Positions 1 to 64,000 of a stretch of DNA of 64,000 nucleotides are shown here, piece after piece. Position 1 is the stretch's first letter. Every line of letters begins with the position of its first letter. This stretch comes from an uncultured Gammaproteobacteria bacterium (GTDB taxonomy: Bacteria; Patescibacteriota; Patescibacteriia; 2-01-FULL-39-33): the NCBI GenBank assembly GCA_964558935.1, contig CAZLFP010000005.1, positions 20,667 to 84,666 of the forward strand, written 5' to 3'. A program made the position numbers and the translations under genes. A model generated the notes under the pieces. It did not search any database, was not told the DNA's origin, and saw only the letters and a program-made list of their open reading frames with translations.

Positions 1-1039
1 TGCTCTTTTAGCTGGTTTAATTGCTGGTATTGTGATTGGTCTCTCTACCGAGTACTATACTTCAGACAGTCGCAAACCCACACAGAAAGTCGCCCTTGCT
101 TCTCAGACAGGTTGTGCAACCAACATTATATCCGGTTTATCTTTAGGATTTATGTCTACGGTTATCCCGGTAGTAGCTGTCTGTTTGGCGATATATGTCG
201 CTTACTCTTTTGCAGATCTGTATGGTGTAGCTATTGCAGCGGTTGGCATGTTATCTACCTTAGGTATTACCTTGGCGACAGATTCATATGGTCCTGTCGC
301 AGATAATGCTGCTGGCATTGCTGAAATGGCTGGTCTGGGAACCGAGGTTAGGCAAAGAGCTGAAGAGTTGGATGCGGTTGGCAATACCACTGCGGCTGTC
401 GGCAAAGGTTTTGCCATTGGAAGCGCGGCCTTAACAGCTTTGGTTCTTTTAGTCTCTTACGGACAAGCTGTAAACATAGAGTCAGTCAATTTATTTGATT
501 CCACTGTTATCATCGGTTTGTTTATAGGGGGTGTTCTGCCTTTTGTCTTTGCCGCCTTAACCATGCAAGCGGTGGGCAAAGCAGCGTCTCAGATGGTGGA
601 TGAGGTTAGAAGGCAGTTTAAAGAGATTTCGGGACTTATGGAAGGTGAAACCGAACCAGATTACAAAAGATGTATAGATATTTCGACTGGTGCTGCTTTA
701 AGACAAATGATCGCTCCCGGTCTCTTGGCTATTTTTGTACCTATTTTAGTTGGTTATTATATTGGACCCGCTTCTTTAGCCGGTTTGTTGGCCGGCAGTA
801 TTGTGACCGGTTTTCTCTTGGCTATATTTATGGCTAATGCAGGTGGAGCTTGGGATAACGCGAAGAAATATATTGAAGCGGATAATCTGGGTGGTAAAGG
901 CAGTGATGCCCATAAAGCGGCTGTTGTGGGAGACACGGTGGGAGATCCTTTCAAAGACACGGCTGGTCCTGCCTTAAATATTCTTATTAAACTGATGGCG
1001 ATTGTTTCCATTGTGATTGCTCCGCTGTTAATGATGTAA
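1..1039 (+). CDS. hppA: K+/H+-translocating membrane pyrophosphatase, C-terminal part (5' end outside window)
   Basis: Reading frame is open from nt 2. Motifs Gxx[34 protein letters not shown] are typical of V-type H+-PPase, with multiple TM helices. Confidence 0.85.
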
Positions 1040-1052
1040 TTGCTATTTTGGA

Positions 1053-1085
1053 AAACTAGAAACTGTATGGTTTCTAGTTTTTTTG
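1053..1085 (+). terminator. intrinsic terminator after hppA
   Basis: Hairpin aaactagaaac/gtttctagttt followed by a T7 run. Confidence 0.6.
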
Positions 1086-1133
1086 TGGTATAATATATGT
1101 AACGAATATATATTGAAAAATAATCTTAACCTT

Positions 1134-2849
1134 ATGTCTCCTAGAAAAAGACTTCTAGCAACCAAGACCAGGACAGATTTGACTGTGGGTCCTGTTAGTG
1201 TTGTTATGCTTACCATCGTGATGGTATCTACAATAATTGCCCTTGGCTTCGGATCCTTAGCGGCAGCTTTTTATTTTAGTGATTATGATGTTAGAAATAA
1301 TATTGTGGGTATTGATGCTTCTTCAATTAATGTTGACACATTATTATCTGGATCAGACTTTATCTATCCAACCAATAAGCCAGTAATTCATTTTTCTGGA
1401 TCATATTTGGATAATAAGTCCAATATTAAGGACAGAGCTTATGTCAAGTTAAATAATAGTAGTATAGCTGGGACTGTTATTAAAGAAGGAGATGTTTTAG
1501 CTTATGAAGCATATAATCCTGCTCATACTGGTAAGGGTTGTGGTTTGGCGCTTAGGTTGTTAAAACAACAAGGAGCGGTTAATTCTCTGGGTTATGCTAA
1601 TGATCAAAATGGAATTAGAGCAGTTAATAATAATCCAAGATCACAGAATGGGTGGTTTACAAGATATTTTGATTTATCTCCTTATGTTGGCAGAGGTATT
1701 AAAGAAGTTGATCTGGTTCAATTTAATCAGGGGGATGGATCAGATAAATTTGAATGTTATTACAGCGACATTAGAATTGAACCTTCAACGGATAAAGGTA
1801 TAATTTATATGCAAGATGGTATTAAGAATGTTCATGTGTATCAAAGTTCTGGCATTGAATCAATACCGGTTAAAAATGGTAAGTATCTGATTGAATTCTA
1901 TGGACTTTATGATGCTGATTCAAATGTTCAAAATGATTATGCTATTTATTCATACTTTGGCATGGAAGATGATAACTATCGGGGATATAAAATAGAATCA
2001 GGAGATTATTTAACGTATTGGTCATATAATGCTATTGGTCCTGGTTGTGGCATAGATATTAGCTTGAAGAATATTTCAGACGAGAGGTCTGCAAATAGAA
2101 TTGCTGCGTTTAAGTCAAAAGATCAAGATGGAGTATTTCTTGTCGAATCTAATGATAATGATAATCGTAATTGGTATCAGAGGATTGTAAAATTACCTGA
2201 GAGTGCAGTTGGCAGAGAAATTAAATCAATTCTTTTAGTGCAACCGAATGATAGATCAACCGGAGCAAGTTTTACCTGTTTATATGATGATATTAAAATT
2301 ACCAAAGATGTGGATTATATGATCGAAGCTCCTCTAAGACCAAGCTGCGTTGAACCAGATAATGTAAATAATGGTTTTTGCTACGTTGACCCTTCTTTAC
2401 TTGGTTATGATTGTAGGCTAAACCATTTTGATGAAGAAGAATCAAATTTGACAAAATGTAAATCAAGATCATATCCTGATGATGATGCAGCCTTTAGAGT
2501 TGGCTTGTCCAATAGTTCATTGCCAACTACTGCTAGAGATTATACAGATATTGATGAGTTTATTGATTTCTTGGAAAGATTACTTTATCCAGATGCAGAT
2601 TTTCAACCTTGGGATATTGATGGTCAGCCAGTGGCATTTAATTATACTATCAATGAAGAAGGAGCCACTATTTTGGCATATTACATGACTGAAAGTAGAG
2701 ATGCGGGAGGGGTTTCGGTTTTTGTTAGAGAATCGACCAAGATTAGAGAGGGTGAATCTATTTTAATTATGTTCAATCGTTTAAAACAAAAAGTTGAAAA
2801 TTCTTTGAAAGAATATATGGAATATTATCCAAATCAATTGAATAATTAA
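1134..2849 (+). CDS. hypothetical secreted/membrane-anchored protein with two tandem ~190-aa internal repeats
   Basis: N-terminal basic segment plus hydrophobic helix (MSPRKRLL...VVMLTIVMVSTIIALGFG). Internal duplication GDxLxYxxYN..GxGCG ... W(F/Y)xR ... F(E/T)C(Y/L)Y(S/D)DI(R/K)I. No confident family assignment. Confidence 0.55.
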   Translation: MSPRKRLLATKTRTDLTVGPVSVVMLTIVMVSTIIALGFGSLAAAFYFSDYDVRNNIVGIDASSINVDTLLSGSDFIYPTNKPVIHFSGSYLDNKSNIKDRAYVKLNNSSIAGTVIKEGDVLAYEAYNPAHTGKGCGLALRLLKQQGAVNSLGYANDQNGIRAVNNNPRSQNGWFTRYFDLSPYVGRGIKEVDLVQFNQGDGSDKFECYYSDIRIEPSTDKGIIYMQDGIKNVHVYQSSGIESIPVKNGKYLIEFYGLYDADSNVQNDYAIYSYFGMEDDNYRGYKIESGDYLTYWSYNAIGPGCGIDISLKNISDERSANRIAAFKSKDQDGVFLVESNDNDNRNWYQRIVKLPESAVGREIKSILLVQPNDRSTGASFTCLYDDIKITKDVDYMIEAPLRPSCVEPDNVNNGFCYVDPSLLGYDCRLNHFDEEESNLTKCKSRSYPDDDAAFRVGLSNSSLPTTARDYTDIDEFIDFLERLLYPDADFQPWDIDGQPVAFNYTINEEGATILAYYMTESRDAGGVSVFVRESTKIREGESILIMFNRLKQKVENSLKEYMEYYPNQLNN

Positions 2850-2865
2850 AACAACTCTAGATACA

Positions 2866-2897
2866 GAAACCAGGTTAGAAGCCTGGTTTCTTATTTT
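2866..2897 (+). terminator. intrinsic terminator
   Basis: gaaaccagg-ttagaag-cctggtttc followed by TTATTTT. Confidence 0.6.
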
Positions 2898-2924
2898 GAC
2901 ATTTTTTATACTTTATGTTACATT
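2896..2924 (+). promoter_or_regulatory. sigma70-like promoter upstream of tig
   Basis: TTGACA, 17-nt spacer, TACATT. Confidence 0.4.
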
Positions 2925-2952
2925 AAACCAACTTGATAAATAACTTTTTACT

Positions 2953-4245
2953 ATGCAATCTGAAGTTAAAACTTTAGACAAATCTCAAATTGAAATAAAG
3001 ATTGAGTTAACTGCTGAAGAAATCCAGCCTCAGCTTGAAAAAGCAGCGATGAAATTGTCCGAGGAAACTAAAATCGAAGGCTTTAGACCGGGTAAGGCTC
3101 CTTATGATATTGTGAGATCCAAATTGGGAGATGGCGCTATTTTAGAACAGGCCATAGATAATATTGTATTAGATGCTTATTACGCTGTTTTAAAAGACAA
3201 AGAGATTTTGACCATTGGACAACCTAAGATAGATATTGAAAAGGCGGCTGTGGGCAATGAGTTTAAATTCAAAGCGGTTGTCGCTGTTTTGCCTAAAGTT
3301 ACTTTGGGAGACTACAAGTCCATAAAGCTAGCAAGAAAGAGTATTGAAGTTAAAAATGAGCAAGTGGAGCAAGTAATTGCAGATATTCAAAAAATGAGAG
3401 CGACTGAAACTGCTGTAGAGCGTGAAGCTAAAGAGGGAGATAAGTTGGAAATAGATTTTAAAGTTTACTTAGATAAAGTACCGATCGAACATGGCGATCA
3501 GAAGAAATATCCCATCGTGATTGGTGAAAAGAAGTTTATTCCCGGTTTTGAAGATCAGTTGGTTGGTATGAAAAAAGGCGAAACCAAAGAGTTTGATCTT
3601 AAGTTTCCGGAAGAGTATTTTCAAAAAAAATTGGCTGGTAAGTTGTGTCGGTTTAAGGTAACTTGTAATGAGATTTTTGAAGTTAAGTTGCCGGAGATGA
3701 ATGATGAGTTTGCTAAAAATATTTCTCAAGAACAGTTTAAGACTCTTGGTGAAATGAAAGAAAGCATTAAAAAGAACATTGAGCAAGAAGAAAAGAATAA
3801 ACAAGAACAAAGACTTGAAATTGAAATGTTGGATAAGATTGTGGAAATGTCTCAATTCGAGCCCCTTCCGGATATTTTGCTCGAAGCTGAAGTTAAGAAG
3901 ATGGTTAGTGAATTGGAAGCCAGTATTAGTCAGCAAGGTTTTAAGTACGAGGATTATCTAAAAAGTATTCGCAAGACTCCGGAAGAATTGGCTACGGAAA
4001 TGAAGCCCCAGGCAGAGAAAAGGGTTAAGACAGCTATTGTATGTCGGGAAATCTTTCAATCTGAAAAAATGACTGTGACAGATGATGAAGTTGAAAAAGA
4101 AATTTCACAGATGTTGAAAGCTTATCCCAATAACCCAGAAGTTAAGAAGCAACTCCAGGCTGAAACTTATCGAGAGTATTTGAAGCATATGTTGGGCAAC
4201 AGGAAAGTGATTGAGTTTTTAAAAAAGACAATCATTTCAGATTAA
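2953..4245 (+). CDS. tig: trigger factor (ribosome-associated chaperone/PPIase)
   Basis: N-terminal ribosome-binding signature GFRPGKAP. Length and domain order (N domain, FKBP-like, C domain) are typical. Confidence 0.9.
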   Translation: MQSEVKTLDKSQIEIKIELTAEEIQPQLEKAAMKLSEETKIEGFRPGKAPYDIVRSKLGDGAILEQAIDNIVLDAYYAVLKDKEILTIGQPKIDIEKAAVGNEFKFKAVVAVLPKVTLGDYKSIKLARKSIEVKNEQVEQVIADIQKMRATETAVEREAKEGDKLEIDFKVYLDKVPIEHGDQKKYPIVIGEKKFIPGFEDQLVGMKKGETKEFDLKFPEEYFQKKLAGKLCRFKVTCNEIFEVKLPEMNDEFAKNISQEQFKTLGEMKESIKKNIEQEEKNKQEQRLEIEMLDKIVEMSQFEPLPDILLEAEVKKMVSELEASISQQGFKYEDYLKSIRKTPEELATEMKPQAEKRVKTAIVCREIFQSEKMTVTDDEVEKEISQMLKAYPNNPEVKKQLQAETYREYLKHMLGNRKVIEFLKKTIISD

Positions 4246-4261
4246 TAGTCATTGAACAAAG

Positions 4262-4285
4262 CACCCTGAAAAGGGTGTTTTGTTG
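4262..4285 (+). terminator. intrinsic terminator after tig
   Basis: caccct-gaaa-agggtg followed by TTTTGTTG. Confidence 0.55.
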
Positions 4286-4341
4286 TATTTGAAAATCTTA
4301 GTGAAAAGGATTAATATTAAGATAGGAAATAATTACATATT

Positions 4342-5304
4342 ATGCATGTATTAATTGTGGGAGGAGCTGGCTATATTGGCTCCCATGTTGCCAAAGCGTG
4401 TTTGCACAGTAATCATCAGGTGACTGTTATAGATAACTTATCGACTGGTCACAAGGAGAATATTTTGCCCGGTATCGAGTTTATTGAAGGAGATATTTTA
4501 AATTATGAAGAGATTAAAAGATCATTGTATAACGTGGATGTAGTGATTCATTTGGCAGCTAAAAAAGCGGCCGGTGAGTCCATGGTTGAACCAGAAAAAT
4601 ATTCACAAAATAATATTGTTGGAACTATTAACGTGTTAAATGCGATGTGCGAACAGGGAGTAGAAAAGATGATTTTTTCTTCGTCTGCGGCTGTTTACGG
4701 TGAACCTGAATACATACCCTTGGATGAAAAACATCCGACTCAACCCATTAATTTCTATGGATATACAAAGTTGACTATAGAAGAATTGCTGAGTTGGTAC
4801 AGTCGTTTAAAAGGTATGAAATACGCTGCTCTACGATACTTTAACGCGGTTGGATATGATATTACAGGTCAGATTACGGGCCTGGAAGATCGTCCCAATA
4901 ATCTTTTTCCAATTTTAATGGAAGCTGTAACTGGTCAAAGGGACAGAGTGGAAGTATTTGGTAATGATTATGATACTCCAGATGGCAGTTGTATTCGTGA
5001 CTATATTCATGTAGATGATTTAGCCACTGCTCATGTTAAAGCTTTGGAGTATATTCATGCAAAAGATAATCTGATTGTTAATTTGGGTACCGCCCGAGGT
5101 TTAAGTGTTATGGAAGTCATAGAGGCTGTTAAAAAAATATCTGGTAAGGATTTTAAGGTGCATGTTGTAAATAGAAGAGCAGGAGATCCTCCTAAATTAC
5201 TAGCTAATTCTGCTTTAGCTAAAAAATTACTAAACTGGGAGCCTCAATATAGTGATATTGAGACTATAGTCAAAACCACTTTAAAGGTTTATTTAAATCA
5301 ATGA
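4342..5304 (+). CDS. galE: UDP-glucose 4-epimerase / NAD-dependent sugar epimerase
   Basis: Rossmann motif GGAGYIGSH; catalytic YGYTK; SDR-extended length of about 320 aa. Confidence 0.75.
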   Translation: MHVLIVGGAGYIGSHVAKACLHSNHQVTVIDNLSTGHKENILPGIEFIEGDILNYEEIKRSLYNVDVVIHLAAKKAAGESMVEPEKYSQNNIVGTINVLNAMCEQGVEKMIFSSSAAVYGEPEYIPLDEKHPTQPINFYGYTKLTIEELLSWYSRLKGMKYAALRYFNAVGYDITGQITGLEDRPNNLFPILMEAVTGQRDRVEVFGNDYDTPDGSCIRDYIHVDDLATAHVKALEYIHAKDNLIVNLGTARGLSVMEVIEAVKKISGKDFKVHVVNRRAGDPPKLLANSALAKKLLNWEPQYSDIETIVKTTLKVYLNQ

Positions 5305-6146
5305 AAGTAGGAGCTCACATTTCAGCGGCTGGAGATTTGTCTTTGGCGCCTCAGCGTGCCAAAGAAGTAGGCTGTGATTGTTTTCAATTTTTTTCTCGTC
5401 CACCTCAGGGTGGTAGAACTAAACCTTTAACCGAAAGGGTTGTTTCCGATTTTAAAAAAAATATGGACAAGTATGGTCAGTCTGAAGCATATATTCATAC
5501 TCCATATTATATTAATTTAGCGTCTGCAGATAACAGAATATTCTATGGCTCTATCTCTGCGATACGAGAAGAATTGGAGCGAGGATCTCAGTTGGGTGTA
5601 AGGTATGTTCTGACTCATTTAGGCAGTGCTAAAGATTTAGGAACTGCTAAAGGTATTAGACAGGTTGTTAAGGGTATAAAAGAAGTTTTAAAAGATTATA
5701 CCGGGAGTACTAAGTTGTTAATTGAAAATTCTGCTGGAGCTGGTGCGATAATTGGAGATACTTTTGAAGAAATTAAGAAGATTGTAGATAGTCCTTCAAT
5801 AAGGAAATACACTCTTGGCATTTGTTTCGATACTGCTCATGCTTTTGCTTCAGGTTATGATTTAAGAGATGATAAAGCGGTTAAAAAAACATTTTCAGAT
5901 TTTAATAAACTAATTGGTATTGATAAGTTAAAATTAATTCATGCTAATGATTCTGCTGTTGAATTAGGTACGCATAAAGATATGCATGCTCATATTGGTA
6001 AGGGTTTAATCGGTAAAAAAGGTTTTGAAGCTATTGCTCAAGTAGCTAAAAAGAATAAGGTTAATTTGATTTTAGAGACTCCGCATAGTTTGGGAGATAA
6101 CAAGGAATTGATTCAGGATATTAATATATTAAAAAAGATGAGATAA
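5301..6146 (+). CDS. nfo: deoxyribonuclease IV (AP endonuclease, Nfo family)
   Basis: MKVGAHIS...; HTPYYINLAS; xylose-isomerase-like TIM barrel signature. ATGA overlap with galE. Confidence 0.85.
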   Translation: MKVGAHISAAGDLSLAPQRAKEVGCDCFQFFSRPPQGGRTKPLTERVVSDFKKNMDKYGQSEAYIHTPYYINLASADNRIFYGSISAIREELERGSQLGVRYVLTHLGSAKDLGTAKGIRQVVKGIKEVLKDYTGSTKLLIENSAGAGAIIGDTFEEIKKIVDSPSIRKYTLGICFDTAHAFASGYDLRDDKAVKKTFSDFNKLIGIDKLKLIHANDSAVELGTHKDMHAHIGKGLIGKKGFEAIAQVAKKNKVNLILETPHSLGDNKELIQDINILKKMR

Positions 6147-6147
6147 T

Positions 6148-6648
6148 ATGAAGATCGCCATAGTCTCAGATTCCCATGACAATATAATAAACATTGAAAA
6201 GTTTTTAACCTGGGCTGAAAAACAAGAAATAGATATTATTATCCATTGTGGAGATATTGCTGCTCCTTCAGTTATCAAAGAACTATTTTCTTCTTTTGGA
6301 GGAGATATACATTTAGTCCATGGCAATGTTTCTGACAGAGAATCTCTGGAAAAGACGTGTTCCGGATTTAAGAATATTACTTTACATGGTGATGAAGGTA
6401 AATTAGAACTGGATGAACGGAAAATAGCTTTTTGTCACTTTCCGGAACAAGCTCAAAAATTGGCGGAAACAGGCGATTATCAGCTGGTTTTTTACGGACA
6501 TACACATAAACCTTGGATGGAGACTTTGGCTAATAAGTCTCAATTAATCAACCCCGGTACTTTAGGCGGTTTGTTTCAGACAGCTACTTTTGCTGTGTAT
6601 GATACACAAAAAGGAACTTTAGTTTTAAAAGAAGTAAGTCGGTTATGA
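6148..6648 (+). CDS. metallophosphoesterase, YfcE/MJ0936 family
   Basis: IAIVSDSHDN...HCGD...GHTH motifs of calcineurin-like phosphoesterases. Confidence 0.75.
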   Translation: MKIAIVSDSHDNIINIEKFLTWAEKQEIDIIIHCGDIAAPSVIKELFSSFGGDIHLVHGNVSDRESLEKTCSGFKNITLHGDEGKLELDERKIAFCHFPEQAQKLAETGDYQLVFYGHTHKPWMETLANKSQLINPGTLGGLFQTATFAVYDTQKGTLVLKEVSRL

Positions 6649-6869
6649 GGCAAATATTGGTTAAAGTTAAACCTAATTCTAAGAACAACAAAGTTGTTCA
6701 TATTAGTGGTAATGTTTACCACGTTGAAGTCACGGCCAGGCCGGAAAAAGGCAAAGCCAATGACATGGTGATTAAGACTTTAGCTAAATATTTTCAAACA
6801 GCTCCCAGTTTAGTTGAGATCAAGGTAGGTAAAACTGCTTCTACTAAACTGGTGATAATCTCTGGATAA
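6645..6869 (+). CDS. DUF167/YggU-family small protein
   Basis: 74-aa protein with a YggU-like pattern (KVKPNSKNNKV...ARPEKGKANDMVIKTLAKYF). ATGA overlap with the upstream gene. Confidence 0.55.
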   Translation: MRQILVKVKPNSKNNKVVHISGNVYHVEVTARPEKGKANDMVIKTLAKYFQTAPSLVEIKVGKTASTKLVIISG

Positions 6870-7011
6870 CCTGGTATTAACCCCCATTTGCCAAGATGGT
6901 AAATATGAGTTATAATGCTCTCGGAATAGATATGAGAAGAGTCATAAATGGAACAAATTCCGCTTAAATTAGCGGAATTTCACTTGATTAAGCCCAGAAA
7001 TATAGACTTTG

Positions 7012-7040
7012 AACCTTGACATTTAATCTATTATTTGCTA
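7012..7040 (+). promoter_or_regulatory. near-consensus sigma70 promoter inside the non-coding island
   Basis: TTGACA (7012-7017), exactly 17-nt spacer, TACAAT (7035-7040). Confidence 0.55.
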
Positions 7041-7050
7041 CAATACTATA

Positions 7051-7437
7051 TTCACCCTAGATGTTTGATGTTTAGAGTTCTGCAGGCACGACAAGCATAG
7101 GAATTATTATGAAGGATTATTTTGGTTTAATTACTCGAATAGTAACTTGATATAATTTCTTTGTCTGCAGTATTGTGAACACTAATCTGTAGGCCACTCA
7201 TTACAACCCAAAATTTGTCACCTTCCATATCAAATTTGAGAAAATTTTTTATCTCTTCTCTTCGCTTGGGTGAACTGATTTGGCTAGGCACGACAAGCAT
7301 GGGAACTTATTTACAGCTTCTCTCGGGCTTTGGCTCGATAGTTGCTTAGACAAGTTTTCTTGCCTGGCCACATCAGTTCATCCGAGTACAATGAGGCCTA
7401 CAGTTTAGTAACCCTCACCTTAACAGGTGGGGGTTTT
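7051..7437 (+). ncRNA. candidate structured RNA / long leader of about 390 nt; identity unknown
   Basis: No ORF of 60 aa or more on either strand across 590 nt. Bounded by the promoter above and a G/U-containing intrinsic terminator cctcacc-ttaaca-ggtgggg followed by gttttt at 7408-7437. Internal 22-nt direct repeat aggcacgacaagcat(a/g)ggaa at about 7084 and about 7283. Confidence 0.3.
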
Positions 7438-7461
7438 TGAATTATAATACACCTGTCAGTC

Positions 7462-8019
7462 ATGATTAGCCGTATGATTAAATTTCCCAAAAAATTCAGG
7501 ACAAAGTCAGGTCATGATTTATTGATCAGAAGAGCAAAGGTTTCAGATGCTGCCAACATGTTGAAGTATATCAAGCAAATGCTAACCGAGAGCAATTATA
7601 TGACCAGCAGTCCTCAAGACGCAGTGAAAACTCTTCAAGAACAGCAGAAGTATATTAAAGAAACAGCCAATTCACAGGGTAATCTGTTTTTGGTGTCTGA
7701 GATAGAAGGTCAACTGGTGGGTATGATCAATTTTAAAAGAGGAGGTAAAGAAAGAACCAAGCATAGCGGTGAATTTGGTATTTCAGTTTTAAAAGACTAT
7801 TGGGGAGAGGGTATTGGTAATTTGTTGTTGGACTGCTTGCTAAATTACGCTCAGCATCAGAAAGGCATTAAGAAGATTAATCTTAGAGTTAGATCAGACA
7901 ATAATAGAGCCATAGGTTTGTATATCAAGAAAGGTTTCAAAAAAGAGGGTTTACTAACCAAAGAATTAAAAGTGAATAATAGATATTACGATCTGCTTTG
8001 GATGGGATTGCAAATGTAA
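7462..8019 (+). CDS. GNAT-family N-acetyltransferase
   Basis: Acetyl-CoA-binding motif region (QLVGMINF...WGEGIGNLLL) and RimI-like fold pattern. Confidence 0.7.
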   Translation: MISRMIKFPKKFRTKSGHDLLIRRAKVSDAANMLKYIKQMLTESNYMTSSPQDAVKTLQEQQKYIKETANSQGNLFLVSEIEGQLVGMINFKRGGKERTKHSGEFGISVLKDYWGEGIGNLLLDCLLNYAQHQKGIKKINLRVRSDNNRAIGLYIKKGFKKEGLLTKELKVNNRYYDLLWMGLQM

Positions 8020-8030
8020 TCTGAAGAATC

Positions 8031-8060
8031 AAAAAACCACCGTAATGCGGTGGTTTTTTT
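8031..8060. terminator. bidirectional intrinsic terminator between convergent genes
   Basis: aaaaaaccaccg-taat-gcggtggttttttt. Confidence 0.7.
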
Positions 8061-8068
8061 AGTCAGCG

Positions 8069-9973
8069 TTATTCTATAATTTCTTGAGTTGAACTGGCTG
8101 TTTTTTCAGATAATTCTGCCACTCCGATTAAACACACTTCTTGCCAGGGTCGATAATTGGTGGTAAAAGTTTGTTTTTTTTCTGTGCCGTCCGTCAGGGT
8201 AACCAAATAATCAAATGAAGCTGAAACGCCGTGGTGAGCTGCTTCCGTACATTTTTTTTCATCGACGGGTAAATCCAAAGTTTCAATATACTTAGTAGGC
8301 GGCGGAGCAGTCCAGCCCCAAGTCACCGGCTTAGTTCGGCTGGCAAGTCTGCCATCTGAAGTTCCCCAGAAATCAAAATACAGATTGTAGCCATCGATTC
8401 GGTATTGGATTAAAACATAGTGACCGGTGTCATTTAAGAATCTGACATCCGGCTTGGGAATATAAATGGTAGCATCAGTGCCGGGTAGTCCATCTTCCAG
8501 GTAATATGAGACACTGTAGCCATGACCTCGTCTCTCGGTGATGGGCAGACCGGAAGCCATGGCTGCTCTAAAAAGAGTGGTGCCAATCTGGCATAATCCT
8601 CCGCCATATTCCGGTTTGGTCTCATTGCCCTTAATTACCAGTTCTGGCAGATAACCGCCACTAGCGTCAACGGGGATTAGTTTTTCAACCAGAGAGAAAT
8701 CTTCACCCGGTTCAACCAATACGCCTTGCAGTTTGTTGGCCCCTGTTTTTATATTATGAATACGGTTATATGAACTGCCCCAAAAATTAGAATGGCCGGT
8801 GCCAATAATTTCTTTAATGCCTAAATCATTGATTTCTTCTGTTAAGATGTCTGGGTACAAAGTCTCAACCACAACCTGAGTGGTTAAGTGTTGTTTGGCT
8901 AGATTATTGTTCATAGCCATATAGGTTGCCCTGACATCAACGGCCAGGCCTGTTTGGTGAACTTCAAACTCGGTAACTTTACCGTTGTGCATAATTAAAC
9001 TGGCATCTTGGGGAGCTTGATTGATGTCAAGTATAGTAGCCTCAGCCCAGGCTGTAAATGAGGCCTCATTCATACCCACAAAGATTTCAGCTGTGTCTTG
9101 CTTTTGGAATTCCAACATCTTGGCCAAGTCGGTTGTGTTTATTTCCCAAGTTTGATCCTGATAGATAAGTTTAGGGGAGCTGGTATTAAGCAGCCAATTA
9201 ACCAAATCCAGTTTGTCTTGTACCTGGTTTTGAGTTATTTCTGGTTGACTAATCGTCTGAGAAAGCTTAACCGGGGATGAATCCAGATTCTGCAATCTGT
9301 TTTTAACGGCTTCAATGGCTTGGTGGTAGTTAATGATATGGCCGGTTGTAGCGGGTTCCAGTTCTACGGTAAATTCTTCTGCCTGCCAGGTAATTTTGGG
9401 TCTGGCATTGTGACCATCTTGTTCCAAGTGTTTGAATTGTTTAACCAACAATTCTTTGAGGTAAGCTTCATTTAAGTCATAGTGGTTGGTAAAAGAGTGG
9501 TTAGACAGTAAGATATCCCATTGCTTGGGTATATTTTGCCACAAACTGCCTTCCCGACCATAACTGTAGGCTTGGTAAATCGTTTCGTAAATGTCAAAAG
9601 TGTACAGTTCACGAGATAGATCCGGATCTTCCAAACCACTGACGACCGGAGTTAGAGTCAAATAGTTATCTGGATCATATTGCACTTTAACCCCTTGTTC
9701 TTTAAAAGCTTGAGTGGTTTGTTCCATCAGTTCAATGGCTTGGGAAATGGTCAAACCTTCCAAACTTAAATTGCCCAACCGACTGCCTGGATAGAATTTG
9801 TCGTGGTATTTGATTTCAAACAGAATGATTATGGAAGCTAAAAAAGCCAGAATGACTAAAACAGCGACTAAGATAGTTATCATTAGCCACTGTAGATGGT
9901 TGATCTTGGGTTGATTTGGTTGTCTCAGACATTTAATTGCTGCAACCAAACGCTGGAATTTATCCTTGATCAT
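8069..9973 (-). CDS. VanW-domain protein with N-terminal membrane anchor
   Basis: N-terminal TM segment; VanW-like core (GGYLPELVIKGN...GGGLCQIGTTLFRAA...GHGYSVSYY). Confidence 0.65.
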   Translation of the reverse strand: MIKDKFQRLVAAIKCLRQPNQPKINHLQWLMITILVAVLVILAFLASIIILFEIKYHDKFYPGSRLGNLSLEGLTISQAIELMEQTTQAFKEQGVKVQYDPDNYLTLTPVVSGLEDPDLSRELYTFDIYETIYQAYSYGREGSLWQNIPKQWDILLSNHSFTNHYDLNEAYLKELLVKQFKHLEQDGHNARPKITWQAEEFTVELEPATTGHIINYHQAIEAVKNRLQNLDSSPVKLSQTISQPEITQNQVQDKLDLVNWLLNTSSPKLIYQDQTWEINTTDLAKMLEFQKQDTAEIFVGMNEASFTAWAEATILDINQAPQDASLIMHNGKVTEFEVHQTGLAVDVRATYMAMNNNLAKQHLTTQVVVETLYPDILTEEINDLGIKEIIGTGHSNFWGSSYNRIHNIKTGANKLQGVLVEPGEDFSLVEKLIPVDASGGYLPELVIKGNETKPEYGGGLCQIGTTLFRAAMASGLPITERRGHGYSVSYYLEDGLPGTDATIYIPKPDVRFLNDTGHYVLIQYRIDGYNLYFDFWGTSDGRLASRTKPVTWGWTAPPPTKYIETLDLPVDEKKCTEAAHHGVSASFDYLVTLTDGTEKKQTFTTNYRPWQEVCLIGVAELSEKTASSTQEIIE

Positions 9974-10178
9974 CAGTTTTGAGTATTTGATTCAACATGG
10001 CTTTGGCGGTTGCTTGGGTGTCCTTTTCTGGAGATAGCATTAACCAAACAGAACTGCCAACAGTATATTTGGGATCAAAATCTTGAGCTGGCCAGTTGAG
10101 AGTTTGATTATCTGCTGTTTTAATGACAACCTGATTATTACTGATTCGCTCAATTTTAGCCGGTATGCTTCTAGTCAT
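9960..10178 (-). CDS. hypothetical small protein
   Basis: 72-aa ORF sandwiched between hsp20 and the VanW gene, overlapping both by a few codons. Confidence 0.35.
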   Translation of the reverse strand: MTRSIPAKIERISNNQVVIKTADNQTLNWPAQDFDPKYTVGSSVWLMLSPEKDTQATAKAMLNQILKTDDQG

Positions 10179-10623
10179 CTAATCTGGTTACTTTAATGCT
10201 GGTAGTCTTGTATTTCTTAGGCAGGGTGATGGTTAAAATGCCATTCTTGAGACTGGCCTCAATTTGAGTTTGGTTAATTTCTTGAGGCAGGACAATGGAA
10301 CGGGAAAAAACACCCCAATAGATCTCTCTGGCAAAATAGTCTTCGTCCATAATTTCCTGTTTATCATCTCGAATACCCCGAATGGTGAGCAAGTCTCCAT
10401 TGATGGAGATATCTAAATCTTCCGGTTCGACTCCCGCCATGGCGGTTTTGATGTAGATATTATCCTTGTCTTGGTAGACATCACATGACAACTGTCCTTC
10501 TTCGGCTAAAAAGGTGGGTTCGTAATCTGCTTGTTCATCATTGTAAAAAGCCAAAAAATCAGCTGCTTTTTGGTCTGTCTTAATCGGTACGTTTTTACCT
10601 GATGATTTTTTGTTAGCGGGCAT
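10171..10623 (-). CDS. Hsp20/alpha-crystallin small heat-shock protein
   Basis: Alpha-crystallin domain with conserved ...GILTITLPKK... C-terminal region and ...LDISINGDLLTIRG.... Confidence 0.85.
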   Translation of the reverse strand: MPANKKSSGKNVPIKTDQKAADFLAFYNDEQADYEPTFLAEEGQLSCDVYQDKDNIYIKTAMAGVEPEDLDISINGDLLTIRGIRDDKQEIMDEDYFAREIYWGVFSRSIVLPQEINQTQIEASLKNGILTITLPKKYKTTSIKVTRLDD

Positions 10624-10741
10624 ACATTCAAATATTGTATTTGATTACATTATATATAAAAAAAAGCGATTTGGCAATCATGAGATTGTTTAATTATCCT
10701 GGGTTAAGCTACTGTTTAGAGATGAGGGGGGGGGTGGTTTG

Positions 10742-12286
10742 CTATTGTCCGAGAATCATCACGATATCTGCAGCTGAACTGATATTGGACGGTACGATTT
10801 CAACCACTTTGGCTGAGTAAGTTTTTTGTAAGTAGTTTAAAGTGTTGGGGTATTGACCTTGAGACAAATCGTAGATCAGGGTTTGAGTGTAGTTGTGGTT
10901 GTCCGCATTGTCGACAGACACAACATTGATGCCACTGGTTTGCAAGTCATCTCTCACTTGACCGGCCCAACCATTGATCCAAGTACCATTTCTAATGTCT
11001 AAACTAGCTTGTTCCGTTTGGTAATCTGCCTCTTCAGACAGTGGTAGACTGTTGTCTGTCTCTTGTTCCGGTTCAACTTCCTCTTCAGGTTCTTCTTCCT
11101 CTTCCGGCTCTTCTTCATGTTCTTCTGGTGTGTAAGCATACAAAGCTTCATTGCTTTGGTTGACTAAGTCGGTAATTTCAGCTGTAAAAATATTCTGCCA
11201 TAATGTTTTAATGGCTGAAAAATTTTGATCATCCGGCAACAGAACATAGGCACCGTCAATGATTTGAGGATAGAGTAAGCCATCTGGTCCGTCAGATAAA
11301 GTGTGGTTAATAATGGTCGAAGTATCGATATCTTCCGCTAGATTGGTTAGTTTCAAAATCTCCCAGATTTCCACATTGGTATTAATATGCTGATTATAGG
11401 CAGAGAGTAAGCTGTTGATTCTTTTGGGGTTAAGCAAGGTGTTGACGCTGAAGACTTTGTCCTTTAAGGCAGCAATGATCTTTTGTTGTCTTTTTGATCG
11501 TGCAAAATCAGAACCTTCAATACCCAAAGCATGTCGGCTTCTGGCATACTTTAAGGCTAATTCACCATTCATATGCTGTTGTCCGGCTTTGATGTACAAA
11601 GTCTCGTAGCGGTTTTCAATCGGGTAAACATCTTCTTTGCCTCGTATGGGATATTGTTTATCTATTAGGTCACGGTCCACTTCCACATCCACGCCGCCGA
11701 ATTCATCAATTATTTTTTCAAAACCGCTGAAATCAATGACAGTGTAGTAGTGGATATCCGTTTCCAACAGTTGACTTAGAGTTTCAGCCATAACCCGGCC
11801 TCCGCTCAAATCCTGGTTAGCTTCAGCATAGGCATGTACAGCATTGATTTTCATCCAGCCGTAGTTATCTGTAGGAATGCTTAAATCTCTGGGCAGTGAC
11901 AGCATGGCCACTTGTTTGGTGCTGGGCTGGAAAGTACCCAAGATAATGGTATCTGCTAAAGTCCCGCCTTCATGATACTTACCGCCTATGCCAATAATTA
12001 AAAGATTAATTCTGTCATCTGCTTCTCCGACCAGCAGTTTATCATGAGATCTCATGAGCTTGCCCATTTGTTGAAACAGGTTTAATTTAGCCAAATTTGA
12101 AACCAAACCCTCACCGGAAAAAATAACTGATGAAGAAAAAACCGATAAAAAAATAATAACTACTATGGTGATGCCTAGAGTTATTCTGGTCCATTTATAT
12201 TGTCGAGGAGTTTGATGAGGTAAATCCGGCAAAAGGTCAATATCAATCTTGGGCATTGCAGTGCTTGGATAATGAATAATCAACAA
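10742..12286 (-). CDS. LytR-CpsA-Psr (LCP) family cell-envelope phosphotransferase with C-terminal LytR_C-like domain
   Basis: N-terminal TM; LCP core LLIIGIGGKY...GTLADTIILG...LSLPRDL; acidic EEHEEEPEEEEEPEEEVEPE linker; C-terminal domain. The true start may be the internal Met at about 12256. Confidence 0.75.
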   Translation of the reverse strand: MLIIHYPSTAMPKIDIDLLPDLPHQTPRQYKWTRITLGITIVVIIFLSVFSSSVIFSGEGLVSNLAKLNLFQQMGKLMRSHDKLLVGEADDRINLLIIGIGGKYHEGGTLADTIILGTFQPSTKQVAMLSLPRDLSIPTDNYGWMKINAVHAYAEANQDLSGGRVMAETLSQLLETDIHYYTVIDFSGFEKIIDEFGGVDVEVDRDLIDKQYPIRGKEDVYPIENRYETLYIKAGQQHMNGELALKYARSRHALGIEGSDFARSKRQQKIIAALKDKVFSVNTLLNPKRINSLLSAYNQHINTNVEIWEILKLTNLAEDIDTSTIINHTLSDGPDGLLYPQIIDGAYVLLPDDQNFSAIKTLWQNIFTAEITDLVNQSNEALYAYTPEEHEEEPEEEEEPEEEVEPEQETDNSLPLSEEADYQTEQASLDIRNGTWINGWAGQVRDDLQTSGINVVSVDNADNHNYTQTLIYDLSQGQYPNTLNYLQKTYSAKVVEIVPSNISSAADIVMILGQ

Positions 12287-12467
12287 CTTTAGTTATTATA
12301 GCTAACTACTTGAAATTTTACAATCATTTATGTTATAACAAAGATTTTTATTTGCCAAAATTAGATTTTAGTGCTATCATAAAAGATAATAATATGTCAA
12401 AATGGGGATTAAGTTAAGAGTATGATTTAATCTTGTTTGAGTATTATTTTAACTAATTTAAGGCAAT

Positions 12468-13103
12468 ATGATTAAAGGTTTAGATAACCAACCAGATCCT
12501 GACTTTGATGTCTACGCAAGTCAGGCAGGAAAACCTTCCAAATGGCAGATCTTTTGGGGTTTGATAGTGGAAATGATCAAAGTTGTGGTGATTTCTCTGA
12601 TGATTGTGCTGCCGGTCAGATACTTCTTAATTCAACCTTTTTATGTTAAAGGCGCATCTATGGAGCCTAATTTTTATGATCATGAATATTTAATCATTGA
12701 TGAAATTACTTACCGATTTGATGAACCCAAAAGGGGAGATATTGTGGTGTTTAAATATCCCAAAGATCCCAGGCAGTTTTTTATTAAACGAGTGGTTGGA
12801 TTACCCGGTGAAACAGTGAAAATCGATAATGGGCTGGTTTTTATCGACAGTCCAAATGGCTATGAGCCATTGCAAGAAAACTATTTGTTGGACGAGATCG
12901 AAACTTTGATGCCGCTGAAGGGCTACAGCCAGGTCAGATTGGCTCAAGATGAATATTTTCTCTTGGGAGATAACCGAGAACAGTCTTTTGACAGCCGAGC
13001 TTTTGGGCCGGTTAAAAGAGAGTTTATTGTCGGTCGTACCTGGTTGCGTGGTTGGCCGGTTAATCGGTTGACCGTTTTTAACACTCCTGAGTATAACCTA
13101 TAA
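12468..13103 (+). CDS. lepB: signal peptidase I
   Basis: Catalytic Ser box GASMEPN and Lys box KRVVGLPGE; GDNREQSFDSR. Confidence 0.85.
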   Translation: MIKGLDNQPDPDFDVYASQAGKPSKWQIFWGLIVEMIKVVVISLMIVLPVRYFLIQPFYVKGASMEPNFYDHEYLIIDEITYRFDEPKRGDIVVFKYPKDPRQFFIKRVVGLPGETVKIDNGLVFIDSPNGYEPLQENYLLDEIETLMPLKGYSQVRLAQDEYFLLGDNREQSFDSRAFGPVKREFIVGRTWLRGWPVNRLTVFNTPEYNL

Positions 13104-13106
13104 CTT

Positions 13107-14504
13107 ATGCCTAGACCCAAAAAAACAACAGCGGCTAAACCGGCTGCTTCCAAAAGAATAAAGAAAAAAGCTGCTAAGCAACTGGCGACTGTAACTGGCA
13201 TGAGAGACATTCTGCCTCAAGATCAGCAACAGTGGCAATATATTCGACAAGCGGCTCAAAATATGGCTTATGCCTATGGCTATGGCAGAATAGATACTCC
13301 GATTCTAGAGAATGTGGAAGTCTTTGCACGAGGAGTGGGTAAACAAACAGATATTGTGGAAAAAGAAATGTTCTCTTTTGTGGATCAGGGTGGAGATCAT
13401 TTAAGTTTAAGACCTGAAGCCACAGCTTCGGTGGTCAGAGCATATATTCAGCATGGCATGTTGAATTTACCGCAACCGGTCAAATTCTTTTACATGGGTC
13501 CCATGTTCCGACATGAAAAGCCCCAGTCCGGTCGATATCGTCAATTTTACCAATTAGGCTTTGAAGCGATCGGTGAAAGTAATCCGGCTTTAGACTCTCA
13601 ACTTATTCTGTTGGGCTTTAATATTCTAGATGACTTAGGTTTGGATACTGTGATTCAGATCAACAGTTTGGGTTGTCCAGACTGCCGTGAAGAGTATCGC
13701 AAGGAACTGGTTAAATATTACAAGAGCAAATCCAAATTGTTATGCAACACTTGTAAAAACAGATTAACCAAGAATCCGATGCGGCTTTTGGATTGCAAGG
13801 AAGAACAGTGCCAAGCTTTAAGAGATGAAGCTCCTCAAATTTTAGATTTTCTAGATGATGAATGTAAGAATCATTTCATGAAAGTAATTGAATACTTGGA
13901 TGAATTGGATTTACCCTACGCCTTAAATCCATATATCGTCAGAGGTTTAGATTATTACACCAAAACCATCTTTGAATTCTGGTCAGTGGACGATGAGGTC
14001 GGTAAAAGCGCTTTAGGCGGTGGTGGTAGATATGATGATTTGGTTGAGATTATGGGCGGTAGGGAACATACTCCGGCTTGCGGTTTGGCTTTAGGAATCG
14101 ACAGATTGGTGGCCAAACTGAGAGAAAAGGATTTGCAAGTGCCGGAAGTATACCAGCCAGATGTGTTTTTGGCTCAATTGGGTGATGCCGCTAAAAAGAA
14201 AACTTTGGTTTTGTATGAAAGATTGAGAAAGAAAGGCATTAAAGTGTCTCAAGCTTTTTACAAAGATGGCTTAAAAGGTCAACTGAATTTAGCTAACAAG
14301 TTAAAGGTTAAATTCACTCTGATCTTAGGCCAGAAAGAAGTCGGGGACGGTACGATTTTGCTCAGAGACATGGAAGGCGGAGTTCAGGAAGTTATAGATT
14401 ATTCCAAGGTTGAGAAAATAATTCAAAAAAGGTTGGAAAAGTATCGGGAAAGCGAAACATTGGTGTCAGACGAGGACCAACCTGTTGAAGATAATAATAA
14501 ATAA
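13107..14504 (+). CDS. hisS: histidine--tRNA ligase
   Basis: Class II motifs (GMRDILP, FRHEKPQSGRYRQFYQ, GGGRYD) and C-terminal anticodon-binding domain. Lys-rich N-terminal extension of about 30 aa. Confidence 0.9.
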   Translation: MPRPKKTTAAKPAASKRIKKKAAKQLATVTGMRDILPQDQQQWQYIRQAAQNMAYAYGYGRIDTPILENVEVFARGVGKQTDIVEKEMFSFVDQGGDHLSLRPEATASVVRAYIQHGMLNLPQPVKFFYMGPMFRHEKPQSGRYRQFYQLGFEAIGESNPALDSQLILLGFNILDDLGLDTVIQINSLGCPDCREEYRKELVKYYKSKSKLLCNTCKNRLTKNPMRLLDCKEEQCQALRDEAPQILDFLDDECKNHFMKVIEYLDELDLPYALNPYIVRGLDYYTKTIFEFWSVDDEVGKSALGGGGRYDDLVEIMGGREHTPACGLALGIDRLVAKLREKDLQVPEVYQPDVFLAQLGDAAKKKTLVLYERLRKKGIKVSQAFYKDGLKGQLNLANKLKVKFTLILGQKEVGDGTILLRDMEGGVQEVIDYSKVEKIIQKRLEKYRESETLVSDEDQPVEDNNK

Positions 14505-14521
14505 AAACTATAGAAAGCGAG

Positions 14522-14764
14522 GTGAATTTTGTGGCTGAAGTTAAGCGTAAAAAAGGTGAAACCTTTGAATCATTAGTGAGAAGATTTAACAAAAAAATTC
14601 AACAAAGCGGTAGACTGCTTCAAACCAGAAAGATTCGGTATTACGAAGCTAAGAAGAATAAAACCGCTGTCAGATCAGCGGCTGCCAGACGAGACGAGAT
14701 CAGTAAAAAAAGAGATTATCTCAAAAAGATTGGCAAGCTGGTTGAAGAACCAAGACGTAATTAA
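14522..14764 (+). CDS. rpsU: ribosomal protein S21
   Basis: Small basic protein; pattern (V)AEVKRKKGETFESLVRRFNKK matches the S21 N terminus. GTG start: either 14522 or, more likely, 14531 with a GAGGTG SD upstream. Confidence 0.7.
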   Translation: MNFVAEVKRKKGETFESLVRRFNKKIQQSGRLLQTRKIRYYEAKKNKTAVRSAAARRDEISKKRDYLKKIGKLVEEPRRN

Positions 14765-14769
14765 TCATC

Positions 14770-15228
14770 ATGTCTTTAGAAAAACAGATTAATACTGAAT
14801 TAGTCCAAGCATTGAAAGATAAGGCAGAACTCAAGCTGTCTGTGTTGAGAATGGTGAGAGCTGCTTTAATCAACAAAAAAGTAGAGCAGAAGATGGATAA
14901 GTCTCAAGAATTGGATGACCAAGCAGTGATCGCGGTCTTAAAATCTGAAGTTAAAAAACGACAAGACTCTATTGCATCCTATCGTGAAGCCGACAGAATG
15001 GATTTGGTGGATAAAGAACAACAAGAAGTTGAAGTCATTCAAAACTATCTGCCGGCTCAGATGTCAGAGCAAGCTTTGCAGACCATGATACAACAAACCA
15101 TTCAAGAACAGGGAGCAAGTAGTCCGGCCGACTTTGGCAAGGTTATGGGAGCCGTTATGGCCAAGACTCAAGGCCAAGCGGACGGACAAACGGTCTCAGC
15201 TTTGGTAAAACAGTTATTAAGTCAATAA
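14770..15228 (+). CDS. yqeY: GatB/YqeY-domain protein
   Basis: YqeY-like N terminus (ELVQALKDKAELKLSVLRMVRAALINKKVE) and length of about 150 aa. Confidence 0.7.
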   Translation: MSLEKQINTELVQALKDKAELKLSVLRMVRAALINKKVEQKMDKSQELDDQAVIAVLKSEVKKRQDSIASYREADRMDLVDKEQQEVEVIQNYLPAQMSEQALQTMIQQTIQEQGASSPADFGKVMGAVMAKTQGQADGQTVSALVKQLLSQ

Positions 15229-15243
15229 TGATAATTTAAATTT

Positions 15244-18200
15244 ATGTTTTTAAAACGCCTTTTTCCCGTGCAAAGGTCGTTAAAAACTACCAAAAAAGTA
15301 ATGGCAGTTTGTCTTTTGGTGGTTTTTTTGTTTCTTACCCTGGGCTTGCCAGTGGTTTTAGCGCAAGGTACACCCGGTGATCCGTATGGCTTGCAAGCGA
15401 TTGAGGAAGACACGGTTTTTGCCCCGACTAATTTAATCGTCATTATTGCCAACTTAATTCGAATCTTCCTGGGTTTGTTGGGCATGATTGCGGTGTTGTT
15501 AATGCTGTACGCCGGTTATCTGTGGATGACGGCTGCCGGCAATCCCGAACAGGTTCAGAAAGCTCAGAGAATTATTAAGCAAACGACAGTTGGTATTATC
15601 ATTATCTTATCTGCTTTTGCAATTGTCACTTTTGTCTTGGGTATTTTTGGGGGCGGTACCACCACACCGGGAGAGAGGCCGATTCCCACTCCTCGGCCAC
15701 CTCTAACCCCTTGGGGTATTGGCAAGGGACCGATTGAGGATGTTTATCCTCGACCCGGACAAGATGATGTACCGATTAATACGGCGATTGTAGTCACGTT
15801 TAAGGATGCGATAAATGCAACTACCATTTGTAATGTCACGGGAGATAGTAGTTGTGACGGTGAAATAATGAAGAATGTTGAAATTTGCATGTTAGATGAG
15901 AATAATCAATGTGTGGATTCTGTTCATCCGGAAAATCAGTTTCAGGCTACAAATTTTGCAAATACAACAGTGACACAAACGGGTGACGGACGAACTTTCG
16001 TCTTTAACGTAGCTGCCGGTGGTAAGTATTTGGGTGTGGAAGACGGACGTGAGCGACCTTTCCAGGTAACGCTTAAAAATGGCATTCAAAACACGGCCGG
16101 TGAGGATATTTTCAGCGGTTTAGCCGGCAACCAGTTCGCCTGGAATTTTGAAACCAACGGTAATTTGGATTTGGATCCCCCGGAAATAGTGGCTTTTGAT
16201 CTGTATCCCGGTTTAGATACTGCACAAGATATTTATACAGAAGCCTCTCCCGCCACCAGAGCTCAGACCACTTTAGCTTTTTCTGGGGCACCGCAGGCCA
16301 ACCAAGCCGCCAAAGTGAATGGCGTGCCGTATACGAGTAGTAATTTTAGTCAAACTTTAACTCAAACAACACAGATACCGGGTGCGACTGTTTATTTTAG
16401 AAGTAATGCCGGTTTTAGCATTAACACGGGTGGTACAGATACGGTGACAGTAACGGTGACGGCCGGTAGTGCGACTAACCCTGAGACAGGCATTGCTGAG
16501 CAAGTCGAAATTTCTGTAGCTGGTAGCTTTTTAACGTTAAATGTTAGTAGTAATCGGGTGGTCTTGTCTGAAGGCAATAGTATTTTTTCCGGTGCCTACT
16601 TGGAAGGAAATTTTCAAGCTGGCGGAAGCTGGACTTTTCAGGCCACTCCGGCTGTTCAGGGAGACAGGATAACCATAGATAACGAAGATCGCTTTATTTT
16701 TGTGGAAGCGACTGAAAATCGGTCCAGTCTTCAAATCAATGATCAATCTTACGTGACTGTCAAAGCTACAGACACTGCTGGCAATCCCAGATATTTGGGG
16801 AATTTGGCTGCAGCTATTGCTAATCAAACCAGATTAGCAACTCGTGTAGATGGCAGTAGTGTGGTTGTAACCGCTCCGAATACTGGAGCAGGTGAGATTA
16901 GCGTTAGTCATGATGTTGTAGGTTTAACAGTAACGCCAACTCCAGGCACTGAGCGAGTGATTAACCAGCGAACTGTTGGACAACGAGATTTGCCTAGAAA
17001 CCATTTCTTTCAGATTAATTTCAATGAACCGGTTAACCCTGTATTTTTAGATGGAAACATTATAGTTACCATCAATGGAACTCCAGTTAGTGATGTTAGA
17101 TTGGAGTATTCCAATAATTACAAAACAATTGAAGTCTTACCTCCAGAGACAAACAAATGCGGCGTCAGCAACTGTGGTCGAGATATCTATTGCTGGATTT
17201 TAAGTCCACAACAAGATGCTTACCCGGCTTCAGTGGAAATCAAAGCAGCGGTTTTACAAACCCAAGCAGTTCTCGATGCAAATAATTTATGTTCAGATTG
17301 GGGAGGTTCGGTTGATACTTATGGCAGATGCTCGCGTAAGGTGGATTTGGAGTGTGCTGCCGATTGTGAAATGATCTACTATCCATTAGCCTCCTACACC
17401 GCTCCAGACGGTGTGGTGGACTTGGCTTTTAATTCATTTAACGGCAGTTTCAATACTTATGAGGATTATGATTTGGCTAAGACGGTTGGTATTGCCGAGG
17501 GTCAGTCTTGTGATAATTGCGTGGAAAACAGTAATGATGGAAAATCTGGTCGGAATGCTTATATGTTAAAATACAACCCCAACTACACTCCGTTGACTAA
17601 TAATATGAAAAATGAAAGCGGAGGGAGCGCTTATTACGGAGACAATTTCCAGTGGTCATTTTATATTTCTTCATTACTGGATAAGGAAGCCCCACTGATT
17701 ACTTCTGTGACTCCGTTATTGGGCGGAGAAAGCGATTTTAGAGATGAACCCATTGCTATTAATTTTAACAAAGTTATGCGCAGCCGGACCTTAAGACCTG
17801 GCTGGGATAAAGACACTGAACATCGGTATTTGGTGGTCGAAACGGTTTCAGCCGGTGCCCAATCTTTGGGCTATTGGATTAGTAAGTATAATCTGGATAC
17901 GGATGCGGATGATTTGGCGGATGAGACGCGGGTGGAAATTGAACATACTCCTTATGCAGTGGCTACAGAATATGCCAGTTTAGCCGGGTCTGGTTTGGAG
18001 TCCATTGGTCAGAATTGTTTTAAGCCGGGAGCCGGTCCCAAAGATACCAGTAATAATTGCCAATATAATCCTAGCGGTGGTTTATATCAGGGTTGTGTGG
18101 CGGTGAATGAAAGTAATCCGTCCTCCTATGGCCATTGGAATTGCGCTGATGTGGCTGGCTTGGTGGAAGGTGTTGAAATATGTGCAGCCAATGAAATCTG

Positions 18201-18354
18201 CGAACCGTTTGATGAAACTGGAGATGGTAGCTATGGTGGTAGCTGGATTATTACTTTAGATGCAGGGTGGAGAACAACTAATACCACCTGTAGTGATGAT
18301 ACTGACAGCTGCCAGGGCTGTTGCTTTGGTCGATGTGTGGCCAGTGGATCATAA
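15244..18354 (+). CDS. giant secreted Cys-rich surface protein (1036 aa) with N-terminal VirB2/TrbC-pilin-like membrane hairpin
   Basis: Signal peptide, then two hydrophobic helices flanking a YAGYLWMTAAGNPEQVQKAQ loop (aa about 60-135). Long Thr/Asn/Gly-rich extracellular region ending in the Cys cluster CSDDTDSCQGCCFGRC. Confidence 0.7.
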   Translation: MFLKRLFPVQRSLKTTKKVMAVCLLVVFLFLTLGLPVVLAQGTPGDPYGLQAIEEDTVFAPTNLIVIIANLIRIFLGLLGMIAVLLMLYAGYLWMTAAGNPEQVQKAQRIIKQTTVGIIIILSAFAIVTFVLGIFGGGTTTPGERPIPTPRPPLTPWGIGKGPIEDVYPRPGQDDVPINTAIVVTFKDAINATTICNVTGDSSCDGEIMKNVEICMLDENNQCVDSVHPENQFQATNFANTTVTQTGDGRTFVFNVAAGGKYLGVEDGRERPFQVTLKNGIQNTAGEDIFSGLAGNQFAWNFETNGNLDLDPPEIVAFDLYPGLDTAQDIYTEASPATRAQTTLAFSGAPQANQAAKVNGVPYTSSNFSQTLTQTTQIPGATVYFRSNAGFSINTGGTDTVTVTVTAGSATNPETGIAEQVEISVAGSFLTLNVSSNRVVLSEGNSIFSGAYLEGNFQAGGSWTFQATPAVQGDRITIDNEDRFIFVEATENRSSLQINDQSYVTVKATDTAGNPRYLGNLAAAIANQTRLATRVDGSSVVVTAPNTGAGEISVSHDVVGLTVTPTPGTERVINQRTVGQRDLPRNHFFQINFNEPVNPVFLDGNIIVTINGTPVSDVRLEYSNNYKTIEVLPPETNKCGVSNCGRDIYCWILSPQQDAYPASVEIKAAVLQTQAVLDANNLCSDWGGSVDTYGRCSRKVDLECAADCEMIYYPLASYTAPDGVVDLAFNSFNGSFNTYEDYDLAKTVGIAEGQSCDNCVENSNDGKSGRNAYMLKYNPNYTPLTNNMKNESGGSAYYGDNFQWSFYISSLLDKEAPLITSVTPLLGGESDFRDEPIAINFNKVMRSRTLRPGWDKDTEHRYLVVETVSAGAQSLGYWISKYNLDTDADDLADETRVEIEHTPYAVATEYASLAGSGLESIGQNCFKPGAGPKDTSNNCQYNPSGGLYQGCVAVNESNPSSYGHWNCADVAGLVEGVEICAANEICEPFDETGDGSYGGSWIITLDAGWRTTNTTCSDDTDSCQGCCFGRCVASGS

Positions 18355-18385
18355 TAAGCAAGTAATTATATATACTTAATTTGGA

Positions 18386-21300
18386 ATGAAGAGAAGAGGT
18401 GTTAACAATTTATGGAGGCCAATATTTGCCTTGGCAATTATTGGTGTGTTGTTATTCAGCTTGCCTGTTTTGGCCGAAGGAGGTGACGTTGATCCATATG
18501 GTTTAGGTCAAATTGAACAGCAAACGGTTTTTACAGACACCGGCCTGCTTGAGATCATTGCCATGTTGATTAATATCTTCATGGGTTTGTTGGGCATGAT
18601 TGCTGTCATTTTAATGATTTATGCCGGTTATTTATGGATGACGGCCGGGGGTAATCCCGAAAAGGTGGAAAAAGCCAGGATGATTATCCAAAGAGCTGTA
18701 ATTGGCTTAATTATTATTTTTTCGGCTTGGGCGATCGTGACTTTTGTCTTCTATTCCTTGGGCGTGGCAGTCGGTGATGGTGGCAGACAGTCTTGTAATG
18801 AGGAAAATCCTTGTCCGCCCGGTTACCAATGTGTTGATGGCAGATGCAACAGAATACCGGATTACAATTTTAGAACCAGAGAAGGTGAGTTAACTTATAT
18901 TTCCGGTGTGCGATCTCAATCTTTAGACTGGTCCAGATCAACCAGTCGTTATACTAGTTTGGTGCCTGTGCCGCCAACAGCTGATTTCCAGGTCAGAGGC
19001 TATGCTTTTAAACGTAATGAGATAATTGCGCTATTAGCTTTATATGGTGGTTTAGATGAACAGTCTTTAAATAACTTGGGTACTTATCCCATTACCATTT
19101 CTGAAACTCCCAGTACAGAAGTAGAAGAGTGGAGGGGCGTGGATTTGTCTGCTGTGCCAGTTGGTGAAAGCATCTATGTCAAGAATAGGGCTAATTCGCT
19201 TAATCCGGTAAGTGATTTACAGAGTTCTTTTGAATCTGATCTTTTAACTTTACGTGTGATAAATCAGCATTGTTTCAATGGTGTTTTAGATGGTGATGAA
19301 ACAGAAATCGATTGTGGTGGCAGCTGCGGAGCCTGTGCAGGTCAGAGTTGTCGCACTTTAGAGGATGATACTTGCAGTGATGCTAATTGCCGGTCAGGAG
19401 TGTGTGGACCGGATTGTGTTTGTGTAACTGAACCAACCATTGTTTTGGTCGTAGAGGATGACGGCGCTCCCGGTAATTACATTACCATCTATGGTCATCA
19501 TTTTGGTCATGAACAGGGTCAAGTTCATTTTTATACTACCGACGGAACTCTGTCAGCTACAGTAAATTGGACTGCTTTCCCGGACGAGTGTTCAAATACA
19601 TGGCAAACCGGTCATATCATTGCTGTTGTGCCGGCTTTATCTGCAGGTAATTACCAAATAGTGGTTGAGACCAGTGATGGTTTACTGAGTGAGGGTTATG
19701 CATTCGAAGTTAATACGGTTAACAGACCGGGTGTATGTACTATTCAAAACACCACTCTATCTCAACCCGGACAGTTGGTTTACGGTTTTGGTCAATCTGA
19801 AAATGAAGTTAAACTGATTGGCAACCAGTATCCGACCACCGTTGATGGTAATAATGAAGTACAGTGGTTATACCAAACATATAGTCAACAAACAGGTGGG
19901 TATGTAGATGATATCTACAACAGCCCAAGTAATACCTGGTCAACGGTTAATGAAGCCTTCGATGTAGTACCGGTTGGTCAGGATGGTCGGACAGCAGTTA
20001 GGGTATCTTTGGAACCAACCAAAAACAGTAATCCATATCCGTTCTTAATCTCTGCGGGTGGAGTTGGTGATCCATGTGGTGATCCTGAAGAACAGGTCTG
20101 TGCAGCAGCTGAAGTCTGTCAGCCTGGCTTGGTGTGCGATTTTGAGGATTGCACTTGTCAATTGGGTGAAGCTGAAACTTGCGGTAATGGACAAATTGAT
20201 CAAGGTGAGCAGTGCGATAGCTCAGCTGAAGCGATCTACAGTCAATTAGATGATGATAACAATCCGGATTGTTCTTTGTATGGAGATTATTTACCGGGTA
20301 GAAATGTTACCTGTCAGCCAAATTGTACAGTTAATGTCAATCCTTGTTTGCTAGCGTCTTTAGCCGGTAAGCCGTCTCAACACAATATTTATTCCTGGGC
20401 CTTTTTGAATATGTCTGGAACAGATATACCAAGGCCTGGTTTGTGCGGTAACAATATTTTAGATGATGGTGAAGATTGTGAAGATGTGGATGGCAGTCTT
20501 ACGTATCGAGGGGACAGAAGCACATGTCAGGCTTACGGCTTTAACAGTGGTACTTTGGCTTGTTCCAATTGTCAGTTAGACACTCAGAATTGTGAAGGAG
20601 CTTCCATTGGAGATAAGGCTTCTTCCCATGCCATTTACGGTTGGATTATCGGACACACGGGAGATTATAATCCAGGTGAGGAAGAGCCAACAATAGTTGA
20701 AGATTGTACTAGAGAAAGAACCTGCCGACCAGGCGCCAGATTGCCCAGTCCCACCCCTTGGAGTGAAGGCTGGACGTCAGCCACCAATATCAATGTTGAA
20801 AATCCACTGGCCTGTTTAGATGCCATTATTCTAGCTCGCTTTAGTTTGCCCATGGATGTGGATACCATTAATCCGGACAATATTAAAGTGTTAAAGAGAT
20901 TAGCGACTGGTGGTTGGCAAGAAGTTGCAGGTGATGTCGTTGCGGATTTGGATAGTGATAAGATGATTATCGGTAGTGATAACAGTGATATGGATAATGA
21001 TTATTTCAGATTCATTCCTACCACTAATTTAGAGCCTAATGCTTGGTACAAGGTGGTGGTCAGACAAACCGTTGAAAGTTTATCTGGCAGACAGATGAGA
21101 TTAAACCGAGTTGACCAAGCCAGAGTGAATGATCGCGAGTGTAATGTAAATGGCATTACAGATGCGGCTTACTGTTGGAATTTTCAAACTCGTAGTGCCG
21201 GGACATGTAATCCGGGCTGTGTGGAATGTTCACCGGATCCGCATACTATGTATTGGCAAGGTGCTACCACCAAGTATTTAGCTGATGTTGATAGTCAAGA

Positions 21301-24300
21301 TAATGTGTGTCTGTTGCTTAAAACCGGTAATACTGATTGGAATTGGTCTACAGATGATGAACCGACTGATGTTAAAGTTAGTTTGGGTTCGACCAATAAT
21401 TTTTATAACACAGGTACGGCCATTGATGAAAACATTTTTGACTCACCCGGCTATACCAAAATTATTACCCAATTGCGATCTTATACAGGCAAGGAAGATT
21501 TCTGCAGGGCTAGGGTGGATTTCACCAATCCGGTGGTGGTTGAAGATTCTTCCTGTTTGTATGGTAATATCCAAAGTCCTAGTCCTTGGATTAGTTCTGA
21601 TGATGCTTGCTTAAACGCTATGGTGTCAGCGCGTTTTAGTCGGGATATGACTGATGAGACTTTGAATTCTGGGAATATTTTAGTCTACCAATGTTCTGAT
21701 TTTGATTGTGATCTTACCGGCTTAACACCTATGACATACGGCCAAGTTGAAATTTTTCAATATTCTCATGTCTTGGATGACGTGACTGCCCAGCAGATTA
21801 TTGATCTTGGAGAACCGGAAGATGACGAGTTGCCTGAAGGTTTTTATATTCAACCTATAACCGGAGGCAATCCGGACGGCAACTTCAGATTTACACCCAA
21901 TACCTGGTACCGGGTGGTGATTAAAGGAGATACCGAAGGTGTCAGAGGTTCAACCGGCGGTAAGCTATTGAGAACCAATTACGCTCATGATGCTGACGGG
22001 GAAGTAAATGATTACACTTGGAAGTTTAAAACAGCCGGCAATGATTGCCAAGTAGACAGAGTGACAGTTACACCTCAGAAAAGGAGTATGTCAGCTGCTG
22101 GACAGAACCAGATTTACCATGCTTTGTCAGTGGCAGCCAATTGTAATTTGTTGAATTCAGCTTCTTTTAGCTGGGCTTGGAGATCTTTATATGAATTGGA
22201 TGATGACCGAGATGCGAATGATCCTGATTATGGCAATGCCAGTGATGTGGCTAGAGTTTGTCCTTACAACTCCAACGCTTTATGTGATTATACAGCTCTG
22301 ACTTCTGAGCAGAGCAGTTGGTTGACTCGGTCTAAAGTTCGAGTCTTCGGTATAGTTGACAGTGATGTTTATATTAAAGCACGAGCACTGGAGACCGGTC
22401 CTCAGTCAGCAGTTGCCGGCTACAATCCATTGGATCCGGAGATGGGTGATAAGTGGGATTACGGTACTTTGAGAATTGGTTACAGCGATCTTAAGGTCAT
22501 CGGTCATTCACCGGACAGGTTGACTTGCAAGATTCCAACTGCTGGAAATTATTCGGATTATGATATTCGAGTCAGATTTAACATTGACGTTGATACCGGT
22601 TCAATTAAACCCGGTGTTAATACTTTCTTGTATCAATGCGATCCAGAAAATAACGACTGTCATCCGGGGACTGAGCTTCAAACAGTTGATTTAACTCGTC
22701 TTAACACTACTTTGTATGCCAAAGAAATTGTCTTAAATCCTAACCAACAATTATCGCCTTACACCAGCAATACATATCGTTTGTTAATTCAAGGCGGTCC
22801 TAACACAGATCGTCCAATCGCTTTCAATGGCAAACGTCTCATGACTTTCAATTACAACAGTGCCGGCGGAGGTGCCGGTGAAGAGTGTGAACCTGATATT
22901 TTACCCTGGTCAGATTTTAGTGGTGTTTGCAATAATTGTATGTTAGACAGTAGTAAAAATTTATGCACTTATGCCAATGGCAGTTTTGCTGAGTGTCAGA
23001 ATAGTCTGCCCAATTCGTCTTTAGATTATTGTAATGATAAATGTTTTAACACCGGTAATGAGAATCGAGCTGCTTGTGGTGATGATTATGTCAATGTCGG
23101 TTATGAACAATGCGATGATGGCAACATTATTTCCGGTGATGGTTGCAGTAATGTTTGTTTATGGGAAGGAGCCGGTTCAGTAGCTGGCTCGGTCTGTGGT
23201 AATGGTGAACAAGAAGAGGGAGAAGCTTGTGATGATGGAGATCTGGATAATATTAATGAGTGTAACAATAATTGCTTGTTGACTGAAACTCCGGAACCGG
23301 GCTCTTTGCCGTACAGGCAGTGTCGTATTGAAGATAACTTTACAGTCTCACTGGGCGCTAATATTACTCCTCCCGACATTGGCGTGGCTCAACCGTTTGC
23401 TGGCACACCGCTCGACGATTACCGCAGTTATTATGTCAACAGTTCATTGTTTGGTAATAATAGGCATACTCCCTGGGGAGCTAAAATAATTGGCGGCCAG
23501 GTCATGATCGAGGCTCAAGGCAATGAAGGCAGTTCCGCCTTAATGACGGAAACTGAGGTTGACAGTGACCATTATCTTGTTAAAACCCAGATAATCGCCA
23601 ATGGTGCAATCACCAGTACAGATGATATTGGTTTGGCTTTTGGTTACCAAGATGAAAATAATTTTTGGTTGTTGAATTGGGCTGATGTTGGTTATCCTGG
23701 AGACAGAGCAGACACTTACCGCAGATTTAGATTAATCAACCAGTTTGGCCAAGTTGCAATTACTGCCACACCTTTCAATGTTGATGCACCTAATCATAAC
23801 TTTACTCTGTCGGTTGAAGTAATTAATTTTAGCGATGGAGCTCTTATCAAATGCTTTCGAGACAATACTCTACTGTTTAGTCATGAGGTTGACAGACGAG
23901 TGACCGGTCAGGTCGGGTTGTATGCCAGAGATCCGGATACTTCAGTCTTCTTTAATTTCTTAGATATCATTAATTTGGACTCGCAGTCCAACGACTGGTG
24001 TAATACTTTTGTCCAAACCCCAATTTGTGGCAATGGCACGGTTGAAACCGGCGAGGATTGTGATGACGGCAATACGGATTCCGGAGATGGCTGTAGCAGT
24101 AGATGCTTGCATGAGGGTTCTGTGAATGCCGTGTGTGGAGATGGCTTGGTTCAAACCGGCCAGGATGACAGTTATTCCTGGGTCTTTATCGTCGATAATA
24201 CGGAAGAAGCATGCGCTAGTGTTGAACCGGAAATTGTGATGGGACCATGTCCGAATGCTATTTGGAGAATTAAGACTAAGTTAGTTGATGAAAATGGCGT

Positions 24301-26350
24301 TTCAACCGGCATTGAGAGTTTGAATGTTAAAATTGAAGCTTCCAATCTGACTGTTACACACCAAGGTTGGTGGCCTAAGTTTAAGAATTGGTTTTGGGGT
24401 TTGTTTGGTCAATCCGCCGTGGCAGTCGATTATCCAAATCCTTTATTTGACTACACTTTTACTGCCACAGAATTAAGTGGTGATCTGCGCCAAACGCCTT
24501 CCATTTCTGGCAGCAGCGACGAGATATTGGGTTATCGTCAACAGGAAGAAGACGGTAATGTGTACTATGTGTTAAACATTATTCCGGGTCAGAATTGGAC
24601 CATAGATCGTCATTACCGTATTACCACCACAGATCAGGCTGACAATCAAACAGCAGTCGAAACTTATATTGAACCGGATATTTGTTTAATAGATGATCTG
24701 GAAGTCAATGTTTGGCCTAAAGGTCAGCTGGCTTTAGAAGATACATTTTTCTGCGCCGAAGCTTCGGGTTGTGATAGAGATCAGGATACTGCGACACCGG
24801 GTAACCAGCATATTTACCGAATTTGGGCCACCAATGGTAGACTGGGAGACAGAAAATCTTTCCTAAGATCTACTTCAACTTGGGAATTGAGTGTGATTCC
24901 TGATCTAGCTAATGTTTTAACTCGGCAAGATGCGAGTGCCACGACTTACCAAGGCGATCACTGGATTACGGCACAGGGTAGAACAGGAGGGCGAGCTTCC
25001 TTAAGAGTGACTGCCGGCAATCCTCAAACCAATGATGATGATTACACTCAGTCCATATATTTATTAGTCTTCCTATGTGACAATCCTTGGCCAGATCCAG
25101 ATAATTTCCCTTTCATTGACAGTGATAATAACTGTACCGGAGGTGACTGCGTTAACACCAATTTTTCCTTAGGCTATTGCCGTGATGCCGGCGAGCCTGG
25201 TTTTGCCGATGATCTGCCCAGATTGGATGAAAATGTCAGAGTTGTGGGTATGAATCCTGATTTAAATATTGTTAAGCAGATGTTCTTCCAAAAAATGGAT
25301 GATTCAGTTAATCCAGCAGTTGCCACTGGGGATACCATTGGCCTGAGAGTAATTAACAACAATAATTACTATAATCCAAGAACCTGGTTTGTCTCTCAGT
25401 TCAACCAAGATCCGGGTGCCATGTCGACCATAGATGGTTACCAATCCGTTGCTCAAGGTCCGACCAGCTATATTCACGCTGCAGATTTGGTGAATAATTG
25501 GAATACTGAAAAAAAGGCATACAGCACTAATTATGTTTTAACTTATACTCAGACCGGGGATGAAGACATTGTTAATATCTATAACCAGATGTTGAATAAT
25601 TTATTTTTCAATTACGGTATTCCAGAACAAGGTGGCTTGCCCACCATGGGTAGTTGTAAAGGCACTAGCTTTGCTTGTTGGTCTGATGCTGATTGCGACA
25701 GTCTGGGTCCCAACGCCTATTGTACTTCAGATAAAGCCAAGTTAACTCGAGATTTAAGAAGATTGGCAGATATGCAGGATATTGATTTAAGCTTGATGCA
25801 GTATAAGTCAGTTGAGCGTTGTTCCGGTTTGCCAACCAGATTGTGCGATAACCAAGATGATTGTGAGGGTTATGGTATGTGCGGCAATTTCTATCCATTG
25901 TTGCCCTCCGGCACTTATGTTCCAGCCAGAAGTATTTCAGTTTGGCCATCGTGGCAGGCAACTTTGGGTAATGCGCTGGGCAGGGCTTTGCCGGTTGACC
26001 CGATTAACCAATTCAGTGGCTGCAGTAGTCCGTATGAGGCGCAAACTTGTTGGGCTGAAAGTCTGAAGTCTTTTAATTGTTCAGCTGTTGCAACAGCTCT
26101 TGCTAATCAGTCAACCTATAATTACATTTATTTGTCTTCCAGACCGGATGAGACCACCTTGTCTAATGTTAGGTATTTATTGGCCAATAATGAGTTCTAT
26201 CCGAATTACAATACTTTGTGGCAGTCATTACCTCTAAACTTACGCAACTATACTGATATAGTGACTCATACTTTATTTACAGATTATGGTGCTTTCTTTA
26301 TTGATGACATCAATGGTACCTTTAACTGTGCCCGCGATTTAAGTTTATAA
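18386..26350 (+). CDS. giant secreted surface protein (2654 aa): pilin-like hairpin, at least 6 Myxococcus-type Cys-rich repeats, LamG/ConA-like domain
   Basis: N-terminal domain paralogous to the preceding gene (about 60% identity over about 100 aa). Repeats of form CGNGxxxxGExCDDGNxxxGDGCSxxC at several sites. LamG-like segment (DHYLVKTQI...FWLLNWADVGYPGDR...). Confidence 0.75.
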   Translation: MKRRGVNNLWRPIFALAIIGVLLFSLPVLAEGGDVDPYGLGQIEQQTVFTDTGLLEIIAMLINIFMGLLGMIAVILMIYAGYLWMTAGGNPEKVEKARMIIQRAVIGLIIIFSAWAIVTFVFYSLGVAVGDGGRQSCNEENPCPPGYQCVDGRCNRIPDYNFRTREGELTYISGVRSQSLDWSRSTSRYTSLVPVPPTADFQVRGYAFKRNEIIALLALYGGLDEQSLNNLGTYPITISETPSTEVEEWRGVDLSAVPVGESIYVKNRANSLNPVSDLQSSFESDLLTLRVINQHCFNGVLDGDETEIDCGGSCGACAGQSCRTLEDDTCSDANCRSGVCGPDCVCVTEPTIVLVVEDDGAPGNYITIYGHHFGHEQGQVHFYTTDGTLSATVNWTAFPDECSNTWQTGHIIAVVPALSAGNYQIVVETSDGLLSEGYAFEVNTVNRPGVCTIQNTTLSQPGQLVYGFGQSENEVKLIGNQYPTTVDGNNEVQWLYQTYSQQTGGYVDDIYNSPSNTWSTVNEAFDVVPVGQDGRTAVRVSLEPTKNSNPYPFLISAGGVGDPCGDPEEQVCAAAEVCQPGLVCDFEDCTCQLGEAETCGNGQIDQGEQCDSSAEAIYSQLDDDNNPDCSLYGDYLPGRNVTCQPNCTVNVNPCLLASLAGKPSQHNIYSWAFLNMSGTDIPRPGLCGNNILDDGEDCEDVDGSLTYRGDRSTCQAYGFNSGTLACSNCQLDTQNCEGASIGDKASSHAIYGWIIGHTGDYNPGEEEPTIVEDCTRERTCRPGARLPSPTPWSEGWTSATNINVENPLACLDAIILARFSLPMDVDTINPDNIKVLKRLATGGWQEVAGDVVADLDSDKMIIGSDNSDMDNDYFRFIPTTNLEPNAWYKVVVRQTVESLSGRQMRLNRVDQARVNDRECNVNGITDAAYCWNFQTRSAGTCNPGCVECSPDPHTMYWQGATTKYLADVDSQDNVCLLLKTGNTDWNWSTDDEPTDVKVSLGSTNNFYNTGTAIDENIFDSPGYTKIITQLRSYTGKEDFCRARVDFTNPVVVEDSSCLYGNIQSPSPWISSDDACLNAMVSARFSRDMTDETLNSGNILVYQCSDFDCDLTGLTPMTYGQVEIFQYSHVLDDVTAQQIIDLGEPEDDELPEGFYIQPITGGNPDGNFRFTPNTWYRVVIKGDTEGVRGSTGGKLLRTNYAHDADGEVNDYTWKFKTAGNDCQVDRVTVTPQKRSMSAAGQNQIYHALSVAANCNLLNSASFSWAWRSLYELDDDRDANDPDYGNASDVARVCPYNSNALCDYTALTSEQSSWLTRSKVRVFGIVDSDVYIKARALETGPQSAVAGYNPLDPEMGDKWDYGTLRIGYSDLKVIGHSPDRLTCKIPTAGNYSDYDIRVRFNIDVDTGSIKPGVNTFLYQCDPENNDCHPGTELQTVDLTRLNTTLYAKEIVLNPNQQLSPYTSNTYRLLIQGGPNTDRPIAFNGKRLMTFNYNSAGGGAGEECEPDILPWSDFSGVCNNCMLDSSKNLCTYANGSFAECQNSLPNSSLDYCNDKCFNTGNENRAACGDDYVNVGYEQCDDGNIISGDGCSNVCLWEGAGSVAGSVCGNGEQEEGEACDDGDLDNINECNNNCLLTETPEPGSLPYRQCRIEDNFTVSLGANITPPDIGVAQPFAGTPLDDYRSYYVNSSLFGNNRHTPWGAKIIGGQVMIEAQGNEGSSALMTETEVDSDHYLVKTQIIANGAITSTDDIGLAFGYQDENNFWLLNWADVGYPGDRADTYRRFRLINQFGQVAITATPFNVDAPNHNFTLSVEVINFSDGALIKCFRDNTLLFSHEVDRRVTGQVGLYARDPDTSVFFNFLDIINLDSQSNDWCNTFVQTPICGNGTVETGEDCDDGNTDSGDGCSSRCLHEGSVNAVCGDGLVQTGQDDSYSWVFIVDNTEEACASVEPEIVMGPCPNAIWRIKTKLVDENGVSTGIESLNVKIEASNLTVTHQGWWPKFKNWFWGLFGQSAVAVDYPNPLFDYTFTATELSGDLRQTPSISGSSDEILGYRQQEEDGNVYYVLNIIPGQNWTIDRHYRITTTDQADNQTAVETYIEPDICLIDDLEVNVWPKGQLALEDTFFCAEASGCDRDQDTATPGNQHIYRIWATNGRLGDRKSFLRSTSTWELSVIPDLANVLTRQDASATTYQGDHWITAQGRTGGRASLRVTAGNPQTNDDDYTQSIYLLVFLCDNPWPDPDNFPFIDSDNNCTGGDCVNTNFSLGYCRDAGEPGFADDLPRLDENVRVVGMNPDLNIVKQMFFQKMDDSVNPAVATGDTIGLRVINNNNYYNPRTWFVSQFNQDPGAMSTIDGYQSVAQGPTSYIHAADLVNNWNTEKKAYSTNYVLTYTQTGDEDIVNIYNQMLNNLFFNYGIPEQGGLPTMGSCKGTSFACWSDADCDSLGPNAYCTSDKAKLTRDLRRLADMQDIDLSLMQYKSVERCSGLPTRLCDNQDDCEGYGMCGNFYPLLPSGTYVPARSISVWPSWQATLGNALGRALPVDPINQFSGCSSPYEAQTCWAESLKSFNCSAVATALANQSTYNYIYLSSRPDETTLSNVRYLLANNEFYPNYNTLWQSLPLNLRNYTDIVTHTLFTDYGAFFIDDINGTFNCARDLSL

Positions 26351-26373
26351 TATATAAATCATAACTTAAGCAT

Positions 26374-27564
26374 ATGTTTGACGATCAAATGAAGAATCAG
26401 CCAGATAAAACAGGCCAACCACCAGCTGATTTACCTAAGGTGGAAGATATTTTTGCTGACTCAGAAACAAAAGCACAATCCAGCAGTCCTTTTAAGCCAG
26501 TACAGCCTCCCACGCAGCCACCAGCTCAGTCTGGTCAAGTTCAACCAACTCAGCCTGCAAAAAGTGCAGTAGATCAAATGCCTGACGGTATCAGTCAAGC
26601 CGAATTGTTTGGAGGTCGTTCAATTTTGGAAAATAAAGTGCTAGTGGCTGCTATGCTGGTCATTGCGGCTGTGGTTGTTGGTACCCTGGTCTGGTTTGGT
26701 TATGTGTGGTTTACCAATCGGACAATAGAGCCAGTTCCCGAGCCAAGTTCACAAACGGTTGTTACAACTGAACCCTCAGTCATTCCCCAGCCTGAACCAG
26801 CCCCTGCTCCCACTCCAGAACCAGAGCCGGAACCAGTTATGGCTAAAGACAGTGATTTTGATGGATTAACAGATGACCAAGAGAGAGATTTAGGTACAGA
26901 TCATTTGAAAGCAGATTCAGACGGAGATGGTTTAATCGATTACGCTGAGGTAAATATTTATCTAAGCAATCCTCTGGATGTGGATACGGATGATGACGGG
27001 TATAATGATGGTAAAGAGGTGACTAATGGCTTTGATCCAACCAGGCCGGGTAATGCTTTACTGCCTGCTTTTGACCAGAATGGCAATTTAAAACCTTTAC
27101 CGATTCCAACTCCTGATGAACCAGATTACAACGTTTTTAGTAATGAAACGTACAGTATCTATTTTGAATATCCCAAAGACTGGCCAACACCAAAGTTGGA
27201 AGTTAAACAGTTTAAAGATACTTATCCTACCATGCCAACCAATTGGTATTTGGTGACTGGTCCAGACTTGGAATGTCAGGATGAAGGTTGTATTCTAACC
27301 AGATTATACATCAATGTTTATCCTAAACTGGATTATTTGCGAGCCATAGATGATTTAAACAATATGCAGTTTGTGTCCGAAGTGTCTGAAGGTAATGTTA
27401 ACGGCATGCAAACAATTTCTTACAAAGAATCCGGAATGGCCGGGTCTAAGAAGACTATGATTTTTGGACCTAATTATTCTTTAGTGCTTAACACTTCGAT
27501 GCTGAACATAGATGATCGTTTTGATGCGTATATGCAAATTATTAATTCTCTTAATTTAAATTAG
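26374..27564 (+). CDS. single-pass membrane protein with Pro-rich linker and TSP3-like Asp-rich Ca-binding repeats
   Basis: Cytoplasmic Pro/Gln-rich N terminus; one TM ([24 protein letters not shown]); [15 protein letters not shown] linker; [12 protein letters not shown]...[12 protein letters not shown]...[12 protein letters not shown] repeats; C-terminal globular domain. Confidence 0.6.
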
Positions 27565-27569
27565 TAAGT

Positions 27570-28961
27570 ATGGATGACAATAACCAACAACCCAAACCAC
27601 AGCCAAACAATGTTGAGGATCTAATAAAGCAGCCGAGTACTAAGTCGGATGTGTATGTCATGCCAGAGAAATTCCATCCTAAACAAGCGCAGTCATCGAA
27701 TAAAGGCTTAATCATATCCATTGTAGTACTACTCTTGGTCATGCTGCTTAGTGGTACTTATTTAATCTATGTTTATGTAGTTCAACCTCAAATGCAGACT
27801 CAACCGGTGCAAGTCGTTCAGCCTACTCCTGAACCGGAACCGGAACCTGAACCGGAACCGGAACCGGAACCGGAACCTGAACCGGAACCGGAGCCTGAAC
27901 CGGAACCGGAACCGGAGCCTGAACCGGAACCAGCTCCTAAACCAACCGGTGAAATTACTGCCAGTCAAGATTCAGATCAAGACGGTTTAACTGATCCAGA
28001 AGAAGTTCTTTTCACCACTGATCCCAATTTGCCAGATACTGATGGTGATGGCTATTTGGACGGTACTGAAGTTACCAATGGTTTTAGTCCGTCTCAAGCC
28101 GGAGGAAGTCAGGCAGACATGTTGCCAGCCATGCCATATATCACTCAGGTGGAAACTAATTTCAGTAAAAATAATCTCAAATTATATTATTTTAAAGATT
28201 GGCAAATGAATCTATTTCCGGATAATTACGAGATTAGATTGACGATCCCAACTACAGGTGAAATGATAAAGGTGACAGTTAGATCTAATCCAGATAATTT
28301 GTCAGCCACCAATTGGTATTTAACCAACAATTCTTCAGTTACTTTAAGTCAGTTAACACGTATTGAAACAGATGAGTTAACCGGCATTTATTCACCGGAT
28401 AAGACTGAGGTCTATTTAACCGATGAAGACAGACAGAAATTCTATATCTTTGAATACCAGATAATGGATGACAGCAAGGAGCTGAGATATCCCAATATTT
28501 TAAGATACATGATAAAGAATTTAGAGATTGTAGCGGATGAGACTCAATCCGTGCCTGCTGTTGAACAAGTAGAATTAGATTTAGCTTTTGATAAATTTTT
28601 TAAAGATTGGATTGTTGCTTGGAATGACCGAGACGTAGAAACGCTGGTTAACATTTATGGCTATGGTGAAAGTCAGATTGAGGCGACAGAGGACAAGGCG
28701 ATTTGGCAGTACCAAAAGTATGAATTGTACCAAAATGAGGTGACTGAGTCACAGGGTAATTTTGACATTAAAGCGTATTATGTAGTGACTGATAATGACG
28801 GACAGTTTCAGATTTTGATTGTTAACGGTGGATATCTGGAGGATGGCAGCTCAGCCTATATTGGATCATGGCAGGTATATCCGAGTGAAGGCAGTCCGAT
28901 GTCGATTTTTGATTCTCAAGCGGCAGCTGAGCAGAAGATTGATGATTTAATCTCCTTATGA
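27570..28961 (+). CDS. paralogous single-pass membrane protein with (Pro-Glu)n linker and TSP3-like repeats
   Basis: Same architecture as 26374-27564: TM ([24 protein letters not shown]), (PE)~18, [12 protein letters not shown]...[13 protein letters not shown], distinct C-terminal domain. Confidence 0.6.
27829..27937 (+). repeat. in-frame hexanucleotide tandem repeat (cc[tg]ga[ag])~18 encoding (Pro-Glu)n
   Basis: Directly visible near-perfect GAACCG/GAGCCT tandem units inside the CDS. Confidence 0.9.
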
Positions 28962-29407
28962 TTGATTTAGACATTAATCGTCAAGTTAATTGTAATTTAA
29001 CTGACGGTCAATTACTTGGCATAGCCAATGTCTTTGCTCAGCTGGCTAAATTGAAAGGCAATAGCCATGTTTCATTGGCTTTGGTGACAGACAGGGAAAT
29101 CAGAAAATGGAACAAATTGTATCGAGGAGTGGATAAAGTAACAGATGTTTTGAGTTTTGTTGAGCAGGATTCGTTTTTAGATCCGTCGGTCAAGGATAAT
29201 TATCTGGGTGAAATTATTATTAGTCTTCCCAGAGCTAAAAAGCAGGCTCAGCAGTATGGATGTAGTGTAAAACAGGAGATTACCCGTTTATTAGTGCATG
29301 GTTTGTCTCATTTGGCCGGTTATGAGCATGAAAATGTTTCTGCTTACCGTCAGAAAAAAATGGAAAAATTGGAAGATTTGGTGATGGCTAGACTTGGATT
29401 TTTTTGA
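28958..29407 (+). CDS. ybeY: rRNA maturation endoribonuclease YbeY
   Basis: [11 protein letters not shown] zinc-binding motif; length of about 150 aa. ATGA overlap with the upstream surface-protein gene. Confidence 0.85.
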
Positions 29408-29519
29408 ACACATTATTTATTCGTTTTATTGATTATAAACATATTGATAGAATTGAGTCTTTCCTTTATAATAAATAAGTAACCAAGACATTAGGTGTGT
29501 CTTTAATTATCATAATCTC

Positions 29520-30767
29520 ATGTTAAAAGATAGTCTCATAACTGGCTTAGATATTGGATCTACCACAATTCGTATGGTAGTGGGTCAGAAAACCAAGAAA
29601 GATGACCGGCTTAAGATTATTGGAGCTAGCGAAGCACCGGCTCAAGGCATTAGCAAAGGAGTAGTCACCAGCGTGGAGGACGCTGTCTCCTCAATTTCTG
29701 ATGCCTTGGAAAAAGTTGAACGGATGATCGGCCAACCCGTGGAACATGCTTGGGTGGGTATCTCCGGAACGCATATTATTGCTCAAGAAAGCAAGGGTGT
29801 GGTTGCCGTTTCAAAAGCTGACGGAGAAATAAGAGCTGAAGATGTTGAACGGGCGATTGAAGCGGCCAGGGCAATTGCGACACCACCGAATTACGAAATT
29901 CTGCATGTCATTCCTAAGAATTTTTCAGTTGATTCGCAGACGAACATTAAAGATCCAATCGGCATGACCGGCATTAGACTGGAAGTTGAAACTCAGATCA
30001 TTCAAGGTTTGACTTCCCAGATTAAGAATTTAACCAAGTGCATTTACCGGACTGGTTTGGATATAGATGATTTAGTGTTGGCTGTCTTAGCCAATGCTGA
30101 GAGCGTTTTAACCAATCGTCAAAAGGAGTTGGGGGTGGCGGTGGTTAACATTGGGGGAGCCACAACCAGTTTGGCCGTATTTGAAGAGAGTGATGTTCTG
30201 CATACGGCCGTATTGCCCATTGGTTCAGAATATATCACAAATGATATCGCAATTGGTCTTAGGATTTCCATAGATACGGCTGAGAAAATTAAGGTTAGAC
30301 AAGGCAGTAGTTTGCCTAAAGATTTTAAGAAACATGATGAGGTTAGTTATTCTGAAGTGAGCGGTACGGAAGAAGGTTTTTTTTCCAAAAAAGAAGTGGC
30401 TGAGATTATTGAAGCTCGAGTTGAAGAAATCATGAACCGCATTGACAAGGAATTGAAAAAGATAGGTAAATCCGGCATGCTGCCAGCCGGGATCGTCTTA
30501 ACTGGATCAGGGGCAAAATTAGAAGGCATTGTTGAGACGGCCAAGCAGTCTTTAAGATTGCCGGTTTCCTTAGGCCAGCCTCAAGAATTGGTTTCTAATT
30601 TGGATAAAATATCAGACATGTCATATACAACTGCCGTTGGCTTGGTTTTATGGGGAGCTCAAATGCAAAAAGGAGGTGGCCTGGGTAAACTGCCCAGTTT
30701 GCGTTTTGAAAGCATTTCTAAAGCAACCAATCAAATCAGAAGTTGGTTTAAACATTTATTACCTTAA
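29520..30767 (+). CDS. ftsA: cell division protein FtsA
   Basis: Actin-like ATPase (GLDIGSTTIRMVVG); size 415 aa; adjacent to ftsZ. Confidence 0.85.
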   Translation: MLKDSLITGLDIGSTTIRMVVGQKTKKDDRLKIIGASEAPAQGISKGVVTSVEDAVSSISDALEKVERMIGQPVEHAWVGISGTHIIAQESKGVVAVSKADGEIRAEDVERAIEAARAIATPPNYEILHVIPKNFSVDSQTNIKDPIGMTGIRLEVETQIIQGLTSQIKNLTKCIYRTGLDIDDLVLAVLANAESVLTNRQKELGVAVVNIGGATTSLAVFEESDVLHTAVLPIGSEYITNDIAIGLRISIDTAEKIKVRQGSSLPKDFKKHDEVSYSEVSGTEEGFFSKKEVAEIIEARVEEIMNRIDKELKKIGKSGMLPAGIVLTGSGAKLEGIVETAKQSLRLPVSLGQPQELVSNLDKISDMSYTTAVGLVLWGAQMQKGGGLGKLPSLRFESISKATNQIRSWFKHLLP

Positions 30768-30768
30768 T

Positions 30769-31569
30769 ATGCCTAGAAAAAAAACCACAACTCGTAAAAC
30801 TCAGGTTAAAAAAAGTGTTAAAAAAAATACTACCTCTTCTGTCAAATCGCGAAGGAATCAAACCGGTCAGTTAAAGGATTTTCCAGAATACGTACCTAGT
30901 CCGCCGGTGAAATCACGACAGAGAGTGGGGAGAGTGATAATTATTACAGCTTCGACCACCTTACTGCTTATTATTAGCTTAATCGCCGCATATAATCTCT
31001 GGTATGCTCCATACCTAAGTCAACCTCAGATTTTAGGTCAGGTTGAATCTAAGGATGTACCGGCTGGTTCTCAACCCTTGGGAGTAGAGTTAAATTTACC
31101 TGAAACACCGGCACCCAGTCCTAAACCAAGTGATCCAACTCAAGATTGGTTAAGCTTCCAGAATCAGGATTATTGGCTAAAATATCCGGCTAATTGGCAG
31201 TTAAACACCTCAACCTCGGAAGTTAGTTTATCAAACGACTTGGCAAATGTTTTAATATCTATTAAAGTGGAGATATCCAATCTAGATCTAGATCAATACA
31301 TCGCTCAGTTAGATCGAACAAATATTTTGTCAACTAGAAATAAATATACTTTAAATACTCAAGAAAAAGGCGAAATAAATGGGCAATATGCTGTTGTTAG
31401 GCAGTTATCTCTGGATAATCAAGAGCAGGTAGTTACCTACTTGAAATCGAACAATAAAATTGTTATTATCAAGTTAACAGCAGATAGCTTAAATTTAGAA
31501 CTGAATGAGTTCTACCAGCAATTGCTTTCCACTTTTAATTTAATTGCTCAAGCGCCTGTTGAAGAATAA
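30769..31569 (+). CDS. hypothetical bitopic membrane protein between ftsA and ftsZ
   Basis: Basic cytoplasmic N terminus (MPRKKTTTRKTQVKK...), single TM (VIIITASTTLLLIISLIAAY), extracytoplasmic domain. No family recognised. Confidence 0.5.
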   Translation: MPRKKTTTRKTQVKKSVKKNTTSSVKSRRNQTGQLKDFPEYVPSPPVKSRQRVGRVIIITASTTLLLIISLIAAYNLWYAPYLSQPQILGQVESKDVPAGSQPLGVELNLPETPAPSPKPSDPTQDWLSFQNQDYWLKYPANWQLNTSTSEVSLSNDLANVLISIKVEISNLDLDQYIAQLDRTNILSTRNKYTLNTQEKGEINGQYAVVRQLSLDNQEQVVTYLKSNNKIVIIKLTADSLNLELNEFYQQLLSTFNLIAQAPVEE

Positions 31570-31587
31570 TAAATATCAAATCATAAT

Positions 31588-32775
31588 ATGCCGGAAATTA
31601 AACCAGAGATAGAAACATTCGCAAAGATAAAAGTAATTGGCGTGGGCGGTTCTGGTGGTTCAGCCGTTAATCGGATGATTGAATCTAAGATTAGGGGTGT
31701 TGAGTTTATTGCGGTCAATACTGATGTGCAAGCTCTGCAACATAATAACGCCAAGCAAAAACTGCATATCGGTCATAACACCACCAAAGGTTTGGGTGCC
31801 GGCATGAATCCGGAAGTTGGCATGCAATCTGCTCAGGAGAACATTAATGAAATTAGGGATTTGCTTAAAGGTGCTGACATGGTGTTTATCACTTGCGGTT
31901 TAGGCGGTGGTACGGGTACGGGAGCTGCTCCGGTAATTGCCACTGTTGCTCAAGAATTGGGAGCTTTGACCGTGGCCGTGGTTACCAAGCCTTTTACTTT
32001 TGAAGGTGCTAAAAGATCTGAACTGGCTGAAAAAGGTTTTCAGCAGTTAAAGGACCAGGTAGATACTATTATTACCATTCCAAATGACAAGATTTTAAAC
32101 ATTATCGATAAAAAAACATCTTTAGTTGACGCTTTTAAAACAGCTGACGATGTTTTAAGACAGGGTGTACAGGGTATTTCTGAATTAATTACCATACCCG
32201 GTTTAATCAATGTTGACTTTGCTGACGTCAAAGCCATTATGCAAGATGCCGGTTCAGCTTTGATGGGTATTGGCGATGGCAGTGGAGAAAACAGAGCGGT
32301 AACTGCGGCTAAAATGGCCATTTCTTCACCTTTATTGGACATTTCCATTGATGGTGCCAAGGGTATTTTGTTTATTATTGTGGGTGGTCCGAGCTTAACT
32401 ATGAGCGAAGTAAATGATGCTGCTAATGTTATTACGGAAAGTGCGGATGCCAATGCCAAGATTATTTTCGGTGCGGTGATTGATGAGAGTATGAAAGACA
32501 GAGTCAGGATTACAGTGGTGGCTACCGGTTTCGGAGACTACGAGCAGACGCCCAAGAAGACTTCTTTGGCTGAGCCCAAGTATTCTATGAATAAACTGTT
32601 TACCAGTAAACATGTCCAGGAAACACCGGATGACGATTACCAGCCCAAACCCAGTATTAAAACGGAAGAATCTAAGCCGACGAGAATAGAGACTCAAACC
32701 AAATCTCAGCCAGTTGTCAATGAAGAAGATGATGATTTGGAAATTCCCGCTTTCATTCGCAAGAAAATGAAATAA
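31588..32775 (+). CDS. ftsZ: cell division GTPase FtsZ
   Basis: Tubulin signature [13 protein letters not shown] and [13 protein letters not shown]; C-terminal conserved peptide [13 protein letters not shown]. Confidence 0.95.
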
Positions 32776-32788
32776 AATATCTCATTTA

Positions 32789-32817
32789 TCTCACTGCCCA
32801 GGCAGTGAGATTTTTTT
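32789..32817 (+). terminator. intrinsic terminator after ftsZ
   Basis: tctcactgcc-ca-ggcagtgaga followed by a T7 run. A second hairpin (ccctcaca...tgtgaggg, 32826-32850) serves the convergent minus-strand gene. Confidence 0.7.
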
Positions 32818-32854
32818 ATAAGAAAACCCTCACAGCGATTGTGAGGGTTAAAGT

Positions 32855-33187
32855 TTAGGGGCCGAGTTGTCTGATCTGTCGGATGAGTTCTTCAGCTTCT
32901 TCATCGCTGATGCCAGCGGGCTGACTGTCATCAGCTGTTTCATACAGAGTCTGAAGTTGCTCTTTGAGAAAAGCGAGCACAATTCCGCAGATATGGTCTG
33001 CTTTCTCACCCGGACTGGATTGATTCAGCAGATCTCGGCATAAGGGCAGAATATGACCAATGACCAGAATTGGTTCATGACACTCCGGGCAAGGTCCTAT
33101 AACTAAAGGCTCGGGCGGCAGTAGCATAGTACCTTGAGCCTGGCAGTGGGGGCAAGTGACGACCAGGGTACTTATCATGACAACCAC
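32855..33187 (-). CDS. hypothetical small Cys-rich (CxxC...CxxC) protein
   Basis: 110-aa ORF with CPHC...CPEC pairs, suggesting a zinc ribbon. No family assignment. Confidence 0.4.
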   Translation of the reverse strand: MVVMISTLVVTCPHCQAQGTMLLPPEPLVIGPCPECHEPILVIGHILPLCRDLLNQSSPGEKADHICGIVLAFLKEQLQTLYETADDSQPAGISDEEAEELIRQIRQLGP

Positions 33188-33321
33188 TCCTTTCTGTTGT
33201 GAAATCTGGTTATGCCATTATCATACAAATTAATCTTAAAAATGTCAAGTCTGACATTTAGATTTAATATTTATCCACAGTTGAGTTTGATTTGAACATA
33301 AAAGACTGAAAAAACAGGTTT

Positions 33322-33350
33322 TTGACACTGGTTGGTTAAGCGGAGTATAA
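33322..33350 (+). promoter_or_regulatory. consensus sigma70 promoter for the nrdD-nrdG operon
   Basis: TTGACA, 17 nt, TATAAT. Leaves a 5' UTR of about 130 nt. Confidence 0.55.
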
Positions 33351-33489
33351 TATGAATATATCTCTACTGGCCTTAATGTTTGTGGTAAGGACTTGAATTA
33401 GAATTTATCTAAATATTTCTGTTTCAAGTCTATTTTTTTCTGATATTTTTTGGCCATCTCAGGTGACTAACTATTTTCTCATTCATTAT

Positions 33490-35535
33490 ATGGAGACGCA
33501 AATCAAACAAGTACGCAAACGTGATGGCAGTATTATTGATTTTGAGCAAACTAAAATTACTCAGGCCATTTACAAGGCCTTACAAGCTGTTGGCAGAGAT
33601 GACCAGGAATTGGCGACAAAGTTATCCAATGAAGTCGTGCAGGTTATTAACAGCAAATTCCATCCCAGGTCAATTCCAGCCATTGAAGAAATTCAGGATG
33701 CGGTGGAAGAAACTCTGATTAAGGACGGACTGGTTAAAGCAGCTAAATCTTATATCATCTACCGGGAGCAACATGCTCAGTTGCGAGACATGAAGAAGTT
33801 GATTAATTCCCATGATATTATTGACGGCTATTTAAAACAGTTGGATTGGAGAGTTAAAGAAAATGCCAACATGGCCTATTCTCTGCAAGGCCTTAACAAC
33901 CATGTGGCTTCAGCTATTAGTTCCCATTATTGGTTAAATAAGATTTATCCGCCGGAAATCAGGGATGCTCATATAGATGGAGCATTGCATCTGCATGATT
34001 TGCAGATTTTAGCGGTCTATTGCTGTGGTTGGGATTTGCAGGCATTGCTCAGAGTTGGTTTTGGGGGAGTTGACGGCAAGATTCATTCCAAACCGGCCAA
34101 GCATTTTTCCGTGGCTTTGGGTCAGATTGTGAATTATTTCTATACCTTGCAAGGCGAAGCAGCCGGTGCTCAAGCTTTTGCCAACTTCGATACCTTGCTG
34201 GCTCCTTTTATTCGTCAGGATGGTTTAAATTACGAAAAGGTGAAACAAAATTTGCAAGCCTTTGTATTTAATATCAATGTACCGACCAGAGTCGGCTTTC
34301 AAACCCCTTTTACCAATTTAACTTTTGATTTAGCCTGTCCTTCCACCTTGGCCAATGAACCGGTGGTGATCGGAGGTATTCCCCAAAAAGAAACCTACAA
34401 AGAATTTCAGCCGGAAATGGATATGATTAACAAAGCTTTTGCGGAAGTCATGATGGCCGGCGATGCCAAGGGCAGGGTTTTTACCTTTCCCATTCCTACT
34501 TACAACATTTCCAAGGATTTTGATTGGAATAACAAGGTTTTGGATCCGGTTTGGGAAATGACTGCCAAGTACGGCATACCCTATTTTGCCAATTTCATCA
34601 ACAGCGATATGTCAGCGGATGACGCCAGATCCATGTGCTGTCGTCTGAGATTGGATAACCGGGAACTCAGAAAAAGAGGCGGCGGTTTGTTTGGAGCTAA
34701 TCCTTTGACCGGCTCGGTCGGTGTGGCGACTATTAATCTGCCCAGAATTGGTTATACATCCAAAACTCAGGAAGCTTTTTTTAATCGTTTGGGTCAGGTG
34801 ATGGATTTGGCTCGAGACAGTTTGAAATTGAAGAGAGAAATCCTGGAGAATTTTACCCAGCAGGGCTTGTATCCGTATTCCAAGTATTATCTCAGCGATA
34901 TTTATGAACGTTTTGGCCAGTACTGGAGAAATCATTTCAATACCATTGGGATTATCGGTATGAATGAAACTTTGTTGAACTACATGAACAGGCCATTAAG
35001 CACTCAAGAAGGTCAAGATTTTGCCGTACAAGTCATGGATTATATGTTAAAGAGATTGGCTAAGTACCAAGAAGAAGATGACCAGTTATATAATTTGGAA
35101 GCTACGCCGGCTGAAGGTGCAACTTACCGTTTTGCCAAGAAAGACAAAGAATTGTATCCAGATATTATTGTGGCCAACAATGAGGCCTACCAAGAGAGGG
35201 GAGCTGCTCCGTATTACACCAATTCCACTCATTTGCCGGTTAATTATTCCAATGACCTGTTTGAAGTTTTGGAAAAACAGGATCCTTTGCAAGTTAAATA
35301 CACCGGGGGTACTGTGGTGCATGGTTTCTTGGCTGAGAGGATGCCGGATATTGAAAGTACCAAAATGTTGGTTAAAAAGATTGCTGAGAATTTTCATTTA
35401 CCTTATTACACTCTAACTCCCACTTTCTCGATCTGTCCCAAGCATGGTTATTTGCCGGGAGAGCATGAATTCTGTCCTTATTGCGACGAGGAAATAGGAT
35501 ATGTGCGTCAGCAAGATGAAAAATTGCCATTATAA
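33490..35535 (+). CDS. nrdD: anaerobic ribonucleoside-triphosphate reductase (class III), large chain lacking the glycyl-radical segment
   Basis: N-terminal ATP-cone (VRKRDGSIIDFEQTKITQAIYKA); class III RNR core; C-terminal CPKHG...CPYC half of the Zn ribbon; ends at TAA 35533-35535. The ORF is open from 33463. Confidence 0.85.
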   Translation: METQIKQVRKRDGSIIDFEQTKITQAIYKALQAVGRDDQELATKLSNEVVQVINSKFHPRSIPAIEEIQDAVEETLIKDGLVKAAKSYIIYREQHAQLRDMKKLINSHDIIDGYLKQLDWRVKENANMAYSLQGLNNHVASAISSHYWLNKIYPPEIRDAHIDGALHLHDLQILAVYCCGWDLQALLRVGFGGVDGKIHSKPAKHFSVALGQIVNYFYTLQGEAAGAQAFANFDTLLAPFIRQDGLNYEKVKQNLQAFVFNINVPTRVGFQTPFTNLTFDLACPSTLANEPVVIGGIPQKETYKEFQPEMDMINKAFAEVMMAGDAKGRVFTFPIPTYNISKDFDWNNKVLDPVWEMTAKYGIPYFANFINSDMSADDARSMCCRLRLDNRELRKRGGGLFGANPLTGSVGVATINLPRIGYTSKTQEAFFNRLGQVMDLARDSLKLKREILENFTQQGLYPYSKYYLSDIYERFGQYWRNHFNTIGIIGMNETLLNYMNRPLSTQEGQDFAVQVMDYMLKRLAKYQEEDDQLYNLEATPAEGATYRFAKKDKELYPDIIVANNEAYQERGAAPYYTNSTHLPVNYSNDLFEVLEKQDPLQVKYTGGTVVHGFLAERMPDIESTKMLVKKIAENFHLPYYTLTPTFSICPKHGYLPGEHEFCPYCDEEIGYVRQQDEKLPL

Positions 35536-35550
35536 ATAAAAAAAATACAC

Positions 35551-35706
35551 ATGGAAGGTGAATTAAATTCTAAACGTCAGCGGTGTGAAGTTTGGTCTCG
35601 TGTGACTGGTTATTTAAGGCCGGTCAGCGGATATAATCCAGGCAAACAAGCTGAATATTACAGTCGTAAGAAATATGCAGTCAGTAAGGATTGCGGTTCA
35701 GTCTAA
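35551..35706 (+). CDS. 51-aa ORF encoding the NrdD glycyl-radical domain (RVTGY motif), in frame with nrdD after a TAA stop
   Basis: Translation MEGELNSKRQRCEVWSRVTGYLRPVSGYNPGKQAEYYSRKKYAVSKDCGSV matches the class III RNR C-terminal Gly-radical consensus. Same frame as nrdD, 15 nt downstream of its stop. Confidence 0.6.
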   Translation: MEGELNSKRQRCEVWSRVTGYLRPVSGYNPGKQAEYYSRKKYAVSKDCGSV

Positions 35707-35708
35707 AC

Positions 35709-36404
35709 ATGAAAATCGGCGGTTTACAACCAGTAACTCTATTGGATTATCCTCAAAAGGTGGCAGCAATTGTATTCACATCCGGATGCAATCTACGCTG
35801 CCCTTTTTGTTATAATCCGTCTTTGGTCTTGCCACAGCTGATCAAAAAAAGCAATTTACTGGCTGACACAGAGCTGTTTAAGTTCTTAAAGAAAAGACGT
35901 AATTTTTTGGACGGACTGGTTATTACCGGAGGAGAACCGACTGTTCAGACGGATCTGGTGGATTTTTGTCAGCGAGTTAAAAAACTGGGTTATGCCATTA
36001 AATTAGATACAAATGGATTTTCTCCTCAGATACTGGATGAATTAATCAAAAACCGGTTAATAGACTATATTGCCATGGATATAAAAGCGCCTTTATCCAG
36101 ATACGCTGAAGTTTGCGGAGTTAAAGTCAGGACAGACGACATTCAGTCCAGTTTGGAGATTATCAAACACTCACAATTGCCGTACGAGTTTAGAAGCACT
36201 CTAGTCAAGGGATTGCATCGCAAAGCAGACATTATTCGGATGGCCAAGCTAGCTCAAGATGCCCCCAAGTATTATCTGCAAAATTTTAATTATCAAAGCC
36301 GGTTGGTTAAACCAGATTTTGCCGGCAAGTTCTTTACCCATCAAGAGATGGAAAACATGCGTCAGATTGTGTTGAAGTTTGTTTCAGATTGCCAGATTCG
36401 CTAA
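35709..36404 (+). CDS. nrdG: anaerobic RNR activating protein (radical SAM)
   Basis: Radical-SAM cluster GCNLRCPFCYN typical of NrdG/PflA activases; immediately downstream of nrdD. Confidence 0.85.
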   Translation: MKIGGLQPVTLLDYPQKVAAIVFTSGCNLRCPFCYNPSLVLPQLIKKSNLLADTELFKFLKKRRNFLDGLVITGGEPTVQTDLVDFCQRVKKLGYAIKLDTNGFSPQILDELIKNRLIDYIAMDIKAPLSRYAEVCGVKVRTDDIQSSLEIIKHSQLPYEFRSTLVKGLHRKADIIRMAKLAQDAPKYYLQNFNYQSRLVKPDFAGKFFTHQEMENMRQIVLKFVSDCQIR

Positions 36405-36424
36405 AAACTGGTATAGTTAGAGTT

Positions 36425-36751
36425 ATGGAAGAAGACAAAAGTTTTGAAACCTTAATCAATCAGGAACAACCGCCGGTCGTTAAGACAGAAGCGGAGGATT
36501 TAAAAGCTTTACTGGAAGCTAATCTTAAGTATAGTCGGGCCATTTATGCTGATGTGCAAAAAGTTCGTCGGTATATATTCTGGCGCATGGTGATCAATAT
36601 CATCTGGTTGATTCTGGTTTTACTGCCAATCATTGTCGCCATTATTTATTTACCACCCGCTTTAATGGGTCTGTACCAAAGCTACCAGGAACTGCTAAAC
36701 GATTCACAGGGTTCATTGGATTTGATAAATCAGTTAAACCAATTTCAGTAA
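36425..36751 (+). CDS. hypothetical small membrane protein
   Basis: ORF with one hydrophobic helix (IIWLILVLLPIIVAIIYL). Its stop overlaps the prfB start (TAATG). Confidence 0.35.
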   Translation: MEEDKSFETLINQEQPPVVKTEAEDLKALLEANLKYSRAIYADVQKVRRYIFWRMVINIIWLILVLLPIIVAIIYLPPALMGLYQSYQELLNDSQGSLDLINQLNQFQ

Positions 36752-37846
36752 TGCAAGATTTAGTTAACAAACTTAAAGATTTAAACGCAAAAATCTCTAA
36801 GACCTGGAGGTTACTTTGACCTGTCTGCAAAGCAGAAAAAGATTACGGAGTTGGAAAAAGACATGTCCAAGCCAGGATTTTGGGAAGATAATGTTACAGC
36901 AGCTCAAGTCAGTCAGGAATATGAAAGCATTAAATCTCAAATTAATGAGTGGGAAGCTTTAAAGCAGGAAGCTAGTGATTTAATTGAATTGTCTGAAGAT
37001 GAATCTTTGACAGCTGAGATTGAAAAAAAATATCAGAAGTTAGAGCAGCAATATTCAAAATTGGAGTTTGCTGTTTTATTTTCCTCCAAATACGATAACC
37101 AGTCAGCCATCTTGTCTATTCATGCCGGTACCGGGGGTGTCGATGCCCAGGATTGGGCGGAAATATTATTTCGGATGTATAGTCGTTTTTGTGATAATCA
37201 CGCTTTTAAAATTAGAATCATTGACCAAACTCCAGGCAGTGAAGCCGGGATTAAAAGCGTCACTCTAGAGATAGTCGGACATTTGGCCTATGGTTGGTTG
37301 AAAAGTGAAAATGGAGTGCATCGGTTGGTTAGAATCTCTCCTTTTGACGCGGAAAAAATGAGGCACACTTCATTTGCTTTAGTCGAAGTTTTACCGAATT
37401 TAGAAGAAACGACCGAAGTGGATTTAAAAGCGGAAGATTTAAAGATTGAAGTCATGCGAGCCGGAGGGCATGGCGGTCAATCCGTAAATACCACAGACAG
37501 TGCTGTCAGAATTACTCACATACCTACTAAAATTTCTGTTAGATGCCAGAATGAGAGATCTCAACTCCAAAATAAAAAGACCGCTTTTAAGATCTTAACC
37601 GGCAAGTTATTAAATTATTATGGAGAGTTGGAAAATAAGGAGCTAAAAAGGATTAAGGGAGATTATATGCAGGCTGAATGGGGTAATCAAGCCAGGTCAT
37701 ATATTATGCAGCCTTACCAGTTAGTCAAAGACCATCGGACCGGTTATGAGACAAGTGAGATAGAGCAGGTGTTGGACGGCGATTTGGATCAGTTCATAGA
37801 AAGTTATTTAAGATATAAAGTTAAGAAAAAAAGCAAGATTGCTTAA
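36751..37846 (+). CDS. prfB: peptide chain release factor 2, requiring a programmed +1 frameshift at 36814-36820
   Basis: Frame 0 runs from ATG 36751 and ends at TGA 36817-19 in the context AGG AGG TTA CTT TGA C. The +1 frame continues from GAC 36818 into the 331-aa RF2 body (GGQ motif GGHGGQ, SPF present). Confidence 0.9.
36806..36820 (+). promoter_or_regulatory. RF2 autoregulatory +1 frameshift site (internal SD GGAGG plus CTT TGA C)
   Basis: Sequence ggaggttactttgac is seen directly. This motif is conserved in bacterial prfB genes. Confidence 0.85.
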
Positions 37847-37853
37847 TCTTGCT

Positions 37854-38426
37854 TTAATACTCTTGCCACATCCAAGGTTTATTTTCTCTGGCCTGCATAA
37901 AGACGGTGTAAAAGTCTTCACCGGCCTGCCTGGGATTAAAGGTTGGGTAGTTGGCAGTTTCAAAGTCTGAGCGTCGGATGGCATGACCGAATAGTTCGGT
38001 CAGATCTTCATCCACCAAGGTGTTCAGTCTTTTTTGGTGGGCTCGTCTGGCTATTTTTTCCACACAATCCCATAGATGGAAACCGGCAATGCGAATGATT
38101 TTAGTCTTACCCAGTACTGCCAGTATTTCATCCGGATCTGGATAGACTGCCTGTAAACGGTGGGTGGCAAAGTCCAGATTGATCTGAATTACTCTGTCTG
38201 CCGGCTGTACTTGAACAAAGGGAGACACTTGGCAGTCTTGGAAAACAACGAAATTGATTCTAAAGCCTCTGTCCCGGTATCTCTGTTGGATACACAGGTT
38301 TAACAGTTGGATGTATTTGTTCTTGAAGTCCGCTGGATCTGCCGGCTGTCTTAAACTGTGTTTGTCCAATTCAAAATCTAAGATTTGGGGAATTGGGTAG
38401 AGAAAAACAAATTCTTTGTAGGCCAT
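37854..38426 (-). CDS. probable isochorismatase-family cysteine hydrolase
   Basis: About 190 aa. C-terminal stretch IRIAGFHLWDCVEKIARRA...LVDEDLT resembles the isochorismatase/nicotinamidase catalytic Cys region; FVVFQDCQ resembles the N-terminal Asp region. Confidence 0.35.
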   Translation of the reverse strand: MAYKEFVFLYPIPQILDFELDKHSLRQPADPADFKNKYIQLLNLCIQQRYRDRGFRINFVVFQDCQVSPFVQVQPADRVIQINLDFATHRLQAVYPDPDEILAVLGKTKIIRIAGFHLWDCVEKIARRAHQKRLNTLVDEDLTELFGHAIRRSDFETANYPTFNPRQAGEDFYTVFMQARENKPWMWQEY

Positions 38427-38635
38427 GGCATACCTCCCGTTTGAATTTGCATGCTTAGTTCATAATTATCCACTTTGAGTATAATCTCGTATTGATCCCT
38501 AAGATAGTCAAAAGTTGCTCTGACTAAACTTGGGTGCGAGATTAAGCCGTAGGTAAATTCTTTACCTTGAGTTCCGTGAGAGATAATCTGCATGACTAAA
38601 CCGCTCAGTTTGCTGTGAAAGGTAATCATCAGCAT
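38378..38635 (-). CDS. hypothetical 85-aa ORF overlapping the start of the downstream gene by 49 nt
   Basis: ORF only. Could be genuine, or the upstream part of a frameshifted gene. Confidence 0.25.
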   Translation of the reverse strand: MLMITFHSKLSGLVMQIISHGTQGKEFTYGLISHPSLVRATFDYLRDQYEIILKVDNYELSMQIQTGGMPWPTKNLFFSTQFPKS

Positions 38636-38742
38636 CGATTCCTCCTTTTTGTTGGTGATTGTTATATACCAAATGCAATTGTAATTGTCAATGTAATTTT
38701 CTCTTTATCTCTCTTTGATTCAGTACTTAGTATGCTGGAGGT

Positions 38743-40098
38743 ATGGAATATACTAAATCCAAAGTTTTAATCATGGTGTTGTGGTCGTTTATTGCGGGCA
38801 TTGGTCTATCTGCGTATGTGCCTCAAGCTACCGGTTTATACTTAGCCGTATGTTTGGTTGGTTTGGGATTGTGTCTGTTGATTAAAAAACAAATTAGAAT
38901 AGTTATAATTATAGTGTGCGCCGGCTGTCTAGGTTTGGTACGCGCTCAATTGGCCCAGGTCGATTATACCGACACCGCTCACATTTACAGTCATGACCAA
39001 GAGTACGTGGTTTTTGAGGCCAGAGTGGTGGATATCGAAACCAGATTGGACTCTCAGAAGATAACCCTAACAGCTTTGGATGAGTATACCGGACGGGTTT
39101 TAATAACTACTCAGCTGTACCCCAGGTATTATGTTGGTCAGAGAATGAAGGTTGGTTGCAAACTTCAGAGGCCGGAGTCTTTTGAAGGTTTCAATTACCA
39201 AGCCTATTTGGCACGTTACTCGATCTACATTCTATGTTACCGACCTAAAATCGAAGTTACAGGCTTAGACCGGAATCTAGCTTACTATTTGTACCAATTA
39301 AAATTGAGATTAAGTTCAGCCATCAACATGTCACTCCCAGAACCCCAGGCAGCTATAATTCAAGCCATGGTTCTGGCTAACAGGCGGGGAATTCCCCAAA
39401 CTCTATTGGATAAATTTGCCAATGTGGGAATTTCTCATGTCATTGCAATTTCAGGCATGCATATTGCCATTATCTCCGGCGTTTTGATGAGTTTGATCAT
39501 TTCCTTGGGGATTATTCGCCAAAAAGCTTTTTATTTGGCTTTAACATGTTTAATTGGTTATGTAATTCTAATTGGCTTACCGGCCTCAGCCGTCAGAGCG
39601 ACAGTTATGGGAGGTCTGGTCTTGTATGCTCAGAAAATAGGCAGGTTGAATTCTAGCTTTAATGCCTTGTCTTTAGCGGCTGTTTTGATGTTATTTATCA
39701 ATCCCAAATTATTGCTTTCAGATATTGGCTTTCAATTGTCATTTGCCGCCACATGGGGTATTATTTTCATCTCACCAGTGATTAAAAAACACACTTCACT
39801 GCTTCCTTCTTGGGGACAAACCAAAGAAATTTTAACCATGACCATATCTGCTCAAATTACCACCTTGCCTTTAATTGTTTATTATTTTCGGAAACTGTCT
39901 CTGATTTCATTGGTAGCCAATATTTTTATTTTGCCGGTTGTACCCTTTGTGTTGTTGGGAGGAGTTGCCACAGCCATATTGGGTTGGTTGGATATTGTCT
40001 TGGGCAGGCTGGTCGGTTTTCTGGTTTGGATGTTAGTCAGTTATATGTTAATGGTGGTCGAGGTTTTAAACAGTGTAGGAGGATATTGGGAAGTGTAA
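38743..40098 (+). CDS. comEC: ComEC/Rec2 DNA-internalisation channel, membrane competence domain
   Basis: Polytopic membrane protein with the signature ISHVIAISGMHIAIISG. Confidence 0.8.
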   Translation: MEYTKSKVLIMVLWSFIAGIGLSAYVPQATGLYLAVCLVGLGLCLLIKKQIRIVIIIVCAGCLGLVRAQLAQVDYTDTAHIYSHDQEYVVFEARVVDIETRLDSQKITLTALDEYTGRVLITTQLYPRYYVGQRMKVGCKLQRPESFEGFNYQAYLARYSIYILCYRPKIEVTGLDRNLAYYLYQLKLRLSSAINMSLPEPQAAIIQAMVLANRRGIPQTLLDKFANVGISHVIAISGMHIAIISGVLMSLIISLGIIRQKAFYLALTCLIGYVILIGLPASAVRATVMGGLVLYAQKIGRLNSSFNALSLAAVLMLFINPKLLLSDIGFQLSFAATWGIIFISPVIKKHTSLLPSWGQTKEILTMTISAQITTLPLIVYYFRKLSLISLVANIFILPVVPFVLLGGVATAILGWLDIVLGRLVGFLVWMLVSYMLMVVEVLNSVGGYWEV

Positions 40099-40104
40099 TA
40101 TAAT

Positions 40105-40992
40105 ATGAAGATGAGCAACAGAATTAAAATATTATTTGTCACTCTTTTTGTCATTAGTTCAGTCTGCTTAGCTGCCTATTGGCAGTCAACCAGGCTGACT
40201 TGGTCGGTTAAAGGTGTGGACGATACTCTGGAAGGCAAACTTTTGGTTCATTTTTTAGATGTCGGACAGGGAGATGCCATTCTAATCCAAACACCCTGTG
40301 GTCAAGACATTTTAATCGATGGAGGAGCGGACAATACCTTACTAGCCGGTTTGAGTCAGCATCTGTCATTTTTCAACCGGGATATTGAACTGATGATTCT
40401 AACTCATCCCCATTCTGACCATGTAGCCGGTTTAGTGGAAGTTTTGGATAGATACGAGGTGGACAAAGTTTTAACGACCGGAGTTGAATATGGCTCACCG
40501 GATTATGTAGCTTGGTTGGAGAAAATCGCAGACAAAGACATACCGGTTGAGATCGTAGATAGCCCCAGGAACATATTATTTAGTGAGGTTAGACTGGAAG
40601 TTTTGTTTCCAGACAGGTCGTTTAACGGTCAAGAAGTGGCTAATGTCAATGATGTTTCCATTGTGACCAGGATTGTGTATCTGGAAACAGAAATCCTATT
40701 AACCGGAGATTATGAGGAAGAAGAGACGTTGTTAAACAAAGATTTTGATTTACGGTCAGACATTTACAAAGCCGGTCATCATGGGTCCAACAATGCGAAT
40801 GATTATGAATTTGTTCAGGCTGTGGATCCGGATTACGTAATTATTTCTTGTGGACAGGATAATTCCTTTGGCCACCCTCATTACCGGGCAATGAAGAATT
40901 TTGAGTCAGTTGGCGCTCAGATTTTAAGAACAGACCAGGATGGCAGTGTCACGTTTATATCCGACGGACAGCACTTGTCTGTTAAGCCTTAA
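40105..40992 (+). CDS. ComEC-associated metallo-beta-lactamase domain protein, as a separate ORF
   Basis: N-terminal TM anchor; MBL motif LTHPHSDH and GHHGS, as in the C-terminal domain of full-length ComEC. Confidence 0.75.
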   Translation: MKMSNRIKILFVTLFVISSVCLAAYWQSTRLTWSVKGVDDTLEGKLLVHFLDVGQGDAILIQTPCGQDILIDGGADNTLLAGLSQHLSFFNRDIELMILTHPHSDHVAGLVEVLDRYEVDKVLTTGVEYGSPDYVAWLEKIADKDIPVEIVDSPRNILFSEVRLEVLFPDRSFNGQEVANVNDVSIVTRIVYLETEILLTGDYEEEETLLNKDFDLRSDIYKAGHHGSNNANDYEFVQAVDPDYVIISCGQDNSFGHPHYRAMKNFESVGAQILRTDQDGSVTFISDGQHLSVKP

Positions 40993-41022
40993 TTTGTTAA
41001 GATAAGGATGACTTAAAAAACT

Positions 41023-41415
41023 ATGTCAGACAAAATTTACAAAATTTGCTTAGTGGAAGATGATGATTTGATCGTGGAGATGTATAGGTTAAGGTTGGAG
41101 GAAGAGGGTTACCAGGTGGTGGTTTGCCAATCAGGCGGTCAGGTTTTGGACATAGTTAAAGTTGAACAGCCAACTGTCATTGTTTTGGACATTATTTTAC
41201 CTGAGGTGGACGGTTTCAGTGTTTTACAGGATTTGAAGGCTAGGATTGAAACCAAGCATATTCCGGTTTTGGTTTTATCCAACCTGGGTCAAGATTCGGA
41301 TATTTTCAAGGGCACGCAGAGAGGAGCTGCGGATTATCTGGTGAAAGCCAAGACCACACCGTCCCAGGTGGTGCAAAAAATTAGAGATTTAATTCATCAA
41401 ACAAATATTTACTAG
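41023..41415 (+). CDS. stand-alone response-regulator receiver domain (CheY-like)
   Basis: ICLVEDDD...VLDIILPEVDG...LVKAKT: acid pocket, phospho-acceptor Asp and conserved Lys; 130 aa with no output domain. Confidence 0.8.
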   Translation: MSDKIYKICLVEDDDLIVEMYRLRLEEEGYQVVVCQSGGQVLDIVKVEQPTVIVLDIILPEVDGFSVLQDLKARIETKHIPVLVLSNLGQDSDIFKGTQRGAADYLVKAKTTPSQVVQKIRDLIHQTNIY

Positions 41416-41416
41416 T

Positions 41417-41917
41417 ATGGACACCAACATTGAAAGAACTTTAGTCTTGCTAAAACCGGATGCGGTTAAAAGAGGACTGATGGGGGAAATCATATCCCGT
41501 TTTGAAAAAGCCGGCTTAAAGATTGTCGGCATGAAATTAAAACAAGCAGATGCCGACAGAGCCGGCAAACATTATGGGGAAGACATTGCTCAAAGAAGGG
41601 GAGAAAAGGTCAGAAAATTATTAATTGATTTTATCACCTCAGGTCCGGTTCTGGCTATGGTGATTGAGGGTGTTAATGCGGTGGAAAATGTCAGGATGAT
41701 GGCCGGTGAAACAGAGCCCAAGTCTTCAGCTCCCGGAACCATCCGGGGAGACTATTCCCATGTCAGTTTTGCTCATGCTGATTCCCAAGAGAAAGCGGTT
41801 GAAAATATCATTCATGCCTCAGCCAAGCCGGAAGAAGCTCAAGTTGAAATGTATTTATGGTTTAACCAGGATGAACTGTGTGATTACAAGTCAGTACATG
41901 AGGCGCATACTTTTTAA
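41417..41917 (+). CDS. ndk: nucleoside diphosphate kinase
   Basis: ERTLVLLKPDAV...; active-site His region; slightly extended C terminus. Confidence 0.9.
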   Translation: MDTNIERTLVLLKPDAVKRGLMGEIISRFEKAGLKIVGMKLKQADADRAGKHYGEDIAQRRGEKVRKLLIDFITSGPVLAMVIEGVNAVENVRMMAGETEPKSSAPGTIRGDYSHVSFAHADSQEKAVENIIHASAKPEEAQVEMYLWFNQDELCDYKSVHEAHTF

Positions 41918-41933
41918 ATAGTTTTTTAATTTA

Positions 41934-41963
41934 AAAAACAGAGGTGTATTCCTCTGTTTTTTT
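41934..41963 (+). terminator. intrinsic terminator after ndk
   Basis: aaaaacagagg-tgtatt-cctctgttttttt. Confidence 0.65.
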
Positions 41964-41993
41964 GTAGAATTGATAAATTCTAATTTTATAATA

Positions 41994-42021
41994 AAACTCC
42001 CTGATGTAGGGAGTTTTATTA
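41994..42021 (-). terminator. intrinsic terminator of rpmB (minus strand)
   Basis: aaaactccc-tgatgta-gggagtttt with flanking T/A runs. Confidence 0.5.
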
Positions 42022-42201
42022 TTTAGTCTTCTTTTGTTTATTCTTAGTCTTCAAACAGCTGGTACAAACTTTCACTTTCTTACCATCTATCTTTTTGGAT
42101 TGAAGATTTATTTTTTGAGTCTTTTTGGTTCTGACTTTAGAGTGGCTGACATTGTAGGCAGTAGTTGTGCCTCGGCCACAGACTTCGCAAATTTGAGCCA
42201 T
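42019..42201 (-). CDS. rpmB: ribosomal protein L28
   Basis: MAQICEVCGRG...NVSHS... matches the L28 N terminus (C..CGK...N.SHS); 60 aa. Confidence 0.8.
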   Translation of the reverse strand: MAQICEVCGRGTTTAYNVSHSKVRTKKTQKINLQSKKIDGKKVKVCTSCLKTKNKQKKTK

Positions 42202-42295
42202 ATATTTATACTTTAGATTTAACCTCTATATAGTAACATGGTTGAAAAAATTAGTCAATCATGATATGATTGAGTCATAACTCATATATCGGCTT

Positions 42296-42931
42296 ATGTT
42301 TTTTCAGAGACTGCTTGAAAACCCTTTGATTTTTTTGATCGGGTTGATGTCAGTTATTATTGCCTTAACTGTTCATGAATTTGCTCATGCCATGATTGCC
42401 ACTTTTTACGGAGATGATACTGCCAAGGCTCAGGGCAGATTAAGCTTGAATCCATTGCGTCATTTAGATCCCATGGGCTTTATGATGATGTTATTTGCCG
42501 GTTTTGGCTGGGCCAGGCCAGTGCCGGTTAACCAGTTTAATCTGAGAAGTCCGAAATGGCATATGATGCTGGTGGCAGCTGCTGGTCCGGGGATTAATAT
42601 CCTCATGGCCTTGGTCTGCGTACTGTTAATTAGGATTTTAGATGATTATTTGGCCGGAACCAATCTGCTTTTAAGCTTTTTATTCTTACTGGCGATGGTT
42701 AATGGCTTGTTTGCAGTTTTCAATTTTTTACCCATACCTCCCTTGGACGGTTCCAGAGTCTTGTTTGGTCTGTTGCCGGACAGATTTATGGAATTTAAGG
42801 AAAAATATACCTTATATGGGCCAGCGATTTTAATTGGTCTCATAATCATAGACAGTTTTTCCAATTTAAGCATTTTTCAACTGATTTTGGGCTGGATTCC
42901 CAATTTTTTGATCTATTTAATCACTATCTGA
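42296..42931 (+). CDS. site-2 protease family (M50) membrane zinc metalloprotease
   Basis: HEFAHA zinc motif within a TM helix; polytopic; second motif region LNGLFAVFNFLPIPPLDG. Confidence 0.7.
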   Translation: MFFQRLLENPLIFLIGLMSVIIALTVHEFAHAMIATFYGDDTAKAQGRLSLNPLRHLDPMGFMMMLFAGFGWARPVPVNQFNLRSPKWHMMLVAAAGPGINILMALVCVLLIRILDDYLAGTNLLLSFLFLLAMVNGLFAVFNFLPIPPLDGSRVLFGLLPDRFMEFKEKYTLYGPAILIGLIIIDSFSNLSIFQLILGWIPNFLIYLITI

Positions 42932-43047
42932 TCCGCTCTTGACTTATTTTCTTAAATTGTTTAAAATAATCCAAGTAATCTACAAATTATTGTTGGATTA
43001 AAAATATTAAACTAGTTAATATTTTTTTATTTCAGTTAAAGACATTT

Positions 43048-43476
43048 ATGCCAACCATTAACCAACTACTTAGAAAAGGCAGGCAATCTAAGACTACAAA
43101 ATCTAAAACACCGGATTTACAGATTACCTTGGACAGTTTACACAGAAAAAAGAGAACTGTTAAAAAGGGTAATCCTTTTAAACGTGGTGTATGTTTGCAG
43201 GTCAGAACAACCACGCCTAAGAAACCTAACTCAGCTTTGAGAAAGATTGCCAGGGTTAGATTGTCTAACGGTCAGGAAGTGACTGCCTATATTCCCGGTG
43301 TCGGCCATAATTTACAAGAACACTCCATTGTCTTAGTGCGAGGCGGTAGAGTTAAAGACTTACCCGGTGTCAGATATCATGTGGTCCGCGGTGTTTATGA
43401 TACGGCTGGCGTAACCGGCAGAAAACGAGGCAGATCTTTGTACGGTGCCAAAAAAGAAAAAGCTAAAAAAGAGTAA
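43048..43476 (+). CDS. rpsL: ribosomal protein S12
   Basis: [12 protein letters not shown]...[10 protein letters not shown]. Confidence 0.95.
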
Positions 43477-43486
43477 TATATAATTT

Positions 43487-43954
43487 ATGAGAGGCAGACC
43501 AGCTCCTAAACGAAATATCAAGCCAGATACCAAGTTTAATCGTGAAGATTTAGCTAAGTTCATTAATTACATTATGAAAATGGGCAAGAAGTCAACAGCT
43601 GAGAAAGTTGTTTACGATTGTCTGGATATTATTTCTAAAAAGACCAAACAAGATCCTTTGGAAGTTTTTGAAATGGCGATTAAGAATATATCTCCGACGG
43701 TTGAGATTCGCGGCCGTCGTGTGGGTGGTGCTAACTACCAAGTGCCAGTGGCAGTTAGATCTGTAAGATCTTTCACCTTGGCTTGTCGTTGGCTGATTGA
43801 TGCCGCTCAAGCCAAAAAAGGCAAATCCATGGCTGTTAAACTAGCGGATGAGTTGATTGCCGCTTACAATAGTGAAGGTACGGCCTACAAGAAAAAGCAA
43901 GATACATACCGAATGGCTGAAGCTAACAGGGCTTTTGCTCATTTTGGACGTTAA
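43487..43954 (+). CDS. rpsG: ribosomal protein S7
   Basis: Conserved S7 pattern and position in the str operon. Confidence 0.95.
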   Translation: MRGRPAPKRNIKPDTKFNREDLAKFINYIMKMGKKSTAEKVVYDCLDIISKKTKQDPLEVFEMAIKNISPTVEIRGRRVGGANYQVPVAVRSVRSFTLACRWLIDAAQAKKGKSMAVKLADELIAAYNSEGTAYKKKQDTYRMAEANRAFAHFGR

Positions 43955-43968
43955 TTATTTAAAACTAT

Positions 43969-46122
43969 ATGCCCCGTAAACAACCCTTGGACAGAGTCCG
44001 CAATATTGGAATTATCGCTCATATCGATGCTGGAAAAACCACTGTATCTGAGCGTATTTTATTTTATACCGGAAAAAAACATAAAATTGGTGAAGTTCAT
44101 GAAGGTGAAGCTACCATGGACTGGATGGAACAGGAACAAGAGCGGGGTATTACCATTACCTCAGCCGCTACGACTTGTTTTTGGCCGAATGCCGATTGGT
44201 TAGGCGGTGGAGAAATTCAAATCAACATTATTGATACTCCGGGACACGTTGATTTCACAGCTGAAGTTGAGCGTGCTTTAAGAGTTTTAGACGGTGGCGT
44301 GATCGTTTTTGACGGTGTGGCGGGAGTGGAACCGCAATCTGAAACTGTGTGGCGTCAATCTGAGAAATACCACGTGCCTAAAATTGGTTTTGTCAACAAA
44401 ATGGATAGAATGGGTGCTGATTTCTATTATGATTTAAAAACCATTCATGAAAGATTAACATCTCATGCCCACCCCATTCAATTGCCGGTAGGTGCAGCGG
44501 AAACATTTCAAGGCATTATTGACCTTTTTGACATGAAGGCTCGGATTTACCAGGATGATTTGGGTACTAAGTGGGAAGATACTGAGATTCCAGCCGATGA
44601 ATTGGAAAGAGCCAAAGATTATCGTAACAAGTTAATTGAAGCTATTGTGGAAAATGACGAAGCTTTAATGGAAAAATATTTAGCCGGTGAAGAAATTCCG
44701 GTGAATGAGCTTAAGAAAGTACTGCGACAAGCTGTGATTAACAACAAGATTGTGCCGGTCATGTGTGGCAGTGCTTTAAAAAACAAAGGCGTTCAGTTTT
44801 TATTAAATGCAGTGGATGAGTATTTGCCTTCACCGTTGGACGTGTCAGCTCCGGTTGGTCACGATGTCAATGATGAGACCAAAGATATTAAAGTTGAAAC
44901 TAAAGACGATGCACCTCTGGCCGGTTTGGCTTTTAAGGTAGCTACTGATCCGTTTGTAGGTAAACTGGTTTTTTACCGAGTATACTCCGGAGTCTTGAAA
45001 TCCGGTTCATACGTCGTTAACAATTCCAACGGCAACAAGGAGAGAATTGGTCGTATTTTAAGAATGCATGCCAATTCCAGAGAAGAAGTGGAGGAAGTGT
45101 ATGCGGGTGAAATCGCAGCGATTGTTGGACTTAAAGATACCACTACCGGAGATACTTTATCTGACCCATCCTTTCCATTACTGCTGGAAAAAATTACTTT
45201 TCCTGAACCCGTTATTGATATTGCGGTTGAACCGAAAACCAAAGCTGACCAGGAAAAAATGGGTTTGGCTTTAGCGAAATTAGCTGAGGAAGATCCAACT
45301 TTCAGAGTCAGAACAGATGAGGAAACCATGCAGACTATCATTTCAGGTATGGGAGAACTTCATTTGGATATTATTATTGACAGAATGAAAAGAGAGTTTA
45401 AGGTGGAGGCTAACATTGGTCAACCTCAAGTGGCTTACCGAGAAACCATTACAGGTTCTGCTGAAGCAGAGGGTAAATACGTAAGACAATCCGGTGGTCG
45501 TGGTCAGTATGGTCATTGCTGGTTGCGAGTGAAACCAACTGAAATTGTGACGAACGAAGAGGATGGTTCAACTTCACAAGAAGAATTTAAATTTAATGAC
45601 GAAATTAAGGGTGGTGTTGTACCTAAAGAATATGTTAAGCCGATTGAAAAAGGTGTTAAAGAAGCTATGGATAGAGGTGTGATTGCCGGGTATCCTTTGA
45701 TTAACATTGAAACTACGGTGTATGATGGTTCTTATCATGATGTAGACTCGTCTGAATCCGCTTTTAAAATTGCCGGTTCCATGGCGTTGCAAGATGCGGT
45801 TAAGAAAGCTAATCCAGTTCTGTTAGAACCGGTAATGAAATTGGAAGTAGTTACTCCCGAACAATTTATGGGAGATGTGATTGGTGATTTAAATTCAAGA
45901 CGAGCGATTATTGGTCAGATGGAAGATCGAGGACAGGGTGCGGCAGCAGTTAAAGTAATTGCCGCTGAAGTGCCATTAGCTGAAATATTTGGCTACACTA
46001 CCGTTTTAAGATCATTAACTCAAGGTAGAGCCAATTCCACTATGGAGTTTTTGAAATATAATGAAGTACCTAGGAATGTAGAGGAGAAGATTAAAGCAGG
46101 AAAGGCAGAAAAAAAGGACTAG
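43969..46122 (+). CDS. fusA: elongation factor G
   Basis: G domain [21 protein letters not shown]; about 700 aa. Confidence 0.95.
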
Positions 46123-46150
46123 TTTAGGTAAATATCGACTAATCACTGAT

Positions 46151-46504
46151 ATGCAGCCACTCGAAAAAGTTATAAATTTAGCCAAAAAAAATGGAGATAA
46201 GCTGGTTATATTAGATAACCAAGGAAATCCTGAGTATGTTATTATGTCTTTTGATCAGTATGAGCAGCTCAGTAATGGTAAAAAGGATGTTCGGGACTTG
46301 ACAGAGGGCGAACTTTTGACTAAAATTAATTGTGATATTACTGCCTTAAAAGAGTCTTCTGAGTCTGAAGATTTAGATAATTTAGCCAAAAATGTTTGGT
46401 CTGAAGCGGTGAATGAAGATATTTCTCTAAATTTAGATGATTTTGAGGATAATAAAGTAGAAATTGAAGATGAAGATCAGTATTATTTTGAACCGGTTGA
46501 GTAA
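46151..46504 (+). CDS. hypothetical acidic protein inserted between fusA and tuf
   Basis: 117-aa ORF with an Asp/Glu-rich C-terminal half; no family recognised. Confidence 0.35.
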   Translation: MQPLEKVINLAKKNGDKLVILDNQGNPEYVIMSFDQYEQLSNGKKDVRDLTEGELLTKINCDITALKESSESEDLDNLAKNVWSEAVNEDISLNLDDFEDNKVEIEDEDQYYFEPVE

Positions 46505-46642
46505 GTCTTGCATTTTTTAGATTTTTTGCTATAATAATTAAGCAATTTTTTAATAAAACAAATAATACTTGAGGCCTGGGTAAAACTCGTTGTTTCTGTG
46601 CCAGAAACATGACGAGGGTCTCAGTTAAAGAGGTTATTAAAC

Positions 46643-47830
46643 ATGGCAGAACAATTCGATAGATCTAAGCCACACGTAAATGTGGGTACAATCGGTCACG
46701 TTGACCACGGTAAAACCACTTTGACTGCAGCTATTTTAAAAGTTTTGGCAGCCAAGGGGTTAATCGCTCAAGATAAAACAGTTGATCAAATTGATGCCGC
46801 TCCTGAAGAAAGGGAACGTGGTATTACCATTGCAACCGCTCATGTTGAGTATGAAACGGAAAAACGTCATTATGCTCACGTTGACTGCCCAGGTCATGCT
46901 GATTACATTAAAAACATGATTACCGGTGCAGCTCAGATGGATGGTGCGATTTTAGTCGTAGCCGCCACTGATGGCCCCATGCCTCAGACCAGAGAGCATA
47001 TTCTGTTAGCGCGTCAGGTAGGCGTGCCATACATTTGTGTTTTCATTAACAAAGTTGACCAAGTCGATGATCCTTCTTTAATCGATTTAGTAGAAGAAGA
47101 GATTAGAGATTTGCTTAAGAAATATGAATTTCCGGGTGATGAAGCTCCAATTATCCGAGGTTCTGCCCTGAAAGCTTTGGAAGATCCCAATGGAGAGCAT
47201 GGTGAGGCTATTATGAAATTGATGGATGCTTTAGATAATAATATTCCTGAACCGGAAAGAGCCGTTGATGGTGATTTCTTAATGCCAATTGAAGATATTT
47301 TTTCAATTGAAGGTCGGGGTACGGTGGTAACCGGTAGAATTGAAAGAGGTATTGTTAAATTAAATGAAGAAGTTGAAATCGTTGGCTTAAAGGATACTGC
47401 CAAGACTGTTGTTACCGGTATTGAGATGTTTAACAAGAATTTAGATGAAGGTAGAGCCGGAGATAATGCAGGTATTCTGTTAAGAGGTACCAAGAAAGAT
47501 GAAGTAGAACGTGGTCAGGTTTTGGCCAAGCCAGGTTCCATTACTCCTCATTCAGAGTTTGAAGCCGAGGTTTATGTTCTGTCTAAAGAAGAAGGTGGTA
47601 GACACAAACCTTTCTTCAAGGGTTACAAACCTCAGTTTTATATCAGAACAACTGATGTAACCGGTGAAATTGAATTACCAGAAGGCACTGAAATGGTTAT
47701 GCCAGGAGATACTGTTAATTTAAAAATTAAGTTAGGCAAGTCAGTGGCTATGGAAGACAAGATGAAGTTTGCGATTCGTGAAGGCGGTCACACTGTCGGT
47801 GCAGGTATTGTAACTAAAATTATTAAGTAA
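46643..47830 (+). CDS. tuf: elongation factor Tu
   Basis: [22 protein letters not shown]; 395 aa. Confidence 0.97.
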
Positions 47831-47884
47831 TATGGATTGGAGGGATGCATATCTTGTGCATCCCTCCTAACTAGTTGAAAAAAC

Positions 47885-48214
47885 ATGGCTACTAAGATTG
47901 AAGACAAAGCACATCAAAGGATTAGAATTAAGATCAAAGCATACGATCATAAGATTATAGATAGTTCTGTGCAAAAGATCATTGAAACTTGTCAAAGATA
48001 TGGCGCCAATATTATTGGGCCCGTACCTTTGCCAACTGAAAAAAAGAAGCATACTGTTCAAAAATCCACTTTTGTTCATAAGGATAGCCGTGAGCAATTT
48101 GAGATGAGAATCCATAAACGATTGATAGATATTATAGATCCGGATAATAAAACAATTGAAGCCTTGACGAGTTTAAGCTTACCGGCTGGAGTCAACGTCG
48201 AAATTAAAATGTAA
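47885..48214 (+). CDS. rpsJ: ribosomal protein S10
   Basis: [16 protein letters not shown]... Confidence 0.95.
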
Positions 48215-48368
48215 CTTATAAACAATCTGGCCTCATACATGGAGAAAGATCCTGGGAAAACAGCAGCTTATTTTGGGAAAACCTCCATCAAGATGTTCTA
48301 GATTTATAAAGGAAACCAGAAACTAAAAATTTAGATTTTAACTCTCAAACTTACTTGAGATGTAAGAT

Positions 48369-48398
48369 CTGGTTTTTAGCTAAAACCAGGTTTTTTTT
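48369..48398 (+). terminator. terminator-like hairpin between rpsJ and rplC (candidate attenuator)
   Basis: ctggtttt-tagct-aaaaccag followed by a T8 run, 10 nt before the rplC start. Confidence 0.5.
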
Positions 48399-48407
48399 AT
48401 CACCAAT

Positions 48408-49175
48408 ATGAAGTTTGTTCTAGGTAAGAAAATTGAAATGACCCAAATTTTCCAGGCAGACGGTAAGGTTGTACCGGCTACCTCTGTTTTAGTGCAACCG
48501 AATGTGGTGACACAAGTAAAAACAGCAGATAATGATGGATATACAGCTATTCAGGTTGGTACCAGTACGGCTAAAAAGCTGTCTAAATCTAGAGCGGGTC
48601 ATCTCAAAGGTTTGGAACAATTAAAACAGCTTAAGGAAGTGAGAGTAGAAGCTGATCAAGTTACCCAGCTAAAAAGAGGGGATGTTATTACCGCTCAGGT
48701 TTTTCAAGCCGGAGATAAGGTTAAGGTGAGTGGCGTGTCTAAAGGGAGAGGCTTTCAGGGTGTGGTTAAGCGTCATGGTTTTCATGGTGCTCCAAAAACT
48801 CATGGTCATAAAGATCAAGAAAGAATGCCCGGTTCCATTGGCGCTACAGATGCAGCTCGAGTTTTCAAGGGTAAAAAAATGCCTGGACAAATGGGTAATC
48901 AGCCCAGTACGGTAACCGGATTGGAAATTGTAGAGGTGGATGCGGAACACAACATTCTCTACATTAAAGGTGCTGTTCCAGGAGCAAGAAATGGCTTACT
49001 GTTAATCAGTGGTCCAGGTGAAATGGATTTAGGTGCTCAACAAGTTGCAGAGATGAAAACGGTAGAACAGCCAGTTGACGGGAGTGAACCGGTAGATTCT
49101 CAAGTGGAGAAAGTGGATGAAGTTAAAACAGATTCTCAGCCGACAGCAGTTAAGGAAAATGTTGAACAATCATAA
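48408..49175 (+). CDS. rplC: ribosomal protein L3 with acidic C-terminal extension
   Basis: L3 core; about 50 extra C-terminal residues. Confidence 0.9.
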   Translation: MKFVLGKKIEMTQIFQADGKVVPATSVLVQPNVVTQVKTADNDGYTAIQVGTSTAKKLSKSRAGHLKGLEQLKQLKEVRVEADQVTQLKRGDVITAQVFQAGDKVKVSGVSKGRGFQGVVKRHGFHGAPKTHGHKDQERMPGSIGATDAARVFKGKKMPGQMGNQPSTVTGLEIVEVDAEHNILYIKGAVPGARNGLLLISGPGEMDLGAQQVAEMKTVEQPVDGSEPVDSQVEKVDEVKTDSQPTAVKENVEQS

Positions 49176-49177
49176 GT

Positions 49178-49846
49178 ATGAAATTGCCAGTTTACAATCA
49201 AAGTGGAGAACAGATTAAGGATATTGAATTGGATCCTAAGATTTTTAATGCTCAGATTAAGCCCGAGGTTATTCATCAGGTAGTTGTAGCTCAGCAAGCG
49301 AATGCTCGCCAGGTCTTGGCACACACCAAAGATCGGAGCGAAGTTAGAGGAGGTGGAGCAAAACCTTGGAGACAAAAAGGCTTGGGTCGTGCTCGTCACG
49401 GTTCTAGAAGATCCCCGATCTGGGTTGGCGGTGGAGTCACTTTTGGTCCGACCAAAGATCGTAATTTCACTCAGAAGGTTAACCAGAAACAGAAACAATT
49501 AGCTCTGGCCATGTGTTTGTCAGATCGGGCAGGTGCTAAGTCGCTGGTGGTGTTTGACCAAATTGGTTTTGAATCCGGCAAAACTAAAGATTTGACCAAT
49601 TGGCTAAAACTGTTGGCTGGCAAGTTAGAGTTACTCAAAGACACTAAGAAGTATTTATTGGTTTTGGACGGACAAAACAAGGATTTGGTTCAAGCAGCCA
49701 AGAATCTCAAGAATGTAACCATTATTTTAGCAGACAGTTTAAACTGCATTTCTGTTTTAAATCATGAGAAATTATTAATCACCGAAAAAGCTTTAGACAT
49801 TATTAGCAAGCATTATCGAAAAGTTAATCAAGCCAAGAAACAATAA
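49178..49846 (+). CDS. rplD: ribosomal protein L4
   Basis: Order and similarity. Confidence 0.9.
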   Translation: MKLPVYNQSGEQIKDIELDPKIFNAQIKPEVIHQVVVAQQANARQVLAHTKDRSEVRGGGAKPWRQKGLGRARHGSRRSPIWVGGGVTFGPTKDRNFTQKVNQKQKQLALAMCLSDRAGAKSLVVFDQIGFESGKTKDLTNWLKLLAGKLELLKDTKKYLLVLDGQNKDLVQAAKNLKNVTIILADSLNCISVLNHEKLLITEKALDIISKHYRKVNQAKKQ

Positions 49847-49847
49847 T

Positions 49848-50255
49848 ATGGGTATTTTTAATAAGAAAACTAAGCAGACCGATGAGCAACCCGCTGAACA
49901 ATCAGCAATCGGTTCAGTTCCAGTCAAGCAAGATGCTAAGAAGCCGGCCGGTCAGGTTAAACAACCTGGTCAGTCTACTTTTGGCATTTTAATTAGACCT
50001 CTGATTACAGAAAAAGCGACCAATCTTGGTAGATTGAATCAGTATGTTTTTGAGGTTAGTTCTGAGGCCAATAAAATTCAGATCGCTCAAGCTATTTTTG
50101 AACGATATGGTGTTAAACCTACTAAGGTTAATATTATTAATAATTTGGGCAAACGCGTTCGCTATGGCCGAAATTGGGGAAGGCGGAAAGATTGGACAAA
50201 GGCGGTCATTACCTTACCAGCCGGTCAAACCATAGCCATTCACGAAGGAGTCTAA
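49848..50255 (+). CDS. rplW: ribosomal protein L23 with N-terminal extension
   Basis: L23 core preceded by about 40 basic/Gln-rich residues. Confidence 0.85.
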
Positions 50256-50257
50256 AT

Positions 50258-51106
50258 ATGCCAGTTAAAGTATACAAACCAACCACTCCAGCTCGACGTC
50301 AGACTTCAGTCTTGACCAGTTTAGATATAACCAAGAAAAAGCCGGAAAAGAAGTTAATTAAGAGTGGTAAAAATATGGCAGGCCGCAATGCTCAAGGTAA
50401 AATTACTGTGAGACATCAAGGCGGTGGTGCTAGAAAGAAAATAAGAGTTATTGACTACAGACGGGATAAATTTGACATTCCAGCAAAAATTGCAGCCATT
50501 GAATATGATCCAAACCGCAACACTCGTCTCGCTCTGTTGAATTACGCTGATGGTGAAAAAAGATATATGGTAGCACCTCAGGATCTTAAGGTTGGTGATC
50601 AGGTTTTGAGTTCCAAACAGAAGATTGAAATAAAGACCGGTAATGCCATGCCATTAAAGTATATTCCGGTAGGTATGGTTGTTTACAATGTTGAACTGGA
50701 ACCAGGTAAGGGTGGACAGTTGGGCAGAAGCGCTGGTAATAATCTCTACTTAATGGGATTGGATAGTGGCCATGCTCAGCTTAAGATGCCATCCGGTGAA
50801 GTCAGATTGGTTTCAGAGAATTGTTTGGCCACTTTAGGTTCAGCCAGCAACCCTGAATTCAAGAATATTCGATGGGGTAAGGCCGGCAGAATGAGACATA
50901 AGGGTATTAGACCTACAGTGCGCGGTAAAGTTATGAATCCAGTTGATCATCCGCATGGTGGTGGTGAAGGTTCAAATCCGATTGGTATGAAGCATCCGAA
51001 AACACCGTGGGGTAAACCGGCTTTAGGTGTTAAAACCAGAAAAAAAGGTAAGAAATCAGATAAGTTAATTATTCGTAGACGTAAAACTAAGAAACGAAGA
51101 AAGTAA
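50258..51106 (+). CDS. rplB: ribosomal protein L2
   Basis: [14 protein letters not shown]...; start at the internal ATG rather than the upstream-extended ORF. Confidence 0.95.
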
Positions 51107-51107
51107 T

Positions 51108-51392
51108 ATGGCAAGAAGTTTAAAAAAAGGCCCTTATATTGATGATAAACTCATGAAGAAAGTAGCTCAGGCAAAGAAGGGTGAAATAATTAAAACCTGG
51201 TCAAGAATGGCCACGATTACTCCTGAAATGGTAGGTCATACTTTTGGTGTTCACAATGGTAAAGAACATATACCAGTTTTAGTCTTAGAAAACATGGTTG
51301 GACATAAGCTAGGTGAATTTTCACCAACTAGAAAATTTGTCAGACATGGTGGTAAGATTCAAAAAGCCTTAGAACAAGCAGCCAAGAAATAA
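51108..51392 (+). CDS. rpsS: ribosomal protein S19
   Basis: [12 protein letters not shown]... Confidence 0.95.
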
Positions 51393-51393
51393 T

Positions 51394-51930
51394 ATGGATA
51401 TCACAGCAAAAGCTAAAAACATTAGAATGTCACCCAAGAAGATTAGATTGGTTTCAGATTTAGTCAAAGGTTTAGAGGTGGCTGAAGCGATAAGTCAGTT
51501 GTCTTTCTCAAAGAAGCATGCAGCTGAGCCAGTATTAAAATTGATAAAATCCGGTATAGCCAATGCTGTTGAGAATTTTAAGTTAGACAAGGCTAACTTG
51601 TTAGTTAAGGAAATTAGAGTCGATGAAGGAGTGACTTTACGAAGATGGATGCCAAAAGCCAGAGGTCGAGCGACTCCACTCAGAAAAAGATCGTCTCATA
51701 TCATCTTAACTTTGACAGAAAAAGTGCCAACAGACATTAAAGACATTAAGAAGCCTGAAAAGAAGACAGACGATATTGTTAAGATTGAAGATTTGGGCAA
51801 GGTTAAGCCTGAAGCCGATATTGATGATTTTAATGCTCCAGAGGCAAAACAGATTAAAGAAAAAAAATCAGGTAAATCAGATAAAGGTTTTATGGGCAAA
51901 GTTTTTACTCGTAAATCAGGTGAAAAATAA
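51394..51930 (+). CDS. rplV: ribosomal protein L22 with long Lys/Asp-rich C-terminal extension
   Basis: L22 core of about 110 aa plus about 65-aa extension. Confidence 0.9.
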   Translation: MDITAKAKNIRMSPKKIRLVSDLVKGLEVAEAISQLSFSKKHAAEPVLKLIKSGIANAVENFKLDKANLLVKEIRVDEGVTLRRWMPKARGRATPLRKRSSHIILTLTEKVPTDIKDIKKPEKKTDDIVKIEDLGKVKPEADIDDFNAPEAKQIKEKKSGKSDKGFMGKVFTRKSGEK

Positions 51931-51938
51931 TTAGAGTT

Positions 51939-52616
51939 ATGGGACAAAAAGTACATCCAAAAGCATTTAGAATAAAAATCAACAAAACTTGGGATTCCAA
52001 GTGGTTTGCTGATAAAGATTTTTCTGAATTATTAAAACAAGATGTTAGTATTCGTAGGTATATTGTGAAGAAATTAAAGACAGCTGCTGTTTCTAAAGTG
52101 GATATTGAGAGGTCAGCCAATGCCGTGACTGTAAGCATTCATTGCGCCAAACCCGGTTTAATTATTGGACGAGGCGGACAAGGAGCAGAAGAATTAAAAA
52201 AAGAAATTCAAAATAAGTTTTTGAAAGACGATTTTTCCAGAAAGAAAGGTATTAAGAATGTTAACATTAACATTTTAGAAGTTAGTAATCCCGGTTTAGA
52301 TTCAGCTGTCATTATGCACCAGATCATTGCTGATTTAGAAAAGCGTATTCCATTTAGACGCGCTGTTAAACAGGCGATGAATAGAGCGGAAAAAGCCGGA
52401 GCTAAAGGTATTAAGGTGATTGTCAGTGGTCGGTTAAATGGAGTTGAAATCGCCCGTACAGAAACATTCTTATCCGGTAAGATTCCTTTACACACCTTAA
52501 GAGCAGATATTGATTATTCTCGGGGTGCGGCCAGTACCATTTACGGACAAATCGGTGTCAAGGTTTGGATCTATCGGGGTGAAGTTTTTGACAAACCAGA
52601 AAATAATAAAAAATAA
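51939..52616 (+). CDS. rpsC: ribosomal protein S3
   Basis: MGQKVHPKAFR...; KH domain. Confidence 0.95.
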   Translation: MGQKVHPKAFRIKINKTWDSKWFADKDFSELLKQDVSIRRYIVKKLKTAAVSKVDIERSANAVTVSIHCAKPGLIIGRGGQGAEELKKEIQNKFLKDDFSRKKGIKNVNINILEVSNPGLDSAVIMHQIIADLEKRIPFRRAVKQAMNRAEKAGAKGIKVIVSGRLNGVEIARTETFLSGKIPLHTLRADIDYSRGAASTIYGQIGVKVWIYRGEVFDKPENNKK

Positions 52617-52638
52617 TAGATAGTTCAGATATAAAGAT

Positions 52639-53046
52639 ATGTTAGCGCCTAAGAAATTAAAACGTAGAAAACCACATCGACCCAAAGTCGGTGGTCCGGC
52701 AACCAGTAGTAATAAAATTGCTTTTGGTAAGTTTGCTTTAAAAGCTACTACCGGTGGCTGGGTTAAGGCTCAACAGATAGAATCTGCCAGAAGGGTGATT
52801 ACTCGTTATTTAAAAAGAGGCGGTAAGATTTGGATTAGAATTTTTCCGCACCGAGCAATTACCGGCAAAGGTACTCAAGCAACCATGGGTAGCGGTAAGG
52901 GTGTGCCAGAGTATTATGTGGCTGTTGTTAGGCCCGGAAATATTATTTTTGAGATTGATGGTGTTACGGAAAAACAAGCAAAAGAAGCTTTAAGTTTAGC
53001 TGGCTATAAGTTTCCGGTTAAAACTCAAGTCATAACCAAGGAGTAA
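52639..53046 (+). CDS. rplP: ribosomal protein L16
   Basis: MLAPKKLK.RK... Confidence 0.95.
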   Translation: MLAPKKLKRRKPHRPKVGGPATSSNKIAFGKFALKATTGGWVKAQQIESARRVITRYLKRGGKIWIRIFPHRAITGKGTQATMGSGKGVPEYYVAVVRPGNIIFEIDGVTEKQAKEALSLAGYKFPVKTQVITKE

Positions 53047-53050
53047 AGAT

Positions 53051-53236
53051 ATGGACATGAAAGAAATTAACAATTTATCCAAAGTGGAATTAACTAATTT
53101 ATTGCAGGAATTGAGAGGCAAGTTAGATGAGTTAAAATACAAAGCTGCTCAAAAACAGTTAAAGAATGTGAGGGAAATTAGAATCGTTAAAAGAGATATT
53201 GCTAGAATTATGACTAACTTGAAGACAAAACAATAA
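53051..53236 (+). CDS. rpmC: ribosomal protein L29
   Basis: Size and position; helical pattern. Confidence 0.85.
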
Positions 53237-53237
53237 T

Positions 53238-53480
53238 ATGACTGAAAAGAAAACAATTCAAAGAAAATTCAAGGGTCAGGTCGTCTCCGATAAGATGGAC
53301 AAGACGGTTGTGGTTAGAGTTGATCACTTTAAGTTGCATCCCAGATACCAGAAAAGATATCGTGTCAGCCAAAAATACAAAGCTCATGATCCTAAGAATC
53401 AATACAAGCTTGGGGATATGGTTGAAATTGTTGAATGTCGTCCTCTAAGCAAGGATAAGAAATGGCGAGTTATTTACTAA
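53238..53480 (+). CDS. rpsQ: ribosomal protein S17
   Basis: [15 protein letters not shown]. Confidence 0.9.
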
Positions 53481-53500
53481 TAAGAGAATAGATTAAATAT

Positions 53501-53872
53501 ATGGTCCAAGCAGAATCAATGCTAACCTCAGCCGATAACACTGGAGCCAAGAAGCTCAAGGTGATTAAGGTTTTGGGTGGCTATAAAAAAAGATATGCCA
53601 GGCTAGGAGATATTGTCACAGCCTCAGTTAAAGAAGCTACGCCTCACAGCATGGTTAAAAAAGGTGATGTGGTTCACGCTGTTTTGGTGAGGACCAGAAA
53701 AGAAGTCAGACGGCCGGATGGATCATACATTCGTTTTGATGATAACGCAGTAGTAATTATTGATATGAAGAATAAAGAAATGAAAGGCACTCGTATTTTT
53801 GGACCGATTGCTCGAGAAATTAGAAACTTAGGTTACCAAAAAATTGTGAGTTTAGCTCCAGAAGTCTTATAA
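53501..53872 (+). CDS. rplN: ribosomal protein L14
   Basis: [17 protein letters not shown]... Confidence 0.95.
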
Positions 53873-53879
53873 CAAACAT

Positions 53880-54209
53880 ATGAAAATAAAAACTGGCGAC
53901 AAAGTAAAAATCATAGCAGGTAAGGACCGAGGCAAAGTCGGTAAGGTTTTGCAGGTTTTTAATCAGGAAAAGAAAGTGGTGGTAGAGGGTTTGAATCAAC
54001 TGATTAAGCACCAGAGACCGCGACGCCAGGGTGAAAAAGGACAAAGAATTCAGTTTTCTGCTCCCATTGCCATGTCAAATGTGTCTTTGGTCTGTCCGAA
54101 ATGCAGTAAGACGACACGAATTGGCCTGCAAATTATCAAACCAGAAGACAAAACTAAGAAAAAAATCAGAAATCGCGTTTGCAAGAAATGCGGTGAAGTG
54201 ATTAATTAA
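53880..54209 (+). CDS. rplX: ribosomal protein L24
   Basis: KIKTGDKVKIIAGKDRGK (KOW motif). Confidence 0.85.
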   Translation: MKIKTGDKVKIIAGKDRGKVGKVLQVFNQEKKVVVEGLNQLIKHQRPRRQGEKGQRIQFSAPIAMSNVSLVCPKCSKTTRIGLQIIKPEDKTKKKIRNRVCKKCGEVIN

Positions 54210-54213
54210 ACAT

Positions 54214-54756
54214 ATGGCTTCAAGATTACAAGAACAATATAAGCAAGAAATCATTCCAACCTTAAAACAGGAATTTGGATATCAGAACGTTATGGCTGTA
54301 CCTAAGTTAGATAAAGTCAGTGTTAATGTCGGCTTAAATGCCCGAAGCGCAGATACGACTATGCTGGAATTGGTGGAAAAAAGTTTGACTCGGATTACCG
54401 GTCAAAAACCGGTTAAGACTAAGGCTAAAAAAGCGATTTCCGCGTTCAAAGTTAGAGAAGGTATGGTTGTTGGCATGAAGGTCACCTTAAGAGGCAGTAA
54501 GATGTATGATTTTGTAGATAAATTAATCAATATCACCATTCCTAGAATTAGAGATTTCCGAGGCTTAGATAAGAAAATGGTAGATAAGCAAGGCAATTTA
54601 ACCATTGGCTTTAAAGAGCATAATGTATTTCCGGAAATTAGGTCAGATGAAATTGAAAGATTGCATGGTTTGGAAGTAACCATTGCTACCACTGCCAAAG
54701 ATCGTGAAGCTGGTTTAAGGCTGTTTGAATTGTTGGGCGTACCCTTTAAGAAATAA
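54214..54756 (+). CDS. rplE: ribosomal protein L5
   Basis: Order and similarity. Confidence 0.95.
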   Translation: MASRLQEQYKQEIIPTLKQEFGYQNVMAVPKLDKVSVNVGLNARSADTTMLELVEKSLTRITGQKPVKTKAKKAISAFKVREGMVVGMKVTLRGSKMYDFVDKLINITIPRIRDFRGLDKKMVDKQGNLTIGFKEHNVFPEIRSDEIERLHGLEVTIATTAKDREAGLRLFELLGVPFKK

Positions 54757-54770
54757 GTTAGATAAGATAT

Positions 54771-54956
54771 ATGGCAACAAAAGCACAAATTGCAAAATCA
54801 AATAAACCGGCTAAGTATTCTACTCGGGAGGTTAATCGTTGCTGGAGATGCGGTCGTAAACGAAGCTACATGCGTAAATACAAGTTATGCCGTATTTGCT
54901 TTAGAGAATTGGCCAATAACGGACAAATTCCAGGTGTGACCAAATCTAGCTGGTAA
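54771..54956 (+). CDS. rpsZ: ribosomal protein S14, zinc-binding type Z
   Basis: 61 aa with CxxC...CxxC (CWRCGR...CRIC). Confidence 0.9.
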
Positions 54957-54976
54957 TAAAGATAATAATTATATAT

Positions 54977-55381
54977 ATGACAGATCCAATTGCTGACATG
55001 CTAACTCGAATCAGAAATGCTTCCAAAGTTAAGAAGCCTGAGGTTTATATTCCCTTTTCCAAATTAAAATTAGAAATTGTTAAAATTTTAAAGCGTCAAG
55101 GATATATTCAAGATTTTAAAGAGTTGAAACCAGACGAGACAGAAAATAAGTTTGGTGGCATTATGGTTGGTTTAAAATATAATAAGGGTAAGAAACCCGC
55201 CATAACCTCCATTAAACGAGTGTCTAAGCCAGGTCAACGAGTGTATGTCAGTAAAGATGAATTGCCAAAAGTATTGAATAATTTAGGTTTAGCCATTGTA
55301 TCCACGTCCAAGGGCGTTATGACCAACACAGAGGCAAAACAAGCCGGTTTAGGTGGTGAACTTATTTGCGAAATATATTAA
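54977..55381 (+). CDS. rpsH: ribosomal protein S8
   Basis: MTDPIADMLTRIRNA... Confidence 0.95.
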   Translation: MTDPIADMLTRIRNASKVKKPEVYIPFSKLKLEIVKILKRQGYIQDFKELKPDETENKFGGIMVGLKYNKGKKPAITSIKRVSKPGQRVYVSKDELPKVLNNLGLAIVSTSKGVMTNTEAKQAGLGGELICEIY

Positions 55382-55385
55382 TCAT

Positions 55386-55937
55386 ATGAGTAGAGTCGGA
55401 AAACAAATTATTGATATACCAGAGGGAGTTAAGGTTAAGTTTGAAGGTCAATTAGTGACTGTTAACGGTCCCAAAGGTGAATTAAAACAAGCTTTAGATC
55501 CTAAGGTGTCTTTAGAGATGTTGGATAACAGTTTACAAGTTAAGATTAAGGATGAAACAGACAGACAGCAGAAGGCTTTGTGGGGTTTGTATGCCAGTTT
55601 AATTAAGAATATGATTATTGGCGTATCTGAAGGTTTTAGTAAACAATTGGAAATATCCGGTGTGGGCTATACGGCAGCGGTAAGTGGCAAGACTCTAACT
55701 TTAAAAGTTGGTTATTCTCATCCGGTTGAATATGCCATTCCTGAGGGTATTGATATTAAAGTTGAAGGCAATGTTATAACCATCAGTGGCATAGACAAGC
55801 AATTGGTGGGTGAGGTTGCCGCTCAGATTAAAAAGGTAAGAAAACCAGAGCCTTACAAGGGCAAGGGAATTAAATATGTCGGTGAGCAGATAATTCGAAA
55901 AGCAGGTAAGGCAGCTGGTGGTAAGGGTGATAAATAA
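55386..55937 (+). CDS. rplF: ribosomal protein L6
   Basis: [14 protein letters not shown]; internal ATG chosen. Confidence 0.9.
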
Positions 55938-55945
55938 CCAAAGAT

Positions 55946-56299
55946 ATGAATAAACAGATACAACACAATCTAGTTAAAGCCAGAAGACACGGAAGAGTCA
56001 GGGCCAAGGTGAGTGGTACGGCTGCTCGTCCTCGTTTATCTGTCTTTCGCAGTTTAACCGGCATCTCTGCTCAGTTGATTGACGATACCCAAGGTAAGAC
56101 CTTGGTTGGTGTTACAGCGCGAGAAGTGGACAAGTCATTGTCTAAAATGGACAAGGCTCAGACTGTCGGTAAGTTATTGGCAGAAAAAGCTTTAGCTAAG
56201 AATATTCAAACGGTTGTGTTTGACAAAGGAGCATATCGTTACCACGGTCGAGTTAAGGCTTTAGCTGAAGCAGCTAAAGCAGCCGGTTTAAAGTTTTAA
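55946..56299 (+). CDS. rplR: ribosomal protein L18
   Basis: Order and similarity. Confidence 0.9.
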
Positions 56300-56308
56300 A
56301 AAAAGTAT

Positions 56309-56851
56309 ATGACAGATAACAAAACAAGAAGATCCAAATTTAAAAAAGACAAACCTGAGTTTGAGCAACAAATTGTGCACATTGCCAGAATTACTCGTGT
56401 TATGGCTGGCGGTAAGAGAATGCGCTTTCGAGTTTGCATGGTTATTGGAGACAAGAAAGGCCGAGTTGGAATTGGCTTAGCTAAAGGTAGAGATGTGTCT
56501 ACGGCTGTACAAAAGGCGGTTAAACAGGCTGAAAAGAATGTTATGAAAGTAAATTTGAAAGGTGAGACCATTCCGCATGAAGTTAGAATTAAGCAGGGTG
56601 CGGCTAAGATTTTGTTAAAACCGGCACCAGAAGGTACAGGTGTTATTTCCGGTGGGGCGGTTAGAACCGTCTTGGAATTAGCTGGTATTAAGAATGTGGT
56701 GTCTAAGATTTTAGGTACTAATAACAAAGTCAATAATGTTAAAGCCACAATTGCAGCTTTAAAGAAATTAAGACCTGTCGTGAAATCAACTAAGAAAACA
56801 GAAGCTAAATCTGAAGCTAAGTCCGAGGATCAGCCAGCAGAAACTAAATAA
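56309..56851 (+). CDS. rpsE: ribosomal protein S5
   Basis: RVMAGGKRMRFR..V.GDK.GRVG.G; Lys/Glu-rich C-terminal tail. Confidence 0.95.
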   Translation: MTDNKTRRSKFKKDKPEFEQQIVHIARITRVMAGGKRMRFRVCMVIGDKKGRVGIGLAKGRDVSTAVQKAVKQAEKNVMKVNLKGETIPHEVRIKQGAAKILLKPAPEGTGVISGGAVRTVLELAGIKNVVSKILGTNNKVNNVKATIAALKKLRPVVKSTKKTEAKSEAKSEDQPAETK

Positions 56852-56856
56852 CCCAT

Positions 56857-57303
56857 ATGTTAAATTTATCTAATTTAAAACCAGCTTCCGGCTCAACTAA
56901 GAGTCGTAAAAAAGTGGGTCGCGGTGGTAAGCGAGGTACTTATGCCGGCCGTGGTCTTAAGGGTCAAAAATCTCGTAGCGGCGGCAAGGGGGGATTAAAG
57001 GCTTTAGGTTTTAAACAAACCTTACAGAGAATTCCCAAAGTCAGGGGTTTCAAGAGTTCGAAGCCCAAAATGGAAATTGTTAAATTGGCAGATTTAAAAG
57101 CCAAGTTTCAAGATGGCGAAGTGGTCGATATCCGTAAGATGATCAAGGCGGATTTAATTGAATCCGGTAAAACCGGTGTGAAAGTGCTGGGTAATGACCA
57201 GATGGATAAGAAGCTAATAGTAGTAGCTGACAAATTTAGCCAAGCTGCAGAAAAAGCCATTTCTCAAGCAGGAGGACAAGCTCAGCTTAGAAACCAAAAA
57301 TAA
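56857..57303 (+). CDS. rplO: ribosomal protein L15 (directly follows S5; no L30 gene between)
   Basis: Gly/Arg-rich N terminus (GRGGKRGTYAGRG). Confidence 0.9.
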   Translation: MLNLSNLKPASGSTKSRKKVGRGGKRGTYAGRGLKGQKSRSGGKGGLKALGFKQTLQRIPKVRGFKSSKPKMEIVKLADLKAKFQDGEVVDIRKMIKADLIESGKTGVKVLGNDQMDKKLIVVADKFSQAAEKAISQAGGQAQLRNQK

Positions 57304-57308
57304 TTGGT

Positions 57309-58583
57309 ATGTTTAATAAACTGGCTCAAATCTTTAAAATTAAGGAATTACGTAACAGCATTTTATTTGTTTTAGCGATGCTGGTAGTTTTTAGAATTGC
57401 TGCCCATATTCCCATTCCGGGAGTGAACGAAGCTGCTTTAAAAGAATTATTTGAAGGCAACCAATTATTGGGATTGATGAATATCTTTTCCGGCGGTAGC
57501 ATGCAAAATTTTTCCATTGTCATGCTGGGTGTTGCACCTTACATTACCGCTTCAATTATCTTTCAATTATTGGCTATGATTATTCCGGCCTTGGAAGAAC
57601 TTCAAAAAGAAGGAGATTACGGCAGGCAAAAGATAAATATGTGGACACGTTGGGTGACCGTACCCTTAGCTTTCTTACAGTCTTTCAGTATGATTACTTT
57701 ATTGCAGAAGACCGCCCCTAATATTTTACCTGACTTTTCATGGCTGCAAGTTTTATTGGCTTGCGTAACCATTACGGCCGGTACCGTCTTTTTGATGTGG
57801 CTGGGAGAATTGATCTCTGAAAAAAAAATCGGCAATGGTATTTCACTCTTAATTTTTGCCGGTATTATTTCACGCATTCCCAGTTCCATTGGCAATACCT
57901 TATTTACCTTTGACAGGTCTCAGATAATTAACATGTTGATTTTTGGCGCGATAGCCATTATTACAGTGGTTGGTGTCGTTATTATCACTGAAGGTCAAAG
58001 GAATATTCCGGTGTCATATGCACGTCAAGTCAGAGGCAACAAAATGTATGGCGGAGTGGACACTCATTTGCCGCTCAGGGTTAATCAGGCCGGTGTGATG
58101 CCGATCATTTTTGCGATTGCCATAATCCTGTTACCTTCCATGGTAGCTCAGCTCTTTATGAATGCTCAAACGGCTTGGGTGTCTTCAGCTGCCGCCTGGA
58201 CTTACCAATTATTCCAGAACCAATTATTCTACGGTATTATGTATTTTATTTTAGTGGTGGCTTTTACTTATTTTTATACTTCAGTCATTTTTCATCCTCA
58301 GCAGATTGCTGATAATCTACAAAGACAAGGTGGTTTTATACCAGGCATTAGACCCGGTAAGAACACCGCAGAATATTTGCAAGGTGTAGTGACCAGAATT
58401 GTTTTTGTGGGTGCTTTATTTTTGGGTATTATCGCTGTTTTGCCTCTGATTACTTCGCAAATTACCGGTGGCAGCAATTTGGTAATTGGCGGTACCGGAT
58501 TATTAATTGCCGTGTCGGTGGTGATTGAAATCGTTAACCAGATAAACTCTCAATTATCCATGAGAGATTATGAGGAGATTTAA
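57309..58583 (+). CDS. secY: preprotein translocase SecY
   Basis: 10-TM profile; conserved GGSMQNFSI..LGV.PYITASII.QLL. Confidence 0.95.
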   Translation: MFNKLAQIFKIKELRNSILFVLAMLVVFRIAAHIPIPGVNEAALKELFEGNQLLGLMNIFSGGSMQNFSIVMLGVAPYITASIIFQLLAMIIPALEELQKEGDYGRQKINMWTRWVTVPLAFLQSFSMITLLQKTAPNILPDFSWLQVLLACVTITAGTVFLMWLGELISEKKIGNGISLLIFAGIISRIPSSIGNTLFTFDRSQIINMLIFGAIAIITVVGVVIITEGQRNIPVSYARQVRGNKMYGGVDTHLPLRVNQAGVMPIIFAIAIILLPSMVAQLFMNAQTAWVSSAAAWTYQLFQNQLFYGIMYFILVVAFTYFYTSVIFHPQQIADNLQRQGGFIPGIRPGKNTAEYLQGVVTRIVFVGALFLGIIAVLPLITSQITGGSNLVIGGTGLLIAVSVVIEIVNQINSQLSMRDYEEI

Positions 58584-58628
58584 TATTAGGAGAAAGAAAT
58601 TCCATACTAACATCTCTACACACCAATT

Positions 58629-58651
58629 CCGCCGTGACTGGCGGTTTTTTG
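58629..58651 (+). terminator. intrinsic terminator between secY and adk
   Basis: ccgcc-gtgact-ggcgg followed by a T6 run. Confidence 0.55.
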
Positions 58652-58693
58652 TTTTATAAGGTAAAATACCCGTATTAATAATAAGATAGAATT

Positions 58694-59374
58694 ATGAACG
58701 ACAAACCCTTTGAAATTATTGTTTTGGGTCCTCCGGTTTCAGGTAAGGGAACTCAAGCAAAGTTATTATCTGAAACATTTGAAATTCCACATATTTCCAC
58801 CGGCACTATTTTACATGGCATTAAAAGTGACGCTTCCCATCCCAGAAACCAAGAAGTGGCCGAGTATATGGATAGCGGTAAATTGGTTCCATCAGAATTA
58901 GTTAATCAGTTGGTTAAAGACAGGATTAATCAAGAAGATTGCCAGATCGGCTTTCTGTTGGACGGTTATCCCAGAACCATGGAGCAAGCTCAAGTGATAG
59001 ATCAGGCAGCTGATTTGGATTATGTTTTTTTAATTCAAGTCAGTGACGAGACAGTAATAGAGAGAATTTCAGGCAGACGTGTCTGTCAGAATGGACATAC
59101 TTGGCACATTAAGTTCTCTCCCACAAAAGTAGAAGGTGTCTGCGATACTTGTGGTCAACCCCTTTTTCAAAGAGATGACGATAAAGCGGATGTGGTTCGG
59201 CAAAGGCTGAATGTGTATCATGAGAATATGACTCCAATTATTACTTACTTTAGAGACAAGGGTAAATTACTTGAGATAGATGGTGAACAAAACATTGACA
59301 AAGTTTTCCAGCAAATGGTACATCATTTGGTTTATGATTTAAGACAAAAAAATTTGAACAATGGTCAGAATTAA
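58694..59374 (+). CDS. adk: adenylate kinase (zinc-lid type)
   Basis: P-loop GPPVSGKGTQ; LID CQNGHTWH...CDTCGQ. Confidence 0.9.
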   Translation: MNDKPFEIIVLGPPVSGKGTQAKLLSETFEIPHISTGTILHGIKSDASHPRNQEVAEYMDSGKLVPSELVNQLVKDRINQEDCQIGFLLDGYPRTMEQAQVIDQAADLDYVFLIQVSDETVIERISGRRVCQNGHTWHIKFSPTKVEGVCDTCGQPLFQRDDDKADVVRQRLNVYHENMTPIITYFRDKGKLLEIDGEQNIDKVFQQMVHHLVYDLRQKNLNNGQN

Positions 59375-60128
59375 AACCAATACAGAAATCGAAATCATGG
59401 CTCAAGGCGGACATATCCTGTCTTGGGTGGTTGACCAGGTAGTCAGCCGGGTCAAGCCGGGTGTCAGTACTCAGGAATTAACAGAACTGGCAGAAAAGTT
59501 AATTCAAGAAAAAAAAGCCGAATCTAGTTTTAAAGGTTACAAAGCAGCTTGGTCTGAAACCGCCTTCCCCTCAGCCTTATGTTTATCCATCAATAATGAG
59601 GTGGTGCATGGCTTGCCCATACCCAGCCGGCAATTGAAAACCGGAGATATTGTTGGTATTGACTGTGGTTTAAAATACCAAGGCCTGTATACGGATATGG
59701 CGGTTACAGTCGGTGTGGGCAGAATATCTAATCAAGCTAAAGAACTGATCGCCATCACTCGGACCGCTTTAAAAGAAGGCATTGAACAGGTTAAGCCCGG
59801 TCATCATCTGTCTGACATTGCCCGTGCCATTGAACAGACGGTAACTCAAGCTGGTTATGCGGTGGTAACTCAATTGGTTGGACATGGAGTTGGATACGCT
59901 GCCCATGAAGAACCTCAGATTCCCAATTATTTAGGTTCCAATCTGCCGGACGTTGAATTAAAACCGGGCATGTGTTTGGCTTTGGAACCCATGGTTAATT
60001 TGGGTAAAGGCGGAGTGTCTTTTTCTGAAGACGGCTGGACCGTTTTAACGGCTGATAACTCTTTAAGCGCCCATTTTGAACACACAGTGGTTGTAACTAC
60101 AACCGGGTATCGAATTTTAACTCAATAG
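59361..60128 (+). CDS. map: methionine aminopeptidase type I
   Basis: Pita-bread fold motifs (VVHG, GIDCG, HGVGY, EPM). Confidence 0.9.
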   Translation: MVRIKTNTEIEIMAQGGHILSWVVDQVVSRVKPGVSTQELTELAEKLIQEKKAESSFKGYKAAWSETAFPSALCLSINNEVVHGLPIPSRQLKTGDIVGIDCGLKYQGLYTDMAVTVGVGRISNQAKELIAITRTALKEGIEQVKPGHHLSDIARAIEQTVTQAGYAVVTQLVGHGVGYAAHEEPQIPNYLGSNLPDVELKPGMCLALEPMVNLGKGGVSFSEDGWTVLTADNSLSAHFEHTVVVTTTGYRILTQ

Positions 60129-60129
60129 C

Positions 60130-60531
60130 ATGAAATTACTTGGCATAGATTACGGACAAAGTAAGATTGGCTTGGCCTTGGCAGATACGGACAGTCGTAC
60201 TGCCACTCCTTTACTGATAATGAAAAATCGTCGCCATGATTCAATCCAACAAGCAATCAAAGATCTCTGCATTAAAGAAAAAATAGATAAGTTGGTGATT
60301 GGACTACCTGTCAATCCGCAAGCCAAATCCAATCAGGCCATTGACCAGATAAGACAATGGGGGACAGAGCTATCTGCAATCTTAAAATTGCCCGTGGATT
60401 ACCAGGATGAAAGGTTTTCCACCCTGCAAGCTCAGAGAATCAGCCACAATCATTACAAGCATATTTCATCTCAGGATGACGATATTGCTGCCATGTTAAT
60501 TCTGCAAAATTATCTAGATAAGACTGTTTAA
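60130..60531 (+). CDS. ruvX: YqgF/RuvX putative pre-16S rRNA nuclease / Holliday junction resolvase-like
   Basis: LLGIDYGQSKIGLALAD; RNase H-like fold; 133 aa. Confidence 0.8.
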   Translation: MKLLGIDYGQSKIGLALADTDSRTATPLLIMKNRRHDSIQQAIKDLCIKEKIDKLVIGLPVNPQAKSNQAIDQIRQWGTELSAILKLPVDYQDERFSTLQAQRISHNHYKHISSQDDDIAAMLILQNYLDKTV

Positions 60532-60532
60532 T

Positions 60533-61096
60533 ATGGCTACTTTGTTAACTCAGGCAGTGGTTTTAAATAAGCAGCCTTACCAGGAAGCAGATAGCCAGCT
60601 TATTCTCTACACTTTAGATCAAGGCAAGATCGCTGTCGTGGCCAAGGGTGCTTTAAAAATCAAATCCAAATTAAATGCTCATTTGGAGTTTTTTTTAATC
60701 AGCCAAATTATGCTGGCGCCAGCTAAGTCCGGTTACCGGTTAGCTGGAGCTCAAATTCAAGAAAATTACTCTAAAATTAGCCAAAATATTACTAAAACGA
60801 TATTAGCCTGTTATTATCTGGAGTGTTTGCAGAAGCTGGTCAGATTTAACTTTCCAGATGCTCAGCTTCTGCTTTTAGTCCGTCTCTTTTTCAAAGAGTT
60901 GCAGGACAGTCCCAACAAGTCAGCCAGTTTAATTGTGCTAAATAAACATCTTTTTGACCTACTTAGTCATTTAGGCTATTGCCCCTTGTTAAAAGCTCAG
61001 ACTCAGCTTAAACTGGCTCAGGAACTGCACGCGGTCGTTTCAATGGTTGGTGAGCAAAAGATCAACAGCGCAAATTTATTATTTCAATTGTATTAA
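60533..61096 (+). CDS. recO: probable DNA repair protein RecO (short form)
   Basis: N-terminal OB-fold pattern (AVVLNKQPYQEADSQLILYTLDQGKIAVVAKGA) resembles RecO; shorter than canonical. Confidence 0.45.
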   Translation: MATLLTQAVVLNKQPYQEADSQLILYTLDQGKIAVVAKGALKIKSKLNAHLEFFLISQIMLAPAKSGYRLAGAQIQENYSKISQNITKTILACYYLECLQKLVRFNFPDAQLLLLVRLFFKELQDSPNKSASLIVLNKHLFDLLSHLGYCPLLKAQTQLKLAQELHAVVSMVGEQKINSANLLFQLY

Positions 61097-61183
61097 TTGA
61101 ACTAACTTAAATATTTAGGTATAATATGGATAAGAAACACGTTAAATATCAGACTATTCAATCTAAAAATAATTATTAGATCT

Positions 61184-61882
61184 ATGCTTGAAAAGCAGGA
61201 GGGTCAAACACCTCAAAAAAGTTCAAACTGCATTAACGTCGCCAACTTAATCATGATGATGGTGGGTGTTTTAGTCACCGGTTTATTGGTTGGTTATATT
61301 GTCTATTCGGTACAACAGCCGATCATTGATTCCTTGGATGAACAGGTCAATGATCTTAGGTATCAAATGAATGTCATCCAAGCTAAGATTAGCGGACGCC
61401 TAAATGAGACCATGTCAGCTGATGCGACCAATCACAAGACTAGTCACATTTTTGACTTGAATTCCATCCAAGTAGGTGACAAGTATGCAGACATGACGGT
61501 TGTAGCGATCGGTAAGTTTTCGGATAATCCCAACCTACCACCAGAACAACCAAATGTTAAAATTAATTTCTCCGGACCAACTCAATTAGACATGGTGTAT
61601 GATTATATCCAAACCAGCATGTTTAGCGGTAGTGATATGTTATGCTTTAAACCCATGGGACAAGAGTCCATAGAGAAATTACCCATCGCCAAGGAAGATC
61701 AGGTTAATGCTGGTTTTTGTCTGATTAGTGGTAGTGATGAGATGGCAGCTGCCAAAATTATGCTTGGCTTGGGAGATAAGGATGAGTCTGGTGCTGCGAC
61801 TCTGATTATCGATAACTATGAATATGTGAGCTTTCCAAGTGAAGTTTTCAATACTGCTAGAATCATTAGTTTAGTTGAATAA
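61184..61882 (+). CDS. hypothetical membrane-anchored protein
   Basis: N-terminal TM (LIMMMVGVLVTGLLVGYIVY); no family recognised. Confidence 0.4.
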   Translation: MLEKQEGQTPQKSSNCINVANLIMMMVGVLVTGLLVGYIVYSVQQPIIDSLDEQVNDLRYQMNVIQAKISGRLNETMSADATNHKTSHIFDLNSIQVGDKYADMTVVAIGKFSDNPNLPPEQPNVKINFSGPTQLDMVYDYIQTSMFSGSDMLCFKPMGQESIEKLPIAKEDQVNAGFCLISGSDEMAAAKIMLGLGDKDESGAATLIIDNYEYVSFPSEVFNTARIISLVE

Positions 61883-62555
61883 TATGCAATTAACTTTAGA
61901 ACGGGTTAAAAACAACTCCAAGATTCAAGGTTTTATTAAACAAACCGAGCATTATTTGGATGCTCTGGGCTTTACAGATCATGGTCCCAGGCATGTAGGT
62001 ATTGTATCTGATCGGGCCAAAGCTTTGGGAGAAGCGGTTGGTTTAAGTAAAAAAGAACAAGAATTGGCCGCTATAGCCGGTTATTGTCATGACATGGGTA
62101 ATTTTCTGGGCAGAACCAACCATCATTACTGGGCAGCCATGCTTTTTTCCCAGGTTTTTTTATGCGAAGCGGTTGACTCCAAAGATGTGTCGACAGTCAT
62201 GCAAGCTATTGTGACTCATGATAAGAACACTTTAAAGATCGTCAACAAGGTTTCGGCTGTCTTAATTTTGGCAGATAAGTCAGACGTGCATCGTGACCGG
62301 GTGAAAGATAAAACCAAGGCTAATTTAGAAACAGACATTCATGACCGAGTTAACTATTCAGTGGTTAATAATAAATTTACCGTTGATAAAAAGAATAAGA
62401 AGGTGGTTTTGAAATTAAAGATCGATCCCAAGGTGACTGATCCTCTGGAATATTTTGAAATTTTTATTGAACGTATGACTTTTTGTCGCCAAGCTGCCGA
62501 TTATCTGGGTTACAAGTTTGTTTTAATCGTCAATAATTTTAAATTATCCAGTTAA
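61875..62555 (+). CDS. HD-domain metal-dependent phosphohydrolase
   Basis: H...H (HGPRH) and HD (YCHDMGN) motifs. Confidence 0.6.
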   Translation: MNNMQLTLERVKNNSKIQGFIKQTEHYLDALGFTDHGPRHVGIVSDRAKALGEAVGLSKKEQELAAIAGYCHDMGNFLGRTNHHYWAAMLFSQVFLCEAVDSKDVSTVMQAIVTHDKNTLKIVNKVSAVLILADKSDVHRDRVKDKTKANLETDIHDRVNYSVVNNKFTVDKKNKKVVLKLKIDPKVTDPLEYFEIFIERMTFCRQAADYLGYKFVLIVNNFKLSS

Positions 62556-62570
62556 TCTGACAAGCAACTT

Positions 62571-62879
62571 ATGCGCCTGTCTCAACTGCAAAAATATATT
62601 TTGTTAAGAGGTTTGGAGCATCGTCAAGCCACTGTGGACAAGGAACAGTTGCTTAAGTATTATCTGCATCATCGACCTGAGCCCAAGCCGGCAGATCAAG
62701 TTAAGATCATTACCAAGAGTGTAGAACGCTTAATAGATAAAGGATTGGTTAAATCCACAGGCATTAAAACTAAAGACAAATGGTATATTAAACAGGTGAT
62801 TTTAACTCGACTCGGCAAACAGGAGGCTAAAAAGTTACTCGGACAACAAGCATTATTACCCTTTAAACATAAACTGTAA
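62571..62879 (+). CDS. hypothetical basic protein
   Basis: 102-aa ORF, Lys-rich; no family recognised. Confidence 0.35.
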   Translation: MRLSQLQKYILLRGLEHRQATVDKEQLLKYYLHHRPEPKPADQVKIITKSVERLIDKGLVKSTGIKTKDKWYIKQVILTRLGKQEAKKLLGQQALLPFKHKL

Positions 62880-62886
62880 GATTAAT

Positions 62887-63813
62887 ATGTCAGACAAACC
62901 TTATCAAGGCCAAGGGGCCTTAGACGCTTTCTTAAATATTCTAAAGTTGATTACTTTAATTTGGTTATGGTCCGCAGTTGGTAGTGTACTTTTTGCGATT
63001 ATCGACAAATACGTCGCCAGTGAAAAAATGTCTTCAGATATTGGTATGCAGCTGGCCATACCCGTAGCTTCAATTTTAATTGTCACCCCTGTTTTTTTAG
63101 GAGTGAGCTACGCTCTGCATCAGAATTATCGCAACAAAAAATTGAACACCGAAAGCGGTATTTACCGCTGGCTAACCTATTTATTGCTTTTGGTATCCGC
63201 CTTGTTCATTATTGGTTCTTTGATCGGTATCGTGAGTAATTATTTGACCGGTGCCTATACCTTGGCGTCATTTTTAAAGATCACCATCATGTTGTCAATT
63301 GCAGCCGGTATTTTTGCCTACTATTGGTATGATTTAAAAAGAACAGATTATAGCGATGGCAGTAAGGTTTCGGTGATGGCAGCCGGTATAGTGATTACCG
63401 TTTCGGTCCTAACTTTAATTGGTGGTTTGCTGGTTGTCGGCTCTCCCAAAAATGCCAAGCTGGAGAGATTGGATAATCAAAGAGTCTGGGATTTGCTTCA
63501 AATGCATGAGCATGTCATAAATTATTATGCAGACAATAATCGTTTGCCGGACAACGTAGAAGAACTGGCTGTACCCGATTTAGTTGACCCTACCACCAAG
63601 CAACCCTATGAGTATCATCGGTTGGGAGAGGATGATTTCCAACTCTGCGCCAATTTTGAAAGACCGGCACCTGAAAATATTCGTCATCAGTATGTGAATT
63701 TTCCGTATCCCTGGTTCAAACATGAAGCCGGCAGGCAATGTTATGATTTAAACAAGATTAAAAAAACGGAAAAAACCATGATACCTTTGGATTCAGACTA
63801 TATACGAGATTAA
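62887..63813 (+). CDS. hypothetical polytopic membrane protein
   Basis: At least 5 hydrophobic helices followed by a soluble C-terminal domain. Confidence 0.45.
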   Translation: MSDKPYQGQGALDAFLNILKLITLIWLWSAVGSVLFAIIDKYVASEKMSSDIGMQLAIPVASILIVTPVFLGVSYALHQNYRNKKLNTESGIYRWLTYLLLLVSALFIIGSLIGIVSNYLTGAYTLASFLKITIMLSIAAGIFAYYWYDLKRTDYSDGSKVSVMAAGIVITVSVLTLIGGLLVVGSPKNAKLERLDNQRVWDLLQMHEHVINYYADNNRLPDNVEELAVPDLVDPTTKQPYEYHRLGEDDFQLCANFERPAPENIRHQYVNFPYPWFKHEAGRQCYDLNKIKKTEKTMIPLDSDYIRD

Positions 63814-63827
63814 ACTAATCGAATAAT

Positions 63828-64000
63828 ATGTCCATACCTCAAAAAGTAAAAAAATACCTGGATAAACAGGAAGTAGATTACCAGGAATTGGCTCACAAGA
63901 CAGTCTATACTACCTTTGATGCCGCTCAGACTTTAAAAAAAGAACTCAAGCAAATTGCCAAGAATTTGTTGGTTCAAGCAGATAAAACCTTTGCTTTAGT
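63828..64000 (+). CDS. YbaK/ProX-like aminoacyl-tRNA deacylase, N-terminal part (3' end outside window)
   Basis: MSIPQKVKKYLDKQEVDYQELAHKT...IAKNLLVQADKTFAL aligns in pattern with the YbaK N terminus (V..L......Y..H......IFKTLLVKADG). Confidence 0.5.
   Translation, partial: MSIPQKVKKYLDKQEVDYQELAHKTVYTTFDAAQTLKKELKQIAKNLLVQADKTFAL

What the first reader, a model, noticed from the sequence alone, without database searches (positions are those of the whole stretch)
35533..35706. Anaerobic RNR glycyl-radical domain encoded in a separate in-frame ORF after a TAA stop
The nrdD ORF stops at TAA (35533-35535) after CPKHG...CPYC, which is only half of the usual C-terminal Zn ribbon. Fifteen nt later, in the same frame (ATA AAA AAA ATA CAC ATG), a 51-codon ORF encodes ...RQRCEVWSRVTGYLRPVSGYNPGKQAEYYSRKKY... 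This is the canonical class III RNR glycyl-radical loop (RVTGY) plus a further Cys, and it normally forms the contiguous C terminus of NrdD. Three explanations are possible. (a) A genuine two-chain NrdD with a detachable radical-bearing subunit, which would be expressed separately, as with the spare glycyl-radical proteins that rescue damaged pyruvate formate-lyase. (b) Stop-codon readthrough or recoding at UAA followed by an A8 run. (c) A sequencing or assembly error, or an incipient pseudogene. The Zn-ribbon cysteines appear to be divided between the two pieces.
Basis: partly seen in the sequence, partly recalled or inferred. Interest (0 to 1): 0.55.

Follow-up and report, generated by a model that had tools for sequence, protein, structure and literature searches.

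The report
Anaerobic RNR with detached radical chain
In this ultra-small (Patescibacteria) bacterium, the oxygen-sensitive enzyme that makes DNA building blocks is encoded in two genes: the 51-residue stretch that carries its catalytic radical is a separate mini-protein, an arrangement kept in many related microbes and echoed by stand-alone copies in phages, and which I could not find described in the papers I could search.

Summary
nrdD (33490-35535) ends at TAA just after its Zn ribbon. Fifteen nt later, in frame, a 51-codon ORF (35551-35706) encodes the glycyl-radical loop (RVTG20Y). nrdG starts 2 nt after that.

It is not an error or a pseudogene. All 120 closest NrdD homologues (66-100% identity) also lack the radical domain and stop after CPxCDEEIGY. 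About 30 species-level genomes of Patescibacteria and DPANN archaea have the same three-gene order.

Readthrough is not the general mechanism. In relatives the spacer runs from -20 to 355 nt and falls in all three frames (8/11/12), and several small ORFs have their own Shine-Dalgarno.

The small ORF is under strong purifying selection (dN/dS 0.09). The closest relative has its stop two codons further on.

The best explanation is a true two-chain class III RNR, whose radical-bearing chain is translated separately and docks non-covalently.

The ribbon is complete (Cys/His type) on the large chain.

Two side findings:
- ~110-aa Zn-ribbon+radical-domain proteins unlinked to nrdD.
- Orphan copies in genuine phages, which suggest the module works in trans.

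I found no description in the searchable literature. Function is untested, and the structure predictions were uninformative.

The parts
33490..35535 (+). nrdD large chain: 681 aa from ATG 33490 (an upstream GTG at 33463 would give 690 aa). It has the ATP-cone, the alpha/beta barrel and the Zn ribbon, but no glycyl-radical loop.
   Evidence: Pfam NRDD 603 bits and ATP-cone 75 bits. NCBIfam PRK08270 1035 bits against a 548 cut-off. Identical to database protein P0317, 681 aa. Aligns to T. maritima NrdD 4COI residues 100-610.
33508..33777 (+). ATP-cone (allosteric activity site) of the large chain.
   Evidence: Pfam PF03477, residues 16-105 of the 690-aa reading.
34636..34641 (+). Cys383-Cys384 (SMCCRL), the finger-loop cysteines expected to receive the radical.
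   Evidence: Invariant C383 and C384 in alignments of split and one-chain NrdDs. Their role is inferred from the class III RNR literature (PMC9669993).
35434..35484 (+). Zn ribbon CPKH-x6-H-x2-CPYC, complete on the large chain.
   Evidence: C649, H652, C662 and C665 are invariant. T. maritima has a Cys/His Zn motif (PMC4493059).
35485..35532 (+). Conserved C-terminal tail of the large chain (DEEIGYVRQQDEKLPL).
   Evidence: About 60 of the closest homologues end ...CDEEIGY[VI]REQ[EK]EKLP[LI] at the same position. dN/dS of the large C-terminus against L086 is 0.012.
35533..35535 (+). TAA stop of the large chain.
   Evidence: TAA is the main stop codon in this window (37 of 46 long ORFs). In the closest relative this codon is CAA, and a TAA lies two codons downstream.
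35536..35550 (+). 15-nt A-rich spacer (ATAAAAAAAATACAC) without a Shine-Dalgarno.
   Evidence: Only 4 of 46 long ORFs in the window have an SD-like motif, so an AT-rich leader without SD is the norm here.
35551..35706 (+). Small chain (51 aa): the glycyl-radical loop and C-terminal tail of NrdD, as a separate ORF.
   Evidence: Pfam NRDD positions 530-562. 51 of 51 homologues are 41-83 aa, with 13 invariant columns. 148 of the best 150 cluster representatives are under 240 aa. dN/dS is 0.086. The family profile aligns to T. maritima NrdD residues 616-645.
35608..35610 (+). Codon of Gly20 (RVTG*Y), the predicted radical site.
   Evidence: Invariant G20 in A1. It matches the RVxGY motif of solved NrdDs.
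35709..36404 (+). nrdG activase (radical-SAM), starting 2 nt after the small ORF's stop.
   Evidence: NCBIfam TIGR02495 NrdG2, 216 bits against a 131 cut-off; Pfam Radical_SAM. nrdG lies no more than 142 nt downstream of the small ORF in 33 of 36 split loci.

Best explanation
This is a naturally split, two-chain class III (anaerobic) ribonucleotide reductase, in an operon nrdD-large / nrdD-small / nrdG.

The 681-aa chain carries the ATP-cone, the catalytic barrel with the finger-loop cysteines, and a complete Cys/His Zn ribbon. The 51-aa chain carries only the strand-loop-tail that normally forms the C terminus of NrdD, including the radical glycine (Gly20).

Shown here:
- The split is at the linker between the Zn ribbon and the radical loop.
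- The split is conserved in a large clade of Patescibacteria and in many DPANN archaea.
- The small ORF has its own conserved start and is under purifying selection.
- The activase gene follows directly.

Inferred:
- The small chain is translated from its own AUG, the SD-independent way that appears to be usual in this genome.
- It docks non-covalently into the barrel, where the C-terminal loop sits in one-chain enzymes.
- NrdG with S-adenosylmethionine abstracts the H atom from Gly20, and the radical shuttles to Cys383/384 for catalysis.

More speculative: because O2 cleaves glycyl-radical proteins at the radical glycine, a detachable 6-kDa chain lets the cell replace only the damaged piece, and lets the cell (or a phage) set its dosage separately.
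For: Anatomy:
- Pfam and NCBIfam profiles are covered contiguously by the two ORFs.
- PDB mapping puts the break between T. maritima NrdD residues 610 and 616.

Conservation of the split:
- 0 of the 120 best large-chain homologues (66-100% identity) have a radical loop, and all end shortly after CPxCDEEIGY.
- All 51 small-ORF homologues are 41-83 aa.
- About 30 GTDB species-level loci show large ORF, small ORF, then nrdG.
- An NJ tree shows a uniformly split Patescibacteria clade of 15 species representatives.

Not an artefact:
- Two independent assemblies of a ~90%-identical relative (ENA and JGI) also have an in-frame stop, but two codons further on (CAA replaces the window's TAA).
- dN/dS is 0.086 for the small ORF at dS 0.86.

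Independent initiation:
- Spacers run from -20 to 355 nt, with relative frames 0/1/2 = 8/11/12.
- AAGGAG or GGAGG lies before the start in L001, L005, L007, L035, L041, L062 and L069.
- This genome hardly uses SD (4 of 46 long ORFs) and uses TAA as its main stop.
- RF2 with its classic +1 frameshift is present, so the genetic code is standard.

Action in trans:
- 64 of 81 viral loci carry an NrdD-type radical-domain ORF with no NrdD body or NrdG within 3.5 kb.
- The five whose neighbouring ORFs were scanned against PHROGs lie among bona fide phage genes.
Against: - No expression, proteomic or biochemical data exist; assembly of the two chains is inferred from homology only.
- Both structure predictions of the concatenated chains failed to place the small chain with confidence.
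- In this genome and its closest relative the two ORFs happen to be in frame with a single stop, so a low level of readthrough product cannot be excluded.
- Only 64 kb of the genome was seen, so a second, one-chain nrdD elsewhere cannot be ruled out.
- The replaceable-after-O2 rationale is speculation.
- The literature search covers only open-access papers and bioRxiv.
Confidence: 0.85

Rival explanations
1. Stop-codon readthrough or other recoding at UAA (35533) yields a single fused NrdD chain. The apparent small ORF would then be just the C terminus.
For: The two ORFs are in frame with one stop and a 15-nt A-rich spacer. The closest relative is also in frame (12-nt spacer). Six of about 31 split loci are in frame with a single stop.
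Against: - Across relatives the frame is random (8/11/12) and spacers reach 355 nt, some with further stops and hairpins.
- The stop sits at different codons in the window and its closest relative.
- The small ORF's start Met is nearly invariant, and most homologues begin MSPI....
- Some small ORFs have their own SD.
- TAA is the commonest genuine stop here, and RF2 is present.
- No known recoding signal was found, and Rfam gave no hit.
Confidence: 0.06
2. Sequencing or assembly error, or a recent pseudogene. The real or ancestral gene would be contiguous, and the break has no function.
For: An A8 homopolymer lies next to the stop. The source is a metagenome-assembled genome. The exact small ORF is not on record as a called gene.
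Against: - All 120 nearest homologues from many assemblies and sources are truncated at the same place.
- Two independent assemblies of a relative keep a stop.
- dN/dS is 0.086 for the small ORF and 0.012 for the large C-terminus.
- The A-run is downstream of the stop, so an indel in it could not create the TAA.
Confidence: 0.02
3. The small protein is a true spare part (GrcA-like) for a separate one-chain NrdD encoded elsewhere in the genome. The truncated large chain next to it would be inactive or do something else.
For: - Free-standing NrdD-type radical-domain proteins unlinked to nrdD do exist (type Z).
- Only 64 kb of this genome was seen.
Against: - The large chain keeps every invariant catalytic residue and is under very strong purifying selection.
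- The small gene sits exactly where the missing C terminus would be, followed by nrdG, in 33 of 36 split loci.
- No second NrdD or radical-loop motif exists in the window.
Confidence: 0.05

Closest known systems
One-chain class III RNR NrdD with NrdG (phage T4, E. coli, T. maritima 4COI/4U3E, Prevotella copri 8P23)
   Same: It has the same domains in the same order: ATP-cone, barrel, finger-loop Cys, Zn ribbon, RVxGY radical loop and C-terminal tail. The radical-SAM activase gene is adjacent. [quoted passage not shown]
   Different: Here the polypeptide is broken between the Zn ribbon and the radical loop, so the radical sits on a separate 51-aa chain. The large chain has a conserved 16-aa tail and the small chain an ~11-aa N-terminal extension. 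Both are absent from compact one-chain enzymes.
GrcA/YfiD of E. coli and Y06I of phage T4: autonomous glycyl-radical cofactors ('spare parts') for pyruvate formate-lyase
   Same: Each is a small stand-alone protein carrying a glycyl-radical loop that works in trans on a large barrel protein. There are also phage-encoded copies, as with the orphan NrdD-type ORFs in phages.
   Different: GrcA is homologous to the PFL radical domain, whereas the small ORF here matches NRDD. GrcA backs up an enzyme that has its own radical domain, whereas here the large chain has none, so the small chain is obligatory. A June 2026 review states that spare parts are known only for formate lyases and that it is undetermined whether others exist (PMC13450708).
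Split class II RNR NrdJa/NrdJb (e.g. Pseudomonas)
   Same: An RNR catalytic subunit is encoded as two consecutive genes, with a C-terminal Zn-finger region involved (PMC9669993).
   Different: It belongs to a different class (B12-dependent). The break is elsewhere, and the second chain is large and carries folded domains, not the radical site.
Genes-in-pieces nrdA of Aeromonas phage Aeh1 (split by a homing endonuclease gene; Friedrich et al. 2007, recalled from my own knowledge, not checked here)
   Same: An RNR large subunit is split into two polypeptides that reassemble into an active enzyme.
   Different: That is a class I enzyme, and the split was caused by a mobile endonuclease inserted between the halves. 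Here the spacer is 15 nt with no inserted gene.
Class I RNR alpha/beta
   Same: The radical is generated and stored on one polypeptide and used by another.
   Different: In class I the radical subunit is a ferritin-like metalloprotein and the radical travels by long-range transfer. Here the chain is a fragment of the catalytic subunit itself and should insert into the barrel.

Membership tests
Class III RNR (NrdD) | Sequence match to curated NrdD models above their cut-offs | tested here: met
   Large chain: Pfam NRDD 603 bits (cut-off 26.2), NCBIfam PRK08270 1035 bits (548) and TIGR02487 533 bits (326). Small chain: Pfam NRDD 38.5 bits (cut-off 26.2).
Class III RNR (NrdD) | Radical glycine in an RVxGY loop | tested here: met
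   RVTG20Y on the small chain. R17, V18, G20 and Y21 are invariant in 52 sequences. The loop aligns to the loop of 4COI and 8P23.
Class III RNR (NrdD) | Radical loop contiguous with the barrel on one polypeptide | tested here: not met
   TAA at 35533 and a separate ATG at 35551. The same is true of 120 of 120 nearest homologues.
Class III RNR (NrdD) | Finger-loop cysteine(s) and a Zn ribbon before the radical loop | tested here: met
   C383/C384 and C649, H652, C662, C665 are invariant. The Cys/His ribbon resembles that of T. maritima.
Class III RNR (NrdD) | Dedicated radical-SAM activase NrdG encoded alongside | tested here: met
   TIGR02495 NrdG2, 216 bits against a 131 cut-off, 2 nt downstream. 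Conserved in 33 of 36 split loci.
Class III RNR (NrdD) | Glycyl-radical formation and NTP reduction | not testable with these tools
   Needs anaerobic biochemistry and EPR.
[quoted passage not shown] | Small stand-alone protein consisting of a glycyl-radical loop | tested here: met
   51 aa. The family members are 41-83 aa.
[quoted passage not shown] | Homology to the PFL radical domain (Pfam Gly_radical PF01228) | tested here: not met
   NRDD was the only Pfam hit at E <= 0.1.
[quoted passage not shown] | Backs up a parent enzyme that has its own radical domain | tested here: not met
   The adjacent NrdD lacks the loop, and there is no other NrdD or RVxGY loop in the window. The rest of the genome was not seen.
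[quoted passage not shown] | Restores activity to the O2-cleaved enzyme | not testable with these tools
   Needs an experiment.
Programmed stop-codon readthrough / recoding | In-frame arrangement conserved among relatives | tested here: not met
   Relative frames are 8/11/12 and gaps run from -20 to 355 nt.
Programmed stop-codon readthrough / recoding | Recoding signal downstream of the stop | tested here: inconclusive
   Rfam found no known RNA element. The 15-nt spacer was not folded or tested further.
Split intein (protein trans-splicing) | Hint/intein halves flanking the break | tested here: not met
   Only 16 aa follow the ribbon and ~11 aa precede the conserved strand. There was no Pfam hit other than NRDD and ATP-cone.

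The most novel reading that the evidence does not exclude
The NrdD radical loop has become a free, exchangeable 'radical cartridge'. It is obligatory in Patescibacteria and DPANN (type S, as here). It also exists as an unlinked ~110-aa Zn-ribbon+loop protein in Desulfobacterales and others (type Z), and as orphan minigenes in phages. In this reading these mini-proteins are activated by NrdG and plug into loop-less or O2-cleaved NrdD bodies in trans, so that cells, and phages during infection, can renew or boost anaerobic dNTP synthesis by making only a 5-15 kDa piece. That would be the first obligate two-chain glycyl-radical enzyme and the first spare-part system outside pyruvate formate-lyase.
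Probability: 0.4. Interest if true: 0.85.

Novelty: new variant of a known kind. Interest (0 to 1): 0.7.

Why it matters
In the structures and reviews consulted here, glycyl-radical enzymes carry the radical glycine on the C terminus of the catalytic chain itself. The one known exception is the PFL spare part GrcA/YfiD. A 2026 review lists it as an open question whether any other glycyl-radical enzyme has such a partner (PMC13450708).

A class III RNR whose radical loop is always a separate 45-60-aa protein would have several consequences:
- It would show that the loop can assemble with the barrel in trans as the normal state.
- It would give experimenters a natural peptide-sized substrate for NrdG, and a handle on how the radical domain leaves and re-enters the barrel.
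- It would affect annotation. ORFs this short can be missed by gene callers; the window's own small ORF is not on record as a called gene. The NrdD of such a genome then looks as if it lacks its radical site, and a 144-aa fragment in the virus ANMV-1 was read as a complete reductase.
- It would suggest a cheap repair or dosage strategy for O2-exposed, genome-reduced symbionts and their phages.

Tried and rejected
1. Structure prediction of the two chains as one concatenated sequence.
- With 57 large-chain homologues, the barrel was fine (mean pLDDT 77) but residues 674-732 scored below 35.
- With 41 small-chain and 6 large-chain homologues, mean pLDDT was 60.5, the barrel was poor and the small chain scored 50-62.
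- Neither model says anything about docking.
- Better alignments could not be made. MAFFT misplaced the short peptides once 11 or more large-chain rows were present.
- No fold search was run on these models.

3. An Rfam scan of the whole window gave no hits, so no known riboswitch or recoding element is present.

4. The window has no NrdR box, no nrdR gene and no second NrdD or radical loop.

5. The exact-sequence look-up of the window's small ORF found no called gene on record. Its source annotation could not be inspected.

6. Ten literature searches found no description of a split NrdD or an NrdD-type spare part. Subscription journals are not covered.

7. Considered and rejected:
- A split intein: the tails are too short and there is no Hint domain.
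- Transcriptional slippage at the A8 run: it lies downstream of the stop and cannot remove it.
- An alternative genetic code: TAA ends 37 of 46 long ORFs, and RF2 is present with its UGA frameshift site.

Full report
**1. The observation.**
- The window reads ...TTC TGT CCT TAT TGC GAC GAG GAA ATA GGA TAT GTG CGT CAG CAA GAT GAA AAA TTG CCA TTA TAA ATA AAA AAA ATA CAC ATG GAA GGT....
- The nrdD ORF ends at TAA 35533-35535. Fifteen nt later, in the same frame, ATG 35551 opens a 51-codon ORF that ends at 35706.
- A radical-SAM activase gene starts at 35709, 2 nt after that stop.
- Pfam NRDD covers profile positions 1-532 of 562 in the large ORF and 530-562 in the small ORF. NCBIfam PRK08270 covers 2-653 and 649-683 of 684. 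The two ORFs together therefore make exactly one NrdD.
- The activase scores 216 bits on TIGR02495 (NrdG2; cut-off 131).
- The likely true start of nrdD is ATG 33490, which gives 681 aa. That is how the identical database protein P0317 is called.

**2. Where the break is.**
- Against solved structures, the large chain aligns to T. maritima NrdD residues 100-610 and to T4 NrdD up to residue 566. The small-chain family profile aligns to T. maritima residues 616-645.
- In T. maritima NrdD a Zn-ribbon domain lies between the last barrel strand and the C-terminal loop that holds the radical glycine, and its Zn motif is CxxxHx6CxxC (PMC4493059).
- In the window, C649, H652, C662 and C665 are invariant and H659 nearly so, in alignments that include one-chain enzymes. 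The ribbon is therefore complete on the large chain.
- The break falls in the linker between the ribbon and the radical loop.
Cys12 of the small chain is Thr in many one-chain NrdDs.

**3. Artefact or pseudogene? No.**
- A search with the 51-aa ORF returned 51 proteins, all 41-83 aa and 55-90% identical. Thirteen columns are invariant (E13, R17, V18, G20, Y21, L22, R23, P24, V25, N29, K32, Q33, E35) and the start Met is nearly invariant; most begin MSPI....
- A profile search of 1.84 billion cluster representatives gave 2727 hits at E <= 1e-10. Of the best 150, 148 are under 240 aa and one is 711 aa. Three of the 13 inspected are contig-edge fragments of one-chain genes.
- A search with the large chain gave 120 best hits at 66-100% identity (Patescibacteria, Buchananbacteria, Falkowbacteria). 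None has a radical loop, and all stop shortly after CPxCDEEIGY. About 60 share the tail ...IGY[VI]REQ[EK]EKLP[LI].
- A ~90%-identical relative, assembled independently in an ENA and a JGI sample, has CAA where the window has TAA. Its own TAA lies two codons further on, within a 6-nt insertion. The stop moves, but the split stays.
- dN/dS between the window and that relative is 0.086 for the small ORF (dS 0.86), 0.012 for the large C terminus and 0.13 for nrdG.

**4. Readthrough or separate initiation?**
- Among GTDB species representatives and metagenome contigs, about 31 distinct split loci could be measured.
- The distance from the large-chain stop to the small-chain start ranges from -20 to 355 nt. 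The relative frame is 0, 1 or 2 in 8, 11 and 12 loci.
- Several in-frame spacers contain further stops.
- L001 has two hairpins and AAGGAG 7 nt before the ATG. L005 has GGAGGTG before a GTG start. Several DPANN loci have GGAGG.
- The window genome itself barely uses Shine-Dalgarno sequences: 4 of 46 long ORFs, about what chance would give. The A-rich leader of the small ORF looks like that of its other genes.
- TAA ends 37 of 46 long ORFs, and prfB has the classic CTT TGA C +1 frameshift site, so the genetic code is standard.
- Readthrough therefore cannot be the family's mechanism and is not needed here. Because this genome is in frame with a single stop, a trace of fused product cannot be excluded.

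**5. Distribution and history.**
- In an NJ tree of large chains (648 columns), 15 Patescibacteria species representatives including the window form a uniformly split clade.
- DPANN archaea and other Patescibacteria are mixed. Some one-chain forms there (L014, L064) keep a long linker (CDEEIGLKKSAKAKSLERKRTRCEVYSRV) that looks like an unbroken version of the two tails.
- Clostridia and Planctomycetes are all one-chain with a short linker.
- A Chromatiales locus (L049) is split by a 20-nt overlap next to a one-chain sister (L079). This may be an independent split or a frameshift error.
- The linker thus seems to be a permissive site that has been broken (or rejoined) more than once.
- nrdG follows the small ORF within 142 nt in 33 of 36 split loci, just as it follows one-chain nrdD in 35 of 39.

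**6. Evidence that the module can act in trans (outside the window).**

(a) Type Z proteins.
- These are 100-166 aa and carry their own four-Cys ribbon (CHDC...KCxxC) plus the radical loop.
- They form a family of 608 clusters, mostly named 'hypothetical protein'.
- In Desulfobacterales (L083, L075, L022, L039, L088, L090) and a Nealsonbacteria genome (L061, between Fur and hemerythrin genes) they sit alone, with no nrdD or nrdG within 3.5-10 kb.

(b) Viral contigs.
- A scan found 41 small and 17 mid-sized radical-domain ORFs.
- Only 17 of 81 viral loci have an NrdD body, and 7 an NrdG, within 3.5 kb on either strand.
- Neighbours are genuine phage genes: tail tube, tape measure, major head, scaffold, primase, helicase and methyltransferases.
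- The published archaeal virus ANMV-1 carries a 144-aa type Z protein that was taken for a whole oxygen-sensitive reductase.
- This mirrors T4 Y06I, the phage homologue of the PFL spare part.
- Caveat: an NrdD body might lie further away in those phage genomes.

**7. Mechanism proposed.**
- Shown: two ORFs, their domain content, their conservation and their operon context.
- Inferred: the small chain is translated from its own AUG and inserts its Gly20 loop into the barrel of the large chain. NrdG and SAM then make the glycyl radical, which is passed to Cys383/384.
- In P. copri NrdD the whole C-terminal radical domain is highly mobile and disorders in the dATP-inhibited state (PMC11226230). 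A non-covalent version is therefore plausible and might even dissociate on inhibition.
- Speculative: O2 cleaves glycyl-radical proteins at the glycine, so a detachable chain limits the loss to 51 residues. This may suit genome-reduced symbionts that meet oxygen, and phages.

**8. Comparison with known systems.**
- It is a class III RNR in every tested respect except that the radical loop is not contiguous with the barrel.
- It works like GrcA/YfiD in having the radical loop in trans, but it is not a member of that family. It matches NRDD rather than the PFL radical domain, and it is obligatory rather than a backup.
- Split class II NrdJa/NrdJb is a precedent for two-gene RNR catalytic subunits, but the break there is elsewhere (PMC9669993).
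- A June 2026 review states that spare-part proteins are known only for formate lyases and that it is undetermined whether others exist (PMC13450708).
- Ten literature searches found no description of a split NrdD.

**9. What failed.** Rfam, NrdR-box and second-NrdD searches were negative.

**10. Verdict.**
- It is a new variant of a known kind. Its interest is fairly high because it is conserved, apparently undescribed, experimentally tractable, and bears on a stated open question.

Noticed in passing
L083 3108-3608; L075; L022; L039; L061 3315-3623; L088 10001-10345; L090 10001-10354: Free-standing 'type Z' proteins of 100-166 aa, with their own four-Cys Zn ribbon plus an NrdD-type glycyl-radical loop. 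No nrdD or nrdG lies within 3.5-10 kb. In L061 the gene sits between Fur and hemerythrin genes. The family has 608 clusters, mostly annotated as hypothetical. They are candidates for a true spare part for class III RNR.
   Followed up: partly
L092-L171 (IMG/VR), e.g. L116 3180-3617, L130 3258-3656, L117 3456-3641, L149 3501-3662; L172 10001-10156; L173 3680-4114 (ANMV-1, KP703175.1): Phages and an archaeal virus carry orphan NrdD-type radical-domain minigenes. 64 of 81 viral loci have no NrdD body or NrdG within 3.5 kb. The minigenes lie among head, tail and replication genes. ANMV-1's 144-aa copy was published as a complete anaerobic reductase.
   Followed up: partly
window 36751-37846: prfB (RF2) has the classic programmed +1 frameshift: ATG 36751 ... 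GGAGG TTA CTT TGA C (CTT TGA at 36815-36820), continuing into ORF 36851-37846.
   Followed up: partly
window, whole: The genome almost lacks Shine-Dalgarno motifs before long ORFs (4 of 46). Even so, it keeps an SD-like GGAGG at the prfB frameshift site. TAA is the stop of 37 of 46 long ORFs, and GC content is 40%.
   Followed up: partly
P0360, P0365, P0368-P0372 (about 1003 aa); also L036, L041, L063, L070, L081: There are large insertions in NrdD at conserved sites. P0365 has a 322-aa insert after window residue 271 (VGFQ|T) that starts CLSGDTEILT and ends ...FITGN before Thr. These are intein hallmarks, but Pfam finds no intein domain. Other loci have inserts near residues 280/281 and 392/393 (690-aa numbering) and about 620.
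   Followed up: partly
L028, L015, L017, L040, L004 (25 nt before the small-ORF ATG); L001 3877-4000: Short tandem repeats lie directly upstream of the small ORF in several Patescibacteria: TCCCTAA x3, ATTCGTA x2.5, AATTGAAA repeats and TCGTCAAT repeats. The 124-nt spacer of L001 has two hairpins, and near-identical genomes have spacers of 124, 93 and 59 nt. The meaning is unknown.
   Followed up: no
small chains of L016, L029, L063, L057, L080, P0002, P0045; window 35689-35691 (single Cys47): Some small chains end in a Cys pair (DCGC, CGCKN, QCPTC, TCSC, TCGC). This recalls the redox-shuttling C-terminal Cys pairs of class I and II RNRs. The feature is not conserved across the family.
   Followed up: no
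L025 3354-3500: In a Micrarchaeota locus the large chain ends at TGA and 47 sense codons follow in frame before the small ORF's ATG. This could be a case of readthrough, a recent split or an error.
   Followed up: no
L080 3259-3626: A Parcubacteria locus is intermediate. Its nrdD large chain has its own ribbon, followed by a 161-nt gap and then an ORF of about 67-110 aa carrying KCxxC plus the radical loop.
   Followed up: no
window 35551-35706: No gene with exactly this product is on record in the gene-position collection, while the large chain is on record (P0317). The small ORF may not be annotated in the source assembly.
   Followed up: partly
window 18386-26350: A very long ORF (2654 aa) follows a 1036-aa ORF. 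It was not examined.
   Followed up: no
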